A program made the translations under genes and the position numbers. A stretch of DNA of 64,000 bases. Origin: Podarcis filfolensis. Lineage: Eukaryota. The notes under the pieces were generated by a model that made no database searches, had not been told where the DNA came from, and saw nothing but the letters and a program-made list of their open reading frames with translations. Shown one piece after another: positions 1 to 64,000 of the stretch; the stretch's first letter is position 1, and each line of letters begins with the position of its first letter. The stretch lies in assembly GCA_964270895.1 (NCBI GenBank), contig OZ185435.1; one strand, written 5' to 3'.

Positions 1-315
1 AATATGGGCGAGAGGTATTGAGTTATTGCTTGCTAGCCCCCAGCCCCCACTTGGGCAAAATGCCCTGCCTTGTGTTGCCACCATGATGTGTAAATTTACA
101 GGGCCAACGCTGGCCAGAAACCCTAAAAAGTCCCAACAAAGCTGCTGCCGGGCCAGCTTCCTGCATAGCAGCTTAAGGTTCTATTGCTCAGGGAGTTTCC
201 ATGTGAAATGTGGAGCTGCGCAAGTGGTCCACATGTCCCTGTCCCTGCGATCCTAGCAAGCTGAGGGGATGATGGCAGCCCTGCATCTAACATTCCCATA
301 GTGAATTGCAACTTA

Positions 316-369
316 AGGAATAGTGGGGTTGGAAGGGACCCCAAGGATCATCTAGTCCACTCTCCCACA

Positions 370-415
<46 letters not shown>

Positions 416-790
416 CTATTTGAATCCCGCCCATCTGGCTGGGCTTCCCCAGCCACTCTGGGCAGCTTCCAACAAAATATTAAAATACAGTAATGCAGCA
501 AACATTAAAGGCTTCCCTAAACAGGGCTGCCTTAGATGTCTTCTAAAAGTTTTGTAGTAGACATCTGATGGGAGGGTGTACCACAGGGCGGGTGCCACTA
601 CTGAGAAGGTCCTCCACATGGTGCCCTGTAACTTGGCCTCTCACAGAGAGGGAACCACCAGAAGGCCCTAGGCGCTGGACCTCAGTGTCCGGGTAGAGTG
701 ATGGGGGAGCATGCAGCTGTCCCATACAGGGACCAATCCTGCAACCTAGGCATTACCGGCACCATACGCTGACCAGCTGAGCTATCCAGG
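316..790 (-). mobile_element. tRNA-Ile-headed, CR1-tailed SINE split by an L2 insertion
   Basis: About 716-790 reverse-complements to CCTGGATAGCTCAGCTGGTCAGCGTATGGTGCCGGTAATGCCTAGGTTGCAGG (decayed tRNA-Ile). About 316-370 is the CR1-like tail half. Compare the intact copy at 25625-25768. Confidence 0.7.
372..710 (-). mobile_element. L2 LINE 3' fragment with (AAT)n tail
   Basis: Minus translation FSVVAPALW...KTFRRHL matches the L2 copies at 16370 and 45876; (AAT)n tail at 372-415. Confidence 0.85.
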
Positions 791-2433
791 ATGATCCCTA
801 AAGACCCAGGTTTGACGTACCTGCAAGGAGGTGTAAGCATCATCCCTGTTCCCCTTCTCCCTGCTCCTGGATCGCCGCCTCTGAAGACGCTTTCTTCTGG
901 AAGAAGGCACCTAGGGCATCAGCAAGTCAACCTCTGCAGGAGAGGCAAGCTCTGGAGGCATCTGCAAAGGCCCTGTCATAGTCTGCAAAAAAACCCCCAA
1001 AACTAAACAGTGTGAGGAACTGGTGAAACCAATGCTTTGTGCACCACATGGGGACGCTATTCAGGCCGGAAACGCTGCCAGAGGCCATCAAATTCTAGGG
1101 CCAAGAGGGCCAAGCCCTAAGATCACTTGCTAGGCCAGACATAAATGTTTCCAATGAGATAACAAACTCGAGGCAGCCCACTGCCTGACCAGGTACCCCT
1201 GTTTGCCCTTTAGAGGGAAGCACCTCCTCAAGAAACCCAAAGTTCTTTTTGGGAGCAATATCACAAGTGGGCCAAACTACCCAGCAACAGAATAGTCCAA
1301 AAGGAGCAGCTTGTTATGTTTTGTGATAACAATGGCTAAGTGGGGGATATGAACCCTGACTCCCAGGTCCTGGTCCTGCACTCTAGCCACTAAGCCACAA
1401 TGGCTCGTCTCTAAAATGGCAGTTGCCACTATCAGGGCAAAACAAACTTGAAGAAAATAAACTTGTTCAGAAACAGCATAGTTAAAGAGCATACACAGAG
1501 TGCTCATTGGAGGCACAGAGAGCCTCTGGCTCCACTCTGTCTGCCGAAGATACACATTAGCAACAAATGAGCCTGCAAACAAACAGATAAATTCTTATAG
1601 AGAGAATGAGACACATGTCACAGAGACTTAACAATTTACTGTACTGCTAACTGTAGCAGGCTTAGGCTTGAATGATATGTGCAGGCCGAGAAGGCCTCCC
1701 TGCTTCTGTTCTCTGCCTTTTATTGTCTCATTGCAATATTAAAGGAACTCAATATAGTGCTCCCGCCCAAGGCTAGATTAAAACTCGGCCAACAGCACTG
1801 CATGCACCCAAAATAAAGCCAGCCTTTGGGGATACTATAAGTGAAAGTGATTCCAGCTAAGTTGGGAACAGCCCTGACTAGCCCCACAATTAAACAGGCA
1901 AAAATACAGGGAGAATCTTCCCACAGGGCAGGGTAAGGGGTGGGGTGATAAATCAAACAGGAAAAAAGGGAAATTAAATTAATTAAGGGACTAGAGAGGA
2001 TTAAAAAGAAGGGGGAAATAAAGAAATGTAACCAGACAATGAGAAGATGGCTCCTGATCCGATGCACTCTGCAAAGAGAAAGAGAAACCAGAGTGCACCA
2101 ATATTGAAAGACTATGGTCCCACCCACCCAATTTGCAACATACAATTTGCCCCAGCAACCCGGTTACCCAATCATGCCAGGCAACAACTCTTAACCTGCC
2201 TGGCAACAAGAGGCCTGGCCCGGCGGCCCACACCACAACACATGCTCTCATTTATTGGAGAACACGCTTTGTAGTATAAAAAGAGGTCAGATCCCACTAC
2301 TAAACATATGCACATTGTCCCTGCTGGGAACAAAATTTAATTTGTCTCTAAGATGGGAAATTAAGACACAAAAGAACCCATATCGGATGTTATCATTAAC
2401 AGTTTTATTTTAATTGAGAAAGAATAAAGCCAG

Positions 2434-3023
2434 GAACATAGGAAGCTGCCTTACACTGAGTCAAGCCATTAGTGTCAGAATTGGGGGGGTCAAAAGGCCA
2501 GCTGGCTCATCCCCAGCTGGAGCGTCTCCCTTCAGCCTTGCCGCTACGGAGATCCCTCAACCTCTGCTCCGATGTAATCAGTGACTCAAGCTTGCAGACT
2601 TGAGCACACTTTACTCAGCAGTGTAAACTGCACAACAGAAGAGGCTTGAGGCTGTAGACACATACTAAACTACACATTTATTATACATAAATCAGGACAA
2701 AGACAACATGGCATCTCTCCTTGCCGTCTTCTCGGAGAGAGACAGAAAAGCAAAAGCTGTACAGAGCGGAAGTTCCGCTCACGCCAGCAATCTGTGCTGG
2801 AATGTAAACAGACATGTGACACACAACAATCCCGTGTCTGCAGCAAAGGGTGGAATGGAATCCTCAACAATCAGTCCATTTAGCTTATTCTTTATTGCCT
2901 ACACTGACTGACAGTGGTTCTTCAGGGTTTCGGATGGGGGTCTCTCCCACCCCTACCCTGGAGATGCTGGGGATTGAACCTGGGACCTTATGCCTACAAG
3001 GCAAATTCTGCACCGCTGAACTT
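2434..3023 (-). mobile_element. tRNA-Ala-headed SINE interrupted by a solo LTR
   Basis: The halves 2434-2472 and 2870-3023 join into the same element as 42017-42208 and 62385-62572. Confidence 0.75.
2473..2869 (-). mobile_element. Solo LTR (397 bp)
   Basis: TG...CA termini; 5-bp TSD ATTAG/ATCAG (1 mismatch); AATAAA on minus strand at 2677-2682. Confidence 0.75.
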
Positions 3024-3993
3024 GCAGAGAGGTAGTTGCTGCTGCAGCCAAATCAGGAAAGTTTATGCTCACTGAGCTGATGCCTATCCTGACGCTAGCA
3101 TAGGCTGCTGAATTCAATGGGGAGACCATCCATGCCACAACCATACATTTGTACTATGCTGGCTGCAGCACCCTCCTGACAAACTTTATGATCACTGCTA
3201 AAGATTATTGCCATTTTTTGTTTTGTTTTGCTCAATCTGGATTTGTTGGCATTTTTTTTTGTAACCAAAATGTACTAAAAGCAAACCATTTGGCTAAGCT
3301 TTGTAATGTGTCCTTATGTGACTTGGGTCGGCGGGACGGCAGATGTGTTATTTATGCAGCAAAAGTTGGAACTGAAGTAAGGCAAAGAAAGAGTCCTAGT
3401 ATACATTATTTATTAGTCCTGGTGCTTTAGAGGTTTTTTTTTATTTAAGTATTTTGTTGCCTTGCATTCAGCTGAATCACATCTGACACTCCATGGGGGA
3501 AAAAATCCCAAAGCAAATTGGTTCTTACAAGGCAGGTTAAAGGTGCTTGTCAGCTTTCTTTATAAAAGTCTTAAAACCAATTAGCTTTTCACAATTCTGA
3601 AAAGAGGTTAGAGTTGCTGTGCTTGCTTAATTTGTTACAGAGGTATATAATTTTTCTTTTTCTTTTAAAAAGCTTAATAATGTTTACATGGTTTCCCTGC
3701 AGATGGCTCGTGATATTTCAAATGTATGCAATATATAGTCTTGCAGATGAGGGGGGCAAGGTAGAAAGAGGAAAGGTAAATGCCTTCTGAACCCAAGTAT
3801 TTCTAAAATGACTGTACATTTCTTCTGTGGAATTCAAGGCAGGGTGTATGTAGTATCCCATCCAGGCACCAACTGGATCAAAGCCTGCTTAGGTTCAGCA
3901 CAATTATTGCATGATATGCCTTCACTTTATAGTCTGAAAGGACATAAGCAAACTAAAATAAATTTAGATCACCCTTTGTTCATTTTGTGTATA

Positions 3994-4232
3994 CAGTGGC
4001 ACCTCTGGTTATGTACTTAATTCATTCTGGAGGCCCGTTCTTAACCTGAAACTGTTCTTAACCTGAAGCACCACTTTAGCTAATGGGGCCTCCCGCTGCT
4101 GCCGTGCGATTTCTGTTCTCATCCTGAAGCAAACCTGAGGTACTGTTTCTGGGTTAGCGGAGTCTGTAACCTGAAGCGCATGTAACCTGAAGCGCATGTA
4201 ACCTGAAGCGTATGTAACCCGAGGTACCGCTC
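3994..4232 (-). mobile_element. Tigger/pogo-like MITE with internal 3x16-bp tandem (GTAACCTGAAGCGCAT)
   Basis: Degenerate CAGTGG(T/C)ACCTC TIRs with TA flanks; reverse homologue of 27140-27365. Confidence 0.85.
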
Positions 4233-4374
4233 TATATATACACACACACCCATTCTTAGTGTTCCTCCTATTCAAGTGTCAAATAACCTTTCCTTACAAA
4301 ACTTGGTCACAATCCACCAGGAACTTCTGTGAAAACCCCACTGAATAAATGAGATCTATAGGAGTGTTATAGAA

Positions 4375-4760
4375 ATATATGCAGCCCTGGATCAGTATTG
4401 AGACCTGTGCTTTTTAACTTGTTCATAAACGATCTAGAATTACGAGCGAGCAGTGAGGTGGCGACCAGGTTTGCTGGTGACACTAAATTGTTCAGGGTCG
4501 TTGAAACAAAAAGAGTCTGTGAATTTGGAAAGGACCTCTCCAAACTGAGTGAATGGGCAGTAAAATGGCAAAAGCACTTCAATGTCAACAAGTGTAAAGT
4601 GATGCATGTCAGGGCAAAAAAATCTTAATTTCACATATACACTCAGGGTGTCTGAACTGGTGCTGACTGCCCAGGAACGAGACCTTGGGATTATAGTAAT
4701 GGCTCGATGAAGATATTGACCCAGTAGCAGCTGTGAAAAAGGCAAATTCCATGCCACAGG
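4375..4760 (+). mobile_element. CR1 LINE reverse-transcriptase fragment
   Basis: LFNLFINDLE...FAGDTKLF (decayed FADD)...DLSKLSEWAVKWQKHFNVNKCKVMH. Confidence 0.9.
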
Positions 4761-5868
4761 TTCCTTGTCCATGAATTAGTGTTTGCGACTGAAAAGAAAT
4801 GGATGATGGAAGAAAAATTATAGTTTTTACTATGATGCAGTGATCTGGATAAAGTAGCTGTAAATGGTGGCTGTCTAATGACATATAAAGTCTGTGAAGG
4901 TTAAGGCTGTAGCCCCATGTCCAATGTGAGCTCATTGGGGCTTACTTCTATGTAGACATGCTTTGGCATGACCTAGTTTCAGCTATCATTCTATTTATAT
5001 GGCATTAGGCTACCAAGATAGCAATTGCTTTCTCATTAGTCAAACTTTCTCTAAAAGATAATTTTATAATCCGATGTTAAAATAAAAAGCAATGGAAAAG
5101 TAGCTTAGCATTGTGTTACTCATCTTAGATGTCACTCTTGTGCTTTTAAATAGACTCTCACCTGTTCTTCATTGCATTGCAAGTAACAGCAAAAAAACCA
5201 TTAAAAAAACACACCATTCCTGAAATGTAAATTTTGATGTGAAATTTCAAAGAAGATCTGAATGATGTGTAGAGGGGCTCTGAAGGGATTATAGAAAAGG
5301 ACAGAACTGTGTGCTATTTAAAGCCGCAGCATATTACAAAAGGAGATTGTATAATGCGTTACCAGCTAGGGAAAAATCACAATAAAGCAAATGTCCTATG
5401 TACCCTTGCTATGTGGGACAACTTTTACCAAGAAAACCATGTGTTTTATCTCATAAAATATTTCATATATTTTTTGAAGAATTGCTATTCTAAGCATCTG
5501 TCTTTATGGTATTGTAATTTATTTCATAGTTAAATTTCAAATATTTTTTTTGGTCATGGAAAAAATGACAATTCTATGTTTTTAAAATTTTGTTTGGTAC
5601 TTTATGGCTAGATGCTGGTCTACAGAAAGCTTTTTAGACCCCAGCACCCCACTTTTTGCCTCACTGCAAAATGGGACTCACTTTTGCTTCTTCCTGGTAA
5701 ATTTCTAATTTTACTCTAGAATGTACCCAGAGTGTCCGAATAGGATGTATGGAATGTGTATTTTTCTACAATGAAAAGAAAATGTTTGGCCTTCAGTTCA
5801 ACTTCCACCTCCTATCACTGGCGTCTAGTCATGGCGGCTGTGTTTAACCTCTACTGCTGGAGGAAGTA

Positions 5869-6592
5869 CCGTATTTTTTTCATGTATAAAACGCCCCTAT
5901 GTATAAGACAACCCCTATTTTTTTGAACCCAAAATTAAGAAAACGAACCCCTAAAATAGAAGTGAAAATCTGGATTATTGGCGATGGCATGTTGTTGATC
6001 TTTTAGGGGGTGATTGCCCTCAAAGTTTCCAGCATGAGGTGCATGCAGTGCACTGAGGTGCAGAAGCAAAGGCAGCAACTGGGGCACCACACGCGCTCCC
6101 TTGGTGGCAGCTGCTGCTGCTGCTGCGGGGAAGCAGGCTCCCAAGCAGGATGCCAAGGAAGAGCCAGGGGGAGGCAGTGGCCACTCTGCGCTGGGCCATG
6201 CCATTGAGCAAACTGAGCTGAGGAAGGTGGTGAGTGGGCTGGGGGCAGGGTGGGAATTTGAGAGAGGAAGAGGGGGAAAAGGAAAGAAGGGCAAGGAGAA
6301 GTAGCTGAGGCAGCTCTCAGCAGCGGCGCTGGCAGCTGCTCTCGATCCGGTGGTTGAGCCAGCAGAGGCTTCAGGAGGCGAGCCAGTCGCCAGCATGCAG
6401 CCCGGAGAGGGGGAGAGAAAGGGGGAGTGGCAGCAGGAGGGACCGCCTCAGCCCGCCCAAGCCAAAATCCCGGACATATGCTGAAATATTTTAAAAATTC
6501 CCCCAGATGCCCATGTTCCGTGTACAAAACGACCCCCAATTTTTTACTATTTTTTTTAGCAAAAATTATGTCTTATACACGGAAAAATACGG
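5869..6592. mobile_element. Non-autonomous Tc1/mariner-superfamily element (724 bp) with GC-rich interior
   Basis: TIRs CCGTATTTTT...GTATAA / TTATACACGGAAAAATACGG; TA duplicated at 5867-68 and 6593-94. Confidence 0.85.
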
Positions 6593-6604
6593 TATTCCTC
6601 TGAA

Positions 6605-6745
6605 TTCCAGTTGCTAGCAGTCACAGGTAGAGAGAGTGCTGTTGCATTCAGATCCTGCTTTTCAGCTTCCCGTAGGGATCTGTTTGGCCATTATGATGCT
6701 GGACAAGATGGGCCATTAGCCCGATCCACCAGGGCTCTTCTTATG
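6605..6745 (+). mobile_element. CR1 3' end remnant
   Basis: Ends GGGCTCTTCTTATG; reverse homologue of 29579-29760. Confidence 0.6.
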
Positions 6746-7443
6746 GAAACGGCGGCCCTCCAGGTGTTGGTAGGACTCCAGCTCCAATCTTCCCTGACTA
6801 TTGGCCATGCTGACTGGGGTTAATGGGTCCATCATCTGTAGGACTGCAGGTTCCGCTTCCTTGGCGTATAGGGTCGTATTTCTTTCATGCGAAGCGATAT
6901 TTGGAAAGACAGAAGCCTTGCTTGGAGAAATGATCTGTTTTGCATGGCAATTGCGAGCGAATCCTGAATTGGAAGCAGCACCTAGGGTTAGATTTCCAAA
7001 GGTTAGGTTCACACTTGGGTGCCTCCCTTTAATTGAATTCCAGCAGAAGATAGGATTCAAAAATGCATTATGACCTTTTAAAAATTTACCTATTCAGCAT
7101 TTATTAATTCCAAAGCGTAGCTTAAGTCGCCTCATTCTTCAGATAGACATGACCTTGAGTGCTTCACAGAAATAAGGGTTTCAATAAAATAATGAAGGCA
7201 ACAACAAAAGAGGCAAGAGATCAAGTGGGAGCCTGAACCAAATACATGAAATAGTAGTGACAAAGCAACGCTGGGAGCAAAACCATGCAAAGCTTCTAAT
7301 GATCCTCTTTGTGCTTTGTAGTAGCATGTAGCAGAATATCCTTTCCCTGTAAAGTAGATGATGGGAGACCTTTCCTTCAAGGTGGGAAACCCAATTTGCC
7401 ACTCTTTCCCCTATACCTGTTACAGGCACTAAACATTTGTACA

Positions 7444-7953
7444 CCACTACTGGGAAAACCATAGCTTCCCAGTAGTGATGTACAAATGTTTAGTGGCCAT
7501 AAAAGGTATAGTGGTTTCCCCAGTAGTGATGTATGGAAGTGAGAGCTGGACTATAAAAAAGGCTGACTGCCAAAGAATTGATGCTTTTGAATTATGGTGC
7601 TGGAGGAGACTCTTGAGAGTCCCATGGACTGCAAGAAGATCAAACCGATCCATTCTTAAGGAAATCAACCCTGAGTGCTCACTGGAAGGACAGATCGTGA
7701 AGCTGAGGCTCCAATACTTTGGCCACCTCATGAGAAGAGAAGACTCCCTGGAAAAGACCCTGATGTTGGGAAAGATTGGGGGCACAAGGAGAAGGGGACG
7801 ACAGAGGATGAGATGGTTGGACAGTGTTCTTGAAACTACCAACATCAATTTGACGAAACTCCGGGAGGCAGTGGAAGACAGGAGTGCCTGGCATGCTCTG
7901 GTCCATGGGGTCACAAAGAGTCGGACACGACTAAACGACTAAACAACAACAAC
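7444..7953 (+). mobile_element. BovB (RTE) LINE, 5'-truncated, rearranged 5' junction
   Basis: ORF YGSESWTIKKAD...IDAFELWCWRRLLRVPWTARRSN...[12 protein letters not shown]; (CAA)n tail; 13-bp TSD AAACATTTGTACA at 7431-7443 and 7954-7966. Confidence 0.95.
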
Positions 7954-8140
7954 AAACATTTGTACAAGGGGAGGCACCCTCACCACACTTAGTGTTAACT
8001 TCTCCCACTGCAAGCTGTGGGTACCAAAACAAAAAAGAGAGAGAAGAAAACCTCATTCTGCAACTGTTCATCGTGTTTGAAGTAGGGAAATTTCCCGTGC
8101 TGAACAGATAAAGTATGGAATGTGCTACCAGAAGATCCAC

Positions 8141-8249
8141 AGAATCATAGGATTGTAGAGTTGGAAGGAACCACAAGGGCCATCTAGACCTTTTGCTCGA
8201 GGTGGGGTTTGAACCCACAACCCTGAGATCAAGAGTCTCATGCTCTACC
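8141..8249 (-). mobile_element. tRNA-Lys(CTT)-headed, CR1-tailed SINE
   Basis: Reverse complement GGTAGAGCATGAGACTCTTGATCTCAGGGTTGTGGGTTCAAACCCCAC, followed by a CR1-type ATTCT(A/G)TG tail. Confidence 0.75.
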
Positions 8250-9441
8250 CTCTGTATAGTGATGGCCACCAACTTGAATAGCTTTAAAAAGGGATGAGAG
8301 AAAGTCATTGAGGATAACAGCCACTAGTCACAATGGCTTTGTAGCGCCTGCAGTGCCAGAGGCAGAGGGGGGCATCTGAATTCCAGTGTCTGGACATTCG
8401 TTGAGCAGGAAAGTGCTATTTGCCCTTATTTGCTGCTTGTAGGCTTCACTCGTTGGCCTCTGTGAGAGCAGAATGCTTAGGGCCACTAGCCTAATCTGCT
8501 AGGAGTGCTTTTTTATGTTATAGAACACTTAATTAGTTAGTGCACTAACTACGCTTTCCCACTACGCTTTCCCTGGAGCATATACAACTGTTTTAATTCT
8601 ATAAAGGGGAGAGTTGTAAACAGGTAAGATACATGAGGGGAAAGATGAGTATTTGCTACTATCCTGTTCCTCATTGGGAAGCTCAGAAACACTTTTTTGG
8701 GGGGGTCTCCATCCAGGCGTTGGTGCACACCTACTTGCTTCGTGGTACTATGGCTACATGTGACCCCATACCATTATTTGCCATAGATTTATGTTCCAGC
8801 ACTGAAGAAGAAAGCACACAGCTTAACGCTACATTTCATTTTTTGAAAAAGAATGGAAAAAAGGAGACAGCTTGGAAAGAGGAAAGATTCATAAGGGGCT
8901 AGGAAAGTATTGCATAAGAGGGGTGGTTTCTGATTTTTTTAAATAAATAATAATAATAATACTTTTTATCACTTTCTAGCCCTCTCAAAGCAGCTTACAA
9001 AAGATCCTTACAATAAAAATCGCATTCAGGCCTGTTATCCAAAACAGAAATAGCATGATGTCCCTGTGGTGTGCCGAGATTATTCAGTTAGAGGTACATG
9101 CATGCAAAAAGTCCCACATATTATCCTTGGCATTCTCCAGGTAGGTCTGGGAATGTCCTGTGTCTGAACTCTTGGAGAGCTGCTTCTGGTCAGTATTGAC
9201 AATGCTGAGCTAAATGGACCAATAGTCTTACAGTGAAAGGCAGGCTCCTATGTTCCTATATTGTTCTTTTGTAACCATGTGGGGCAGCTCTCCTAGAATG
9301 GCTTGAACAGCAAGGAGAAAAGTCACTATACAATTGTTGATGTGAACGCATAGGCAGCTCAATCTGTATAATCCTTTTGGTACTACAAAGTTCAGATGAA
9401 GAAGACATGTGGCTACAGCAGGTGGAAGGGTGAGGCAGAAA

Positions 9442-9487
<46 letters not shown>

Positions 9488-10956
9488 TATTTTATAGTGG
9501 CAGGGAGCGCATGACACTGCTCTGGCATTTGCAGAAATAAAAAAAATTGGTGATTTTTTAATGGACAGTGCAATTTGTGATTTTCTACCTGTCATGCCAA
9601 AAATCAGGCAAAGCCACTCCCAAGCCATGTTTTGGTCAACCAGTTTGATTCAAAGTGGCCCCCGGCATCCAAACATCAATGAAGATGGCCTCCCCCACTT
9701 CGGGAAGCCTTGTGCTAAGTTTGACTACAGGTAGAGTCATGCCATGGTCACATTTCAGTCCACCATCTTAATTCCAAATGGCAACCGGTCAACAATTACT
9801 ATAATTTTTCTCAGGGCAAAGAGGTGCATCTTCAGCATATGAGGGAAACTATATAACTATATAATGAAGGTGCTTGACACACGTCTGTGAGCCTTCAGAT
9901 TGGCTCAGGAAATTTCCCCACAGTCTTTCCTGCCAGGAAAATTCCCAAGACAGATAGAAAGATGTATTCTCTTGTGAAATGCATTATCTTCTAAGTGGTT
10001 TGCCCTTCTCTCCATCTGTTCTCCATAGATTTCATTGCCTCTTGAGATATTGTTGTCAAACGCAGCACAAGGGTTCCTTACTGGAGGAGGCGGTCCAGAT
10101 TGTTGACTACTAGTAGGAGGTTTTATCATATAACACCAATCCTGGCACAACTGCATTAGCTGCCATTTAGTTTCCAGGCTCAAATCAATGCACTGGTTTT
10201 GACCTATGAAACCTTATGTGTTCAGGACCCCCAGTACATTAGAGATACCCTCCACCCACAGGATCCTCCAAGGGAGGTGCAGATGTTGGCAACACAAGAC
10301 TCGGCCTTCTCTCTCTCTCTCTTTTAATTTCATCTTATTAATATAATTTTAATATAAGATTCAGCCTTCTCAGTGATGGCTTCCTGACAGTGGAATGCTC
10401 TCCCCAGAGAGTTGTACCTGCCACCATAATAATCATAATCCATACTGAGACCTGGTGGTAGTAATTGATGATGACAACAATGTTAGGGGAGAATGGTGAA
10501 GATGGACAGGGCCTAAATTTTTGGCATTATGTCAATACATTCAAAACCCCCAATAGTTCAATTAAGTTTGTGGAGAGGGTTTATTTTAGAAGATTAGGAT
10601 AAAGTGATTTCTCAACGTCTTGGATTGTGATCATAAAAGATGCATCACATGAATTAATGTAGGGCATTATCTTCCCCTTTCCCTTCCCTCCTTTCTTATC
10701 CACTTTAGTTCCTCCCTTCCTTTTGTATCAGTTTGTTTAAAAGGTGGGCGGGGGAGTGATGGAAATACTCCTCCAGTTTCCATCAAATAATATGCCAAAC
10801 CCCAAATACGGCTTTGAACTACCTCAGGTCACTTCTGTTTCCTGAGCATTCATCCAGATTTATTCGAACAATGCTTTCTGGGAGGTAATACAGTGTTGGC
10901 TGCTAATTGAGTATTTATTCATTTTGATTTGCTTGTGGGGAGATAATATGATGTCA

Positions 10957-11338
10957 AGGGACACAGGTGGTGCTGTGATCTAAACCACTGAGCCTCTTGA
11001 GCTTGCTGATCACAAGGTCAGCAGTTTGAATCCACGCGACAGGGTGAGCTCCCATTGCCCTGTTCCAGCTCCCGTCAACCTAGCAGCTCAAAAGCATTCC
11101 GGCACAAGTAGATAAATAAGCTGTGGCGGGAAGGTAAACGGTGTTTCCATGCACTCTGGCTTCCGTCAGGTGTTCCGTTATGCCAGAAGCGGTTTAGTCA
11201 TGTTGGCCACATGACCCAGAAAGATGTGCAGACAAACGCCGGCTCCCTTGGCCTGAAAGCGTACATGAGCACCGCACCCCATAGTCGAATTCGACTGAAC
11301 TTAACCATCCAAGGGGTCCTTTGCCTTTTTTTACCTTT
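10957..11338 (+). mobile_element. Sauria SINE, full length
   Basis: GGGACACAGGTGG...GGGGTCCTTT(G/A)CCTTT tail; 13-bp TSD TAATATGATGTCA at 10944-10956 and 11339-11351. Confidence 0.92.
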
Positions 11339-13675
11339 TAATATGATGTCACATCAAGCAATTGTTGTCCCACGATTTTCCAGTGCATTTTCCTGTCACT
11401 TTCCTTACCTCAAAAAATCCATTTTGGGGTGGGGGGAGGAAGCAAGTTTGGTGCACAAGATCACCAAATCCCTGTTCAGCTGTGGAACCTGAATTTGCTA
11501 GTATGCAGTTGAATCCCATATGCTAAATAGCAACTGTCTGGAAGTGCCCCCAGTAGAAAAAAAAATGAAAGCTTTCTGGGTTCTACTGTTTCTTGCATGT
11601 TGCAATTTAGCAAAGGAAAATTCATGGGCTGCAATATGAATGCATGCTGTGCACAGAATCATAACAGCTATTTTTGACTGAGGGACAATAGAAATGAGGC
11701 TGGATGTATCATGCTTCCAGGTGAGCACTGAAAGTTTCATCTCACCTTGTTAATGCCTGTGGGATGGGTACTATGCTGCTCCCACAGCAGGGATTATCCT
11801 CTGGTACAGAGGCACGATGCACTGGAAACCTCTGCTTTTTAAAATCTATAAAGAACCTCCCCTCCCCCCCCCGCTCTGTTCTCATACATTGCGGGACTCC
11901 AGCAAATATCTGTAGACCATCTTACTAGGAAATGGGCACTTTAAACTCTAAAGATAGTTCCTCACATATGGATATTGAGGACAAGCTATCCCCTCCATCT
12001 TTCTTCTAAAGGAAGAAGTGTAGCGACCCTCAGAAAGCAAATGGCCCCAACTGCAAGTCCTCCTGAATGGCTTGGGTCCAGGATATTTGAAGTATGCCTC
12101 CACCTGTACCAACCTGCTCATTCTGTAACATAAGGTGGAGAGCTCCTTCTCTGCATCCCGTACAGAAAGAGAGTCATGGTTGATGGTGACAGATGATATG
12201 GTCTTCTCTGCCTAATCACTGTGAGACAGGTGGGAGCAGGAGGCCTGCTCTGTGAAAGTTCCCAGTGCAGCTGGCAGTTCCAGTACATTGTCATCATTGG
12301 TGAAGGCTATCCTAGCTTCATGCTGCAGGATAGAGAGGCACAAGTTGGACGACTTGAGAGTACTGTGCTAGGAACAGCCAACATTCTGACATGTTGGACA
12401 GCACTAGGCAAAGCTTTTTGATATTTTAATTTCAGGAAAGTATTTTTAAAAAGCATAAGAGAAAATCGTGGATTTTGAACACAGCTCATGAACCTTAGCA
12501 GCGATGATGAATAATAGCTAGCTCCAAATTAGCTTTGAGCTCATGATGGGGCAAGGCTGAGTGAGGCTGGGTCGTATTCATGTTCAGGCTAGAAGGCGTT
12601 AAAATCGCAGAGCTCGCTGCCAGTTTGGAACTTAATTGGGGATCCCAAGAGATCAGCTGGCATCATAAAACATTTGCATCAAGAGTTTTCTCAGAACATT
12701 TCACTCTATTAACAAATAATAACACTGGTTTTTCTCAGTGCACCATGCTAATGTGCGACTTGAGCAATACGCCTTAGCTCCACAACAAAAGGCAGAAGCC
12801 TTTATTTCAGGCAGTACAGTTCCAGATTGTCACCTTTGGGTTGAAAATTTTGACCTAGCAATCAGTGAGTGTCGGATACCACAGTTTTACATTTGATTAG
12901 AACTTGTGGGATTGCAGTTGATTAACAGCAGAGTGGACTTGACTTGCTCAGGGAGATGGTCCATCTCCAGCAAATGCCTTAATCGCCTACAATAAGCCCT
13001 CGGGGGAAATGGCCACGGCAAGAAGCCAGATGAATCTGGCAGGAGAGACATCCTTGCACTCAGTCACTTAATTAAGTAAACTGAAATTTTAAAATTGGCT
13101 GTTCCCAAAAGCACACATTCTCCGGTCATTATTGGCATTTTGGATTGCCTCAATGCCTTACATCAGGTGTGGGCAGAGGGAAGATCAGCACCTACATGGT
13201 AGGTTTCTGGGTGAATCGCAGTAGATTGGCAACACTTTCTCACTCCCAGTTGTCTAGCAATAGCAGCAACTGCTAGGCTGCTAGAATTAAGCCAGCCTGA
13301 AGGAAATTGAGGAGTGGATCTTTGTTTGAAAGGACTGGAAGCACCGTTATGGAATTGGAAACAAATTCTTGGACTTAGTATGCACCCAGAGGCACCATGT
13401 TCTTTAATTGTAAGGGTGTGTCCATATTCCTCCTGAGTCTCTTCTTTTCCCTTGATTCTGGATGTTATACCTCAGGGCAGAAGCAGCTTGCTAGGTGAAC
13501 AGGACTGTTACACTACTTCCTGGGAGGTAGGTCAATGTTGCATACTGGGAGGGAGAGGGCCAAGATGGTGGGGAGGTCGGCATGGTGCAAAAGCACACTG
13601 GCAAGGAGTGCTGGCCTGGCTCTACTGGTGCATGTCCAATGTGCCAACCTCCTTTCCAACTTTCCCCTCTCCTGG

Positions 13676-14092
13676 TGTCAGCGACTGGGCAGAGGAGGAA
13701 TGGTGGAGACTGCCTCCCCATCTTGACCCTTCCAGGGAGGAGGAAGAGGAAGACAGTATAGATTTACAACAGTGGTTTGCGGAGGGTCACAGCTCAGAGG
13801 CAGATGAGGGGGAAAGTTGGGAAGGCAGAACTAGAGCAGCAGCTGGCTAGCATGGTGTCATTAGAAAGCACCCCAGACCCTCAATTTCCCAGAACCTGGC
13901 AAGCCTTAAAAGTAGGAGAGCAAAGAGCTTAAAGACAGAGGGCACGTAGCAGCCCCTGAATGAGGAAGTGGGAAAGATGGGGGTGGAGATTCACTTGGGA
14001 CAATGCCATTATCCAAGAGGACGGTAAGAAGCTTTCCCTTGTCTTTATACTTCCTGGGCAACCAGCCGGTAGCCACTGACAGCATCCTGACA
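13676..14092 (+). mobile_element. Solo LTR (417 bp) carrying a decayed U3 reading frame
   Basis: TGTCA...TGACA termini; perfect 5-bp TSD CCTGG (13671-75, 14093-97). Confidence 0.9.
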
Positions 14093-15359
14093 CCTGGTAA
14101 GCAATCAAGTGACTCACCTGCTGAGATGCTAGTATACCACTTAAGCCTTAGAGCTCTAATTAAAAAACAAAGTAGCCTAAAGTCTGCTCACTACTGGCTT
14201 ACAGGACAATATAAAAAGAAAACAGGTATCTAAATAATTCTAGGTCAGACAATAATTAATAAATCTCAAAGATTACATGCATCTGCCCAGATTCCTCTTG
14301 ATGTTTGCAAGGTATAGATGATACTTGAAATGTGATAGATAGAGTGCTATGTATTGGGGAAATTTGGGCATCGTTCTAGGTACACTAGATGCTTAAAGAG
14401 GTAAATGTTTTATTTCCACACTTACTATTTACCAAGAATGTTTAGGCTGCATCCTCAATCCAATCAAATAAAAACGATATAGAAGAAAAAGACATGAAAT
14501 TGCACCATACAAAGAAAAGATTAAAAACCAAAAAGGTATTGTGCAAAAATTGGAAGTGTAATCAGAATGAGAAAAATAGTGCATTTGGCTTAGCAAGTTA
14601 CATTTAAGGTCTAAGAGGATTTTCCTGAAAACAAATAAACTGGATATTTAACTATATGAAATATTAGAAGTAGAAAGTCTGCGTGGCAGTCAGTTATATC
14701 TCTAGATAATGAAGGTCTGAAATATGTACCCATGAGAGAGAGAAAGATATTGCACATTCTTTGCATCTGACACCATAAAAGGAAATTTGGGGAAAATGAA
14801 CACACCTGGACAGTTCTCTCTTCAGGACATGCATCTGAAAAATAAAACCAAATTGAGAGACCAAAGTTGAGAGCAGAGAGCAGAGTTATTCCAATAATTG
14901 CAGTTAATCATACACCCACCCATCAGCCATTTGTGGGTTGGGGAAGATGAAAAGAAAGCTCCATCCCAAAAAGCAGGTAGAGATCCTGAGTTGTATTCAA
15001 CTAAGTTTTACTCAGAGTAGATCTGCTGAAATTAATGGACCCAAATTTGCCATGCTTATTAATTTCAGTGGGCCATAACTTCTGGAATGCCCACGGGGCA
15101 TGATGTAGTCCTTATGGAGTACCCGAACACACTGCAATGATTTTTTTAAAAAAATCATTAAATAATTGAAAGTGCCTTGGGAAATTGTCATGTTCAGCTT
15201 TAGGGGGAACTGTTGACCCAGAAGGTAGACTGGAAGCAACCAGCCACATCTTCAACTTGAGAAGCTTGGCTGCTTGACAGCCACTTGAAGATGCTGTGTC
15301 CTTAGAGAGTCAAGCTCTCTTTGTCATCGCTACTGCCACCCAGTGGGTGCAATCATATG

Positions 15360-15515
15360 TGATTAAGTGATCTTGGTGGCTACTGGTGCATTTTCCCAAG
15401 TCTTTTTGGCTGTGGCTTCTCCTGGACCAGGATAGCCTTGCTATGGTGATCCACACTTTGGTAACCTCCCATATAGACTACCGTAGCACAATCTCCATGG
15501 AGTTACCCTTGGAAG
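15360..15515 (+). mobile_element. L2 RT-region remnant
   Basis: Decayed SLAMVIHTLVTSHIDY, matching the L2 ATVVHALVTSRLDY motif. Confidence 0.6.
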
Positions 15516-16369
15516 TGCAGGCATGAGAGACAAGATTTGTATATTGTATCAGGAACAATATCAGATGTCAGCAGGGTGCCCATAAAGAAGATCACATGTG
15601 TCGTTTAACATGGACACAGCCAGTGGAAGTGTCAGGAGAGGGGAAGGAGTTGTATTTTGTCAACAGCCACAGTAATGGTGGCAAACTTACGTAGCTTCTC
15701 CAGCAGAGGCAGAAGGGAAGATGACTATCATTTCCACAGCCAGTGCTCCTGAAAATACTAATTGTCCGCAGAGTGACTCAAATATACCAAAAACACAGTG
15801 TACTAATAACTAACTTGTGGAGTTTCAGTAAAGTAAATTAATAACAAAATGAAATTGCCACTGTTCCAAGAAATATGTTCTCATTTTGCAGTTATTTTAG
15901 CTGAGCAATCTTTGGCAAAGGATACAGAGTTTGATAAAGTGATCAACTCCAGGTTTTTTTTGGAAATGAAAGGTGGTTAAAAAAAATTATTAACATCATA
16001 AATGCAACACTTAATATGTGTGGGACTACCCTGGTGAATGTAAATTTGAATACTGAAGACATCTTTGGCATGTGATGTTGGTGCTTTTCTGTTAGTATAG
16101 TTTGCCATACCAAAATAAATATCCCAAGCTCTATAATTGGAAAGATGTATTATTTAAAATGGACATGTTTGAATATATGCCTCACTTCTATTTTAACGAG
16201 ATTTAGACTCCCTTTAGATTTTATATTATCCAGCAAGACTAATGGTGCCCTTTGGTTGTTCCTTTGCTGGTATAAAGTCTGGTTTAAAGACAATAGACAC
16301 CCAGGTTCAACTGGATCCTGTGGAGATAGGTCATCAGGCATGATCCCCCTTCTCCCTCCATGTGTTTAG

Positions 16370-16930
16370 CTTGTACCATTTCACCATAGACATGCTCCGC
16401 ATGAGGCTACCTTTGAAGGTGACTTGAAAACTACAATTAATCCAGAATGTGGCTCCTAGACTGGTGACTGGGAGCAGCCAGCGGGACCATATAACAGTGG
16501 TCCTAAAGGATCTTCACTGGCTCCCAGTATGTTTCCAAGCACAAGTCAAAGTATTGGTGTTGACCTTCAAAGCCCTAAATGGCCTCGGCCTGGTATACCT
16601 GAAGGAGCATCTCTGCCTACATTGTTCAGCACAGACACTGAGGTCCAGGTCTGAGGGCCTTCTGGAGGTTCTCTCCCTGCAAGAAGTGAAATTACAGTGA
16701 TTCGGGAAAATGCCATTTCAGTAGCCATACCCACACCTTGTGGAATGCCTTTCTGGCAGATGCCAAAGAGTTAAACAGCTATAATTTTTTTCATAAACAT
16801 CTGAAGGCAGCCCTGTTTCAGAAAGCTTTTCATGTTTGTTTTCCCCCTGTATTTTTCTTGGAAGCCACCCAGAGTGGCTGGGGCAACCGTCAGGTGGGTG
16901 GGGGTATCAGAAATATGTTATTGCTGTTGT
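16370..16930 (+). mobile_element. L2 LINE 3' fragment
   Basis: LKDLHWLPVCFQAQVKVLVLTFKALNGLG..YLKEHL followed by the L2 3' UTR. Confidence 0.9.
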
Positions 16931-19191
16931 TGTGGATGTGTTCATCATATACTGGGAATGAACTTCCTGCGGTCAGTTTATATCTGGACAGATATATATC
17001 ACTGTCCATTAATACTGCCATTATCTTGCCTTTCTCCATTTTCAAAGTCTTTCCTTCAATTAAAAAACCCTTTATGGGAGTTTGTTCATATTCACCCTTG
17101 GCACCTCTTCTGGTTCCTGTTCTCTTCCAGAGCCCTGACAGTGTCACAATGAGAGGCTTCCCAAGATTCTGCCTGTCCTTTGCATGCTGTTTCAACACTG
17201 CCAGCATGAGTGGAATACGTATTACGGCAATTACACACACTCTTCTTCAGACCTGCCTCCACCTCCCCCACAATAATTTGGCTTCTTTCTTCAATATGAG
17301 GACTTGTTATTGTTTAGAGCTGTAGTTTGGCTTATCCATTTCAGTCTGCAGTAATTTATTTATGAAAGTATTGCTTCATTGGCTCTGACATAACTTTTAT
17401 AATAGATTCCCACCCCCCTGTGATGCTTCTCTGGCATTGTTCATGTTTTGAGATCATATTTTTATTTTTATGTTATGTTATTTTGATTTATTTTACAGGT
17501 AGATATACAGTTATAGATAATTGATTATAGATAATTGATTACTAGCAGTTTGCTGTTGAGGAAAAGGGTATATTAAGAATTATCCTTTTGAGCCATGACT
17601 TTGACCGATACTTTCAAATAAGCATTTTTATTTTCATTATCATACTTTAGACACCAGTATAAATGCAGTTTAAGTAGATCAGAGCTGTGCCTTTGTTGCA
17701 GAGCTAATAATTAGCATGTAGATTCTCCTAATGCTTTTGATAACAGGAGGAACCTTTAAAAAAAATAAAATAAAAAGAAAAGGTGTTTTCAAGGAAGGAC
17801 AAAATATAGATTAGTGTATTTAGGTCACAGCACTGACAACTCAAATTGTTACCCAACAATTGCTGTAAGTATATGGCAGGCCTAGATAGTGGTCTCCCCT
17901 ATTTGTTTGTTCATTAAACAGTAATAAATATTCTGTTCATGTCATGCTAAACAAATTTTAGGAGGAAATCTACATCCATATGCCAGTGCCTAGGCCATTT
18001 CTCAGTCCTGAACCAAGCTCATAGCATCTCCTACTGGGTTTTGAATTTCTTTCCAACTTACTCCAAATGACAGAACTCCAGTGCATTTTTCCTTTTGTTT
18101 CATGGAGGTTCACACAGGAGAGTATTTGACCTCCATATGGTATATTACAAATCCCACTTAACAATTTCATAAATGAAGTCTAGAAATCTGTGAAGCTGGC
18201 CAACTGAACTGAACTGAACTAAGCCACTTACTGACTCAGTTCATGTGTAACAACTAACCATGGTTTGATGTCCTGGCCTGTTAACTTACTGTGGTTCCTA
18301 CAAACCACAGTTTCCTGTATTCAGACAAAATAGGAAACTGCTGCTTAGAACAAACCAGGAATGGAAGATTTAATTCTTAAATGCAAAGGGAAGGGAGAGT
18401 ATGCAAGCTTTAGTGAAGTAATCACTAATGAGCTCAATGGGACTTACACCCAGAGAAGCATGTATAGGATTGCCTCCTTAACTGGAACTTAAATCTGTTG
18501 AAAACAAAATGCTGAAATGCCAAACAGCTATTGGATATGGAAGATCAAGATAAAGTGTATTTAGCTTTGTAGTTCAGGCTTCAAGTGATTATTGCCTTAT
18601 ACATACTATCTAGGGGCTCGTATACCCTGTCATATATGGATCTATGTTTAATATCAGACTGTCATTTTACAACATAAAGCTGACCTGTTGGTTAAGTGGC
18701 CTTAGATTGACATACTACGCAGCTGACTCCAAGATAGTGAAAACTTGACAAGAATCTAGGAGTACAGAATCTAGGAATTTGCCTGGAGCCTTGGGTCTGC
18801 ACAAACTGTTGCCTCGGGTAAACAGGTACTGTTAACTATTTATTGCTTTTAGGCAGTTTTGTTATGCGTTAAGCAAGAGGTTATGAAACTTGGAAAGCTG
18901 ACTCAAGTTACTTTGTAATAATCTTGCATCTATATTTGTAAGAAATGGATATTATTTCCTTAATCTTCCTGTTCATATTCTTCAAGATGAAACTCCCTGC
19001 ATAAAGTTCATCCAAATTTCCCCATAATCACTTAAATACAAGGTGTTAATGGGTGTGGTGCATTGCTTTGAAATCATTTGCTGATCTTTTTTTGGGGGAG
19101 GTGTTTTTTCCAGTCCCATTATTAGAACTTCAGAGCAGATTCACAGTGCTGCTGTGAATGCCAGTTAAAATATAACATCATGTATCCACAG

Positions 19192-19296
19192 TAGGAATGG
19201 AAGGGCCTGTCATTTTTGGTTTTCTCAGTTTCACATTTTAAATTAAATCTTAAATTCTGTTCTCCGCATTTGTTCAGGAATCTGCATTTGTTCTAC

Positions 19297-19339
<43 letters not shown>

Positions 19340-19720
19340 CATCTATCATCTATCTATCTATCTATCTATCTAAAAATCCTAATGAAAATTCATCTTCATT
19401 TTGGTGCAGATTTCTCCTAATAAACACATTTTGTATGCAGTTTTTACAAACGTAAACATTTTTTGCAAAGCAATTACCCCCAATATAATGCATTTTTGTG
19501 TGTTATTTTCTCAGATGTATTCAATTTTTATTCACACTTTGCCCTGATATATGTGTTTATGAAAACATTTTTGGTTGGTTGGAGGACAGCCTCACGAAAT
19601 TCAGAAAAGTGTGCATTTCAAACGATGGCTGTTCTTCAGTTCTGATACTGTTTGGGAAAGTGCAGATTTGCTAGATTCACCTTTAGACGCAAACTGAATT
19701 GAATTCCTCCCCCATCCGTA
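19192..19720 (-). mobile_element. hAT-type non-autonomous element (TAGG termini) containing an (ATCT)n microsatellite
   Basis: Termini TAGGAATGG / CCCATCCGTA; perfect 8-bp TSD ATCCACAG (19184-91, 19721-28); related copies at 47965 and 54739. Confidence 0.88.
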
Positions 19721-20388
19721 ATCCACAGGAGCTCTTTGCAGTCATCCCTGATCACTGTGGATGCCAACTGGATCAATAGTCTTCCACTTAGAGAAATAAC
19801 CTCTGTGGCTTCTTCAAGGGTGATCCCATGCCTTGCATCCTGAAGTCTGTCGGATCCTGCAGCTTGGAGCAATGGCACATTCATGTCATATGCACCCAAA
19901 GGAATATTTCCAAACAACTTCTGTTATTGGAGTGGAGTAGTTGGAAATCACACCTGATACAGTGATATCAATAAAAATGGATTGACTCCTTCTTACTGTT
20001 TCAGCAGCTTGTTTTCTCGGACTCGTTCTTTTTGGATGTAATCTCCTTGGGACTTTCTTGAGATTAGAAGAATCATAATATTTATATAATTATTTATTTT
20101 TAAATATTACTATAGAATTTTACAGGTGGGATCTATAACAAAAAATAAAAACAAATGTGGTATGGAGAGCTCATGTTTAGGTTTCTAGTCAGCCAGCCAG
20201 CCAGCCAGCCAGCCATGTCTTCTTCAGTTACACTTCATTCTGGTCCCCATTCCTCCATGGTTTTCCATTTCGCCATCAGCACTCTCTGACCAATGAGCTT
20301 GGTTAGTTGACCTTGAGTTTTGAGTTTCTCCCTGCCTTTGAGGTTCCCTGCCCCCACTATCAAACATTATTTGTGCTTGTCCTGAACA

Positions 20389-20890
20389 TGTCAGGACAGC
20401 TGCCCCATAGTTTAATTCTTTATTGACAAAGTATGAACTTACAGTAGCTCCTGAGGTGCACTAAATCTGTGTGTGTGTGTGTGTGTGCGCGCACACACAC
20501 ACACGTGCGCACGCAAACACACACACACCTGGTGGCTAGGCAACTGATGCCCCTCCCCTGGCTTGTGCTCTGACCTGAATGGTTGGAGCAATGGGTGGCC
20601 ATGCCTACACCCTCATCTGACGGTGTGAATGCAAGCATCCTGCAACTTCTACATGCAAGTTGTCACTGTGCCTGCCTTTTCAAGCCCCTCCTGTTTCTAG
20701 GGGACAGTGGGGGAGAGGACAGAAGGGATCCTGCTGCCCCCTCCCTTCAGGCACCATCTCTCAGCTCCTGGTGCTGAGTCCTTCCTGCAGCTCCAGCTCC
20801 TCTCCCACAGCCTGCACCTCCTCCCTTGTCTCCGACTGCTCAGACCCCTCCCCACCCTCCAGCTCTGGCTCCTGTCTCTTGGGAGGCACA
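20389..20890 (-). mobile_element. Solo LTR (about 500 bp) carrying a decayed U3 reading frame
   Basis: Minus-strand end GTCCTGACA with AATAAA at 20419-24; candidate TSD GAACA/GAACC; the right boundary is less certain. Confidence 0.7.
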
Positions 20891-21151
20891 GAACCCCTGC
20901 CATCTTCCATGTCTTCTGAGTAATTTTCCGTCTTCTTCTGCATGGTTACATAGACAATATTCAGAAATGGTGGCTGTGCTGCACTAGGTCTCTTCTTTCC
21001 TGAAGTTTATCTATTTGGCACCTTTCTGTCTCTCAGGGACATGTGCCAGGCATTGCTTGCTATGGAAGCAAGTGCACATGTGCAGAAACAAAATTTCATT
21101 CTCAGTTGCTGTCAAAATTCCGCCCTCAGTTTCCATTCCATTCCATTCATT

Positions 21152-21441
21152 GAGAGCCAGTGTGGTGTAGTGGTTAAGAATGGTAGATTCGTAATCTGGG
21201 GAACCGGGTTCGTGTCTCCGCTCCTCCACATGCAGCTGCTGGGTGACCTTGGGCTAGTCACACTTCTCTGAAGTCTCTCAACCCCACTCACCTCACAGAG
21301 TATTTGTTGTGGGGCAGGAAGGGAAAGGAGAATGTTAGCCGCTTTGAGACTCCTTCGGGTAGTGATAAAGCGGGATATCAAATCCAAACTCCTCTTCCTC
21401 CTCCTCTTCTTCTTCTTCTTCTTCTTCTTCTTCTTCTCTTC
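21152..21441 (+). mobile_element. tRNA/CORE SINE with (CTT)n tail (Squam3-like)
   Basis: A/B boxes (GTGGTGTAGTGG; GGTTCGTGTC), CORE-like GGGTGACCTTGGGCTAGTCAC, (CTT)n tail; family name from recall. Confidence 0.8.
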
Positions 21442-22067
21442 TGAGATTTCCAAGTAATTCCCTGTGTTCTTCTGCATGGTTACGTAAGTAATATTTGGAA
21501 ATGCCCAGTGGACCTCTTCCTTCCTAGACGATATATATTTGACCCCCTTCAGTCTCTCAGGAATATGTGCCATGTAGTCTTGTGGAAGCAAGTACACTTA
21601 TACGGAAAACAAAATTTCACTCTCAATCGTCTGTTGGGAATTTCTGCAATCTTCCCAGGAGCTGCTTTGTCCCGTAGCACAGCAATATAGTGAAAACACA
21701 ACAAAACACAATAGAAGGAAAGGGTTCTTTTGTTTTTGTTTTAACAGAGCTGGAGCACAAATCAGATCATAGGTTTTGAATAAACCAGCTGTCGTCAATT
21801 CACTCCAACATTCCAGCCACAGTGGAGAGTTTCAAAGAACTGTTTCAGGAGTGCTTGTGGGTAACAGGGTTTTGAGGGTGGAGTTAGGGGGTATATAACT
21901 GAGAATCTTTTCCGGTATATAACTGAGAATCTTTTCACAGTGCAGAGTCACAGAAAGAGTTACGCTCCCTTTTGAAAGAAGCGCTGTAAAGTACATTAAA
22001 CTGGCTCACAAAGGAAAGATGCCTAGAACAGGAAGAAACATGGAGGCTGAGGAGAAAGACACAGCCT

Positions 22068-22397
22068 TGTCACTGAGAATCAGGTGCCTTCTTTATAGGT
22101 GGGATCAGACACCCCCCCCCAATGGAGCATGTGTGTGCATTGGGCCAAAGAGTCGCAAGGAGTGAGCTTGTCCCACGTCATCTCTAGAAGCTTAGTGAGA
22201 GGAGCAGGTCAACTGGCGGGACATCTTTGTAGCTTCCATTCAGTTACGAACCTCTTACCTTACTCTTAAACCTGTGAATTGTGACTTCTGGACTTAGCTT
22301 GCTACTGAGTCTGTACCCCAATTAGTCTGAATAAAGATCTCTTCCTTCCTTACAAATAAAAGTCACTGTCATGTTTTTTTGGGAAGGGAGTGTGACA
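22068..22397 (+). mobile_element. Solo LTR (330 bp)
   Basis: TGTCAC...GTGACA termini; AATAAA at 22330 and 22355; flanks GCCT/TCCT are an imperfect TSD. Confidence 0.65.
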
Positions 22398-22469
22398 TCC
22401 TGAAGGGTTTGCACAAAGCGTACATTGAGGTTACATTTTACTGAGCAATCATTTGTTGATTTGTATACA

Positions 22470-22814
22470 GTCTAAACCACAGACCCCAGGGCTTGCCGAT
22501 CAGAAGGTCGGCGGTTTGAATCCCTGCGACGGGGTGAGCTCCCGTTGCTCGGTCCCTGCTCCTGCCAACCTAGCAGTTCAAAAGCATGTCAAAGTGCAAG
22601 TAGATAAATAGGTACTGCTCAGGCGGGAAGGTAAACGGCGTTTCCATGCACTGTTCTGGTTTTGCCAGAAGCAGCTTAGTCATGCTGGCCACATAACTTG
22701 TAAAAACTATCTGTGGACAAACGTCGGCTCCCTCGGCCAGTAAAGCAGATGAGCGCAGCAACCCCAGAGTTGGTCGCGACTGGACTTAACTGTCAGGGGT
22801 CCTTTACCTTTTTT
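22470..22814 (+). mobile_element. Sauria SINE (5'-clipped)
   Basis: Colinear with 10957-11338; GGGGTCCTTTACCTTT tail. Confidence 0.9.
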
Positions 22815-23946
22815 AAAAAAACAACAATGAGCTTTCATCCTGATTTGCTTGCTGGGTGTTTCTGCATCTTCCTGTTAATCATCTGTTAATCATACCACAC
22901 TTTTCAGTGTATTTTCCTGTCACCTTCCTAACAGCAAAAAAGTAAGGTTTTTAAATTTATTTTTTTAAAATAGGTTTTTGTGTGTGTGTGTGTGTGTGTG
23001 TGTCTGTGAGTGATAGGGCACTTTAATCCACTTTAATTGCACAAACCTAACTTTCCACGATGTGGTTGAATCCCTCCTGAAAAATATTGACAGTCTGGAG
23101 GTGACCCAAGCTACTTTCTCTCCAGCTCAGTGCCTCCATCTGTAAAATAGGGTTAATAGTACTGAACTACCTTTTAAGGGAATTAAACAAAAATCCAAAT
23201 GAATTAGTGCTGCATTTATTTCGCTAATCTTGACTTTTACACAAAGAATGTTTATAGTCAAAGCAAAAGAGCATTTCTGGAGTCTTGTTTCTTTAAGACA
23301 CAGTACACCGTCCTTTCAGAATGCAAATATTCGGTGGATTTAATAGTTTGCAGTTCGATTCCGCCGTTTGCTTTGTAACCTGCCACTCGCCGTGACAAAG
23401 ATAATCGCATTTGGCAGCCTTCTCTTGGTTGAGCCAGGCAAATTGAATTAATATACTGCAGAGATTAAATGTTTTAGCAATTGCTGTTGCTTGCAGAATT
23501 GGGAGAGGGAGAGCAAGCAGGTTTTGGAGCACAAGGAGCTTACTTCCTGTCCTGCCATATGGTGCTCTCCCTGAGAGAGAAGGTTTGATCTTTGGCTTCT
23601 CACCACATCAAATTGATTACTAAGAAGAAGTGGGGTGGGGTGGGGACTGCAAGCATGCTAAGTGCTGTTTCATTCCAGGCTCCTTTGCAACCGCTAGTCA
23701 TTGTCTTAGCAGGGCAGCCCATTAAACCTGTGTGCAGAACGGCTTCTGAAGGACTTGCCCTTTGCAGCCTCTTTCAGTGTCGCTCATGAAGTTGTGCGTT
23801 GCTTTGAATCAATGGGCCTGTAACTCATCTTGCATCTCTCTTACAAACTCATTGGTTAACAGAAGCAGAGCTCAGGTGTTTTCTGCCCACTGCTAAGAAC
23901 TGAAAAAGAAAGGGGCGGTTGTTTTGGAAACGACAGTCTGATTAGG

Positions 23947-24050
23947 TTATTCCAGAGGGGTAACCATGTTAGTCAGTTGCAGAAAAAACAACAGAGTATT
24001 GTGTGATGCCTTTATTCTGGCAGAGCTCATTTTGTCAGATGCATGAAATC
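23947..24050 (-). mobile_element. Penelope-like terminal-repeat remnant
   Basis: TTCCAGAGGGGTAACCATGTTAGTCAGTTGCAG...TCAGATGCATG resembles the reptile PLE terminus as I recall it. Confidence 0.5.
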
Positions 24051-24344
24051 ACCCTTTGGCAGAGGGTGGCCTTCAACTAAGTTTTTACTCAGAGTAGACC
24101 ACCGATTGAAATTATTGGCCGTGACTTAATAATGTGTATTGATTTCAGTAGGTCTACATACCCTCCAACATTTCTCCAATGAAAATAGGGGCATCATATT
24201 CAATGAAGATGATGATGATGATTTTATTATAGTTCTATGTGATAGTTTTTTATGTTAAACTTTTCAATCTCTTTTGTGATGAGATTGTGTACTGTATGCT
24301 TTTTATTTTTGGTTTATTGACTGTAATGAATTCATAGAATCAAT

Positions 24345-24649
24345 TGATCTTTGGACAGAGATAGTCTGGCCACAGTGGTGTTTGTTTTGGTCCTCCAGTT
24401 GGATTGCTGGAGTGGGTCATTCATGGCACTGCCTTTGGAGACAAACTGGAAGCTTCAGTTGGGGAAGAATGCAGAGGTCATAGTTATGACTGGAACTGCC
24501 AGGTTTATTGTACCTGGTATACCAATTTTATAATTGGTGTATCAGGAAGTTTTTTAATGTTTGACATTTTACTTTGTTTTTGTATGCACTGTAGGCTGCC
24601 CGTAGTGGCTGGGGAAACCTAGCTTGATGTGTGGGGTCTAAAAGGTTAC

Positions 24650-24690
<41 letters not shown>
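24345..24690 (+). mobile_element. Degraded L2 remnants ending in an (ATT)n tail
   Basis: DSLATVV...LPLETNWKLQL motif, L2 3' UTR, (ATT)n at about 24648-24690. Confidence 0.65.
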
Positions 24691-24692
<2 letters not shown>

Positions 24693-25624
24693 GCTCTGCA
24701 TCAATGCAAAGTGTCCATTATTATCTTTAATAAAGCCATAGATAGTTTGGGATGTAGATTCAAAAAGGAGCATTTCTTCCCATTGCAATGGGCCCATAAC
24801 TTCTACTGAGATCCCCTGAGTGCTTCCATTAATAGAGGTGCTGTATTCAGGAACAAGGGAGAGAGCTTTCTGAGTAGTGGCACCTCAGTTATGGAATGCC
24901 CTCCCTTAACAGTCTCACATGATACCTGTGAAACATTTTGGCCTCAGGCAAAAACATCTGCATTTACCCAGGCATTCTAATATGTTGTAAATCCTACTTT
25001 CATTTTCAAGGATTTTGTCTGCTCTATTATTTATATCATGATATAAATTGGTTGTATGCTGCCCTTAAATCCAAATAGTATAGACATGTTTTAAATAAAT
25101 GAAACAGGTGCTTTTTATTCTCCTTAATAGTGGTTGGCAGGAGATGCCTTTCCTACTTATGAAGTAGTAATTAAATGCCTACTTGATGCCACTAAGCTAT
25201 GTCTTGCCTAGTTATGGAGGTTATCTAAGGTCCCTACTCTCTCTGTTAGCTATGGGACTTTGCAATTATGAGTAAATTAACTGAACAGATCCTAGTAGCA
25301 GGAGGACAAATAAACAACAACTCTGCTTCCTTGAATGTTTGTTACTTTGGTTTCATATACTGTACAGTACTAATATAAACAAGCAGACATTTCTCAAGCC
25401 ACAAACTGATATATTGCAGTTATGGTCCTTTAATATTTGCCAGCTTTTTCACAAATGTATGTTACGGAATGTTGGAATGGGGTAGGGGAGGAAATGTTTT
25501 GTGCAGTGCCAACAATCTAGAAAGACCTAATGACCCACCCATTTAGTAGAGATCTCCTTCATCTCTGCTTGCTATATTTTGACTGTGCAATGGGTTTTTT
25601 TAAAAATAAAAAAACCAGATCACT

Positions 25625-25768
25625 TAGAATCATAGAGTTGGAAGGAATCCTGAGGATCATCTAGTCCAACCCCCTACAATGCAGGAATGTGCAGCTGCCC
25701 CATACGGGGATCAAACCTGCAACCTTGGTATTATCAGCACCATGTTTTAGCCAGCTGAGCTATCCAGG
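25625..25768 (-). mobile_element. tRNA-Ile-headed, CR1-tailed SINE
   Basis: Reverse complement CCTGGATAGCTCAGCTGGCTAAAACATGGTGCTGATAATACCAAGGTTGCAGGTTTGATCCCCGTATGGG aligns to vertebrate tRNA-Ile, then a CR1 tail. Confidence 0.82.
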
Positions 25769-26954
25769 CTTAAAAGGCTTATTAACAGGTTATTGGTGAT
25801 GATTGAGACATGGAGCCTCCATGTTCATGGGCAGCATATCCCTGGTGATCAGATGCTGGGATGAAAGAACAATTCAATGTCCTGGTTGTCTGCTTCCCAG
25901 AAACATCTGCTGTTCCTGTGTGTGTGTGTGTGTGTGTGTGTACGTGCGCATGCATGCATGCATGCATGCACGCACGCACGCACGCACGCTCTTGATAGTG
26001 AGTCTTAAAATGGACCCTATTCATTTCATGTAAAACAGAAATAAAATGAGCAGGTGAGTACAGGGCTCCTGCACCTTTAATAATAAACTGCACCTGGTGA
26101 AATTTCGTCTTCTACACAACTATTAAAGGTGCAGGAGCCCTGTCATCTTTTCCAACCTGAACAGAAATTAACCCCAGGGAACAGGATGCTCTACAAAAAC
26201 AAGCAAACAAATCCCCCTCTAGGATGCTTAGATTAAACTGCAGAATCAGCAAGAATTTTCCAACAACTTGCTCCTTATCAACCCAAATTCCTGCCTAAAA
26301 TAACCCATAGCCCAGCCCGTTATGTATAGCTATTTAAGATCAGGGAGGCTCCTGTAGAAGGACTAATCCCACTTGCAGTAACTGTGTCAGGGAAGTCACA
26401 GAATGCCCTGTACAATCAGCATCCTGCTGAGGATTTCTTGCCTCTGTGGGTGAATCATCTGGCGATAAGGTGAAGAAATCACATGCCTGGATGGGTTATA
26501 AAACAGCAGTTCCACGTGGCTGGTGAGATGTTCTGTCAGGCTTATGAGATTTTGGAACTTAGTCCATTGGCAAGCTGCCTTCAGCAGTATAGACAGGGCA
26601 TGTGGGAGCAATGCTCTCCTGCTATACACGAATGTCTGCTGCAATCATTATCTAGTATAACCATCAGGTGTCAGTCACAAATCCACACACCCCTTGCTCC
26701 TGCAGAGCCACTCTACATTTGAAAACTAGAGGAGACACACAAAGTGGTCGTTTAAGCAATGCATTTCCATTTAACACTTGTGTGTTGATAACCCAGCTGT
26801 TGAGAGTGTTTTTCAAAAAACAAACATATCACATGATCGTCTGCTGAGTTGTCCAAAGCTTGTTTAAAAAATATCTATCTGTAAATACAGAGATTGATAC
26901 AGAAATTTTCATGGTGTTTTAACCAGTAGTGCAGTAGCAAATTCAGAAGTGCAG

Positions 26955-27717
26955 TGTCAGGGCTGGTTCAGCACAGAAATTCAAAAGTGAGCAGTAAGGT
27001 TGATTCTTTATTCAGAGACACAAAACACAGCAGAGAACTTGGTGGGCAGAACTAGCGCAATGAAGCAGTTGCCAGAACTGTGGATCTGAGCCTCAGACTT
27101 CATCCTAAAATTTCTCCCGGGTGAGCTGCCTTCCCAATACAGTGGTACCTCGGGTTACATACGCTTCAGGTTACAGACTCCGCTAACCCAGAAATAGTAC
27201 CTTGGGTTAAGAACTTTTCTTCAGGATGAGAACAGAAATCATGTGGCGGCGGTGCAGCAGTAGCAGGAGGCCCCATTAGCTAAAGTGGTGTCTCAGGTTA
27301 AGAACAGTTTCAGGTTAAGAATGGACCTCCAGAACGAATTAAGTTCTTAACCCGAGGTACCACTGTAGTAGCAAACTCCTTCATGGAGGGGCTGTCTGGG
27401 CCTTTTCTTCTGCTGCATGCAATGCCCTCCTCGTTCTTCAGGACAGAGGAGGAGGGGAGGGGGAAACTGTGGAAGTGGCAGATTGCTGGGGATCTGTTGC
27501 TGCCTCAGCCTCCTCCTCCTCAGCTGTCTCACTCTCAATTAAACCTATTGCTTGCTCAGCCTCCAACCTGTCTGCCCCCTTTCTTCCTCTGACTTGGCTT
27601 CTGAATCCCACCACCATTCTCCTGACTCGGAGCCTTCCCACTCTGAAGCTTCCCTGTGGGGTGGGTTCCCTGGCTGTAGCCTCCCACCATTCCCCCTTGT
27701 CTAGCCAGTCCCTGATA
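26955..27717 (-). mobile_element. Solo LTR with nested MITE and decayed U3 reading frame
   Basis: Termini TGTCAG / CTGATA; TSD TGCAG/TGCAA; minus-strand AATAAA at 27007-12. Confidence 0.82.
27140..27365 (+). mobile_element. Tigger/pogo-like MITE (226 bp)
   Basis: Perfect 18-bp TIR CAGTGGTACCTCGGGTTA; TA TSD (27138-39, 27366-67). Confidence 0.93.
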
Positions 27718-28064
27718 TGCAAGATCCATTCATACAAATCACAGCCACGCCCCTCTCACTGTTATGCTTCCTTATAAGACTTTATAATCCACTAAGATTA
27801 TACAGTAATCTTATAATTATACAATAAGAGCAATTAAGGATGCATGTGCTACTATTTTTTGTGCGTGTGCATAGGCAAATGATTTGGAGAGCTCCAGTCT
27901 CTTCTTTCAGAGCGAATGACATTTTCCTTGAAGTTCCATCTTACATAACAGAACTTGGAACATCCTTTGTTTTCAGTGTTCCCAAATGCTTAGCTTTGGA
28001 GCATCCAGAACAACAACTGCATTATGTTCTTCCCATGTGCCTTCTCAAGAGTGGCCCAAGGAGC

Positions 28065-28470
28065 TGTTGGAAACATGCCTGGGAAGGCCCCCAACTTCCC
28101 AAGTCTTCGGGGCGTCTCTCCAGTGGTCCTCCTTGGCTGTAAATCTCCCTCAGTCCAGAGAGACCGGTGATAAGCGACCCCTCTCTCCTGAGAGGAGCAC
28201 ACTCGTCTTCTGGCGTATCGTTGCAGAAGAAAGACTCAATCAGTAGCTCTAAAACTACTTTATTTGCAGTCTATATACAAAGACTCCATCAGCACGTCTG
28301 TGCTCTTTCAGCATCAGTACAGAACAGCAACACTTTCAGAAGTGAAACTAACTTCCAACAGTCCTCAGACTTCCTGTCTCATGCTCACTCAGACACTCAC
28401 ATGATGTACACAAAACATAGTACAACAGTACCACTTGCTGGAGCAGCTTGGATAGATAAAAATCCTAACA
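28065..28470 (-). mobile_element. Solo LTR (406 bp)
   Basis: TGTT...AACA termini; perfect 5-bp TSD GGAGC (28060-64, 28471-75); minus-strand AATAAA at 28259-64 and TATATA at about 28272. Confidence 0.88.
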
Positions 28471-29578
28471 GGAGCCAGTCCTCAATGGCTGACTCACCTT
28501 TCACTCTGATTGGCTTGAATCAGCACAAAGGGGGAGACGGCTCCTTGTCAGTGACTGGAAAGATCCACTTTCATGCTGACTGGGTGGTTCTAGGGTGCTA
28601 GAGACAGGGACCTTGCTGAGTCTTTGATCCCCTTTGATGACTGGGCCACCACACCTCTGGTTTTAACAAACGAAAGACTGTGTTTGGAAGAAGTGGTCTA
28701 CTTTCATTATTTCTGGTGCTCGCAGCAGATTATTGGGGGAAAGTTAAAAGAATAGAAAATGAGTTGAAAGAAAAACCTAAAATGGCAATTCACAGGACAT
28801 ATCTTGGATATGCTTACTTGGAAGTTGTTTCCACTGTGTCCAGTGGAACCAGCCTGAGATGTTTTGCTGCTGTAGGCAAAATGCCCTGATGCCACACCCC
28901 ACAGAACCTGCCAGTGCAACTACACAGGTGCCTTTGGCTGTGCCACACTGCTGCCGTAATGCAGTGACAAGGGTGCAGTGGTGCGAGTGAAGCCTGGGGG
29001 GTGGGGTGGGGAGGTTGGCAGCAGCTCAGTGGCTGGGGTGGGGAGAAGGTAGGGCAAGGGTCGGATCTACTACCTGATGCAAATGGCTTCACCTTGTCTT
29101 ATTGATGAATGGCGCTCACCCTCTGATAAGTTTTAAGGTTGCTGCTTAGTGATGCAGTTCCTAAGCTGCAATCTTACGTACAATTATTATTTTAATAGAA
29201 TTTTAGCTTGCCGAGTGTATACTCTCTTATAGAGAGTAAGCCCTTTTGAAATTACAGGGACTTCTGAATAAACATGCATTATTATTAATAATATCATCAT
29301 TATCATTGCGTAGGATTGCACTGCTAGCATGTCGATGTGTTATCATGCATATAGTGCTGGACTAGAAATCCTTACTTGGCTTTGCTGTGCAGCTTCCTGG
29401 AATCTGTTGAGCAAGTAATTAGCATTTAGACTAACCTACCTGTAGTGCACATAAAATGGGATCGCCCCAGGGATGCTATTGTGAGCTCCCTGGAGCAAAG
29501 GTGGCATGCAAATGAGATAGACAAATAAAATAACATACATCCCTGGCTTACTTATTTGAGGTCAGGTAGTGGGGATGT

Positions 29579-30040
29579 AAGAACATAAGAAGAGCCTGCT
29601 GGATGAGGCCAATGGCCCATCTTAGTCCTGCATTCTGTTCTCCTGATTGCCAACCACATGCCTGTGTGAAACGTGCAAGCAGGACCTGAAGGCAAGAGCA
29701 CTTTCCCCTCCTGTGGTTTCCAGCAACTCGTATTCAGAAGCATTACTACCTTTGACCATGGAAGCAAAGCATAGTCATCACAGCTAGCAACCATTGGTTG
29801 TCTTATCCTTCATGAATTTGTCTAATCCTCTTTTAAAGGTGCTGGTTATCACTGCCTTATGCGGAAGCAAGACCCATAGTTTGACTATGTGCTGCGTGAA
29901 GAAGTACGTCCTTCAAAATTCAGCTTCATTAGATATCCAAAAGTTCTAGTGTTATGAAAGAGAGAGAAATAAAACTTTTCTCTATCCACTTTCTCCATGC
30001 CTTGCATAATTTTATAAACTTTTATTGTGTCACCCTTTAC
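29579..30040 (-). mobile_element. CR1 LINE 3' fragment
   Basis: TAAGAACATAAGAA tail (reverse complement TTCTTATG repeats), then the CR1 3' UTR and ORF2 end. Confidence 0.8.
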
Positions 30041-30045
30041 TCACC

Positions 30046-30330
30046 TCTCAGGACCCGGAGTCAGGAGTAGGTCAGCAAGAAACACCTGGTGTCAGTGAAG
30101 TTAACTCTAGATTCAAAGAAACCGAAACAGTGCTGGCCTGGTGATCACAGTAACTCTTCCCAGTGGGTCCCTGCTTTCCCACCACTCCCTAAGGCACTTC
30201 CCTCAATTCCTTCCCCAGCATCCTAAGGCTCCATTGTCTCATCTCTCTCTGCTCTGCCCTCTTCATTCCATGTTCTGGGAGACCAGAAGAGGAGCAGAGC
30301 TGGCCACAGCAGGAGGGGGGGACTCCCTGA
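30046..30330 (-). mobile_element. Partial LTR (3' part) with decayed U3 reading frame
   Basis: Minus-strand end CTCCGGGTCCTGAGA (decayed ...CCTGACA); SPRT...RAEQ...SLRMLGK remnant; no TSD found. Confidence 0.6.
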
Positions 30331-30364
30331 GGCACGTCCACCACATGTGATAAAAGGTTCCTTC

Positions 30365-30680
30365 TTTTTCTTTACATTTCCAGCATTTATTATCATGTCT
30401 GATACATTTTTGCTAACTTCACTGGTGTTAAATACCACCTGTACATCATTTTCATCAGATTTTCTCTTAATACATTACAAGCTGTAAACTGGATTCCTTT
30501 TTTCCACAATTTCTCCCAATCCTCCATCAAGATATTGTGCCCCACATCCCTGGCCCATTCAATCATTACCAATTTCACTTGTTCATCTTTCGTATGCCAT
30601 TCCAGCAATAATTTATACATCTTAGATAGGTTTTTTTTGTTTTTGTATCTAGTAATTCCGTTTCCAATTTGGATTTCTCT
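30365..30680 (-). mobile_element. L1-clade ORF2 fragment
   Basis: YKLLLEWHTKDEQVK...[20 protein letters not shown] is homologous to the L1 at 55701-57780. Confidence 0.85.
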
Positions 30681-30689
30681 ATTTGAAAA

Positions 30690-30885
30690 CCAATTTTCCT
30701 ATCCATTTTAACTCTACAATGTTCTCTTTGAGGTGAGACAACCAGAAATGTACACAGTATTCCAAATGCAGTTGCGCCATAGATTTGTATATTGGCGTTA
30801 TGATTCTTATTATGGCAGTTTTATTTTCAGTTCCTTTCCCAATGATCCCTAGAATGGATCTTGCCCTTTTTACACCTGCCACACT
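30690..30885 (-). mobile_element. CR1 RT fragment
   Basis: KRARSILGII...IYKSMAQLHLEYCVHFW. Confidence 0.8.
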
Positions 30886-33800
30886 GGGCCGACATCTCTT
30901 GACCCCCGCCTGCCATCTTGAATGCAGCTTCTGGCTTGATGGAGAGACCCTACCATACTTCCTCACCAAGGCCCAGAGGCCACAATGAGTTTGGATGAAA
31001 GGAAGCAGTGCTAAGATTGGAAAAGGGGATGGTTTAGTTCCGAATCAAGTGTCCCTGAATCCAAAACCATTAACGGTCCACAAAGTACACAGAGAAATAT
31101 TGCAGACTTCCAGATGCACCACCAGTGTCATGGTGTAACTTCCAGTCAATTAATACCATCACAACGCAGCTGCATTGGTTTGGGTTTTTGAAGGTTTCTA
31201 ATGAAAGACTGGGAGGAGCTGGGAGTAATTTAATTAAACTGGCTATAATGGACACATGTTCATTTTTCTTCTCCCTTACATTTTAGGTGCATAAACATTG
31301 TCCTGTCGTTTGGTACCAGCTTTGCCAAGCAACACAGTGGGAATTTAGTTGGTTAATCATAAATGGGGACGCATGCTGCCTTTTGTACTGAGGTCTGGGA
31401 GAGAATGATAAATCCCGAGCAGCAGCGCAGGGGGCAGCTGTATAGGAGGATAATGCACTGCCTGATGCAAGTGATTTGAGGGAGCTGCTTGATTTAGTAA
31501 CATCCGGTTTACATAATGTGGAGCGATTCTGGCCTCTCGAAAAATCGACAACAACCACTGAAGATTACCGCACGCCAGCAGCCGTTTTGTGGATTATCTG
31601 CTTCAACGTCCCAGAAGATTAATAATGTCACTTTCATCCCAGTGTCAATATGCACCATCTCCTGATGAACATGGTGCCAGAAATGCTGCCAATCTCCCTT
31701 TCCCTATTTCCCCTCATCTCTGCTGCTCAAAACAAACACACTTGCCCTCCCACACCCCTTGTATATGGCTCTTCCAAGCACAGAAGGAGAGAAGTGAGGG
31801 AACTAGTCTGAGAATTAAGTGTTGCCTGTTTGTGACTTTCTCCACCCTTTCATTAGGAGTTGGTGAGTGTCATTTCAGAGGTGACCTCATAAGTGCCCCA
31901 TTTTTCTTGTCTCCTGAATTCTTCACTGCCCCCCTCTTTTAACATAGCACAGTATTTGGGGCTGTCTTTGAAAATGTTCTGGAAATTTAAGTTGCTTAGG
32001 AACTAAATATCTCGAACTGAGCAATATAAGCACATTGGATCAGTGCGTTGCCATCTTCACTGGTTCTCCATTGCTGGGCCCTACTCATGGATTTGAACTT
32101 TAAGATCCTTCACAGCTTGGGACCAGCTTGGGGTGAGGGTGCTCTAAAAGAGAACTGCCTCTCTCTGCAGATGTCTGCCTGGACCTTGAAACCTGGTTAA
32201 GACCCACCATAATGGAGGGCACACTCAATTGCAATTATTGGCTGGAGCTTTCGTTGCACCTTTAAGCAGATAGAGACATATGGCCCTATTGAGAAATGGC
32301 AAAAATCCAGCAACAGTCAGGTTGTGACCAATGATGGTCAGCTCACCCTAAGGCTGCACTACTTTGGGATGCAAAATACGGTTTCATATGATATATATGT
32401 TTTGCATGTGCTTCCTTTGTCCCACAGCCTCCACTTGTAGGTAACATTCTCAAATTATTTTCTGGGCCACTCTCTGTATTGTCAGCTAGTTGCTAGCAAG
32501 AATTCTGCATAGCGTTGCCTGATCAGAATTTCAAATATAAAAAGAAGCAGTTAGCACATCATTTCTATGGAATTGCAGCAGAGCCTAATATATTCTTTTC
32601 TGTAATAAGCATGTCTTCAATGGTCCATGTGGTTCTGGAGAAAGAACATGCATGTGCATATTCTGGGCTAAAAAATATGGATTCTGCAACTGATATGAAT
32701 CATACACTGAGCTTAATTTATTATACTTCACTTTTACTGCTTTGCTTAATTAATTCTGTGTCGGCCATTCTTGGTGGCGGGGGTGGGGGAGGGGGTAAGT
32801 ATGCTTTGGAATACAGTACTGACTCCCCAACCACTTCAGATCTTATTCAGCCTCTCCCTGCCCCAGCTTCTCAGATTTCAGCAGTGATGGAGGCTAGGAA
32901 CTTGTGAGATTTTTTAAAACGAATGTTGAGATTCCCAGGTAAGCTGAAATATGCACTCTGCTAGACTCACAACATTAGGGTTGCCATATTTCAAACAGTG
33001 AAAATCCAGATAGAAAAGTTGTTGTAAATTAAGGTGACTCTTCATATAAGAATTGCTAGGCAACTCTGGTTTGATAGCAATGATGAAATATACTGCAGAA
33101 CACAAAAACAGCAATAAGCACTCTGTTTCTGTTATATGCCCAATTCTTGCACTCCTTCCCCCTCTCCTTCTTGCTTTATTGGCCGCTGGATTATTTGCAT
33201 TTGTCTTGAATATTTGCAGAGAGGTTTGTAAAAATACAGCTTTGTCTTTGGGACTTCAGAAAAGATTGGCACATTATTATTCTTTTATTCTGTGATGATG
33301 TTGCGCCATTTGGTGCCCATTGGCATGAAAAGTGCAACTGGGAAGGTTTGTATCTGTATCAAAGCAACATTTTATGTGCTACTCCCAATTGATTGCCTAT
33401 TGAATTTTGAAGTGATTTATCGGCTATGCTCCTGAACATATTATGAATAATTCAGTCCTTTAATGCAGTTTGCAGCATTAACACAACTTTATTTAGTTCC
33501 TTTTGGCTGGGTTTTCAGAAGTTCCTGCTGTTTTTAAAGGAGCCAGGCTTGGGACTTAAAAAAAAACAAAACAAATCTGATTTGCAGTACTCGGCAACAC
33601 ACTCTGAAAAGCAGGTTAGTTGCCCTTCTGCTGTTACAGGTGCACCAGAAATTTAAAATGCAATGGGCCTCTCCCAATCCCCCCCCCCAAAAAATTTGCA
33701 CATTCACATCATTATTGCAAACAGACCAAGATTTTAGCCACAATTTGAATTGGGTTTGAAAATCATGGTTAAAATTTGAGGGGCCAATTTGTAACGTGAA

Positions 33801-33926
33801 AAGGGAAACTATCCACTGCAAAAGAATACAAATATTTGCATAAAATTTGCATGTGCTGGTTTATGTGTCTAGATGCATATTTATCAATAATTACCTTAAT
33901 TTAAATAGAAATACAATTTATCTCAC

Positions 33927-34266
33927 TGTTATGTACTGAGTTGAATAGGATCCAAACTGCAGCAGTCTGATTGGTCCTAGAACAATAGGATCCAAAATGC
34001 AGCAGTCTGATTGGTCCTAGAACAATAGGATTCAGAATGCAGCAGTATGATTGGTCGGCAGGAACCACCCAATCATGCTGCAGATAGAAGTGAATCCACA
34101 ACCTGATTGGCCTACAGGAGAATTCCGGAATTAGTCAATCACGTGCAGCCCATTGTGTAAATAATGTACATAAGCAGATACTTTGAGGGGACTATCTTCA
34201 TTCCTCCTCACCACTATGAGCTGAATAAAGAGCATGAAATCACTTTGCGACTCTGAGTATATTTCA
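33927..34266 (+). mobile_element. Solo LTR (340 bp) with 3x40-bp tandem CCAAT-box repeat
   Basis: TGTTA...TTTCA termini; perfect 5-bp TSD CTCAC (33922-26, 34267-71); AATAAA at 34224-29. Confidence 0.9.
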
Positions 34267-34574
34267 CTCACTATAGTGGGGAAGACTTTGGTTAGCTGAC
34301 TCCTGTGCCTGCTCTGTTGCCTCCAGACTGCCTCTGTTTTGTGAGAGGGATTCAGTCACATTCCAGAAATTTAGGTTGGGGCAATTAAAGTGGATCAAAG
34401 TGCTCTGCACAGCAAATTCTCGAAGAACTGACCACATGCTTTTGACTGTAGGGACAGTGTAGACCCAAATGAACATGATGGGATAGGGGAAAGAGAAGGT
34501 AGCTCACACTTAGGGACATGTTCTTGAGAGAGTGGCAGGAAACCCATGTTATTTGGATTCTTCATCATGAGAGC

Positions 34575-34708
34575 TCCCATCTCAAACTTGGGTCCCCAGC
34601 TGTTGTTGGACTACAACTCCCATCATCCCAAGCTAGCAGGACCAGTGGTCAGGGATGATGAGAGTTGCAGTCCAGCAACAGCTAGGGACCCAAGTTTGGG
34701 AAATACTG
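34575..34708. mobile_element. Palindromic hAT-type MITE
   Basis: CTCAAACTTGGG...CCCAAGTTTGGG arms; same family as 61007-61124 (related copies near 36680, 44035, 44560, 57860). Confidence 0.75.
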
Positions 34709-34894
34709 CTGTAGAGCAAGGGTGGGGATCCTCCTGGGCCCAAAATGCAGCCCCCCAGGCCTCTCTGTCTGGGCCCCAGGACACATCCTTGCCAGCACCT
34801 AAATTTTGCATGAATGGGATGTGGCCAATGGTACAAAGATGAGAGACACATCCTTTGCCCCACACTGGCATGTGGCTCTCAGCTGATTCCCCTT

Positions 34895-35005
34895 CATAGA
34901 ATCATAGAGTTGTAGAGCTGGAAGGGACTACAAGGGGCATATAGTCCATCTCCCTGCAATGCATGAATATTCTGCCCAACAATGGGGCTCTACCAACTGA
35001 GCTGG
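34895..35005 (-). mobile_element. tRNA-Lys-headed, CR1-tailed SINE with internal head deletion
   Basis: Reverse complement CCAGCTCAGTTGGTAGAGC-CCCATTGTTGGGC lacks the anticodon and T arms; CR1 tail present. Confidence 0.6.
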
Positions 35006-35087
35006 AATGCTCAGTTTGGATTTTTTTTTAAAAGGTTCCCCATTCATGCTGTAGGGTGACCATAGGAGACAGTCTAAAAAGAGCTAC

Positions 35088-35277
35088 GGGGGAAAGGCTG
35101 TAGCTCAGTGGTAGCACTTCTGCCTTGCATGCAAAAGGTCCCAGGTTCAATCCCCTGTAGGTCATGGAGAGCCTCCTGCCTGAAACCCTGGAGAGATGCT
35201 GTCAATCTGTGTAGACACTGCTGAGCTATATGAGCCAATCATCTGACTCAGCTTCCTGGCAGCTTCCTGTGTTCCCA
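35088..35277 (+). mobile_element. tRNA-Ala(TGC)-headed SINE
   Basis: GTAGCTCAGTGGTAG...TTGCATGCAAAAGGTCCCAGGTTCAATCCCC; TTCCT(A/G)TG tail. Other copies near 9085-9257, 44288-44495 and 49060-49170. Confidence 0.75.
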
Positions 35278-35843
35278 AGAGCTGCTCGTGCTTCTGATTC
35301 AGCTCTGTTGAACCAAATACAAGCATTTTTCAGAGTAAAATGGGGGCACATCCAAAACATCCTTTTGCAGCCACTCAAAAATCCTGGGGAATGTGGTAGG
35401 AACCGTGGCCTTCAGTCACTTAGAAGCTGCAAAGAATAATAATAAAAAAGCAAGCTTTCACTTTAGCCTTGCAAATCAGCCTACAGAAGTTACTATCGCA
35501 CAAATTGAGTATTAGGTATTGTCCGATATGGTGTTGATGGAAAGGAGATCAAGCACTATGTGTGTGCCTAAATCTTCTTGGTGTAAGGGATTCCCTGCAG
35601 TCCTGTTGCCTCTCATGTGTGCGTTGGCTTAGATATGCTCTCTGCATGCAGATTATTCCGTGGTGTATTGAGGCCAAAATCTCTATTTCAGGAAAATTAA
35701 TTGGATTGAGATTTATTCATTTGAGGTTTAATATTTGTTCCCCAGAGACGGAATGAAAGTGTTGCCGTCTGCAGTGTACTCAGCTAATCCTAGCCTTTCC
35801 TGAATGTTAAGCTTTCTTTATGGCGTCAGTGCTGTTGCCATAC

Positions 35844-36410
35844 AGAATCATAGAACTGTAGAGTTGGAAAGGACTCTGGGGGTTTTCTGGTCCAACCCCT
35901 GCAATACAGCCTCCTCAACTGAAGCCTCCTCAACTAAAGCATCCATGGCAAATGGCCATCCAACCTCTGCTTTAAAACCTCCAGTGAAGGAGAAACTACC
36001 CCTCCTGAGGGACTCTGTTCCACTGTCAAACAGCTCTTTTATCAGAAAGTTATTCCTGATGTTTAACTGGAATCTCCTTTCTTGTAACTTGAAGCCATTG
36101 CTTTGTGTCCGACCCTCCAGAGCAGGAGAAAACAACCTTGCTCCATCTCCCAAGTGACAGCCCTAGAGATATTGGAAGGTGGCTATCATCTCTCCTCTCA
36201 GTCTCCTCTTTTCCAGGCTAAACATATCCAACCCCATCAAGTTCCTCATAAGGCTTGGTTTCCAGACCCTTGATCATCTTGGTCGCCTTCCTCTGCACAC
36301 GTTCAGCTTGTCATACCCTTCTTAAATATTTATAAAGACATTGAACAGCAACAGGGCCCAGGACAGAACCCTGAAGCACCCCACTTGTCACTTTTTCCCA
36401 AGATGATGAT
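35844..36410 (-). mobile_element. CR1 LINE 3' fragment
   Basis: RTQSNGFKLQERRFQLNIRNNFL; (ATTCT(A/G)TG) tail at 35844. Confidence 0.9.
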
Positions 36411-36515
36411 GAGCCACATCATTTGCATATAATGCTACTCCTCCCCTCTTGTGTTTGTTTGTTTTTGACTCCCTAATTTAATATTTCCTGTTCTCTTTTT
36501 CTTTCTTTCTTTCAG

Positions 36516-36592
36516 CGATTCATGAATTTCCTGATGATCTATTCACAAATAAGGAAAGGCAGCAAGGAGCAGTATTGCTACATATTCTTGGT
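36516..36592 (+). CDS. SLC24A4: SLC24A4 exon (approx. coding exon 3): (A)[25 protein letters not shown]
   Basis: Polypyrimidine tract then TTCAG| at 36515; donor |GTAAGT at 36593; 77 nt, phase 1 to 0. Confidence 0.95.
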
Positions 36593-39500
36593 GTAAGTAT
36601 ACCTAACTTTTCTCATATATGTTGCTGTTATTGTGCAGATGGTTAGCTTAAGCGTGACACTGATTGATTTCTTAACTCGGGGTGCAGATGTTGTTGGACT
36701 ATGACCCCAATGATCCCTAACCATTGTCTGTGCTAGCTGGGGCTGGTGGAAGTTGGAGTCCAAAAACATCGCGGGGGAAGGGGACACACTGATTCCCACC
36801 CATGGCCTTAATTTATATATGCCTTCCATTTATAGCCAACCTCATCCTGAAGGGCTGGAGAGAGTAAGTTCTTTAATGGAGCTCTGCTTTCAGTTGACAG
36901 ACTTCCTGGAGACTATGAAAAGCCACACAGCCAGTCAAAACAGAAAATACTTGCTTAGATGGACAAACCGTCTGACCTGATACGATGCAGTAGGAGTGCC
37001 CACAGAGCCTCAGCTCCTAAAAAAGCTCAGGGCAGAATCTCACATGACACTTAATATGGGCTGGTGGTTGACAGAAATGCTGTAGGATATCTCTTCACCC
37101 TGTATCATTGGCTTCTGCTGGTAAGGGCAGGGAAATTCAGTGTGATGATGCCAGGACACTCACAAGTTTTGCTGCATGTTAGGAAAGCTGAAGGGAATAA
37201 CTTAAGACTTGCCTGCTATTTCTAGCAGCCTCATAATGCGCAGTTGTGTCCTGTTTTATTTGCCTTTTAACTTTGGTTATCCTGATGCAAAACATGGAGA
37301 GTTCTCCTTTACATCCTCCTTGTGCTTCAGGACCAAATTACATGTTGAGTGCGAATGCATGTAACAGAAGTCTGATGGAGATTATTATTATTGTAAAAGC
37401 TGATTGGGAGCAAGGATGCAGGGCTGAGCACATAACCCTTTCACTTCTCCTCATGCAGTTTTAAATGTATGTGCAAGCATTCATAGAATCATAGAATTGC
37501 AGAGTTGGAAATGAACCCCCCCTGGGTCATCTGGTCCCTGCAATGCTGTCCCTGGGTGGGCTTGAACCACCAACCTTCTGATTAACAGCCATGTGCACTG
37601 ACCCCCAATTCATAACATTCATTGTAGTTTAGCCCTCAGAAAAAAGAATAAAGTATATTTCCAGGAAAACCTGTTACAATTGTGGTGCAACGTTTTCTTA
37701 GTTTTTAAAAGAAAACCTTCAGTGTCCCCTGCAGCTGTTGATTATTGTGAAATATAGATCCTATATTGTTATATATAGATTTCATTGAGGTAGACTACAA
37801 AATATCCCATACAGGGAGCAGCAAGACAAAATAAACAAAACACCAAGTGGCAACTTTAGGGAGATGTGGCTGTTTCTTTTTGGTGCATTGCAAACTTTCT
37901 AGAAAGAAGACCATTGGGCATAACCCAGTTTTCTTCATCTAGGATTGGTAAATGGGTCCCTCCAAGCAACCAAGTACACATGCAGCCTGATCATATGCAC
38001 ATTGGTCAGAAATAAGTCAAATTTTGTCCAGTGAGACTTTCTCCTAGATCAGCCTGCGCAGAATTTGCAACTTTAAGGTGGTTTGTATACAGCAATGCAA
38101 CACAGAGCTCTTGAACATGCAGGCCTGCTCACAGACTTCACAGGAAGATGCACAGTAGGAGAACTCTTGCAGGTGCATTTTCCAGGCTGTGAGATGGTTT
38201 GCACTAAGAAGGGGAAAGAGACCTATGGCGCTTCTTAAAACAAGAAGACCAGCCCCAAGCTTTGTGTGTATACTGACACACACACAGCACTGTGGCTCCC
38301 CATTCTGGATCCCCATTCCTGTCAATGGAAGAGACAGTAATGAGCAAGTGGAACCTTCTCTCTGTAGAACTGAATAATGAAGATCTTGCAGGCGGGGGGG
38401 GGGGAGGTCTTGCTTTGGAGTCTCCATGCCTGCAAAACACCCATGTATTCAATTGACTGTGTGTAGTTCAGGGAAGGTACTTACCTATTTTATTTATTGT
38501 TTACCATCTAACATACAGTTCAGGTGCAATTTCTGCTCATTGGACACACCTTCCGTCAGAAGGGGGCGATTTTTGTTGATTCTCCTCCCCTCTGCAGCTT
38601 CTTGTGGCCCCCAAAAATCTAATGTTAGAAGACCTTCTAAAACAGTTTGCTGGGAGGGGGTGGATTCTGCGGGGGGTGAAGCAGTATGAGCAGAAATCAC
38701 CTTCCTTCTCCCTTCCACCAGCCTTTAATGGACTGAAGGTCCTTTTGAAAAAGGAAGGACTCCTTCTGTTCACAGAAAGCACAGTTAGGGTCCAGGTCTA
38801 TAAGATGGCAGCAAGTTACAAACCCATTTCCGTTTTGGATTTCAGGAAGTAGTAATTGCTTGCCTATGATAAAGCCTCCTCTTCTCTTCAGCAGTTCTAC
38901 AAATTTCTGAACTAATTCAATTCAGTATCCATAATCAGGCTCGGTTATATTTACATTTCTGCTTTAAAGTCACCTCTTCAGTGGTTTCACATTTTAAATG
39001 CAAATTGTTCTTTTCAATTGTACTGTTTTAAAGAATAAATCTGAATTTCATGTTTGTATTTTGAGGAATCGGATGATTCAAATAGCCTCTGGCTAAATTG
39101 CTATTTTAATAATAAAAGAGATTAGAGGTCTGTCTTGGTGAGGAGAACTGAGAGAGTGTTTTGGCACCCCGTATTGCTGCTGTGACTAGCAGAGGGGGGT
39201 ATGGGACCAGGGGTTGATCAGACCAGGTAAGAAGAAGGGGCATAAGAAAGTTGAAGGTCATTTCTCCTTCTTGGCCATCTTCCACACAAAAGACTTTGGG
39301 TTGCCATAACCGAAAGTCCTCATCCCTGGTCCTGTTGCTGCTAGGGGCCAAATCAGCCCATAACAAGAGATCCCTGACCTACCATTTGATAGTTGATGTG
39401 GTGGCTGATCTGGCATGTATTACTAAGACCTGGAGAGGTGTCCTCGGAGGCTTTGCCCTTCTGGTTACTCGGTGCAGCAGCCACACAAGTTGGAGGGCCT

Positions 39501-42500
39501 AGGGTAGGGTCACTGTTATTCATAGGATTGCAATCTTCTTGACCAGCAAACCCATCCATTTCGGATCCAGTTTCAATGGTTTGTTCGCAGCATTCGAAAC
39601 GCCCACTGTCCTGGGCACATTTTGCGACAAGGAATTTCATTAGCGCAAGCAGTTTCTGAGCTCTGGGTGCAGTATTGTGCCTAAGATTTCAGATTAAAAC
39701 TGCAGAGTGGAAGGAAAGGAGGACCTTTTTCTACCTCCCCACTTCCAGCTACTCTCTGAAGACTGGAGAAGAGACCCTCTTAAGAATATTAGGGGGGCAG
39801 GCAGGGGAAGCATGGCTTTGTATTTTGCAGTCTTCACATGAGAACTAGACCATGTGAAAAATGAATATAATATTTTAGCTGCATTTCATTCATTTTCAGC
39901 TTTGTGTTCTTTCTATAAAAAGTGTGCCTAGACATTCCATGGTTGCACCCATAACCTAGGTTTAAGGTGCCATTTAGCTCCTAGCTTTCGTATCTCAGTT
40001 TCTAACACTATTTGTTCATAGCGTTGGGGCCATCAGGAGCTCCCTAGTGCAGCTGATGGGTTCACTGTCAGTGCCGGTCAAGAAGCCTCACTTTGTCCAT
40101 TTGCAGGTGTGGTTTGAATCCAAACTGCGCTTGCAAACAGACTTCAAAGCAGCTCACTGTAACCACCAATCAGCAGTAATTGAAAGCCCTTTTGAATGTT
40201 GACCACTCTACTGACCTGTCAGTGTTGACCTATGGGGGTGGGAATTAAGAATCTAGCCTGCTGGCCAAATCCAGCGCTCCACCCCTGAAATAAGGAGATG
40301 GAGGACTCAGTAGGTGGAAGTCACTGGAGGCAGGAAAGCTAAGGGTAGGGGACCTAGGTGAAAAGTGGCTGAAGGAAGGGAGTACACAGTAGAACAGGAA
40401 TGGGGAACAAATGTTTATTAGACTCCAGCTCCTACCATCACCACTGCTGCCACGAAGACTTGGTACTTGTAATGGGGATTTTTTCTAAGTGATTCAGTTG
40501 TCAGTTGAGTTTGGGGTTCATTTGTTTAATTAGGATCAGTACTCAGTACTAAGTGAGTTTCACTTGTGACCAAATTTTGTAATATATTCTTGTTTTTTTC
40601 TCCACCCCACAGGCTCTGTATATGTTCTATGCCTTGGCTATTGTGTGTGATGATTTCTTTGTTCCATCTTTAGAAAAAATATGTGAGGTACGTAAAAGAG
40701 GCTTTTTGCTCTTGGAAACCTATGCATTCACAGTTGGTAGACTTAAGGGGGAGAAGGTACATCCCTGTCTGACAAAATGGAACCTATATTATTTCATCCT
40801 TCACATCAAACACGGGACTGTTTATTCTAACCAGGAATGGGGGTGGGTGGGTTTGATTCAGGTCTCATTTGAAGCTGAATCTACTTTCCGAAACAATATG
40901 TGAAGCAAGACATTAATCAAAACTGCATATCATAAAAAATGTGTTTATTACTGCAAAAATGTGAAACCGACAGAACCAAAATGGACAGATCCTTCCATTC
41001 TTAGTTCTAATTGTTTGCGGTCTGCTTCACCCCAGCATCTGAAGGCCATGTCAGCCAAGAATGGCATTTTAAGATTTAGCATTGCTGCCAATCACATACT
41101 GGAATAATGGGTCCCAAATGTTTCTTTCAGAAACTACATCTGAGTGAAGATGTTGCAGGAGCCACATTTATGGCTGCAGGAAGCTCAACGCCAGAGTTAT
41201 TTGCATCTGTCATAGGTAAGATATCTCCTTTGTAGTGTTCATATGCACCAGTTTTCCAAAGGAAAGGGTACTAAGGTGGCTACTACACAGATGTGTGCAT
41301 GGACCACTGGTATTCAAGTCGGAGCCTACTTCACACAGTAATCATACACTGTGTCAGGGGTGGGGAAGTGGTGAGGGCAGATCCAGAGGCAAATATGGGT
41401 GGAACGATGGATGTAACTTATGTTTGTACAGTCAGCTACACTTCAGCCACACACAATGTCCAAGAGGGCCTTCACCCCTTTTGGGATGTTTTTGGCTAAC
41501 AGAGGGAGGTGCTGTTGGCTGTTGAGAGAAGGAGAAACTTTTTCCTCATGAACTTCCTTAAATTCACATCCAAGTCTCTATTTCATTATGCACCAAAGTG
41601 AACTTTAGCATTAAATGCAGACTTCTCTCAGTTTTTCTACATACTTTCTTGTCTTTCTGCTTTCCTCGTTAGACTCATATGCTAATCTGTGTGCATCCTT
41701 CCTCTTGCTTCCTCTGCTTCGATTCTGTACCCTTCCCTCTCCCCCCTTCATTTATTCACCAAATCCTTATGCTGCTCCTCGTCTCCATGCTTCCAGATGT
41801 TGTTGGTGGCCAATGGTTGGAGAAGGTGGGAGTTGTAGTACAACAAAATCTGGTGGGCTATATGCTCCCTTTCCCTGTTCTCGGGGTTCCAGCACTCTAA
41901 GCAGCATTTGGCCCCTCCCACGTAATAATGTATATTATTTTGGGGACCTCCCTCTCTTTAAGTAGCTGCTGCTGTTGATGTTTTGTCATACTGCTACTCC
42001 TCTGGCACAGCTTCTGGGAACACAAGAATTTGCCTTGTACCAAGTCAATCCATTGGTCCATCAAGCTCAGCATTGTTTACACTGACCGGCAGAGGCTCTC
42101 CAGGGGTTCAGGCACAAATCTCTCCCAGCCCTACCTGGAGATGGCGGGTATTGAACCTGGGACCTTCTGCATGCAAAGCAGATGCTCTGCCACTGAACTA
42201 TGGCCCTTCCCAAGGATCGTGTCATTTAGTTGTTATTTTTAGCATATCTATTACCGTACTAACCCCCTCCTTCATTTCTCTCTTTCTCTCTGTCTAGGTG
42301 TGTTTATCACTCATGGTGATGTAGGAGTTGGAACCATTGTTGGTTCAGCCGTTTTCAATATTCTTTGCATTATTGGGGTCTGTGGACTTTTTGCTGGACA
42401 GGTTAGTAGGTTTCTTTCATTTTCTTTACCATTACTTCTCCATAGGAGGGTAAATCAGATAATATAATATGGAGTAAATCTTATATAAAAATCAAAGGAA

Positions 42501-43436
42501 TTATGTGATTGTGAACATAATAAGCTCTGTTCATTTCCTGATGATACCTAAATGAATCAACTTGAAGTAGCTTCACAGTGTCCTGGCTTGTTTGTTTTTT
42601 CATCTGAACCCAGCCCAGCAGACTAACCATGGTTTGTTTTCTAGTAATAACCCATATTGTGAAGCCGTGGTTTGTTGTTGGTTTATGAAGCATAGCTTAT
42701 TTAACTATGGTTGGGTGGTATATCCAACCCCAACAGTCTTGCTTTGGCATGGTTTACATGGACACCTCTGCTCGGGTGTTCACCAAGCTATAGAGCAACC
42801 TGGAAAACAACACAAACTTTGGAGGAACAAGCCATGACTTGTTTGTTCCACTGTAAGATTTGTTGTGGTTCGTTGAACAAACTGTGGTTAAAATAAACCA
42901 TGACTTAGTGTTATGTGCAAACCCAGCTGGTGTGTGTGCAAATATAAAGACACTTGTTTATAAAAAAAATAAATATTGGCTTGAGGGAGACATATCCTCA
43001 GTTCTTGTGATGTAGTTCCATATCTAATGGTTGGATTCATGTCCTGCCTCTTAAGGGAAGCATTTCTTTTGGCCTTATTCACAGAAACAAGAGACTTAAC
43101 AAATGGGCTGTAAGTTTTGGGCTTGCTTTAGTTTCTGTTGACCAAAGTGAATCTGATGCTAAACCCGGCACTTGTATTTGAGCAATTCTTTTAAAAACAT
43201 TAAATAAGGGTTGGAGGGAAGCAGCAGGTTTCGGATTATGGCATATACATTTTTTAACTTTTCCCTCCCACGTCACAATCCCAGTGAAAATCCCCTCTCT
43301 CCAGAGGTGTTTTTCGGCTCTGGAGGGAAATCTGCTCTTCCTCTTTCCAGAGTACCTCTCTCCAACACAGCAGGCTGAGTCACAAAGAACTGTAGAATAT
43401 TCCCCTGTAGCTTTGTTGACACTGTCCTTCCTTGGG

Positions 43437-43478
<42 letters not shown>

Positions 43479-45739
43479 GCACCTGTTCTTAAAATATTAA
43501 TGGACATTCATTAAAGTTTACCAAACAAGTAGAAATATTCAACTTTGACATGGAGAAAAAGCACAGTATGTTCATTCGAATATAAGGAGAACATTAGGTA
43601 CTTCTGCTATTCAGATGAATGTTCTTTAGAATACTTCGTAATTACTAAAGAATTACTTCTTTGGAATACTCATCTGAATAGCAGAAGTACCTAATGTTTC
43701 TCATTATATTCAGCTGAGCACACAGCCCTTTCTCTACTTTGCAAACCTGAATATTTCTACTTTCATGGTAAATTGTAATGAACAAGAGGTGCAGTCCAGC
43801 CAAAATGAAGCACTTCAAAGTCCATTGCTTTCACTGGAAAAGACTTGTGCATATGCTCAATATCCTGTGGTTGTCGGTGGGATTTAAAAGTGTCCTTAAC
43901 TTTGAATTATTCCCACAAAGCATCACACTGTATAACTGTTTTCCCTGTGGGTGCTTAATCAGACAGAATTAAGACTGTGTTGTTCAGAATTTTTCTTACG
44001 TCAGAGTGAAGCAGTTCTTCCGTAATAGCCCTGAATATCCCACAGCAGCTGTGGGGGACCCTTTGTTCCTCCAGAAGTTTCTGAACTACAACTCCCATCA
44101 TCCCTGGCCACTGGCCATGCTTCCTGGGCTTGCTGGGCATTGTAGTTCAGCAACATCTGGAAGGCCAACAGTTCCCCCGTCCTATCGTATGAGGGGTTTC
44201 ATTCAATGTGGTAGGGTACCCTGGATGAATACCCATGTGGCTACTGTTTTCTGATGTCTCCCATGTGGTTCTTAAAACATAAGAACATAGGACCATAGGA
44301 AGCTGCCTAATACTGAGTCAGACCATCAGTCCATGTAACTCCCTGTTGCTTACCCCATCTGGTAGTGGCTCTGCATGGTTTACCTACTACTGAATTTTGG
44401 CAATTTTGGCCCTTTCCCTTGAGATCCAGAACTACCCTTCTTTGATAGCAAAAGAAGGTAAGAGACCATGCATGTTGTGTTGGGTGGGCAGGATTGCATT
44501 GAAATAACCCATAGACCATATTAGCACGGTTCTTACTACATTAACATGGTGCCCTCCAGATGTTGTATGACTACAGTTTCCATCCTCCACAGCCATTATG
44601 GCCAATGGTCAAAAATGATGGGAATTGGCATCAAACATCATTTGGAGAGGACCAGGTTGGCTATCTTGTCCGAAGTCATATGTGATGAGCAAACAGAGAG
44701 ATGTGCTTGCATATGTGAACCGGCGCTTTGTTCATTAGCATTGCTCATGTATAGTAAAGCTATGCAACCAGGTATTTTCAGAATCAGTCCTTTAAAACCC
44801 TAAGATGAAAGGAAGGCTAAGGAGTAATTCTGGAGTAACTCTGTCCTCTTTCCAGGTGGTCCGTCTCACCTGGTGGTCTGTGTTCAGGGACTCTGTCTAC
44901 TATACCATTTCTGTGATCGTGCTTATCGCGGTAAGTTTCCATTTTTGACCTGCTCCTCCATGAAGTGGTGAAGGGCCTGAATTTGAGAAGTGCTGTTGTC
45001 CCCAGAAAGTTCTTGTTTGTTTTAGGATTTCTTATGAAAAATCAGTAGATGAGGTCACTTATGATGCTTAAAACTAAATTTAAAACTAAATTTAAAAGCT
45101 CAAAAAACTACTGAGCTGTGAATCTAGCTGCTGTTCCCATTCTCAAATGGAACTGGAAGTCCTCCCACTTATGATGTTACCTAGGAGAGTGCAGTGTTCA
45201 AGCCCCATGCAATCCATCATTGCTGGCTCCATGTTTGAGAGGGCCCTGGGCAAGATGGTCTCTGGTGGCACTTTGATTAACCCAGCTGACAGTGGTAGAG
45301 GGAGCAGCAATGCTTCAAGCAGCTCTGGCTGGCTGGGTCTAATTGCCATTCTCACAATGTTCCCAGAGCAGGGAACTGCATTCTGTTGTAGGGGAGAACT
45401 GCATGCAAATGCAAATACATGAACAAAGTCTTAACTCCCCCCCCCCAGTGAAAAACCAATATTAAAAACATATCTCCAGATTCCAACAGGAGTGGGGAAG
45501 ACATTGGGAGACCAGTTTAGAAATGGTTGAGTAAAGTAACCTGCAATGTTGCTACTCAAAACTACAGCCTTCCCAGGGCCACTTTTTATTTAAAAAATAA
45601 TACATACGTCAAGTAGAATAGGAACATTGCCACCCGACCCCACCCCCACTCACCATACCCCCCCTCCACCTCTTTCCCCCTTTTCTTTCTAATGTAACAC
45701 TAAATGTCTCAACAAGTGAAACTGATCTGTAGAAAATGT

Positions 45740-45792
<53 letters not shown>

Positions 45793-46229
45793 CTTACTTA
45801 TACCCATCCCATTTGGCTGGGTCCCCCCAGACACTCTGGGCAGCCTCCAACAGGAGATTAAAAATACATTAAAACCTCAGTCATCAGACCTCGGTCCAGT
45901 ATACCTGAAGGAGCGTCTCCACCCCCATCATTCTGCCCAGACACTGAGGTCCAGCGCCGAGGGCCTTCTGGCGGTTCCCTCGCTGCAAGAAGCCAAGTTA
46001 CAGGGAACCAGGCAGAGGGCCTTCTCGGTAGTGGCACCCGCTCTGTGGAACGCCCTCCCACCAGATGTCAAAGAGAAAAACAACTACCAGACTTTTAGAA
46101 GACATCTGAAGGCAGCCCTGTTTAGGGAAGCTTTTAATGTTTAATAGATTATTGTATTTTAATATTCTGTTGGAAGCCGCCCAGAGTGGCTGGGGAAACC
46201 CAGCCAGATGGACAGGGTATAAATAATAA

Positions 46230-46261
<32 letters not shown>

Positions 46262-49200
46262 CATCATCATCATCATCATCATTAAAAAACTTTATTATTA
46301 TTATTATCATTAAAAAACTTCCCTAAACAGGGAAACAATAAAGAGACATTGCACATACTTTTGTAAACCAAGAAATCTTTAATAAAAAATATGTTTTAAA
46401 AAATGGGGGGAAAAATGCCAGGGCTTCATGATACACCTGTGTGTAATATTTCATATACTCAGTGCTGTTACACCTAATGCACCATCTGTGAGTCTGGATC
46501 TGCATCCGTACAATATAATTGCCACCTTGTTGTTGTTTAGTCATTTAGTCGTGTCCGACTCTTCGTGACAAACACCCAGTTTAGATATGGTGTTGAATTT
46601 GGCCTTGACTGCCACAACAGTTATACAGTATCAAACATTTATAGTGGTTGAAAGTATTTTTCTGCCCAGAAACCATTCTATGCCAGACATTAATATCTGC
46701 CTCTGTTAAGCCTTTTCATGTGCTGTGTAATGTACTGGAAATTCGTTAAATTGCTCTAGAGAAATATAATTCTTCTTTTCTCTCTCTCCTTTCTCCTCCC
46801 TTTTAGTTTATCTATGATGAGAAAATTGTATGGTAAGCTGTGGTTCTTATTTCTTGCACATGGATTGAGGATTAGAATGTAACCTTGTCTTAAGTATTTT
46901 GGGCCATATGACAAGAGAGAGACCCCTGGCTTGAGCCCATTCTGTCATTGCAATGCCGATGATTGAAATAAGTGAATGGTTAGCCAGGGTGAAGGGGCAG
47001 GTGAAGGTCACGTAGCATTAGATAAATGAATAAAGTGATGCTACAGTGTTTCAGGGAAGTCTTTGCTGAAGAAAGGTGTCTCAGGAGAGGGAAATGGTTT
47101 GGCAAGCAGAGTGGCAGAGGCTGTTAGATCTAGAGAACGCCAGTTCAGGAGGTAACAAGAGAGAAAATGGAGCTGAAAGCAGAAAGGATGGCATGAGAAG
47201 AGGCTAAAGAGATGAAAGGCCCAACAAGCCAAAAAAAGTAATTATGAACAAATTGGGATCCGAACTTCCAAATAATGCAGATAATGAGACGAGGTGCAAA
47301 GGGAAAGGGGGAGCAAAGAGCTTTTGCCCATGACAATAGTTAGTTTACTTAGCTTATTAAATTTATGAATTGCTTCCCGCAACAAAAAGCCCCGAAGAGG
47401 CAAATCTGTTTGCATGAACGATGGGAGCCCTGCATGCACAAAAGGCAGAAAATAATTGCTCGCAGTGGTATCAGTGGTGCTTTCCCAAGAAAAGTACGCT
47501 TTGTGGCCTAGTGACAGCACTGCTAATTGCACCTGGTACTTTACTAATTTCCTTCTTTTTATTTCTTTGAGGTGGGAAAGTCTTGTGCTCATCATTATGT
47601 ATTCGTTCTATATACTTATCATGAAGTAAGTACTTTTCTTTTCTCCCACTGATCTTTAATTGTGTTTGGCTATTGTTAATCTGGGGGTGCATTGTGATTT
47701 AATGCATGCCTAATGATTACTCAGATAACATCACCTTTTCCTTTTATTGCTGTAACATTCCCCAGGTTGGATAGATTTTTGGATATATATTGTGTACAAA
47801 AAAGCAAAGAGAGTTAGTAGTTTGGCCCTGTGGAGGCTGCCGTAGTACTGAAGGGAGTTGCAACTAAGAAGAAATACTTCTGTGGAAATTGGGTTTCTTG
47901 CCTTCCATTGTCTCCTTAAGCTAACCAAACCCTCCCCTCCAAATCTACTCCAAATGATTGCTGGTAGGGATGGGGAAGAAATTTAATTCAGTTTGCATTT
48001 GAAGGCAAACCTATCCAATTCTGAAACAAATGGAAACTTAAAAACAGCCATCCTTTGACATTTACACTTCTCTGAAATATGCACTGCAGTTTTCCAGCCA
48101 TCCACTCTGTACAAATATGCATAACAAGCTGCTTTGGAAATGTGGAGAACTGAAACTAAGACTGGAAAATTGAGAAGCTGAGAGGAACCAAAACTTATGG
48201 TTTCACCCATTCCTAGTTAGGGGACCCTCTAGGACAAGGTGGTTTGGTGTGGTGTGCGGACTGCAAGGGGGAAGGGAATTTGGTAAAAATGGCCTCCTGG
48301 GCTGTTCCACTGATGAAAGGCATCCTCTAGATCAAAGAAACTTTAATCAGTGGAAGGAGTGGATGGCGCTGTGGTCTAAACCACTGAGCCTCCTGGGCTT
48401 GCTGATCGGAACATCGGTGGTTTGAATCCGTGCGACAGATTGAGCTCCCCTTGCTTTGTCCCAGTTCCTGCCAACCTAGGAGTTCAAAAGCATGGCAAAG
48501 CAAGTAGATAAATAGGTACCACTGTGGCAGGAAGCTAAATGGTGTTTCCATGCGCTCTGGCACTCATCAAGGTGTCCTTTTGCACCAGAAGTGGTTTAGT
48601 CCTGCTGGCCACGTGACCCGGAAAGCTGTCTGCGGACAAATGCTGGCTCCCTTGGCCTGAAGCGAGATGAGTGCCACATCCCATAGTTGCCTTTGACTGG
48701 CCTTAGCCATCCAGGGGTCCTTTACCTTTTACTTTTTTTACTATTAGATATAACCCAGTGTAAGTAAATACATGACTTGCAGTAGGAGAAAGGTTTGATC
48801 TTGAGAAAGATCAAAAGTCTGATATGCATGGGAGATGTTCTCTCTCTTTCTTCTTCTTCTGTTGCTGTTCATCTTTTTCATTTCATAGACCAGAAGTAGA
48901 CAATGGTCATGTTTTCTTGCCATGTTGAACAATAGTTAATGGTTTGCCATGATCACACATAAAAGGGCTCTGTTCTACCCACTTGCCTGCAGAGAAAGCA
49001 AACCGTTACATCTGAACCAGGGATTGTGCCTTGTTTGAGGGAAGACCCTTATCCCAGTAGTAGAGTAGCTGCTTTGGATGCAGAAGGTCCCAGGTTCAAT
49101 TCTGCTGCACCTCCAGTTAGGGCTGGAACTGGGAGAGAACCTTGTATGAAATGTGGAGAGCTGCTGCAGGAAGTTAATAATAGTGTGTGTTCATGTAGCA

Positions 49201-50310
49201 ATGCACCATGTATATTACATGGCTTTTATACCTGTGTAATATACACAATTGTTGCATGCATACCTTTTGTTTGTATGTGTACCCATAAAAAGCATAAGTC
49301 ATGATCCAGCTGAAGCATATGTACTTTTAGACCCCATTGCATTTAGCGGGAGATATATAGGCATGCTCTTAGTTCTGCACTTGAAAATCAATGCTGTGTA
49401 AAATTGATTAATTTTGGCTGGATCACGGCCAAAGTGTATTGCATTCATCATCTAGTGATGTTCCCTGGGTGGTCTTTGGCAAATATCTGTGTCTCAACCT
49501 ACCCTTTTCACAGTGGTAACAAGCACTGGAAAGTGCCATAGAAAAGATTGCTGGAAGTTGACTATCTACCATTAGAATGTTAGCATTTTTCTCCCTCTTT
49601 CCATCTAGGTACAATGTGAAGATGCAGAACTTCTTTACTATCAAAAGCATGAATGTTGGCAATGGCAACACTGTCAACAGTGAACTGGAAGATGGTAATG
49701 AATCTTTTGACATTAGCTGTGATGACCCTTCATTGCCATTGCTGTGGAAAGGTAAGGCTAAGCAGACAGGAGCTGGACAAAAGCTTGACGAGAAATATTT
49801 TTCTCTGATAGTGTTTCTCCATACATTGACAACTGGCACCTGCAACAAAATGTTGTGATGGGGAACACTCCTCTTTTCTGCCCCAAGTCATCCAGCCATG
49901 CTCTCCTTCATGACAGGGCATTCTGTTCCATTTTTATGTCCTGGTCCTTGCCCAAGAGCAAATCACCATTCTGTGGCAACTGAGTATGCTCAGTTTTCAA
50001 CTGGGCTGTTTTGATGTGGGTGGTTGTGGGCGTGTGAGAGAGAAACAAAATAAAAAAAAATCCTTCCAGTAGCACCTTAGTGACCAACTAAGTTTGTTAT
50101 TGGTATGAGCTTTTGTGTGCATGCACACTTCTTCACATACTAGGTATATGTATATACCTTCATATACTAGGTATTTGAAGAGGTGTGCATGCACACAAAA
50201 GCTCATACCAATAACAAACTTAGTTGGTCACTAAGGTGCTACTGGAAGGAATTTTTTTATTTTGTTTCAACTACGGCAGACCAACACGGTTACCTACCTG
50301 TAACTAGAAC

Positions 50311-50341
<31 letters not shown>

Positions 50342-53300
50342 GCAGTTTTGGTTCCAAGAACAATGGTACTCATGCCTGAACATCAGAAATAGAGGGTAAG
50401 TTAGCCAGCTCCTACAGTCTCAAGCAGAATTATGTAATATTTTCCAGCTCTTTCTTTTTTCCCCCCACTACTCTCTGAGAATTGTAGCTAATGTTAGCCC
50501 TACTCAGAGTAGACCCACTGAAATCAATGGACATGACTAATTTAGGTTTATGAATTTTAGTGGGTCTGGTTTGAGTAAAACATAGCTGGATGCAACCCAA
50601 TCACATCTGACACAGCTAGGCCTTTTCAAAATTACCCCAGCGCAAGGGCAAGGAGCCCTTTTCAGCCCGAAGGCCATGCTCAGTTGTAGGGAAGCTTCCA
50701 GGGTCCGCATGCCAGTGTTGGGCATGGCCAGAATCAAAAGGGAGTGGAGCAATGGATGTGACTCTTGCCGTTGTATGGTAGGCTACCTGCCAGATATGCA
50801 GAGCTCAAGACTTTATGCACCCACATATATCAGATATATCTCTTCATCATCCATATAGCTAGCAGGTCAATTCCAGCCAAACAAAAGCACTCAAGGAGGA
50901 CACAGGGCATGGCTCGTGAGGGGCATGTGCTAGGAAGGGAATGCAGCCTAAGGAGAATTCAGAGATGCTGGGATGGCCACATGGAGCCCCAAAGACCGGG
51001 TGGGGGGAGGGTTATCCACCTTTGCCCTAGCACACATGTTCACATGATGCTAACATGGATCATAATGTCTGTGCCTGCAGCTTTGCTGTGGTTTATTTAT
51101 TTATTTTAGATGATTAATAGGCCACGCTTCGAGTGAAAGCCTCTCGGAATGGCTCACACCAATTTAAATCAACAATCAAGTCAATAGAAGGTACAATATA
51201 ACCAGCATGTGACGGAAACAAAAGCTAGATTAAAACAAGTAATGCAAGCTGCACAAACTAGGAATACCTGTTTGAATAAAAAAGGTCTTTAGCTGCTGCT
51301 GAAAAGAGAGATTTTGCACCAGGCAATTCTCTCTTTGCACCTGGCAAGCATTCCAAAGTTGGGTCACTGGAAGGGAGAATGCCCTATATCACTCGTCTTG
51401 TTGGCATTCTTGATCTCAGGGACGGCCACACTTGTAGTGATGCACCTCAAGATTCCCACAGGTGCTTATTGGCTTCTCTTGGAATCTCAGGCTTATTTCT
51501 TGAATGGAAGCTGGCTCACAGGCACACTGTTTCTTCCCTGACTGACATGCCCTTGTGGCCACATAGATCATTCATGCAGATACATGCTCCCAGATGTATT
51601 ATATATAGCACCGCCTTGGGACTTAGGATAGCATTGTTTTTCATGCTGCATTCTGGAGGACCCTGGAGAACATCAGTAATAGGAGACAGTCGTCTCTAAA
51701 AGACAGCTTACAGCTACAGCAGAGCATTTTATGTATTCCAGGAGGCCATGCACAGAGCCTCAAAAAGGCCCAAAATGCCTGGCAACGGCTCTCTTGCACC
51801 TAAGAACATGCAAAAGCCTCGTTTGCAACATGCTGGGGTTCTGGTGCAGGTGTGCAGGAATCCCTTGACAAGTCCATATGAATGGTGGAAAGCCTGGAAA
51901 CTATTTTAATAAGGCACCAAACAGAAGAACATTTGTTTCAGCATTAATGTGTGGCCGCTGAGTGAGGAACAGCAGGAAAACCGAAGCATCCATAAGAGTG
52001 CTGGATTCCAGTGTGGAGCAAGTGTTCTGGCACTTTGGTATCATGTTGTGTCCTCAGAAGCAATTACTGGCACCCAGCTGTGCAAGATATGCTGCCTTTC
52101 ACAGGCTCGTCTGTGAAGTTACCAGCAATTCCTGAGTGGGGAAAGTAACAGCCAAGAGACTGGTGCATTAGGTGGTACTACAAAGTGTTTGAATTTTTGA
52201 AGCAGACATTGAGAGATGGCTCTCACCATATACAGACAGTCTCAACACTTGTAGGAAGAAAAGTAGGCATTTTTTTAAAAACTGTTTAGAAAAGGAACTG
52301 CATCTTTTTCTTTCCTTCTCCCCCACCACCTTCCTTTTCCTAATGCTGCATGGAAGACTATATTTCTGACCCTGTTTCTTTNNNNNNNNNNNNNNNNNNN
52401 NNNNNNNNNNNNNNNNNNNNNNNNNNNNNNNNNNNNNNNNNNNNNNNNNNNNNNNNNNNNNNNNNNNNNNNNNNNNNNNNNNNNNNNNNNNNNNNNNNNN
52501 NNNNNNNNNNNNNNNNNNNNNNNNNNNNNNNNNNNNNNNNNNNNNNNNNNNNNNNNNNNNNNNNNNNNNNAAAAGAAAAGCTTTCACACAACAGTTATCG
52601 TTAGCTTTTTCTGTAAGGGTTCAAGCAGTGAGAATGCCAAGAGGTCTGTTCTTAATTTTTGTCTTCCTTGCTTCGGTTTTGCTGTAATTTTTTTCACTCA
52701 AGGGGGAATGTTAATACAGCGTGAGTATCCATCTAGCATTGTCCTTTGCAAGAGCACTGTGCAAACTGAGCCAGAATGAAGCTATTTGCCATGTTAAAGC
52801 TGCACAATAGCTTGCCTTCATTTGACCTCCCCTCTGCACAACTAACTGCCTCCAGGCAGCCTTTTTGCTGCTAGCTGAAATATGCCACATCTTTCTGTTG
52901 CCCTGGCTGCTGAAACATGCCCTACTTGTAGCTTTGAGCACAGCCTCCAGCAAAGCTGCCCAGGTCCTTGGTTAACACCTCTCTTGGGTCAGTGGGGCTC
53001 AGATCTCACCTTAATCTTCTCCAGTGTATGAGTGCAAGGTCTGATTATTTTCTAACAAAGAACACCTGCTCTCTACCCAATGCATTCTACATCCTGATGG
53101 TGGGAATTCTATTACTTGAGGGTGCAGATAAAAGGGAGGTTCACAGACTGCTGAGCGGCCTTTGAAGCTTGTAACTTTTATTGCTTCCAAGAGCTTCAAC
53201 TGGAAAAACATAAAAGCTTCTATTACTGGATTCTCATATATAGAGAGCTTTTCACCCAGAGGAAAATCCAATTTCAGAGACAAGCCTTCTACGCAAGAAG

Positions 53301-56300
53301 AGAAGATTTGTACCTTTGCTGCTAATGCCCATGTTTTGACAGTAATAACATGGTGGCTGGACCCCCTGGTTTTTATTGTGATGGTCCACAGATTGGCTTT
53401 GATTTCTGGCTAGTCAATAGAAACCCCATAGTGATTAAATACGTTAGGGCATGGGATTGTGTGGAATAAAGGTCAGCTGCTTCAACAACTTATTCACATT
53501 CCAGAGGGTGGCATTTATCTTTTTCGGCAAAAACAACACAGAGATGTGTGGCACTCTAAAAGATTAACAGACTTGTTGTACCATAGATTTCCCTGGGCTA
53601 GAGCCCACTTTGTCTGATACAACTGTTTACCCAAAACAATTGGGGCAGTGGTTCCCAAACTCCAGCACCACCCATGGACCACTTGAAAATTTCTAAGGCT
53701 CTTGGCAGACCACTTAATGATGTTTCTGCCCATTGTACCAATTGTAATTTCTTATATTGTATTACAATCTGAATTCTAAGAAATGAAAGAATTATTGCAA
53801 TAAAGTACAATAAAAAAATCAGTTTGAATATTCAGTGCTATAGATGTGCAATCTCCCACCTTTAACCACAAATCTGCAGACACTCTGCAGACCACCTGGA
53901 TGAAGCTGGTGGACCACCGATGGTCCACAGACCACAGTTTGGAAATCCCTGGACCAGGGTGATCAGAAGGAAAAAGGACAGGACTTCTACCTATTTGATA
54001 ATTATGCAGAAGAGGACATTATATATTTTTGTAGCACTTTTACCAGAAGTAATTCTCGTTTCCTCTGCCCCACTTTACTCTAGAAGGTTGTAGCTACCCA
54101 TGGCAGATGCTTGCTTCCTCCTGGGGAATGACCTCCTAGAAAGGACTACTTCAGGGTATGCTGCAGCTTACCTCTTAGTGGAACAGCCAAGGGGTAAAAT
54201 GCAGTATGTGCTCAACACTCTACTCAGCCTTGAAACCTGTGTTGCAGTGCACCGTGGGGCGAATCCACTTGAGACTGCAGCAAGTTGGTGGAAACAACGG
54301 CATTGTTCTCCCAGGTCCCAACTCCACTCACGGAGGCAGCACATTTGTTCCCCCAGCCTGACTTGGCTATAAATGTTTATGGGTCAGGCCTGGGTCTTTT
54401 CTTTAAGCAACGGACAGATTCTTTCCCCCATTCCCATCTACAAAGCTCTTCAAATACATTCCAAGCCTCAGCACATCTCATCTTCTTTGCCTGTTCACCA
54501 GTCTCTGTGCCTGCCTGTCCTTCAGCTCTCCCTTCCAGGCTTTCCCATCTTCTTCACCTGAGAAGTTCCATCTCATCCTGCTGAGATTTATGCAAGCAGC
54601 ACCCTGGTTTCCTTGGTACCCATGGCTTGGTGCTGATGTATATCTCAAGGGGCAAAGAGAATCAGTTTGAAGCAACAAAGCCAGAGGACTTGCTATAAGC
54701 AAAAGAGTAATGTGCTGTGTTTGCAGTTAAGCTGCTGTTGGTGATGGGGGAAGAATATGATTCAGGTTGCATTTAAATGAAAACTTATTTAATTTGCACT
54801 TTCCAAAACAGTACAAGGACTGAAACACAGCCATCTTTTGAATTTCATATATGTCTGAAATTTGCAGGGCACTTCTCCAGCGAAGTAATGTGTACAAAAA
54901 TGCATTTACTAGGATACAGTGTACATAAAAATACATGTATCAGTCAAAATAACATTCAAAAATGCATTATGCTAGTGAAAACTGCTTGGTAAAAATGTGC
55001 ACATTAGGGGAAACAATTGTAAAATGTGTGTGTGTTAGGAGAAATTTGCAATACAATGCTGGTGAGTTTTCATGAGGACTTTTAAGAAAATTGCAAACTG
55101 ATGTGCAAGGAACTTAAGATTGGAAAAATGAGAAACTGAAACTGAGAGAAGCTAAAATTGACAGATTCGTCCAGCCACAGCCAAGTCTTCCTGGGTCCAG
55201 AACCCAGGACCTTGATGCCTCTATACGTATAGTACAGCCTCCATCCTTGTATATCCTCCCAGGTACTTCAATGCTCATTCCTCAGTCTCATTGGGGCTCC
55301 TCAAGCAAGTTCCGTAGCAACTGCATTGATGCTTCAGTGTTGCTTTTAATAATGTGCTTCACCCGAGAGAGGCTTCCTTAGTAAGATTAGCTCTTTAAAA
55401 AATGTCATGACTTCTTTTTCCACTAAAATCCAGCGATAAGCATCTGTGGCTGTCTCTTGCTCTTGATAATAATCATACTTAATGGCACTTAGTACTCCTG
55501 TAGCACTTTTGCCTAAGTGCTCAAGTGCTTCTCATAGATTATTCTCAGTAATGCCTGCATTAGATAGATAGAACAATATTTCCATCCTTATTAAAGGTAT
55601 TGTGGCTAAAGCTAAGATAGTGGCATGCCTAAGGCCATCTATGTTAAGTTCATGGCTCAGCTGGCATTTGAACCAGGCCCTTCCAGCTCATATATTCTGG
55701 GTTTTTTTTATATAAGATATTTATTAAAGTTTTTGGAAATACAACAAGAAAAATCGAAAAGAACCTCATTTTAAACAAGAAAAGATAAAATACAAAAAAG
55801 AAAAAAAGAAAAATCAAAAAGAAAAAACAGAGAATTGAAATCCATTAAGCAAAAAAGAAAAATCAATAAAAAACCACAAATCTTCCCATTACTGATCTTT
55901 CATTAACTTATTTCCCTGACCTCCTCACACCTCCCTTTTTTGTATTCTAAGTCAATTATCCATTTCAGCAAATCCTTTCCCTCTTTTCGAATTTTTGTCC
56001 TGTAAATTTATCTTGAAATTAATATAACTTTACTTTCCCTCCTTTCACCAATTAACAGTCTATTTTTCCTAAATCTTTGTAACATTTCTGCTAAAATCAC
56101 ATAAATTCATTCCAACATCATTCTAAATTCATTAATCTTGCAATGTTTCTGTAAATAGTCTTTGAATTTTTTCCAATCTTCCTCCACCGACTCTTCTCCC
56201 TGGTCTCGGATTCTGCCAGTCATTTCCGCCAGTTCCATGTAGTCCATCACCTTCATCTGCCATTCTTCCAGAGTGGGTAGATCTTGTGTCTTCCAATGCT

Positions 56301-58537
56301 TTGCAATAAGTATTCTTGCTGCTGTTGTAGCATACATAAAGAAAGTTCTATCCTTCTTTGGCACCAATTGGCCGACCATGCCCAGGAGAAAGGCCTCTGG
56401 TTTCTTCAGAAAGGTATATTTAAATACCTTTTTCATTTCGTTATAGATCATCTCCCAGAAAGCCTTAATCCTTGGGCATGTCCACCAAAGGTGAAAGAAT
56501 GTACCTTCAGTCTCTTTACATTTCCAACATTTATTATCGGGCAAATGATAAATTTTCGCAAGCTTGACTGGTGTCATGTACCACCTGTATATCATTTTCA
56601 TTATATTCTCTCTTAAGGCATTACATGCCGTGAACTTCATACCTGTGGTCCATAACTGTTCCCAGTCAGCCATCATAATGTTGTGTCCAACATCTTGTGC
56701 CCATTTAATCATAACAGATTTCACCTTTTCATCCTGAGTATTCCATTTCAATAGCAAGTTATACATTCTTGACAAATTCTTAGTTTTGGAATCTAACAGT
56801 TCTGTTTCCAATTTTGATTTTTCCACCTGGAAGGCAATTTTTTTATCCAAATTATATGCCTCCATTATCTGATAATAGTGAAGCCAATCTCGCACTCTAT
56901 TTTTTAATTTTTCAAAACTCTGCAGTTTTAATCTGTCTCCCTCTTGTTCCAAAATTTCCCAATATTTCGGCCATTTGGCCATTTTCAAGCAAATCCTTAT
57001 ATCTTATCCAAACATTAAACAGTGCTTTTCTGACAATATGGTTTTTAAACGCTTTATGTGCTTTGACCTTATCATACCACAAATATGCATGCCACCCAAA
57101 AATGTTGTTAAAACCTTCTAAATCCAGCACATCAGTGTTCTCAAGAAGCATCCATTCTCTCAGCCAGCAAAAAGCGGCTGATTCATAATAAAGTTTTAAG
57201 TCTGGCAGGGCAAATCCACCTCTTTCCTTAGCGTCAGTTAATATCTTAAATTTTATTCGGGGTTTCTTGCCCTGCCAGACAAATCTAGAGATATCTCTCT
57301 GCCACTTCTTGGAACACTCCATTTTATCCAAAATTTGCAATGTTTGAAACAAAAACAACATCCTTGGCAATACATTCATCTTTATTGCAGCAATTCGGCC
57401 TAGCAATGATAGCTTCAGGTTTGACCATATTTCTAAATCCTTTTTCACTTCCATCCAACATTTTTCATAGTTATCCTTAAACAGATTCACATTCTTGGCA
57501 GTCATGTTAACCCCTAGATATTTCACTTTCTTAACCAGTGTTAGCCCTGTCTCCTTCTGAAACCTTTCTCTCTCTATCACTGTTAAATTTTCCTCTAAGA
57601 CTTTAGTTTTCATCTTATTCAACTTAAATCCCGCTACTTGTCCAAATTCTTGAATCAGTTCCAGTACTCTTTTGGTACTAGATTCTGGCCCCTGTAATGT
57701 CAATACCAAATCATCGGCAAATGCTTTCAGTTTGTACTGTTTAGCTCCGACTTGTATACCTTTAACCATTTGGTCCCTTCCCAGCTCATATATTCTGGTT
57801 TAACCCTCTGAGGGGAGATTTTACACTGGAGGTGAACCTTTGGACCTCTGGATGTTGAACTGCAGAACTGCAACTCCCATCAGCCCCTACAAGCATGGGC
57901 AATGGTGAGGGGTGATGGGAGTTGTAGTTCAGACTTATAGGTTCCCCACACTGTCTTTAACCAGCTTCCTGAAGATTAAGAGTACCATACATAAGATGCA
58001 GCCTTCAAGCACCTACAGCAGTCATTGTGCTCGATCCAGACTGAGTGAGTTGTACTTAATTCCCCACTGAAATTAATGGTGCTTCATGCAGGCATGACTA
58101 GTGCTGCCTCCAGGTTTTGGAGGCCCTTGGGCAAGACACCCTCCAGGGGCACTCCTCTATTAGTGAACATAGCTCTTCACTGCAGCAGATTAAGGTTGAC
58201 CCTGGGATACCTGGCTATGTTGTCCCTTCATAGGCATGACTAACTTTTCAATGCAGCCTGGGTTCAGTTAACTTAGACTTCATACCCACCAACCTATGTG
58301 CAGCACAAAGGTGTCGTTTTTCTCAGTCCGGAGTCGTTCATGCTAATCCTCAACATGCTGCTTTCAGTTTTGATTAATTCGACATCTTACCTTCCACAAA
58401 GTTACTTGATACACATTTGAAAACCCATCCCTTGATTAGGTTATCCACACCTTTTGCTTCCTACACATGCCTCAGGTGAATGAAGGAGGTGGTGATCTTG
58501 GTATATGCCCACTCACCATGTCATTGGGCAGGTGTAG

Positions 58538-58584
<47 letters not shown>

Positions 58585-61500
58585 TGCTGGGACCACCTAC
58601 ATCTGTTTTCAAATGAATACACTGGGGCCCCCAGTTCAGTACAGAATTGTGTGAGCAGGGGGCAGGGACCCATCATCTGAGCTCAGCCTTGGGAGATGCT
58701 TCAGGTGATAGCCTGATACAGCCTGAAACTAAATGTTAGTTTTGACCCCTTCCCCACCTCTCTCACCGGTCTTCATCTGTTTTAGATAACAGGCATGTAA
58801 TCACCGGGTGTGAGATTTTTCTGAGGGTTCTTCTGTTATTCTTTTGTTTGAGTTGAATGTTTTCCCTGATCTCCATTGCTTTTGAACTGAAATTCTACAC
58901 TAATGACTCATTTGTTTATTTCATTTTCCTGTTGACTAAATTTTCCTGTTCCTGCTAATGTAAGTAACCTGCTGTAAATGTATATGTATATATTTATCCA
59001 ACTTGATAAGTGAGGCAATAAAGAATGGTATTGCCCCTCCATTCTTTCCCTTTCCCCATTGTCCACATCCCCTTTTTCTCTGGGGTTAATATTTTACTTC
59101 ATTGCAATGTGTTTTCTAACACCACATGTCTCCTGTCTGCTAAGCCTTGCTACACTTGCTATGTCCAGCTGGTTGCATTTGTTGTTAATACTTGCATGCA
59201 TTTATTATGTGTTCCTTTTATTAATTCTCAGGGCTGCATGTCCCCCTGACCCCTCTGGTTTAGTAACAGAGTTAAGGATAGCTTAAAGCTCCCATTTATA
59301 TATAAATTGTCGCAATTCCTTTGAAACAAGTCTTTGCTAAGCAGCACAGTAACCTGAAAAGCTACAGTGAAGACAAACGCACCTTCTAAAATCATAGTTG
59401 AGGCTGAAAGGATTAAATCATTTGGTTGCTAGGGCAATGAGCAGGCTACAAACTTGCTCATTCTTTTGAATAGTAATACTCATTTTTGAGGAGCCCTCTT
59501 CTCTGTCTCAGCAGTGATTGACATTTTAGTGTTATTATTGGGTTGGACCCACTATGTGTGTGCAGAACTACTCCCACACTACTCTCCATGTTGTCCTGCT
59601 GACAGAAATGGGGGAAGGGATTTTCAGATATTCCCCTGCTTTCCCCTTGCAGCCCCCTGTGTCCCCTAAAAATCTCTGCTCAAGTGTTGGGGAACAATCT
59701 AGGAACAGCATGGGAGTTGGCACTGAGAGCAATGGGCAGAAGGGGTAATTGGTGAATATTGCCTCCTATGAAAGGGCAAGTCTGAATCCAACCTGTTATA
59801 ATGAGTTATTTATTATGATGGTGCATATTCCAGACAAGTTATGCACTTTTAAGGCCTTTTAATTCTGATGGCAGGGAGGTGAGCACATGCTAACTGTTTC
59901 TGTTAAGATCAATGAGATGGAACTTGGGATAGATTGCAGCCTTGATTATAAATTTACCACATGAAATTCAGTAGATGCTATACAATAAGCTTACGTTATA
60001 ACAGACAAATTATTAAGCAGTTGATTAAATTAATCAAGGAGATTAGTGGGTCAAGGTGAAGTGCAAAGGGGAAACCTGCCTGTTTCCACACATACCCAAT
60101 CTCTTTCTACACAACTGCAGCATAAAATGGCATTGTTGACGTACTACCTAATTTTGCTGATTTACGATTTTTAAGGCTCCAGGTGACATTACGCTTCAGC
60201 AGCCTATAAAAGCCATTAAGGGGCAAGTAAGGGCAGAGGCAGGCACAGAAAAGGAAACAAATTGTATAGCTAACCATTGGCATTGTGGTCAATAGTGAAG
60301 GGAACGCAACAGTATGGCCGAAACTCCGTTGTGATGGTCGATGAGATCATTTGTTCCAGTCCTCCAAAATATCGTTTCCCTGAAGCTGGCTTGCGAATAA
60401 TGATTACAAACAAATTTGGGCCGAGAACCAGGCTACGGATGGCAAGCAGGATTATTATTAATGAGGTGAGTCTGCAAGGGCGGGAATAATTAAAGCGCTT
60501 ACTCAATCATTTTTTATTTTTCGCAATTCATTTCATCACTGTTATGTATTGTTTATGCAGCAGTCAATGTATATGATGGTTTACAGAATAATTTATTTGG
60601 AAAGTACAGTACTTTGCCCAAAGGCATTCACAATCTACTAAAGTTTTACAGCGAGAAGGGAATTGGAAAGAGGAAGGATAGGGGCGAAAAAGGGAACAAG
60701 GGAACAAATGCATGTAATTTGTTGTGGTTCCATATTTCATTATCTGAAATACTCCTTCACACAAGCTGCAGTCCTGAAATACTTCTTCACACATGGATGT
60801 GGTAGCAGCCACCACCTTAGGTAGCTTTTTAAAAGGCATTAGATAAATCTGCAAGGGAAAGATCTATCAGTGAATATTAGCTGGAAAAGTGTACAGAACC
60901 TTTCTGCCCAGAGGCAGTATACTGGGGAGCAGCAATGGGAGACTGCTCTTGCCTTGACAGAAGCATTCAGCTGACCACAGTGCGGAAACAGGATGTTGGA
61001 CTAGATCAGGGTTTCTCAAACTTGGATCTCCAGCTGTTTTCCATCATACCTGGTCCTGCTAGCAAGGGATGGTGGGAGTTGTAGTCCCAAAACGCAGCTG
61101 GAGACTCGAGTTTGGGAAACCCTGCACTAGATTAACCCTTTGTCATATCCAGCAGGCCTATTTGTATTTTTGTGTGGTTAAGAATGAAGATGTGTGACAG
61201 CTTAAGCAAGCAATGGCTTCATAGGTAATACTTAACTGGATTTGGGCTCTTGTTTCCAGTGATAATGTCTAGGCTCATTGTTTCTGACCATTGGCCACTT
61301 GCCAACAACATCTGGCGAGCCACTGGCTCCCTAGGCAAGATGAACAGGAGTGCATTTTAAAGTGCACTTCTAGTGATGGCAAAAATATGGACCAGATGAA
61401 GATAGGCAGCTCATCTGATTTCTTGTTAACCTAGATGCCCTTTCTGTAGCATACAGAAGATCCCATCTCACTGTATTTATTTAAAAAACAGTAGTTCACT

Positions 61501-62252
61501 TTTCCTCCAAAGGCAGGATACATGATTCTGTCCCCCTCTCACTCATATTTTATCCTCACAACAACCCTGTGAGGGTAGGTTAGGCTGAGATAGTATGGTT
61601 GCAAGGGAGTTTTGAACCTGTCTCCCCAGTTCTTGTCTGAGTCTTTACACCTTCACTGTAGGCGTATTAAATATTCTTCTCTCTCTATTTTATCAATGTG
61701 CTACCCCTCCAGTTATTGAGATATCTTTCTTTTCTGCATTTCCAATGTTCTATCGGAGCTCAAGGGAAGGAATAAATTTTATGGTTCTTGATATTATTTA
61801 TGTTGATGCAAGAGGAAAACTTAAAATTATATAGAAATAACTTTGGCAGCAGCATTTCATATATATCAACAGGATTTTCAATCTGAAAGAAAGAAAGAAA
61901 GCCACACATGTGCTGAAAATATGCCAGAGTAAATCTTTGGATCCAACCATAGAGGGCCAGAAATGGCTAACTGATGAATTCTAAAACCAGAATTGCTCAA
62001 AGATGACATGGAGGGAGGGAGTGGCAAAATTATATAAACAAACAAAAACAAGTAAGATTAGGAAACACTCCAGAAATGGTGTATTCACTGGATTTGGTTC
62101 ACATGTCTTCTAGCGCCAGCGACTAATTCATGCTGCCAATGGCAAGCTGATCCAGAATGGGAAGCATGAGAATATCGAAAATGGGGCCATCCATGTTGAT
62201 AACCAAGAAGAGGAGCATGAACATACCAACCTGTCTCCTTTTTCACCACCAG
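36516..62252 (+). CDS. SLC24A4: SLC24A4 / NCKX4 (sodium/potassium/calcium exchanger 4), partial multi-exon CDS: 10 internal exons, N- and C-termini outside window
   Basis: Exons of 77, 75, 85, 104, 75, 26, 54, 143, 170 and 139 nt (948 nt) all have AG/GT borders and phases that join into one open frame. It runs [10 protein letters not shown]...[42 protein letters not shown]...[35 protein letters not shown]. Residues [15 protein letters not shown] and VVRLTWW match NCKX4 rather than NCKX3 (SSAPELFTS, FITKGD) as I recall them. Confidence 0.96.
37483..37603 (-). mobile_element. tRNA-Asn(GTT)-headed, CR1-tailed SINE
   Basis: Reverse complement GGCTGTTAATCAGAAGGTTGGTGGTTCAAGCCCACCCAGGGAC matches the tRNA-Asn 3' half; ATTCTATG x2 tail. 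Confidence 0.78.
39130..39480 (+). mobile_element. L2 endonuclease (APE) N-terminal remnant
   Basis: [31 protein letters not shown] is a decayed NxRS...DL.CITETW motif. Confidence 0.7.
40613..40687 (+). CDS. SLC24A4: SLC24A4 exon: [25 protein letters not shown]
   Basis: CCCACAG| acceptor, |GTACGT donor; 75 nt, phase 0 to 0. Confidence 0.97.
41131..41215 (+). CDS. SLC24A4: SLC24A4 exon: [28 protein letters not shown](G), start of alpha-1 repeat
   Basis: TTTCTTTCAG| acceptor, |GTAAG donor; 85 nt, phase 0 to 1. Confidence 0.97.
42017..42208 (-). mobile_element. tRNA-Ala-headed SINE
   Basis: Reverse homologue of 35088-35277. Confidence 0.78.
42298..42401 (+). CDS. SLC24A4: SLC24A4 exon: (G)[34 protein letters not shown]
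   Basis: TGTCTAG| acceptor, |GTTAGT donor; 104 nt, phase 1 to 0. Confidence 0.97.
43578..43711. repeat. Inverted repeat / hairpin with perfect 29-bp arms
   Basis: 43590-43618 is the exact reverse complement of 43670-43698; imperfect pairing continues outward and inward. Confidence 0.9.
44856..44930 (+). CDS. SLC24A4: SLC24A4 exon: [25 protein letters not shown]
   Basis: TTTCCAG| acceptor, |GTAAGT donor; 75 nt, phase 0 to 0. Confidence 0.96.
45740..45793. repeat. (AAC)18 microsatellite
   Basis: Direct reading. Other microsatellites: (ATT)n ~9443-9490, (ATCT)n ~19297-19371, (GT)n ~22979-23002, ~25916-25940 and ~43440-43476, (GA)n ~50313-50341, (CA)n ~58539-58581. Confidence 0.97.
45794..46332. 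mobile_element. Forward L2 3' fragment (about 45876-46290) nested in a reverse L2 3' end (45794-45875 and 46308-46332)
   Basis: Forward copy encodes [12 protein letters not shown]...[15 protein letters not shown]...[16 protein letters not shown]; the flanks are the reverse complement of the same 3' UTR. Confidence 0.85.
46527..46569 (-). mobile_element. Minimal BovB 3' tail insertion (about 43 bp)
   Basis: TTGTTGTTGTTTAGTCATTTAGTCGTGTCCGACTCTTCGTGAC is the reverse complement of the BovB end at about 7910-7953. Confidence 0.85.
46807..46832 (+). CDS. SLC24A4: SLC24A4 small exon: FIYDEKIV(W)
   Basis: Long pyrimidine tract then TTTTAG|; |GTAAGC donor; 26 nt, phase 0 to 2. Confidence 0.94.
47572..47625 (+). 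CDS. SLC24A4: SLC24A4 exon: (W)[17 protein letters not shown](K)
   Basis: Acceptor TTTGAG| (G at -3), TACTAAT branch-like motif at 47542; |GTAAGT donor; 54 nt, phase 2 to 2. Confidence 0.93.
47965..48215 (+). mobile_element. hAT-type element, internally deleted copy
   Basis: TAGGGATGGG / CCCATTCCTA termini; homologous to 19192-19720. Confidence 0.7.
48355..48740 (+). mobile_element. Sauria SINE
   Basis: Colinear with 10957-11338; GGGGTCCTTTACCTTTT tail. Confidence 0.9.
49609..49751 (+). CDS. SLC24A4: SLC24A4 exon (long form): (K)[47 protein letters not shown]
   Basis: CCATCTAG| acceptor, |GTAAGG donor at 49752; internal in-frame donor G|GTAATG at 49695; 143 nt, phase 2 to 1. Confidence 0.92.
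50042..50306. mobile_element. Inverted pair of Penelope-like terminal repeats with decayed hammerhead motifs
   Basis: Arms 50042-50135 and 50176-50268 are near-perfect reverse complements; the right copy continues to ...CAGACCAACACGGTTACCTACCTGTAACTA. Confidence 0.75.
51100..51560 (-). mobile_element. Old L2-like 3' fragment
   Basis: TTTATT-rich tail at about 51095 and reverse RAFS...LWN-type region (CAAGCATTCCAAAG...GAATGCCCT). Confidence 0.55.
52382..52570. other. Assembly gap (189 N)
   Basis: Run of N in the sequence. Confidence 1.
53646..53951. mobile_element. hAT-type MITE
   Basis: CAGTGGTTCCCAAAC / GTTTGGAAATCCCTG termini; no clear TSD. Confidence 0.65.
54739..55175 (+). mobile_element. 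hAT-type element (degraded termini)
   Basis: Reverse homologue of 19192-19720 over about 400 bp. Confidence 0.7.
55701..57780 (-). mobile_element. L1-clade LINE, 5'-truncated (2.08 kb), young
   Basis: Two long ORF2 segments: 56912-57769 with AFADD, and 56107-56988 with the zinc-knuckle CWKC...HLWWTC. PolyA on minus strand at 55701; perfect 18-bp TSD CCAGCTCATATATTCTGG (55683-55700, 57781-57798). Confidence 0.95.
60296..60465 (+). CDS. SLC24A4: SLC24A4 exon: (V)[56 protein letters not shown]
   Basis: CAATAG| acceptor with CTAAC branch-like motif at 60270; |GTGAGT donor; 170 nt, phase 1 to 0. Confidence 0.96.
60790..61165 (+). mobile_element. CR1 3' remnant with nested hAT MITE
   Basis: The CR1 3' UTR sequence resumes after the MITE (GGACTAGAT|...|TAACCCTTTG). 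Confidence 0.65.
61007..61124. mobile_element. hAT MITE (118 bp)
   Basis: CAGGGTTTCTCAAACT / AGTTTGGGAAACCCTG TIR; 8-bp TSD GACTAGAT/CACTAGAT. Confidence 0.88.
62114..62252 (+). CDS. SLC24A4: SLC24A4 exon: [46 protein letters not shown]
   Basis: TCTTCTAG| acceptor, |GTAAAT donor; 139 nt, phase 0 to 1. Not in the ORF track (no in-frame ATG); found by reading the sequence. Confidence 0.93.
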
Positions 62253-62384
62253 GTAAATCTCAGTTGTATTACAGAATGAATGGGTGAGCAAGATCGCTTT
62301 GCCCCATGGAACCAGCAATGGCATTCAGCTTCCAAACTATCACCACCACCCTCCAGCCAGCCAGTTCCTCTCACTTCCAGCTCT

Positions 62385-62572
62385 AAGAACATGAAAAGCT
62401 GAACCAGACCATTGGTCCATCTAGCTCAGCATTGTCTACACTGACTAGCAGTGGCTCAGGCCAGGGTTTCACGCAAGGGTCTTTACCAGCGCGACCTGGA
62501 GATGCTGGGTATTAAGCAAGGGTCCTTCTGCATCAAAAGCATGTGCTCTGCCACTGAGACCCAGATCTTCTC
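62385..62572 (-). mobile_element. tRNA-Ala-headed SINE
   Basis: Reverse homologue of 35088-35277. Confidence 0.72.
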
Positions 62573-64000
62573 CTTTTCCTCTGATCACCAGTTATGTCGT
62601 TTCCCCATTCTCCTACTCTGCTTTGTCTTACTGGTTGGCCCAGCAAAAAGGAGAATGGGTATATTCAAGTTGCCTACTTGGGTCATCTACCATTTGGAGA
62701 CTCCAGGGAGTGGTGTTCATTCATGTGTGCTCACCCAGGGGCCAGGGATAGTATGCAAGGCAAACTTTTCATCTGTACACAAGTGAATCTTGTACACATG
62801 TTTGGAAATGTTTGGCTGCAATAAAAGTAGTCTCCAAGTTATGATCTCAGTGAGTGAATATTTGGTCTCCTTAAAGTGAACTCGTATTCCTTATCAGCTT
62901 TATATTTCCAGGAACGATATCTTAGATTTGTTGCCATTGCAAGTGGTCTTAGTATTTTGGGTTAGGAAATGTGCACAAAGGGAATATCTGAATCACAAAC
63001 TGATTTAAGAAACAACTCCTCTTCCCAGGCAGCCCAGGAAAGGGCAGTTATGTGAAGATGGCAAAGAGAATTCTCATCTTTCTCAGCAAACTAAAAAAAC
63101 ACACCCCAGGATTCTTTATAGGAAACCAAGGCAGCTAAAGTGATATAGAATGCTTGTACATTTATGTGAAGATATGCCCCAGAGACTGGTTGTGGCATAT
63201 GGATGAGTCTTACGTGGTGCATTCAGACTATTTCCTGCAAATCTATGCTTCCTTCTTCGAGAATTGCAGGCTTCAGTCCCCCCCACCTTTAAATGCTGAA
63301 GTTGCAATATTGCACCCACATGTCCCCTTCCTTGAAACCCCTTCAGATAAATTAGATACAATTTGCTGTAGATTAAGAGAGGTGGAGGGTCATCAAATGG
63401 TCATCAAAAGGGTCATCAAATGGTTCAGATCACGGAAGTAGCTACATTTTACATCTACTGTACTGTACTGGTTTCCGTGGACCAGAAACTACTTCATCAG
63501 ACGCCACAGGGTTCTGCAGGGCTGCAACATACCCACCGGGAAATTATTTTAATGGAGCGCCCGCAGCAAATTGTGCCCATTGGGTCAAATATTTATGCCT
63601 TCCACTTCCTTACTTTAATCAGACCCAGTTCATCCAGCCCTAAGAATAAATGACTGCTGTGAATTGTTATGAAGACACAAAACTCCTTCTCACCTTAGGG
63701 TTAGAAGAAATTGCTGACAACAGCTTAAAACCAATCTGTGGTTTTTGGCTATTGGTTTAGCTATTTGCCAAATTGTGTTCTACTCTCTGTGTTTCATTGG
63801 AAAACTCGTATAGTCTTTGATCTATATTCAATATGTAGCTAGTGAATTACATTGCTCGTATCTTGTTAAGTCACTTTGAAACCTTTTCTTTTTTATATAA
63901 ATTGACTGGCAAATGTAAATTATAGTCACAATTGTAATGCCTCTTCCCTCCTCTCCCCTTTTGGGATTTGTTTAGCTCCCTGAACATCATCATCATCATT

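Follow-up and report, generated by a model that had tools for sequence, protein, structure and literature searches.

A decayed reading frame in lizard solo LTRs is probably the terminal part of Gypsy chromovirus Pol

LTRs and their shared frame

The window, a stretch of 64,000 nucleotides from contig OZ185435.1 of the lizard Podarcis filfolensis, contains four LTRs, here called A to D, of abundant Gypsy chromovirus (Tf1/sushi-type) families (Table 1). The initial annotation, made from the letters alone, described four solo LTRs that share a decayed frame, and its translations of this frame are found at the positions it gave. TSDs identify A and C as solo LTRs, whereas B and D are incomplete. 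LTR A is ~60 bp below the usual length of its family (460-480 bp), B is short of ~85-100 nt at its 5' end relative to its family, the final motif of C is split by a 218-bp MITE, and D is cut by a LINE-like piece, whose identity comes from a reading of its translation and not from a repeat library. All four represent repeated families, with 2601 (A), 327 (B), 374 (C), and 1447 (D) candidates at first look. Many family C matches lie on a single contig (C19); because one flank is common to all of these, they were counted as one.

Table 1. Positions of LTRs, tail remnants, and inserted repeats in the window
Feature	Position	Strand	Basis or remark
Solo LTR A, Gypsy chromovirus family	13676..14092	+	TG..CA ends, perfect 5-bp TSD, family copies
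Integrase C-terminal tail remnant in LTR A, decayed	13677..13960	+	One frameshift, one premature stop
LTR B, without 5' end	20389..20900	-	Family copies; related locus L261 with integrase upstream
Tail remnant in LTR B	about 20600-20900	-	Sequence reading
Solo LTR C	26955..27717	-	5-bp TSD with one mismatch; L256 has integrase and polypurine tract upstream
Tail remnant in LTR C	27368-27716	-	Sequence reading
TA-flanked MITE in basic end of tail C	27150..27367		82% match to window 3992-4190
LTR D, 3' part with basic end of tail	30046..30330	-	Family copies; peptide related to C
LINE-like piece removing 5' half of LTR D	30331..30705		74% match to window 56475-56849

Copies of each family (30 of A, 20 of B, 9 of C, and 20 of D) were read in register, each by its own letters. 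Apart from one column in B (53%) and one in C (50%), the first stop common to at least half of the copies falls at codon 98 in A, 126 in B, 123 in C, and 136 in D. Counted from the LTR edge, the frame thus lacks shared stops for about 100-135 codons, those two columns aside. The two other sense frames close early: by codon 31 at least one of them is blocked in each family, and by codon 81 neither remains open. A frame of such length is open by chance in 1.5-4% of cases at a fixed phase, and openness on its own is weak evidence of coding. The A to D peptides are related beyond local shuffles in all six pairs (p 0.003-0.013); Pfam gave no match to the A and C tails.

As proposed, the frame is coding, lies inside U3, and specifies acidic and then basic sequence. 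However, the HMGN-like motif RRSxRL, which had been assigned to all four families, is matched exactly in 5 of 20 B copies and 1 of 20 D copies, and in none of the 30 A or 9 C copies. A looser form, S-[LHF]-[RK]-LL, is present in three B, two C, ten D, and no A copies, and the motif is also absent from young sister families. CpG decay, suggested as the origin of most stops, fits three of the four stops that interrupt the frame early around the motif in the window copies. Across the families, however, a strict rule finds its signature in only 28 of 140 premature stops.

A Pol frame that enters the 3' LTR

Parent elements were sought next to purine tracts. The first purine pattern gave three matches, none with integrase upstream. 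A further purine-tract scan gave 18 places; six of these have a polypurine tract in common, and in five of the six (four independent) the end of a Gypsy integrase is located upstream. In the better-preserved copies L185/L186 and L189, chromodomain and LTR share one frame, and this is the frame of the tail remnant in LTR A. Only the second half of the chromodomain is in frame in L188, and L184 is frameshifted. A second scan (53 matches, 30 loci read) found integrase upstream in five loci, including the family C locus, which is frameshifted, and the B-related one.

Thus, chromodomain integrase, recognized by its motifs, and a polypurine tract are directly upstream of the LTR in those A, C, and B-related copies that retain internal sequence. 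The integrase end is the part of Pol seen for A and C, whose frames begin in the same phase at the LTR edge, as had been noted. The suspicion that the frame enters U3 from the internal region is correct: in these Gypsy copies it comes from upstream of the polypurine tract. A Pol frame running from chromodomain through polypurine tract to U3 is seen for A, C, and the B-related copy, and we infer the same for D. Our searches produced no unbroken parent of A to D, no parent with internal sequence for D, and no 5' LTR with internal sequence for any of the four. No longer protein with the family C tail was present among 972 candidates, and a genome protein search with the A tail returned no parent, the longest frame among 150 scored being 245 codons. 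The young ERV and copia elements read (14 loci) have long ORFs without such a tail.

The architecture is intact in sister families. A single unbroken frame extends from integrase to 74-109 codons into the 3' LTR, always in the same phase, in 15 of 26 loci; these frames reach 1345 codons, and the paired LTRs are mostly 97-99.5% identical. Pol domains are ordered PR-RT-RNaseH-IN, with a chromodomain at the integrase C-terminus, and Pfam places protease, RT, RNase H, integrase, SH3, and Chromo (PF00385) in one frame in two elements. TG..CA LTRs, a polypurine tract, and a short TSD are present in the elements examined, the TSD being exact in three of six sister elements and in a fourth from a separate locus set. 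In place of a tRNA site, five of the six carry an 11-nt self-priming match to the LTR, and in L248 both sides of this match are altered together. UniRef polyproteins from Podarcis already include sister-family versions of the tail, where it carries no name.

Constraint on the tail and its identity

In divergent sister pairs, tail dN/dS is 0.32-0.52, versus 0.61-1.16 in shifted frames, and no gap occurs in 109 tail codons at dS 0.3-0.8. Constraint on the tail is far weaker than on the integrase core, for which dN/dS is 0.04-0.09 in such pairs. Homology of the young tails to those of A to D is not detectable (p 0.05-0.95); therefore, these values back the architecture and not the four window sequences. 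For the latter, protein-guided dN/dS between families was set aside because it is circular and saturated, and a frame-blind third-position test was used instead. In frame-blind DNA alignments of A to D, third positions are the most divergent in all six pairs, with p<0.05 in three and no significant excess in the other three. Within families, neither third positions (p=0.066) nor indels (p=0.54) gave a significant result, and for A and C one shifted frame had a dN/dS as low as, or lower than, that of the Pol frame. The claim that the U3 frame was under protein-level constraint is upheld. The tail varies among sister families, as a spacer might.

We estimate a probability of about 0.85 that the ORF constitutes the final ~100-135 codons of Gypsy chromovirus Pol, extending into U3 of the 3' LTR, and that its product is likely a disordered integrase tail that aids nuclear entry and chromatin docking. 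The continuity of the frame, the element type, and the constraint are direct observations, whereas the making of the protein, its disorder, and its part in tethering are inferred. Reverse transcription places U3 in both LTRs, so a solo LTR left by recombination retains the frame without its head, and this frame then decays. In sister families, the self-priming site predicts that transcription starts close to where the frame ends; only the copy in the 3' LTR would then be translated, within Pol. The Arg-rich end may be an NLS or contact nucleosomes or DNA, and acidic-aromatic stretches may be docking sites for host factors. The tail probably helps to direct the choice of insertion site.

The initial annotation instead favored a separately expressed accessory protein resembling nef or sag. 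Such a protein, translated from an RNA of its own or a spliced one, or released from Pol by the element's protease, would account for a constrained frame in U3, and the sequence is compatible with a tail cleaved off integrase. However, the frame and the chromodomain integrase of Gypsy Pol form one continuous stretch, with no shared stop between them. The tails shown begin with V/L-R at the LTR edge, where there is no start codon, the predicted transcript start is close to the frame's end, and the Gypsy parents lack an ORF between pol and the LTR. A separate accessory protein is thus improbable. A chance frame in purine-rich LTR DNA is far less probable still: although this length is open in some sense frame in 4-10% of shuffles, the frame is in register with the chromodomain, keeps its phase across families, and shows third-position bias, and the unbroken integrase-to-LTR frames of sister loci already refute this explanation.

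A more serious competitor, which we regard as possible but not probable, is that Pol does enter the LTR and the tail is a near-neutral spacer, required only to be open and soluble, with its DNA shaped by promoter needs. A dN/dS of 0.3-0.5 is modest, and tails from different families do not align. Moreover, synonymous sites of the tail have diverged less than those of the integrase core (0.44 versus 0.55, and 0.78 versus 1.78), which suggests DNA-level constraint, and the related elements L243 and L244 stop at or shortly past the LTR edge. Yet a single stop would serve more simply than 100 codons kept open, and 109 codons are free of indels at dS 0.3-0.8. In addition, the order acidic, Ser/Pro, then basic recurs, and a Trp-Trp acidic motif that precedes the purine tract in one family lies inside the LTR in A, C, and D.

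Candidate targeting motifs and relation to known systems

Young sister families have lost the aromatic cage of the chromodomain and carry one or two predicted LEDGF-binding-type motifs, in which the helix is judged by sequence pattern alone. LEDGF/p75 or HRP2 is the tether used by HIV integrase. A docking prediction of the motif with the LEDGF domain gave weak support, with a score of 0.40 versus 0.00 for the best control, and this score may owe to solved complexes of the domain with similar motifs. FxGF in 13 of 20 B copies was rejected because it is read in a shifted frame in the copies displayed. Seven of 150 remote matches have such motifs by the pattern used, and Podarcis muralis is the source of every named chromodomain match that was looked up. 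We do not claim that cage loss and FxGF gain evolved together, as the tree, built from integrases of local elements, permits only one or two events, at weak support. Tentatively, the lizard integrase tail might be an exchangeable targeting module, one lineage having swapped the methyl-lysine cage for mimicry of host FxGF motifs and being tethered by LEDGF/p75 or HRP2, with the U3-coded Arg-rich end gripping the nucleosome. If so, the evolution of the module would be recorded, as in fossils, in thousands of solo LTRs.

Our reading accounts for the coding appearance of abundant solo LTRs in lizards and for their power to mislead gene prediction. Most of U3 would serve at once as regulatory DNA and protein code, and the FxGF motifs of young families offer a testable candidate case in which a vertebrate retrotransposon may have converged on the LEDGF tether.

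FxGF-type TND-interacting motifs bind LEDGF/p75 and HRP2 (PMC9987994, PMC6877644). The young families share with these motifs a hydrophobic helix-like stretch, an acidic Ser/Thr linker, and FxGF; the lizard version precedes the LTR, is absent from the A to D Pol frame, and has only predicted binding. The review names lentiviral integrases as hijackers and lacks the word part 'transpos' (PMC9987994/PMC6877644). The HMGN motif RRSARL (PMC13347269) resembles RRSxRL in some B and D copies, and has no counterpart in A or the young families.

HIV nef and MMTV sag also overlap U3. They are separate retroviral genes with their own mRNAs, whereas the lizard frame is part of Pol. Ty1 and Ty5 are copia elements whose targeting domains are not known to be LTR-coded, and the lizard tail has only a candidate partner. 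Short motifs at the Ty1/Ty5 integrase C-terminus tie integration to a host factor, as proposed for the tail, and the Ty1 motif lies within a bipartite NLS linker (PMC7459421).

Domain order, chromodomain, self-priming (in sister families), and TGTYA-type LTR termini are common to the lizard elements and Tf1/sushi chromoviruses of the vertebrate V-clade; the sections of those descriptions consulted do not mention a U3-coded tail of 75-135 codons (PMC6317226, PMC3601003). No account of such a tail in squamates was found in the literature searched, and Repbase and Dfam may already record the overlap.

Because the frame is continuous with Pol integrase in Gypsy parents, nef and sag, offered as precedents at the outset, are the wrong ones, and CRM group A of plant centromeric retrotransposons is the right one (PMC3059260). 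There, the polyprotein likewise enters the 3' LTR, but a CR motif substitutes for the chromodomain, whereas the lizard elements retain the chromodomain and place the tail after it. Given their lizard host and a likeness that is architectural, these elements work like CRM group A without being members of it, and they show that Pol can read into the 3' LTR not only in plant centromeric elements but also in a lineage of vertebrate chromoviruses whose chromodomain is retained.

Reading frame at the edge of LTRs A to D

The initial annotation described four solo LTRs, A to D, with a candidate U3-encoded accessory protein, for which it named nef and sag as precedents. The translations quoted for them are found in the window, and each LTR belongs to a family repeated in the 1.5-Gb genome. 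A and C are solo LTRs, each with a 5-bp target duplication (C is interrupted by a MITE); B lacks its 5' end, and a LINE-like piece cuts D short. Palindromic repeats at window positions 50042-50268 and 43507-43782 are probably MITEs.

The in-register reading covered 30 natural copies of A, 20 of B, 9 of C (one per insertion, from 20 fetched), and 20 of D. In the frame starting at the LTR edge, here called the tail, the first stop common to half of the copies comes at codon 98 (A), 126 (B), 123 (C), or 136 (D), except for a single earlier stop column in B (53%) and another in C (50%). Shared stops come earlier in the other sense frames. A-D tails resemble one another beyond local shuffles. When the DNA is aligned blind to frame, third codon positions are the most divergent in each of the six family pairs; the excess is significant in C-D (p = 0.005), C-B (0.026), and C-A (0.049), and not in the other three. 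Within families, the coding signal is not significant, as expected for copies decaying after insertion.

The motifs said to be common to all four LTRs are only partly so. Among these copies, the SPRTRR type is intact in 6 A, 6 B, and 3 C copies but in no D copy, and RRSxRL occurs in 5 B copies and 1 D copy but in no A or C copy. CpG decay, proposed as the source of most stops, fits three of the four premature stops that the window copies carry close to the motif (two more were set aside, one read as the normal end of A and the other, in D, as out of frame). Across the families it fits only 28 of 140.

Scanning for purine runs ahead of the LTR start yielded 18 places, of which six have one polypurine tract in common; at five of these six, a Gypsy integrase end and chromodomain lie upstream of a family-A LTR. 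In the duplicated pair L185/L186 and in L189, chromodomain and LTR are read in one frame, broken by private stops only; L188 and L184 carry private frameshifts. A second scan found integrase upstream of one family-C and one B-related LTR, and of no D LTR. As suspected, the frame enters the LTR from the internal region of Gypsy parents in A, C, and a B-related copy, and would do so in D.

Elsewhere, the initial 30-40 bases of family-A LTRs are duplicated immediately upstream with a purine-tract-like join (L187, L126, L271). Contig C19 (G000:C19), possibly a W chromosome, has many amplified copies of one family-C LTR with a common flank (L055, L058-L061, L063-L067, L069, L070). Many of the Gypsy and ERV matches in best condition lie there too.

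Read-through in sister families

Younger sister families were recovered by searching with the integrase found upstream of these LTRs. In 15 of 26 loci, an unbroken frame runs from integrase to 74-109 codons inside the 3' LTR, whose first base falls at codon position 3, the phase also of A and C. The remaining loci are broken or deleted, stop earlier, or gave no pattern match. Domain scans of two frames gave protease-RT-RNase H-integrase-SH3-chromodomain. Twelve pairs were compared. In the divergent ones, of which one is saturated, tail dN/dS is 0.32-0.52, compared with 0.04-0.09 in the integrase core and 0.61-1.16 when the frame is shifted; tails of 109-codon families are gap-free. The tail is continuous with Pol and under constraint, and the supposed separate protein was a real feature misread. 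Young and A-D tails have layout and phase in common, and no significant sequence similarity was found between them. We put the probability that the A-D frame is an integrase/Pol tail at roughly 0.85-0.9.

In a 109-codon-type family, an 11-nt site 3' of the 5' LTR, present in five of six sister elements, is complementary to the LTR around position 307; the stop is at 331. The site fits self-priming as described for Tf1/sushi elements (PMC6317226). Self-priming of this kind would place the transcription start close to the end of the frame, which would make the frame U3-coded and readable from the 3' LTR only. In a caged family (L206-L215, L227), the acidic Trp-Trp motif precedes the purine tract; in A, C, and D it lies inside the LTR, which suggests a shift of the LTR edge along the frame.

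Pol read-through into the LTR is already known in plants, and sister-family tails are present, unnamed, in UniRef Podarcis polyproteins. The open-access literature searched yielded neither a description of the tail for squamates nor an FxGF motif in a retrotransposon. A UniRef Podarcis muralis flippase model (P0003) closes with about 46 residues of the young tail, read in the frame of Pol; this is probably an artefact of gene prediction on an LTR, or possibly exonisation. Loci L190-L197 and L202, unrelated to the tail, comprise several young ERV families whose pol frames are long and open, in some cases alongside env-like frames, and a copia family (L193) whose LTRs are identical.

FxGF motifs and proposed role

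One or two acidic-FxGF motifs lie between chromodomain and purine tract in 29 of 57 chromodomain loci, which are not independent. The first position of the chromodomain's aromatic cage lacks an aromatic residue in all 28 FxGF-bearing loci where it is readable. It can be read in 26 FxGF-free loci, and 25 of these keep the aromatic, including most parents of A and C. FxGF elements form one weakly supported group in the tree that also includes two caged elements, implying one or two events.

Candidate LEDGF-binding-type FxGF motifs in integrase tails of young families whose chromodomain lacks the first cage aromatic
Locus and positions	Strand	Type
L235:2524-2625	-	LEDGF-binding
L235:2383-2487	-	LEDGF-binding
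L230:1309-1413	-	LEDGF-binding
L237:7271-7507	+	LEDGF-binding

These motifs contain the parts of a TND-interacting motif (PMC9987994). In docking against the LEDGF domain of the lizard, an FxGF peptide reached a score of 0.40 (best control, 0.00), graded weak by the tool, with runs agreeing in at least 89% of contacts and partner pLDDT of at least 60. In a benchmark that does not cover peptides, 51 of the 78 solved pairs reach the docking mark, as do 2 of the 108 mismatched ones; scores of 0.60 or below account for just 5 of the solved pairs that reach it and for each of the 4 mismatches that pass. Solved look-alike complexes may lie behind the score. A host PSIP1 exon is identical to that of Podarcis muralis, which makes a lacertid lizard the probable host.

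The tail would be a disordered integrase extension serving nuclear entry and chromatin docking; its main rival is a mere spacer. We lean toward a tethering or import role, by analogy with CRM group A (PMC3059260) and Ty1/Ty5 (PMC7459421).
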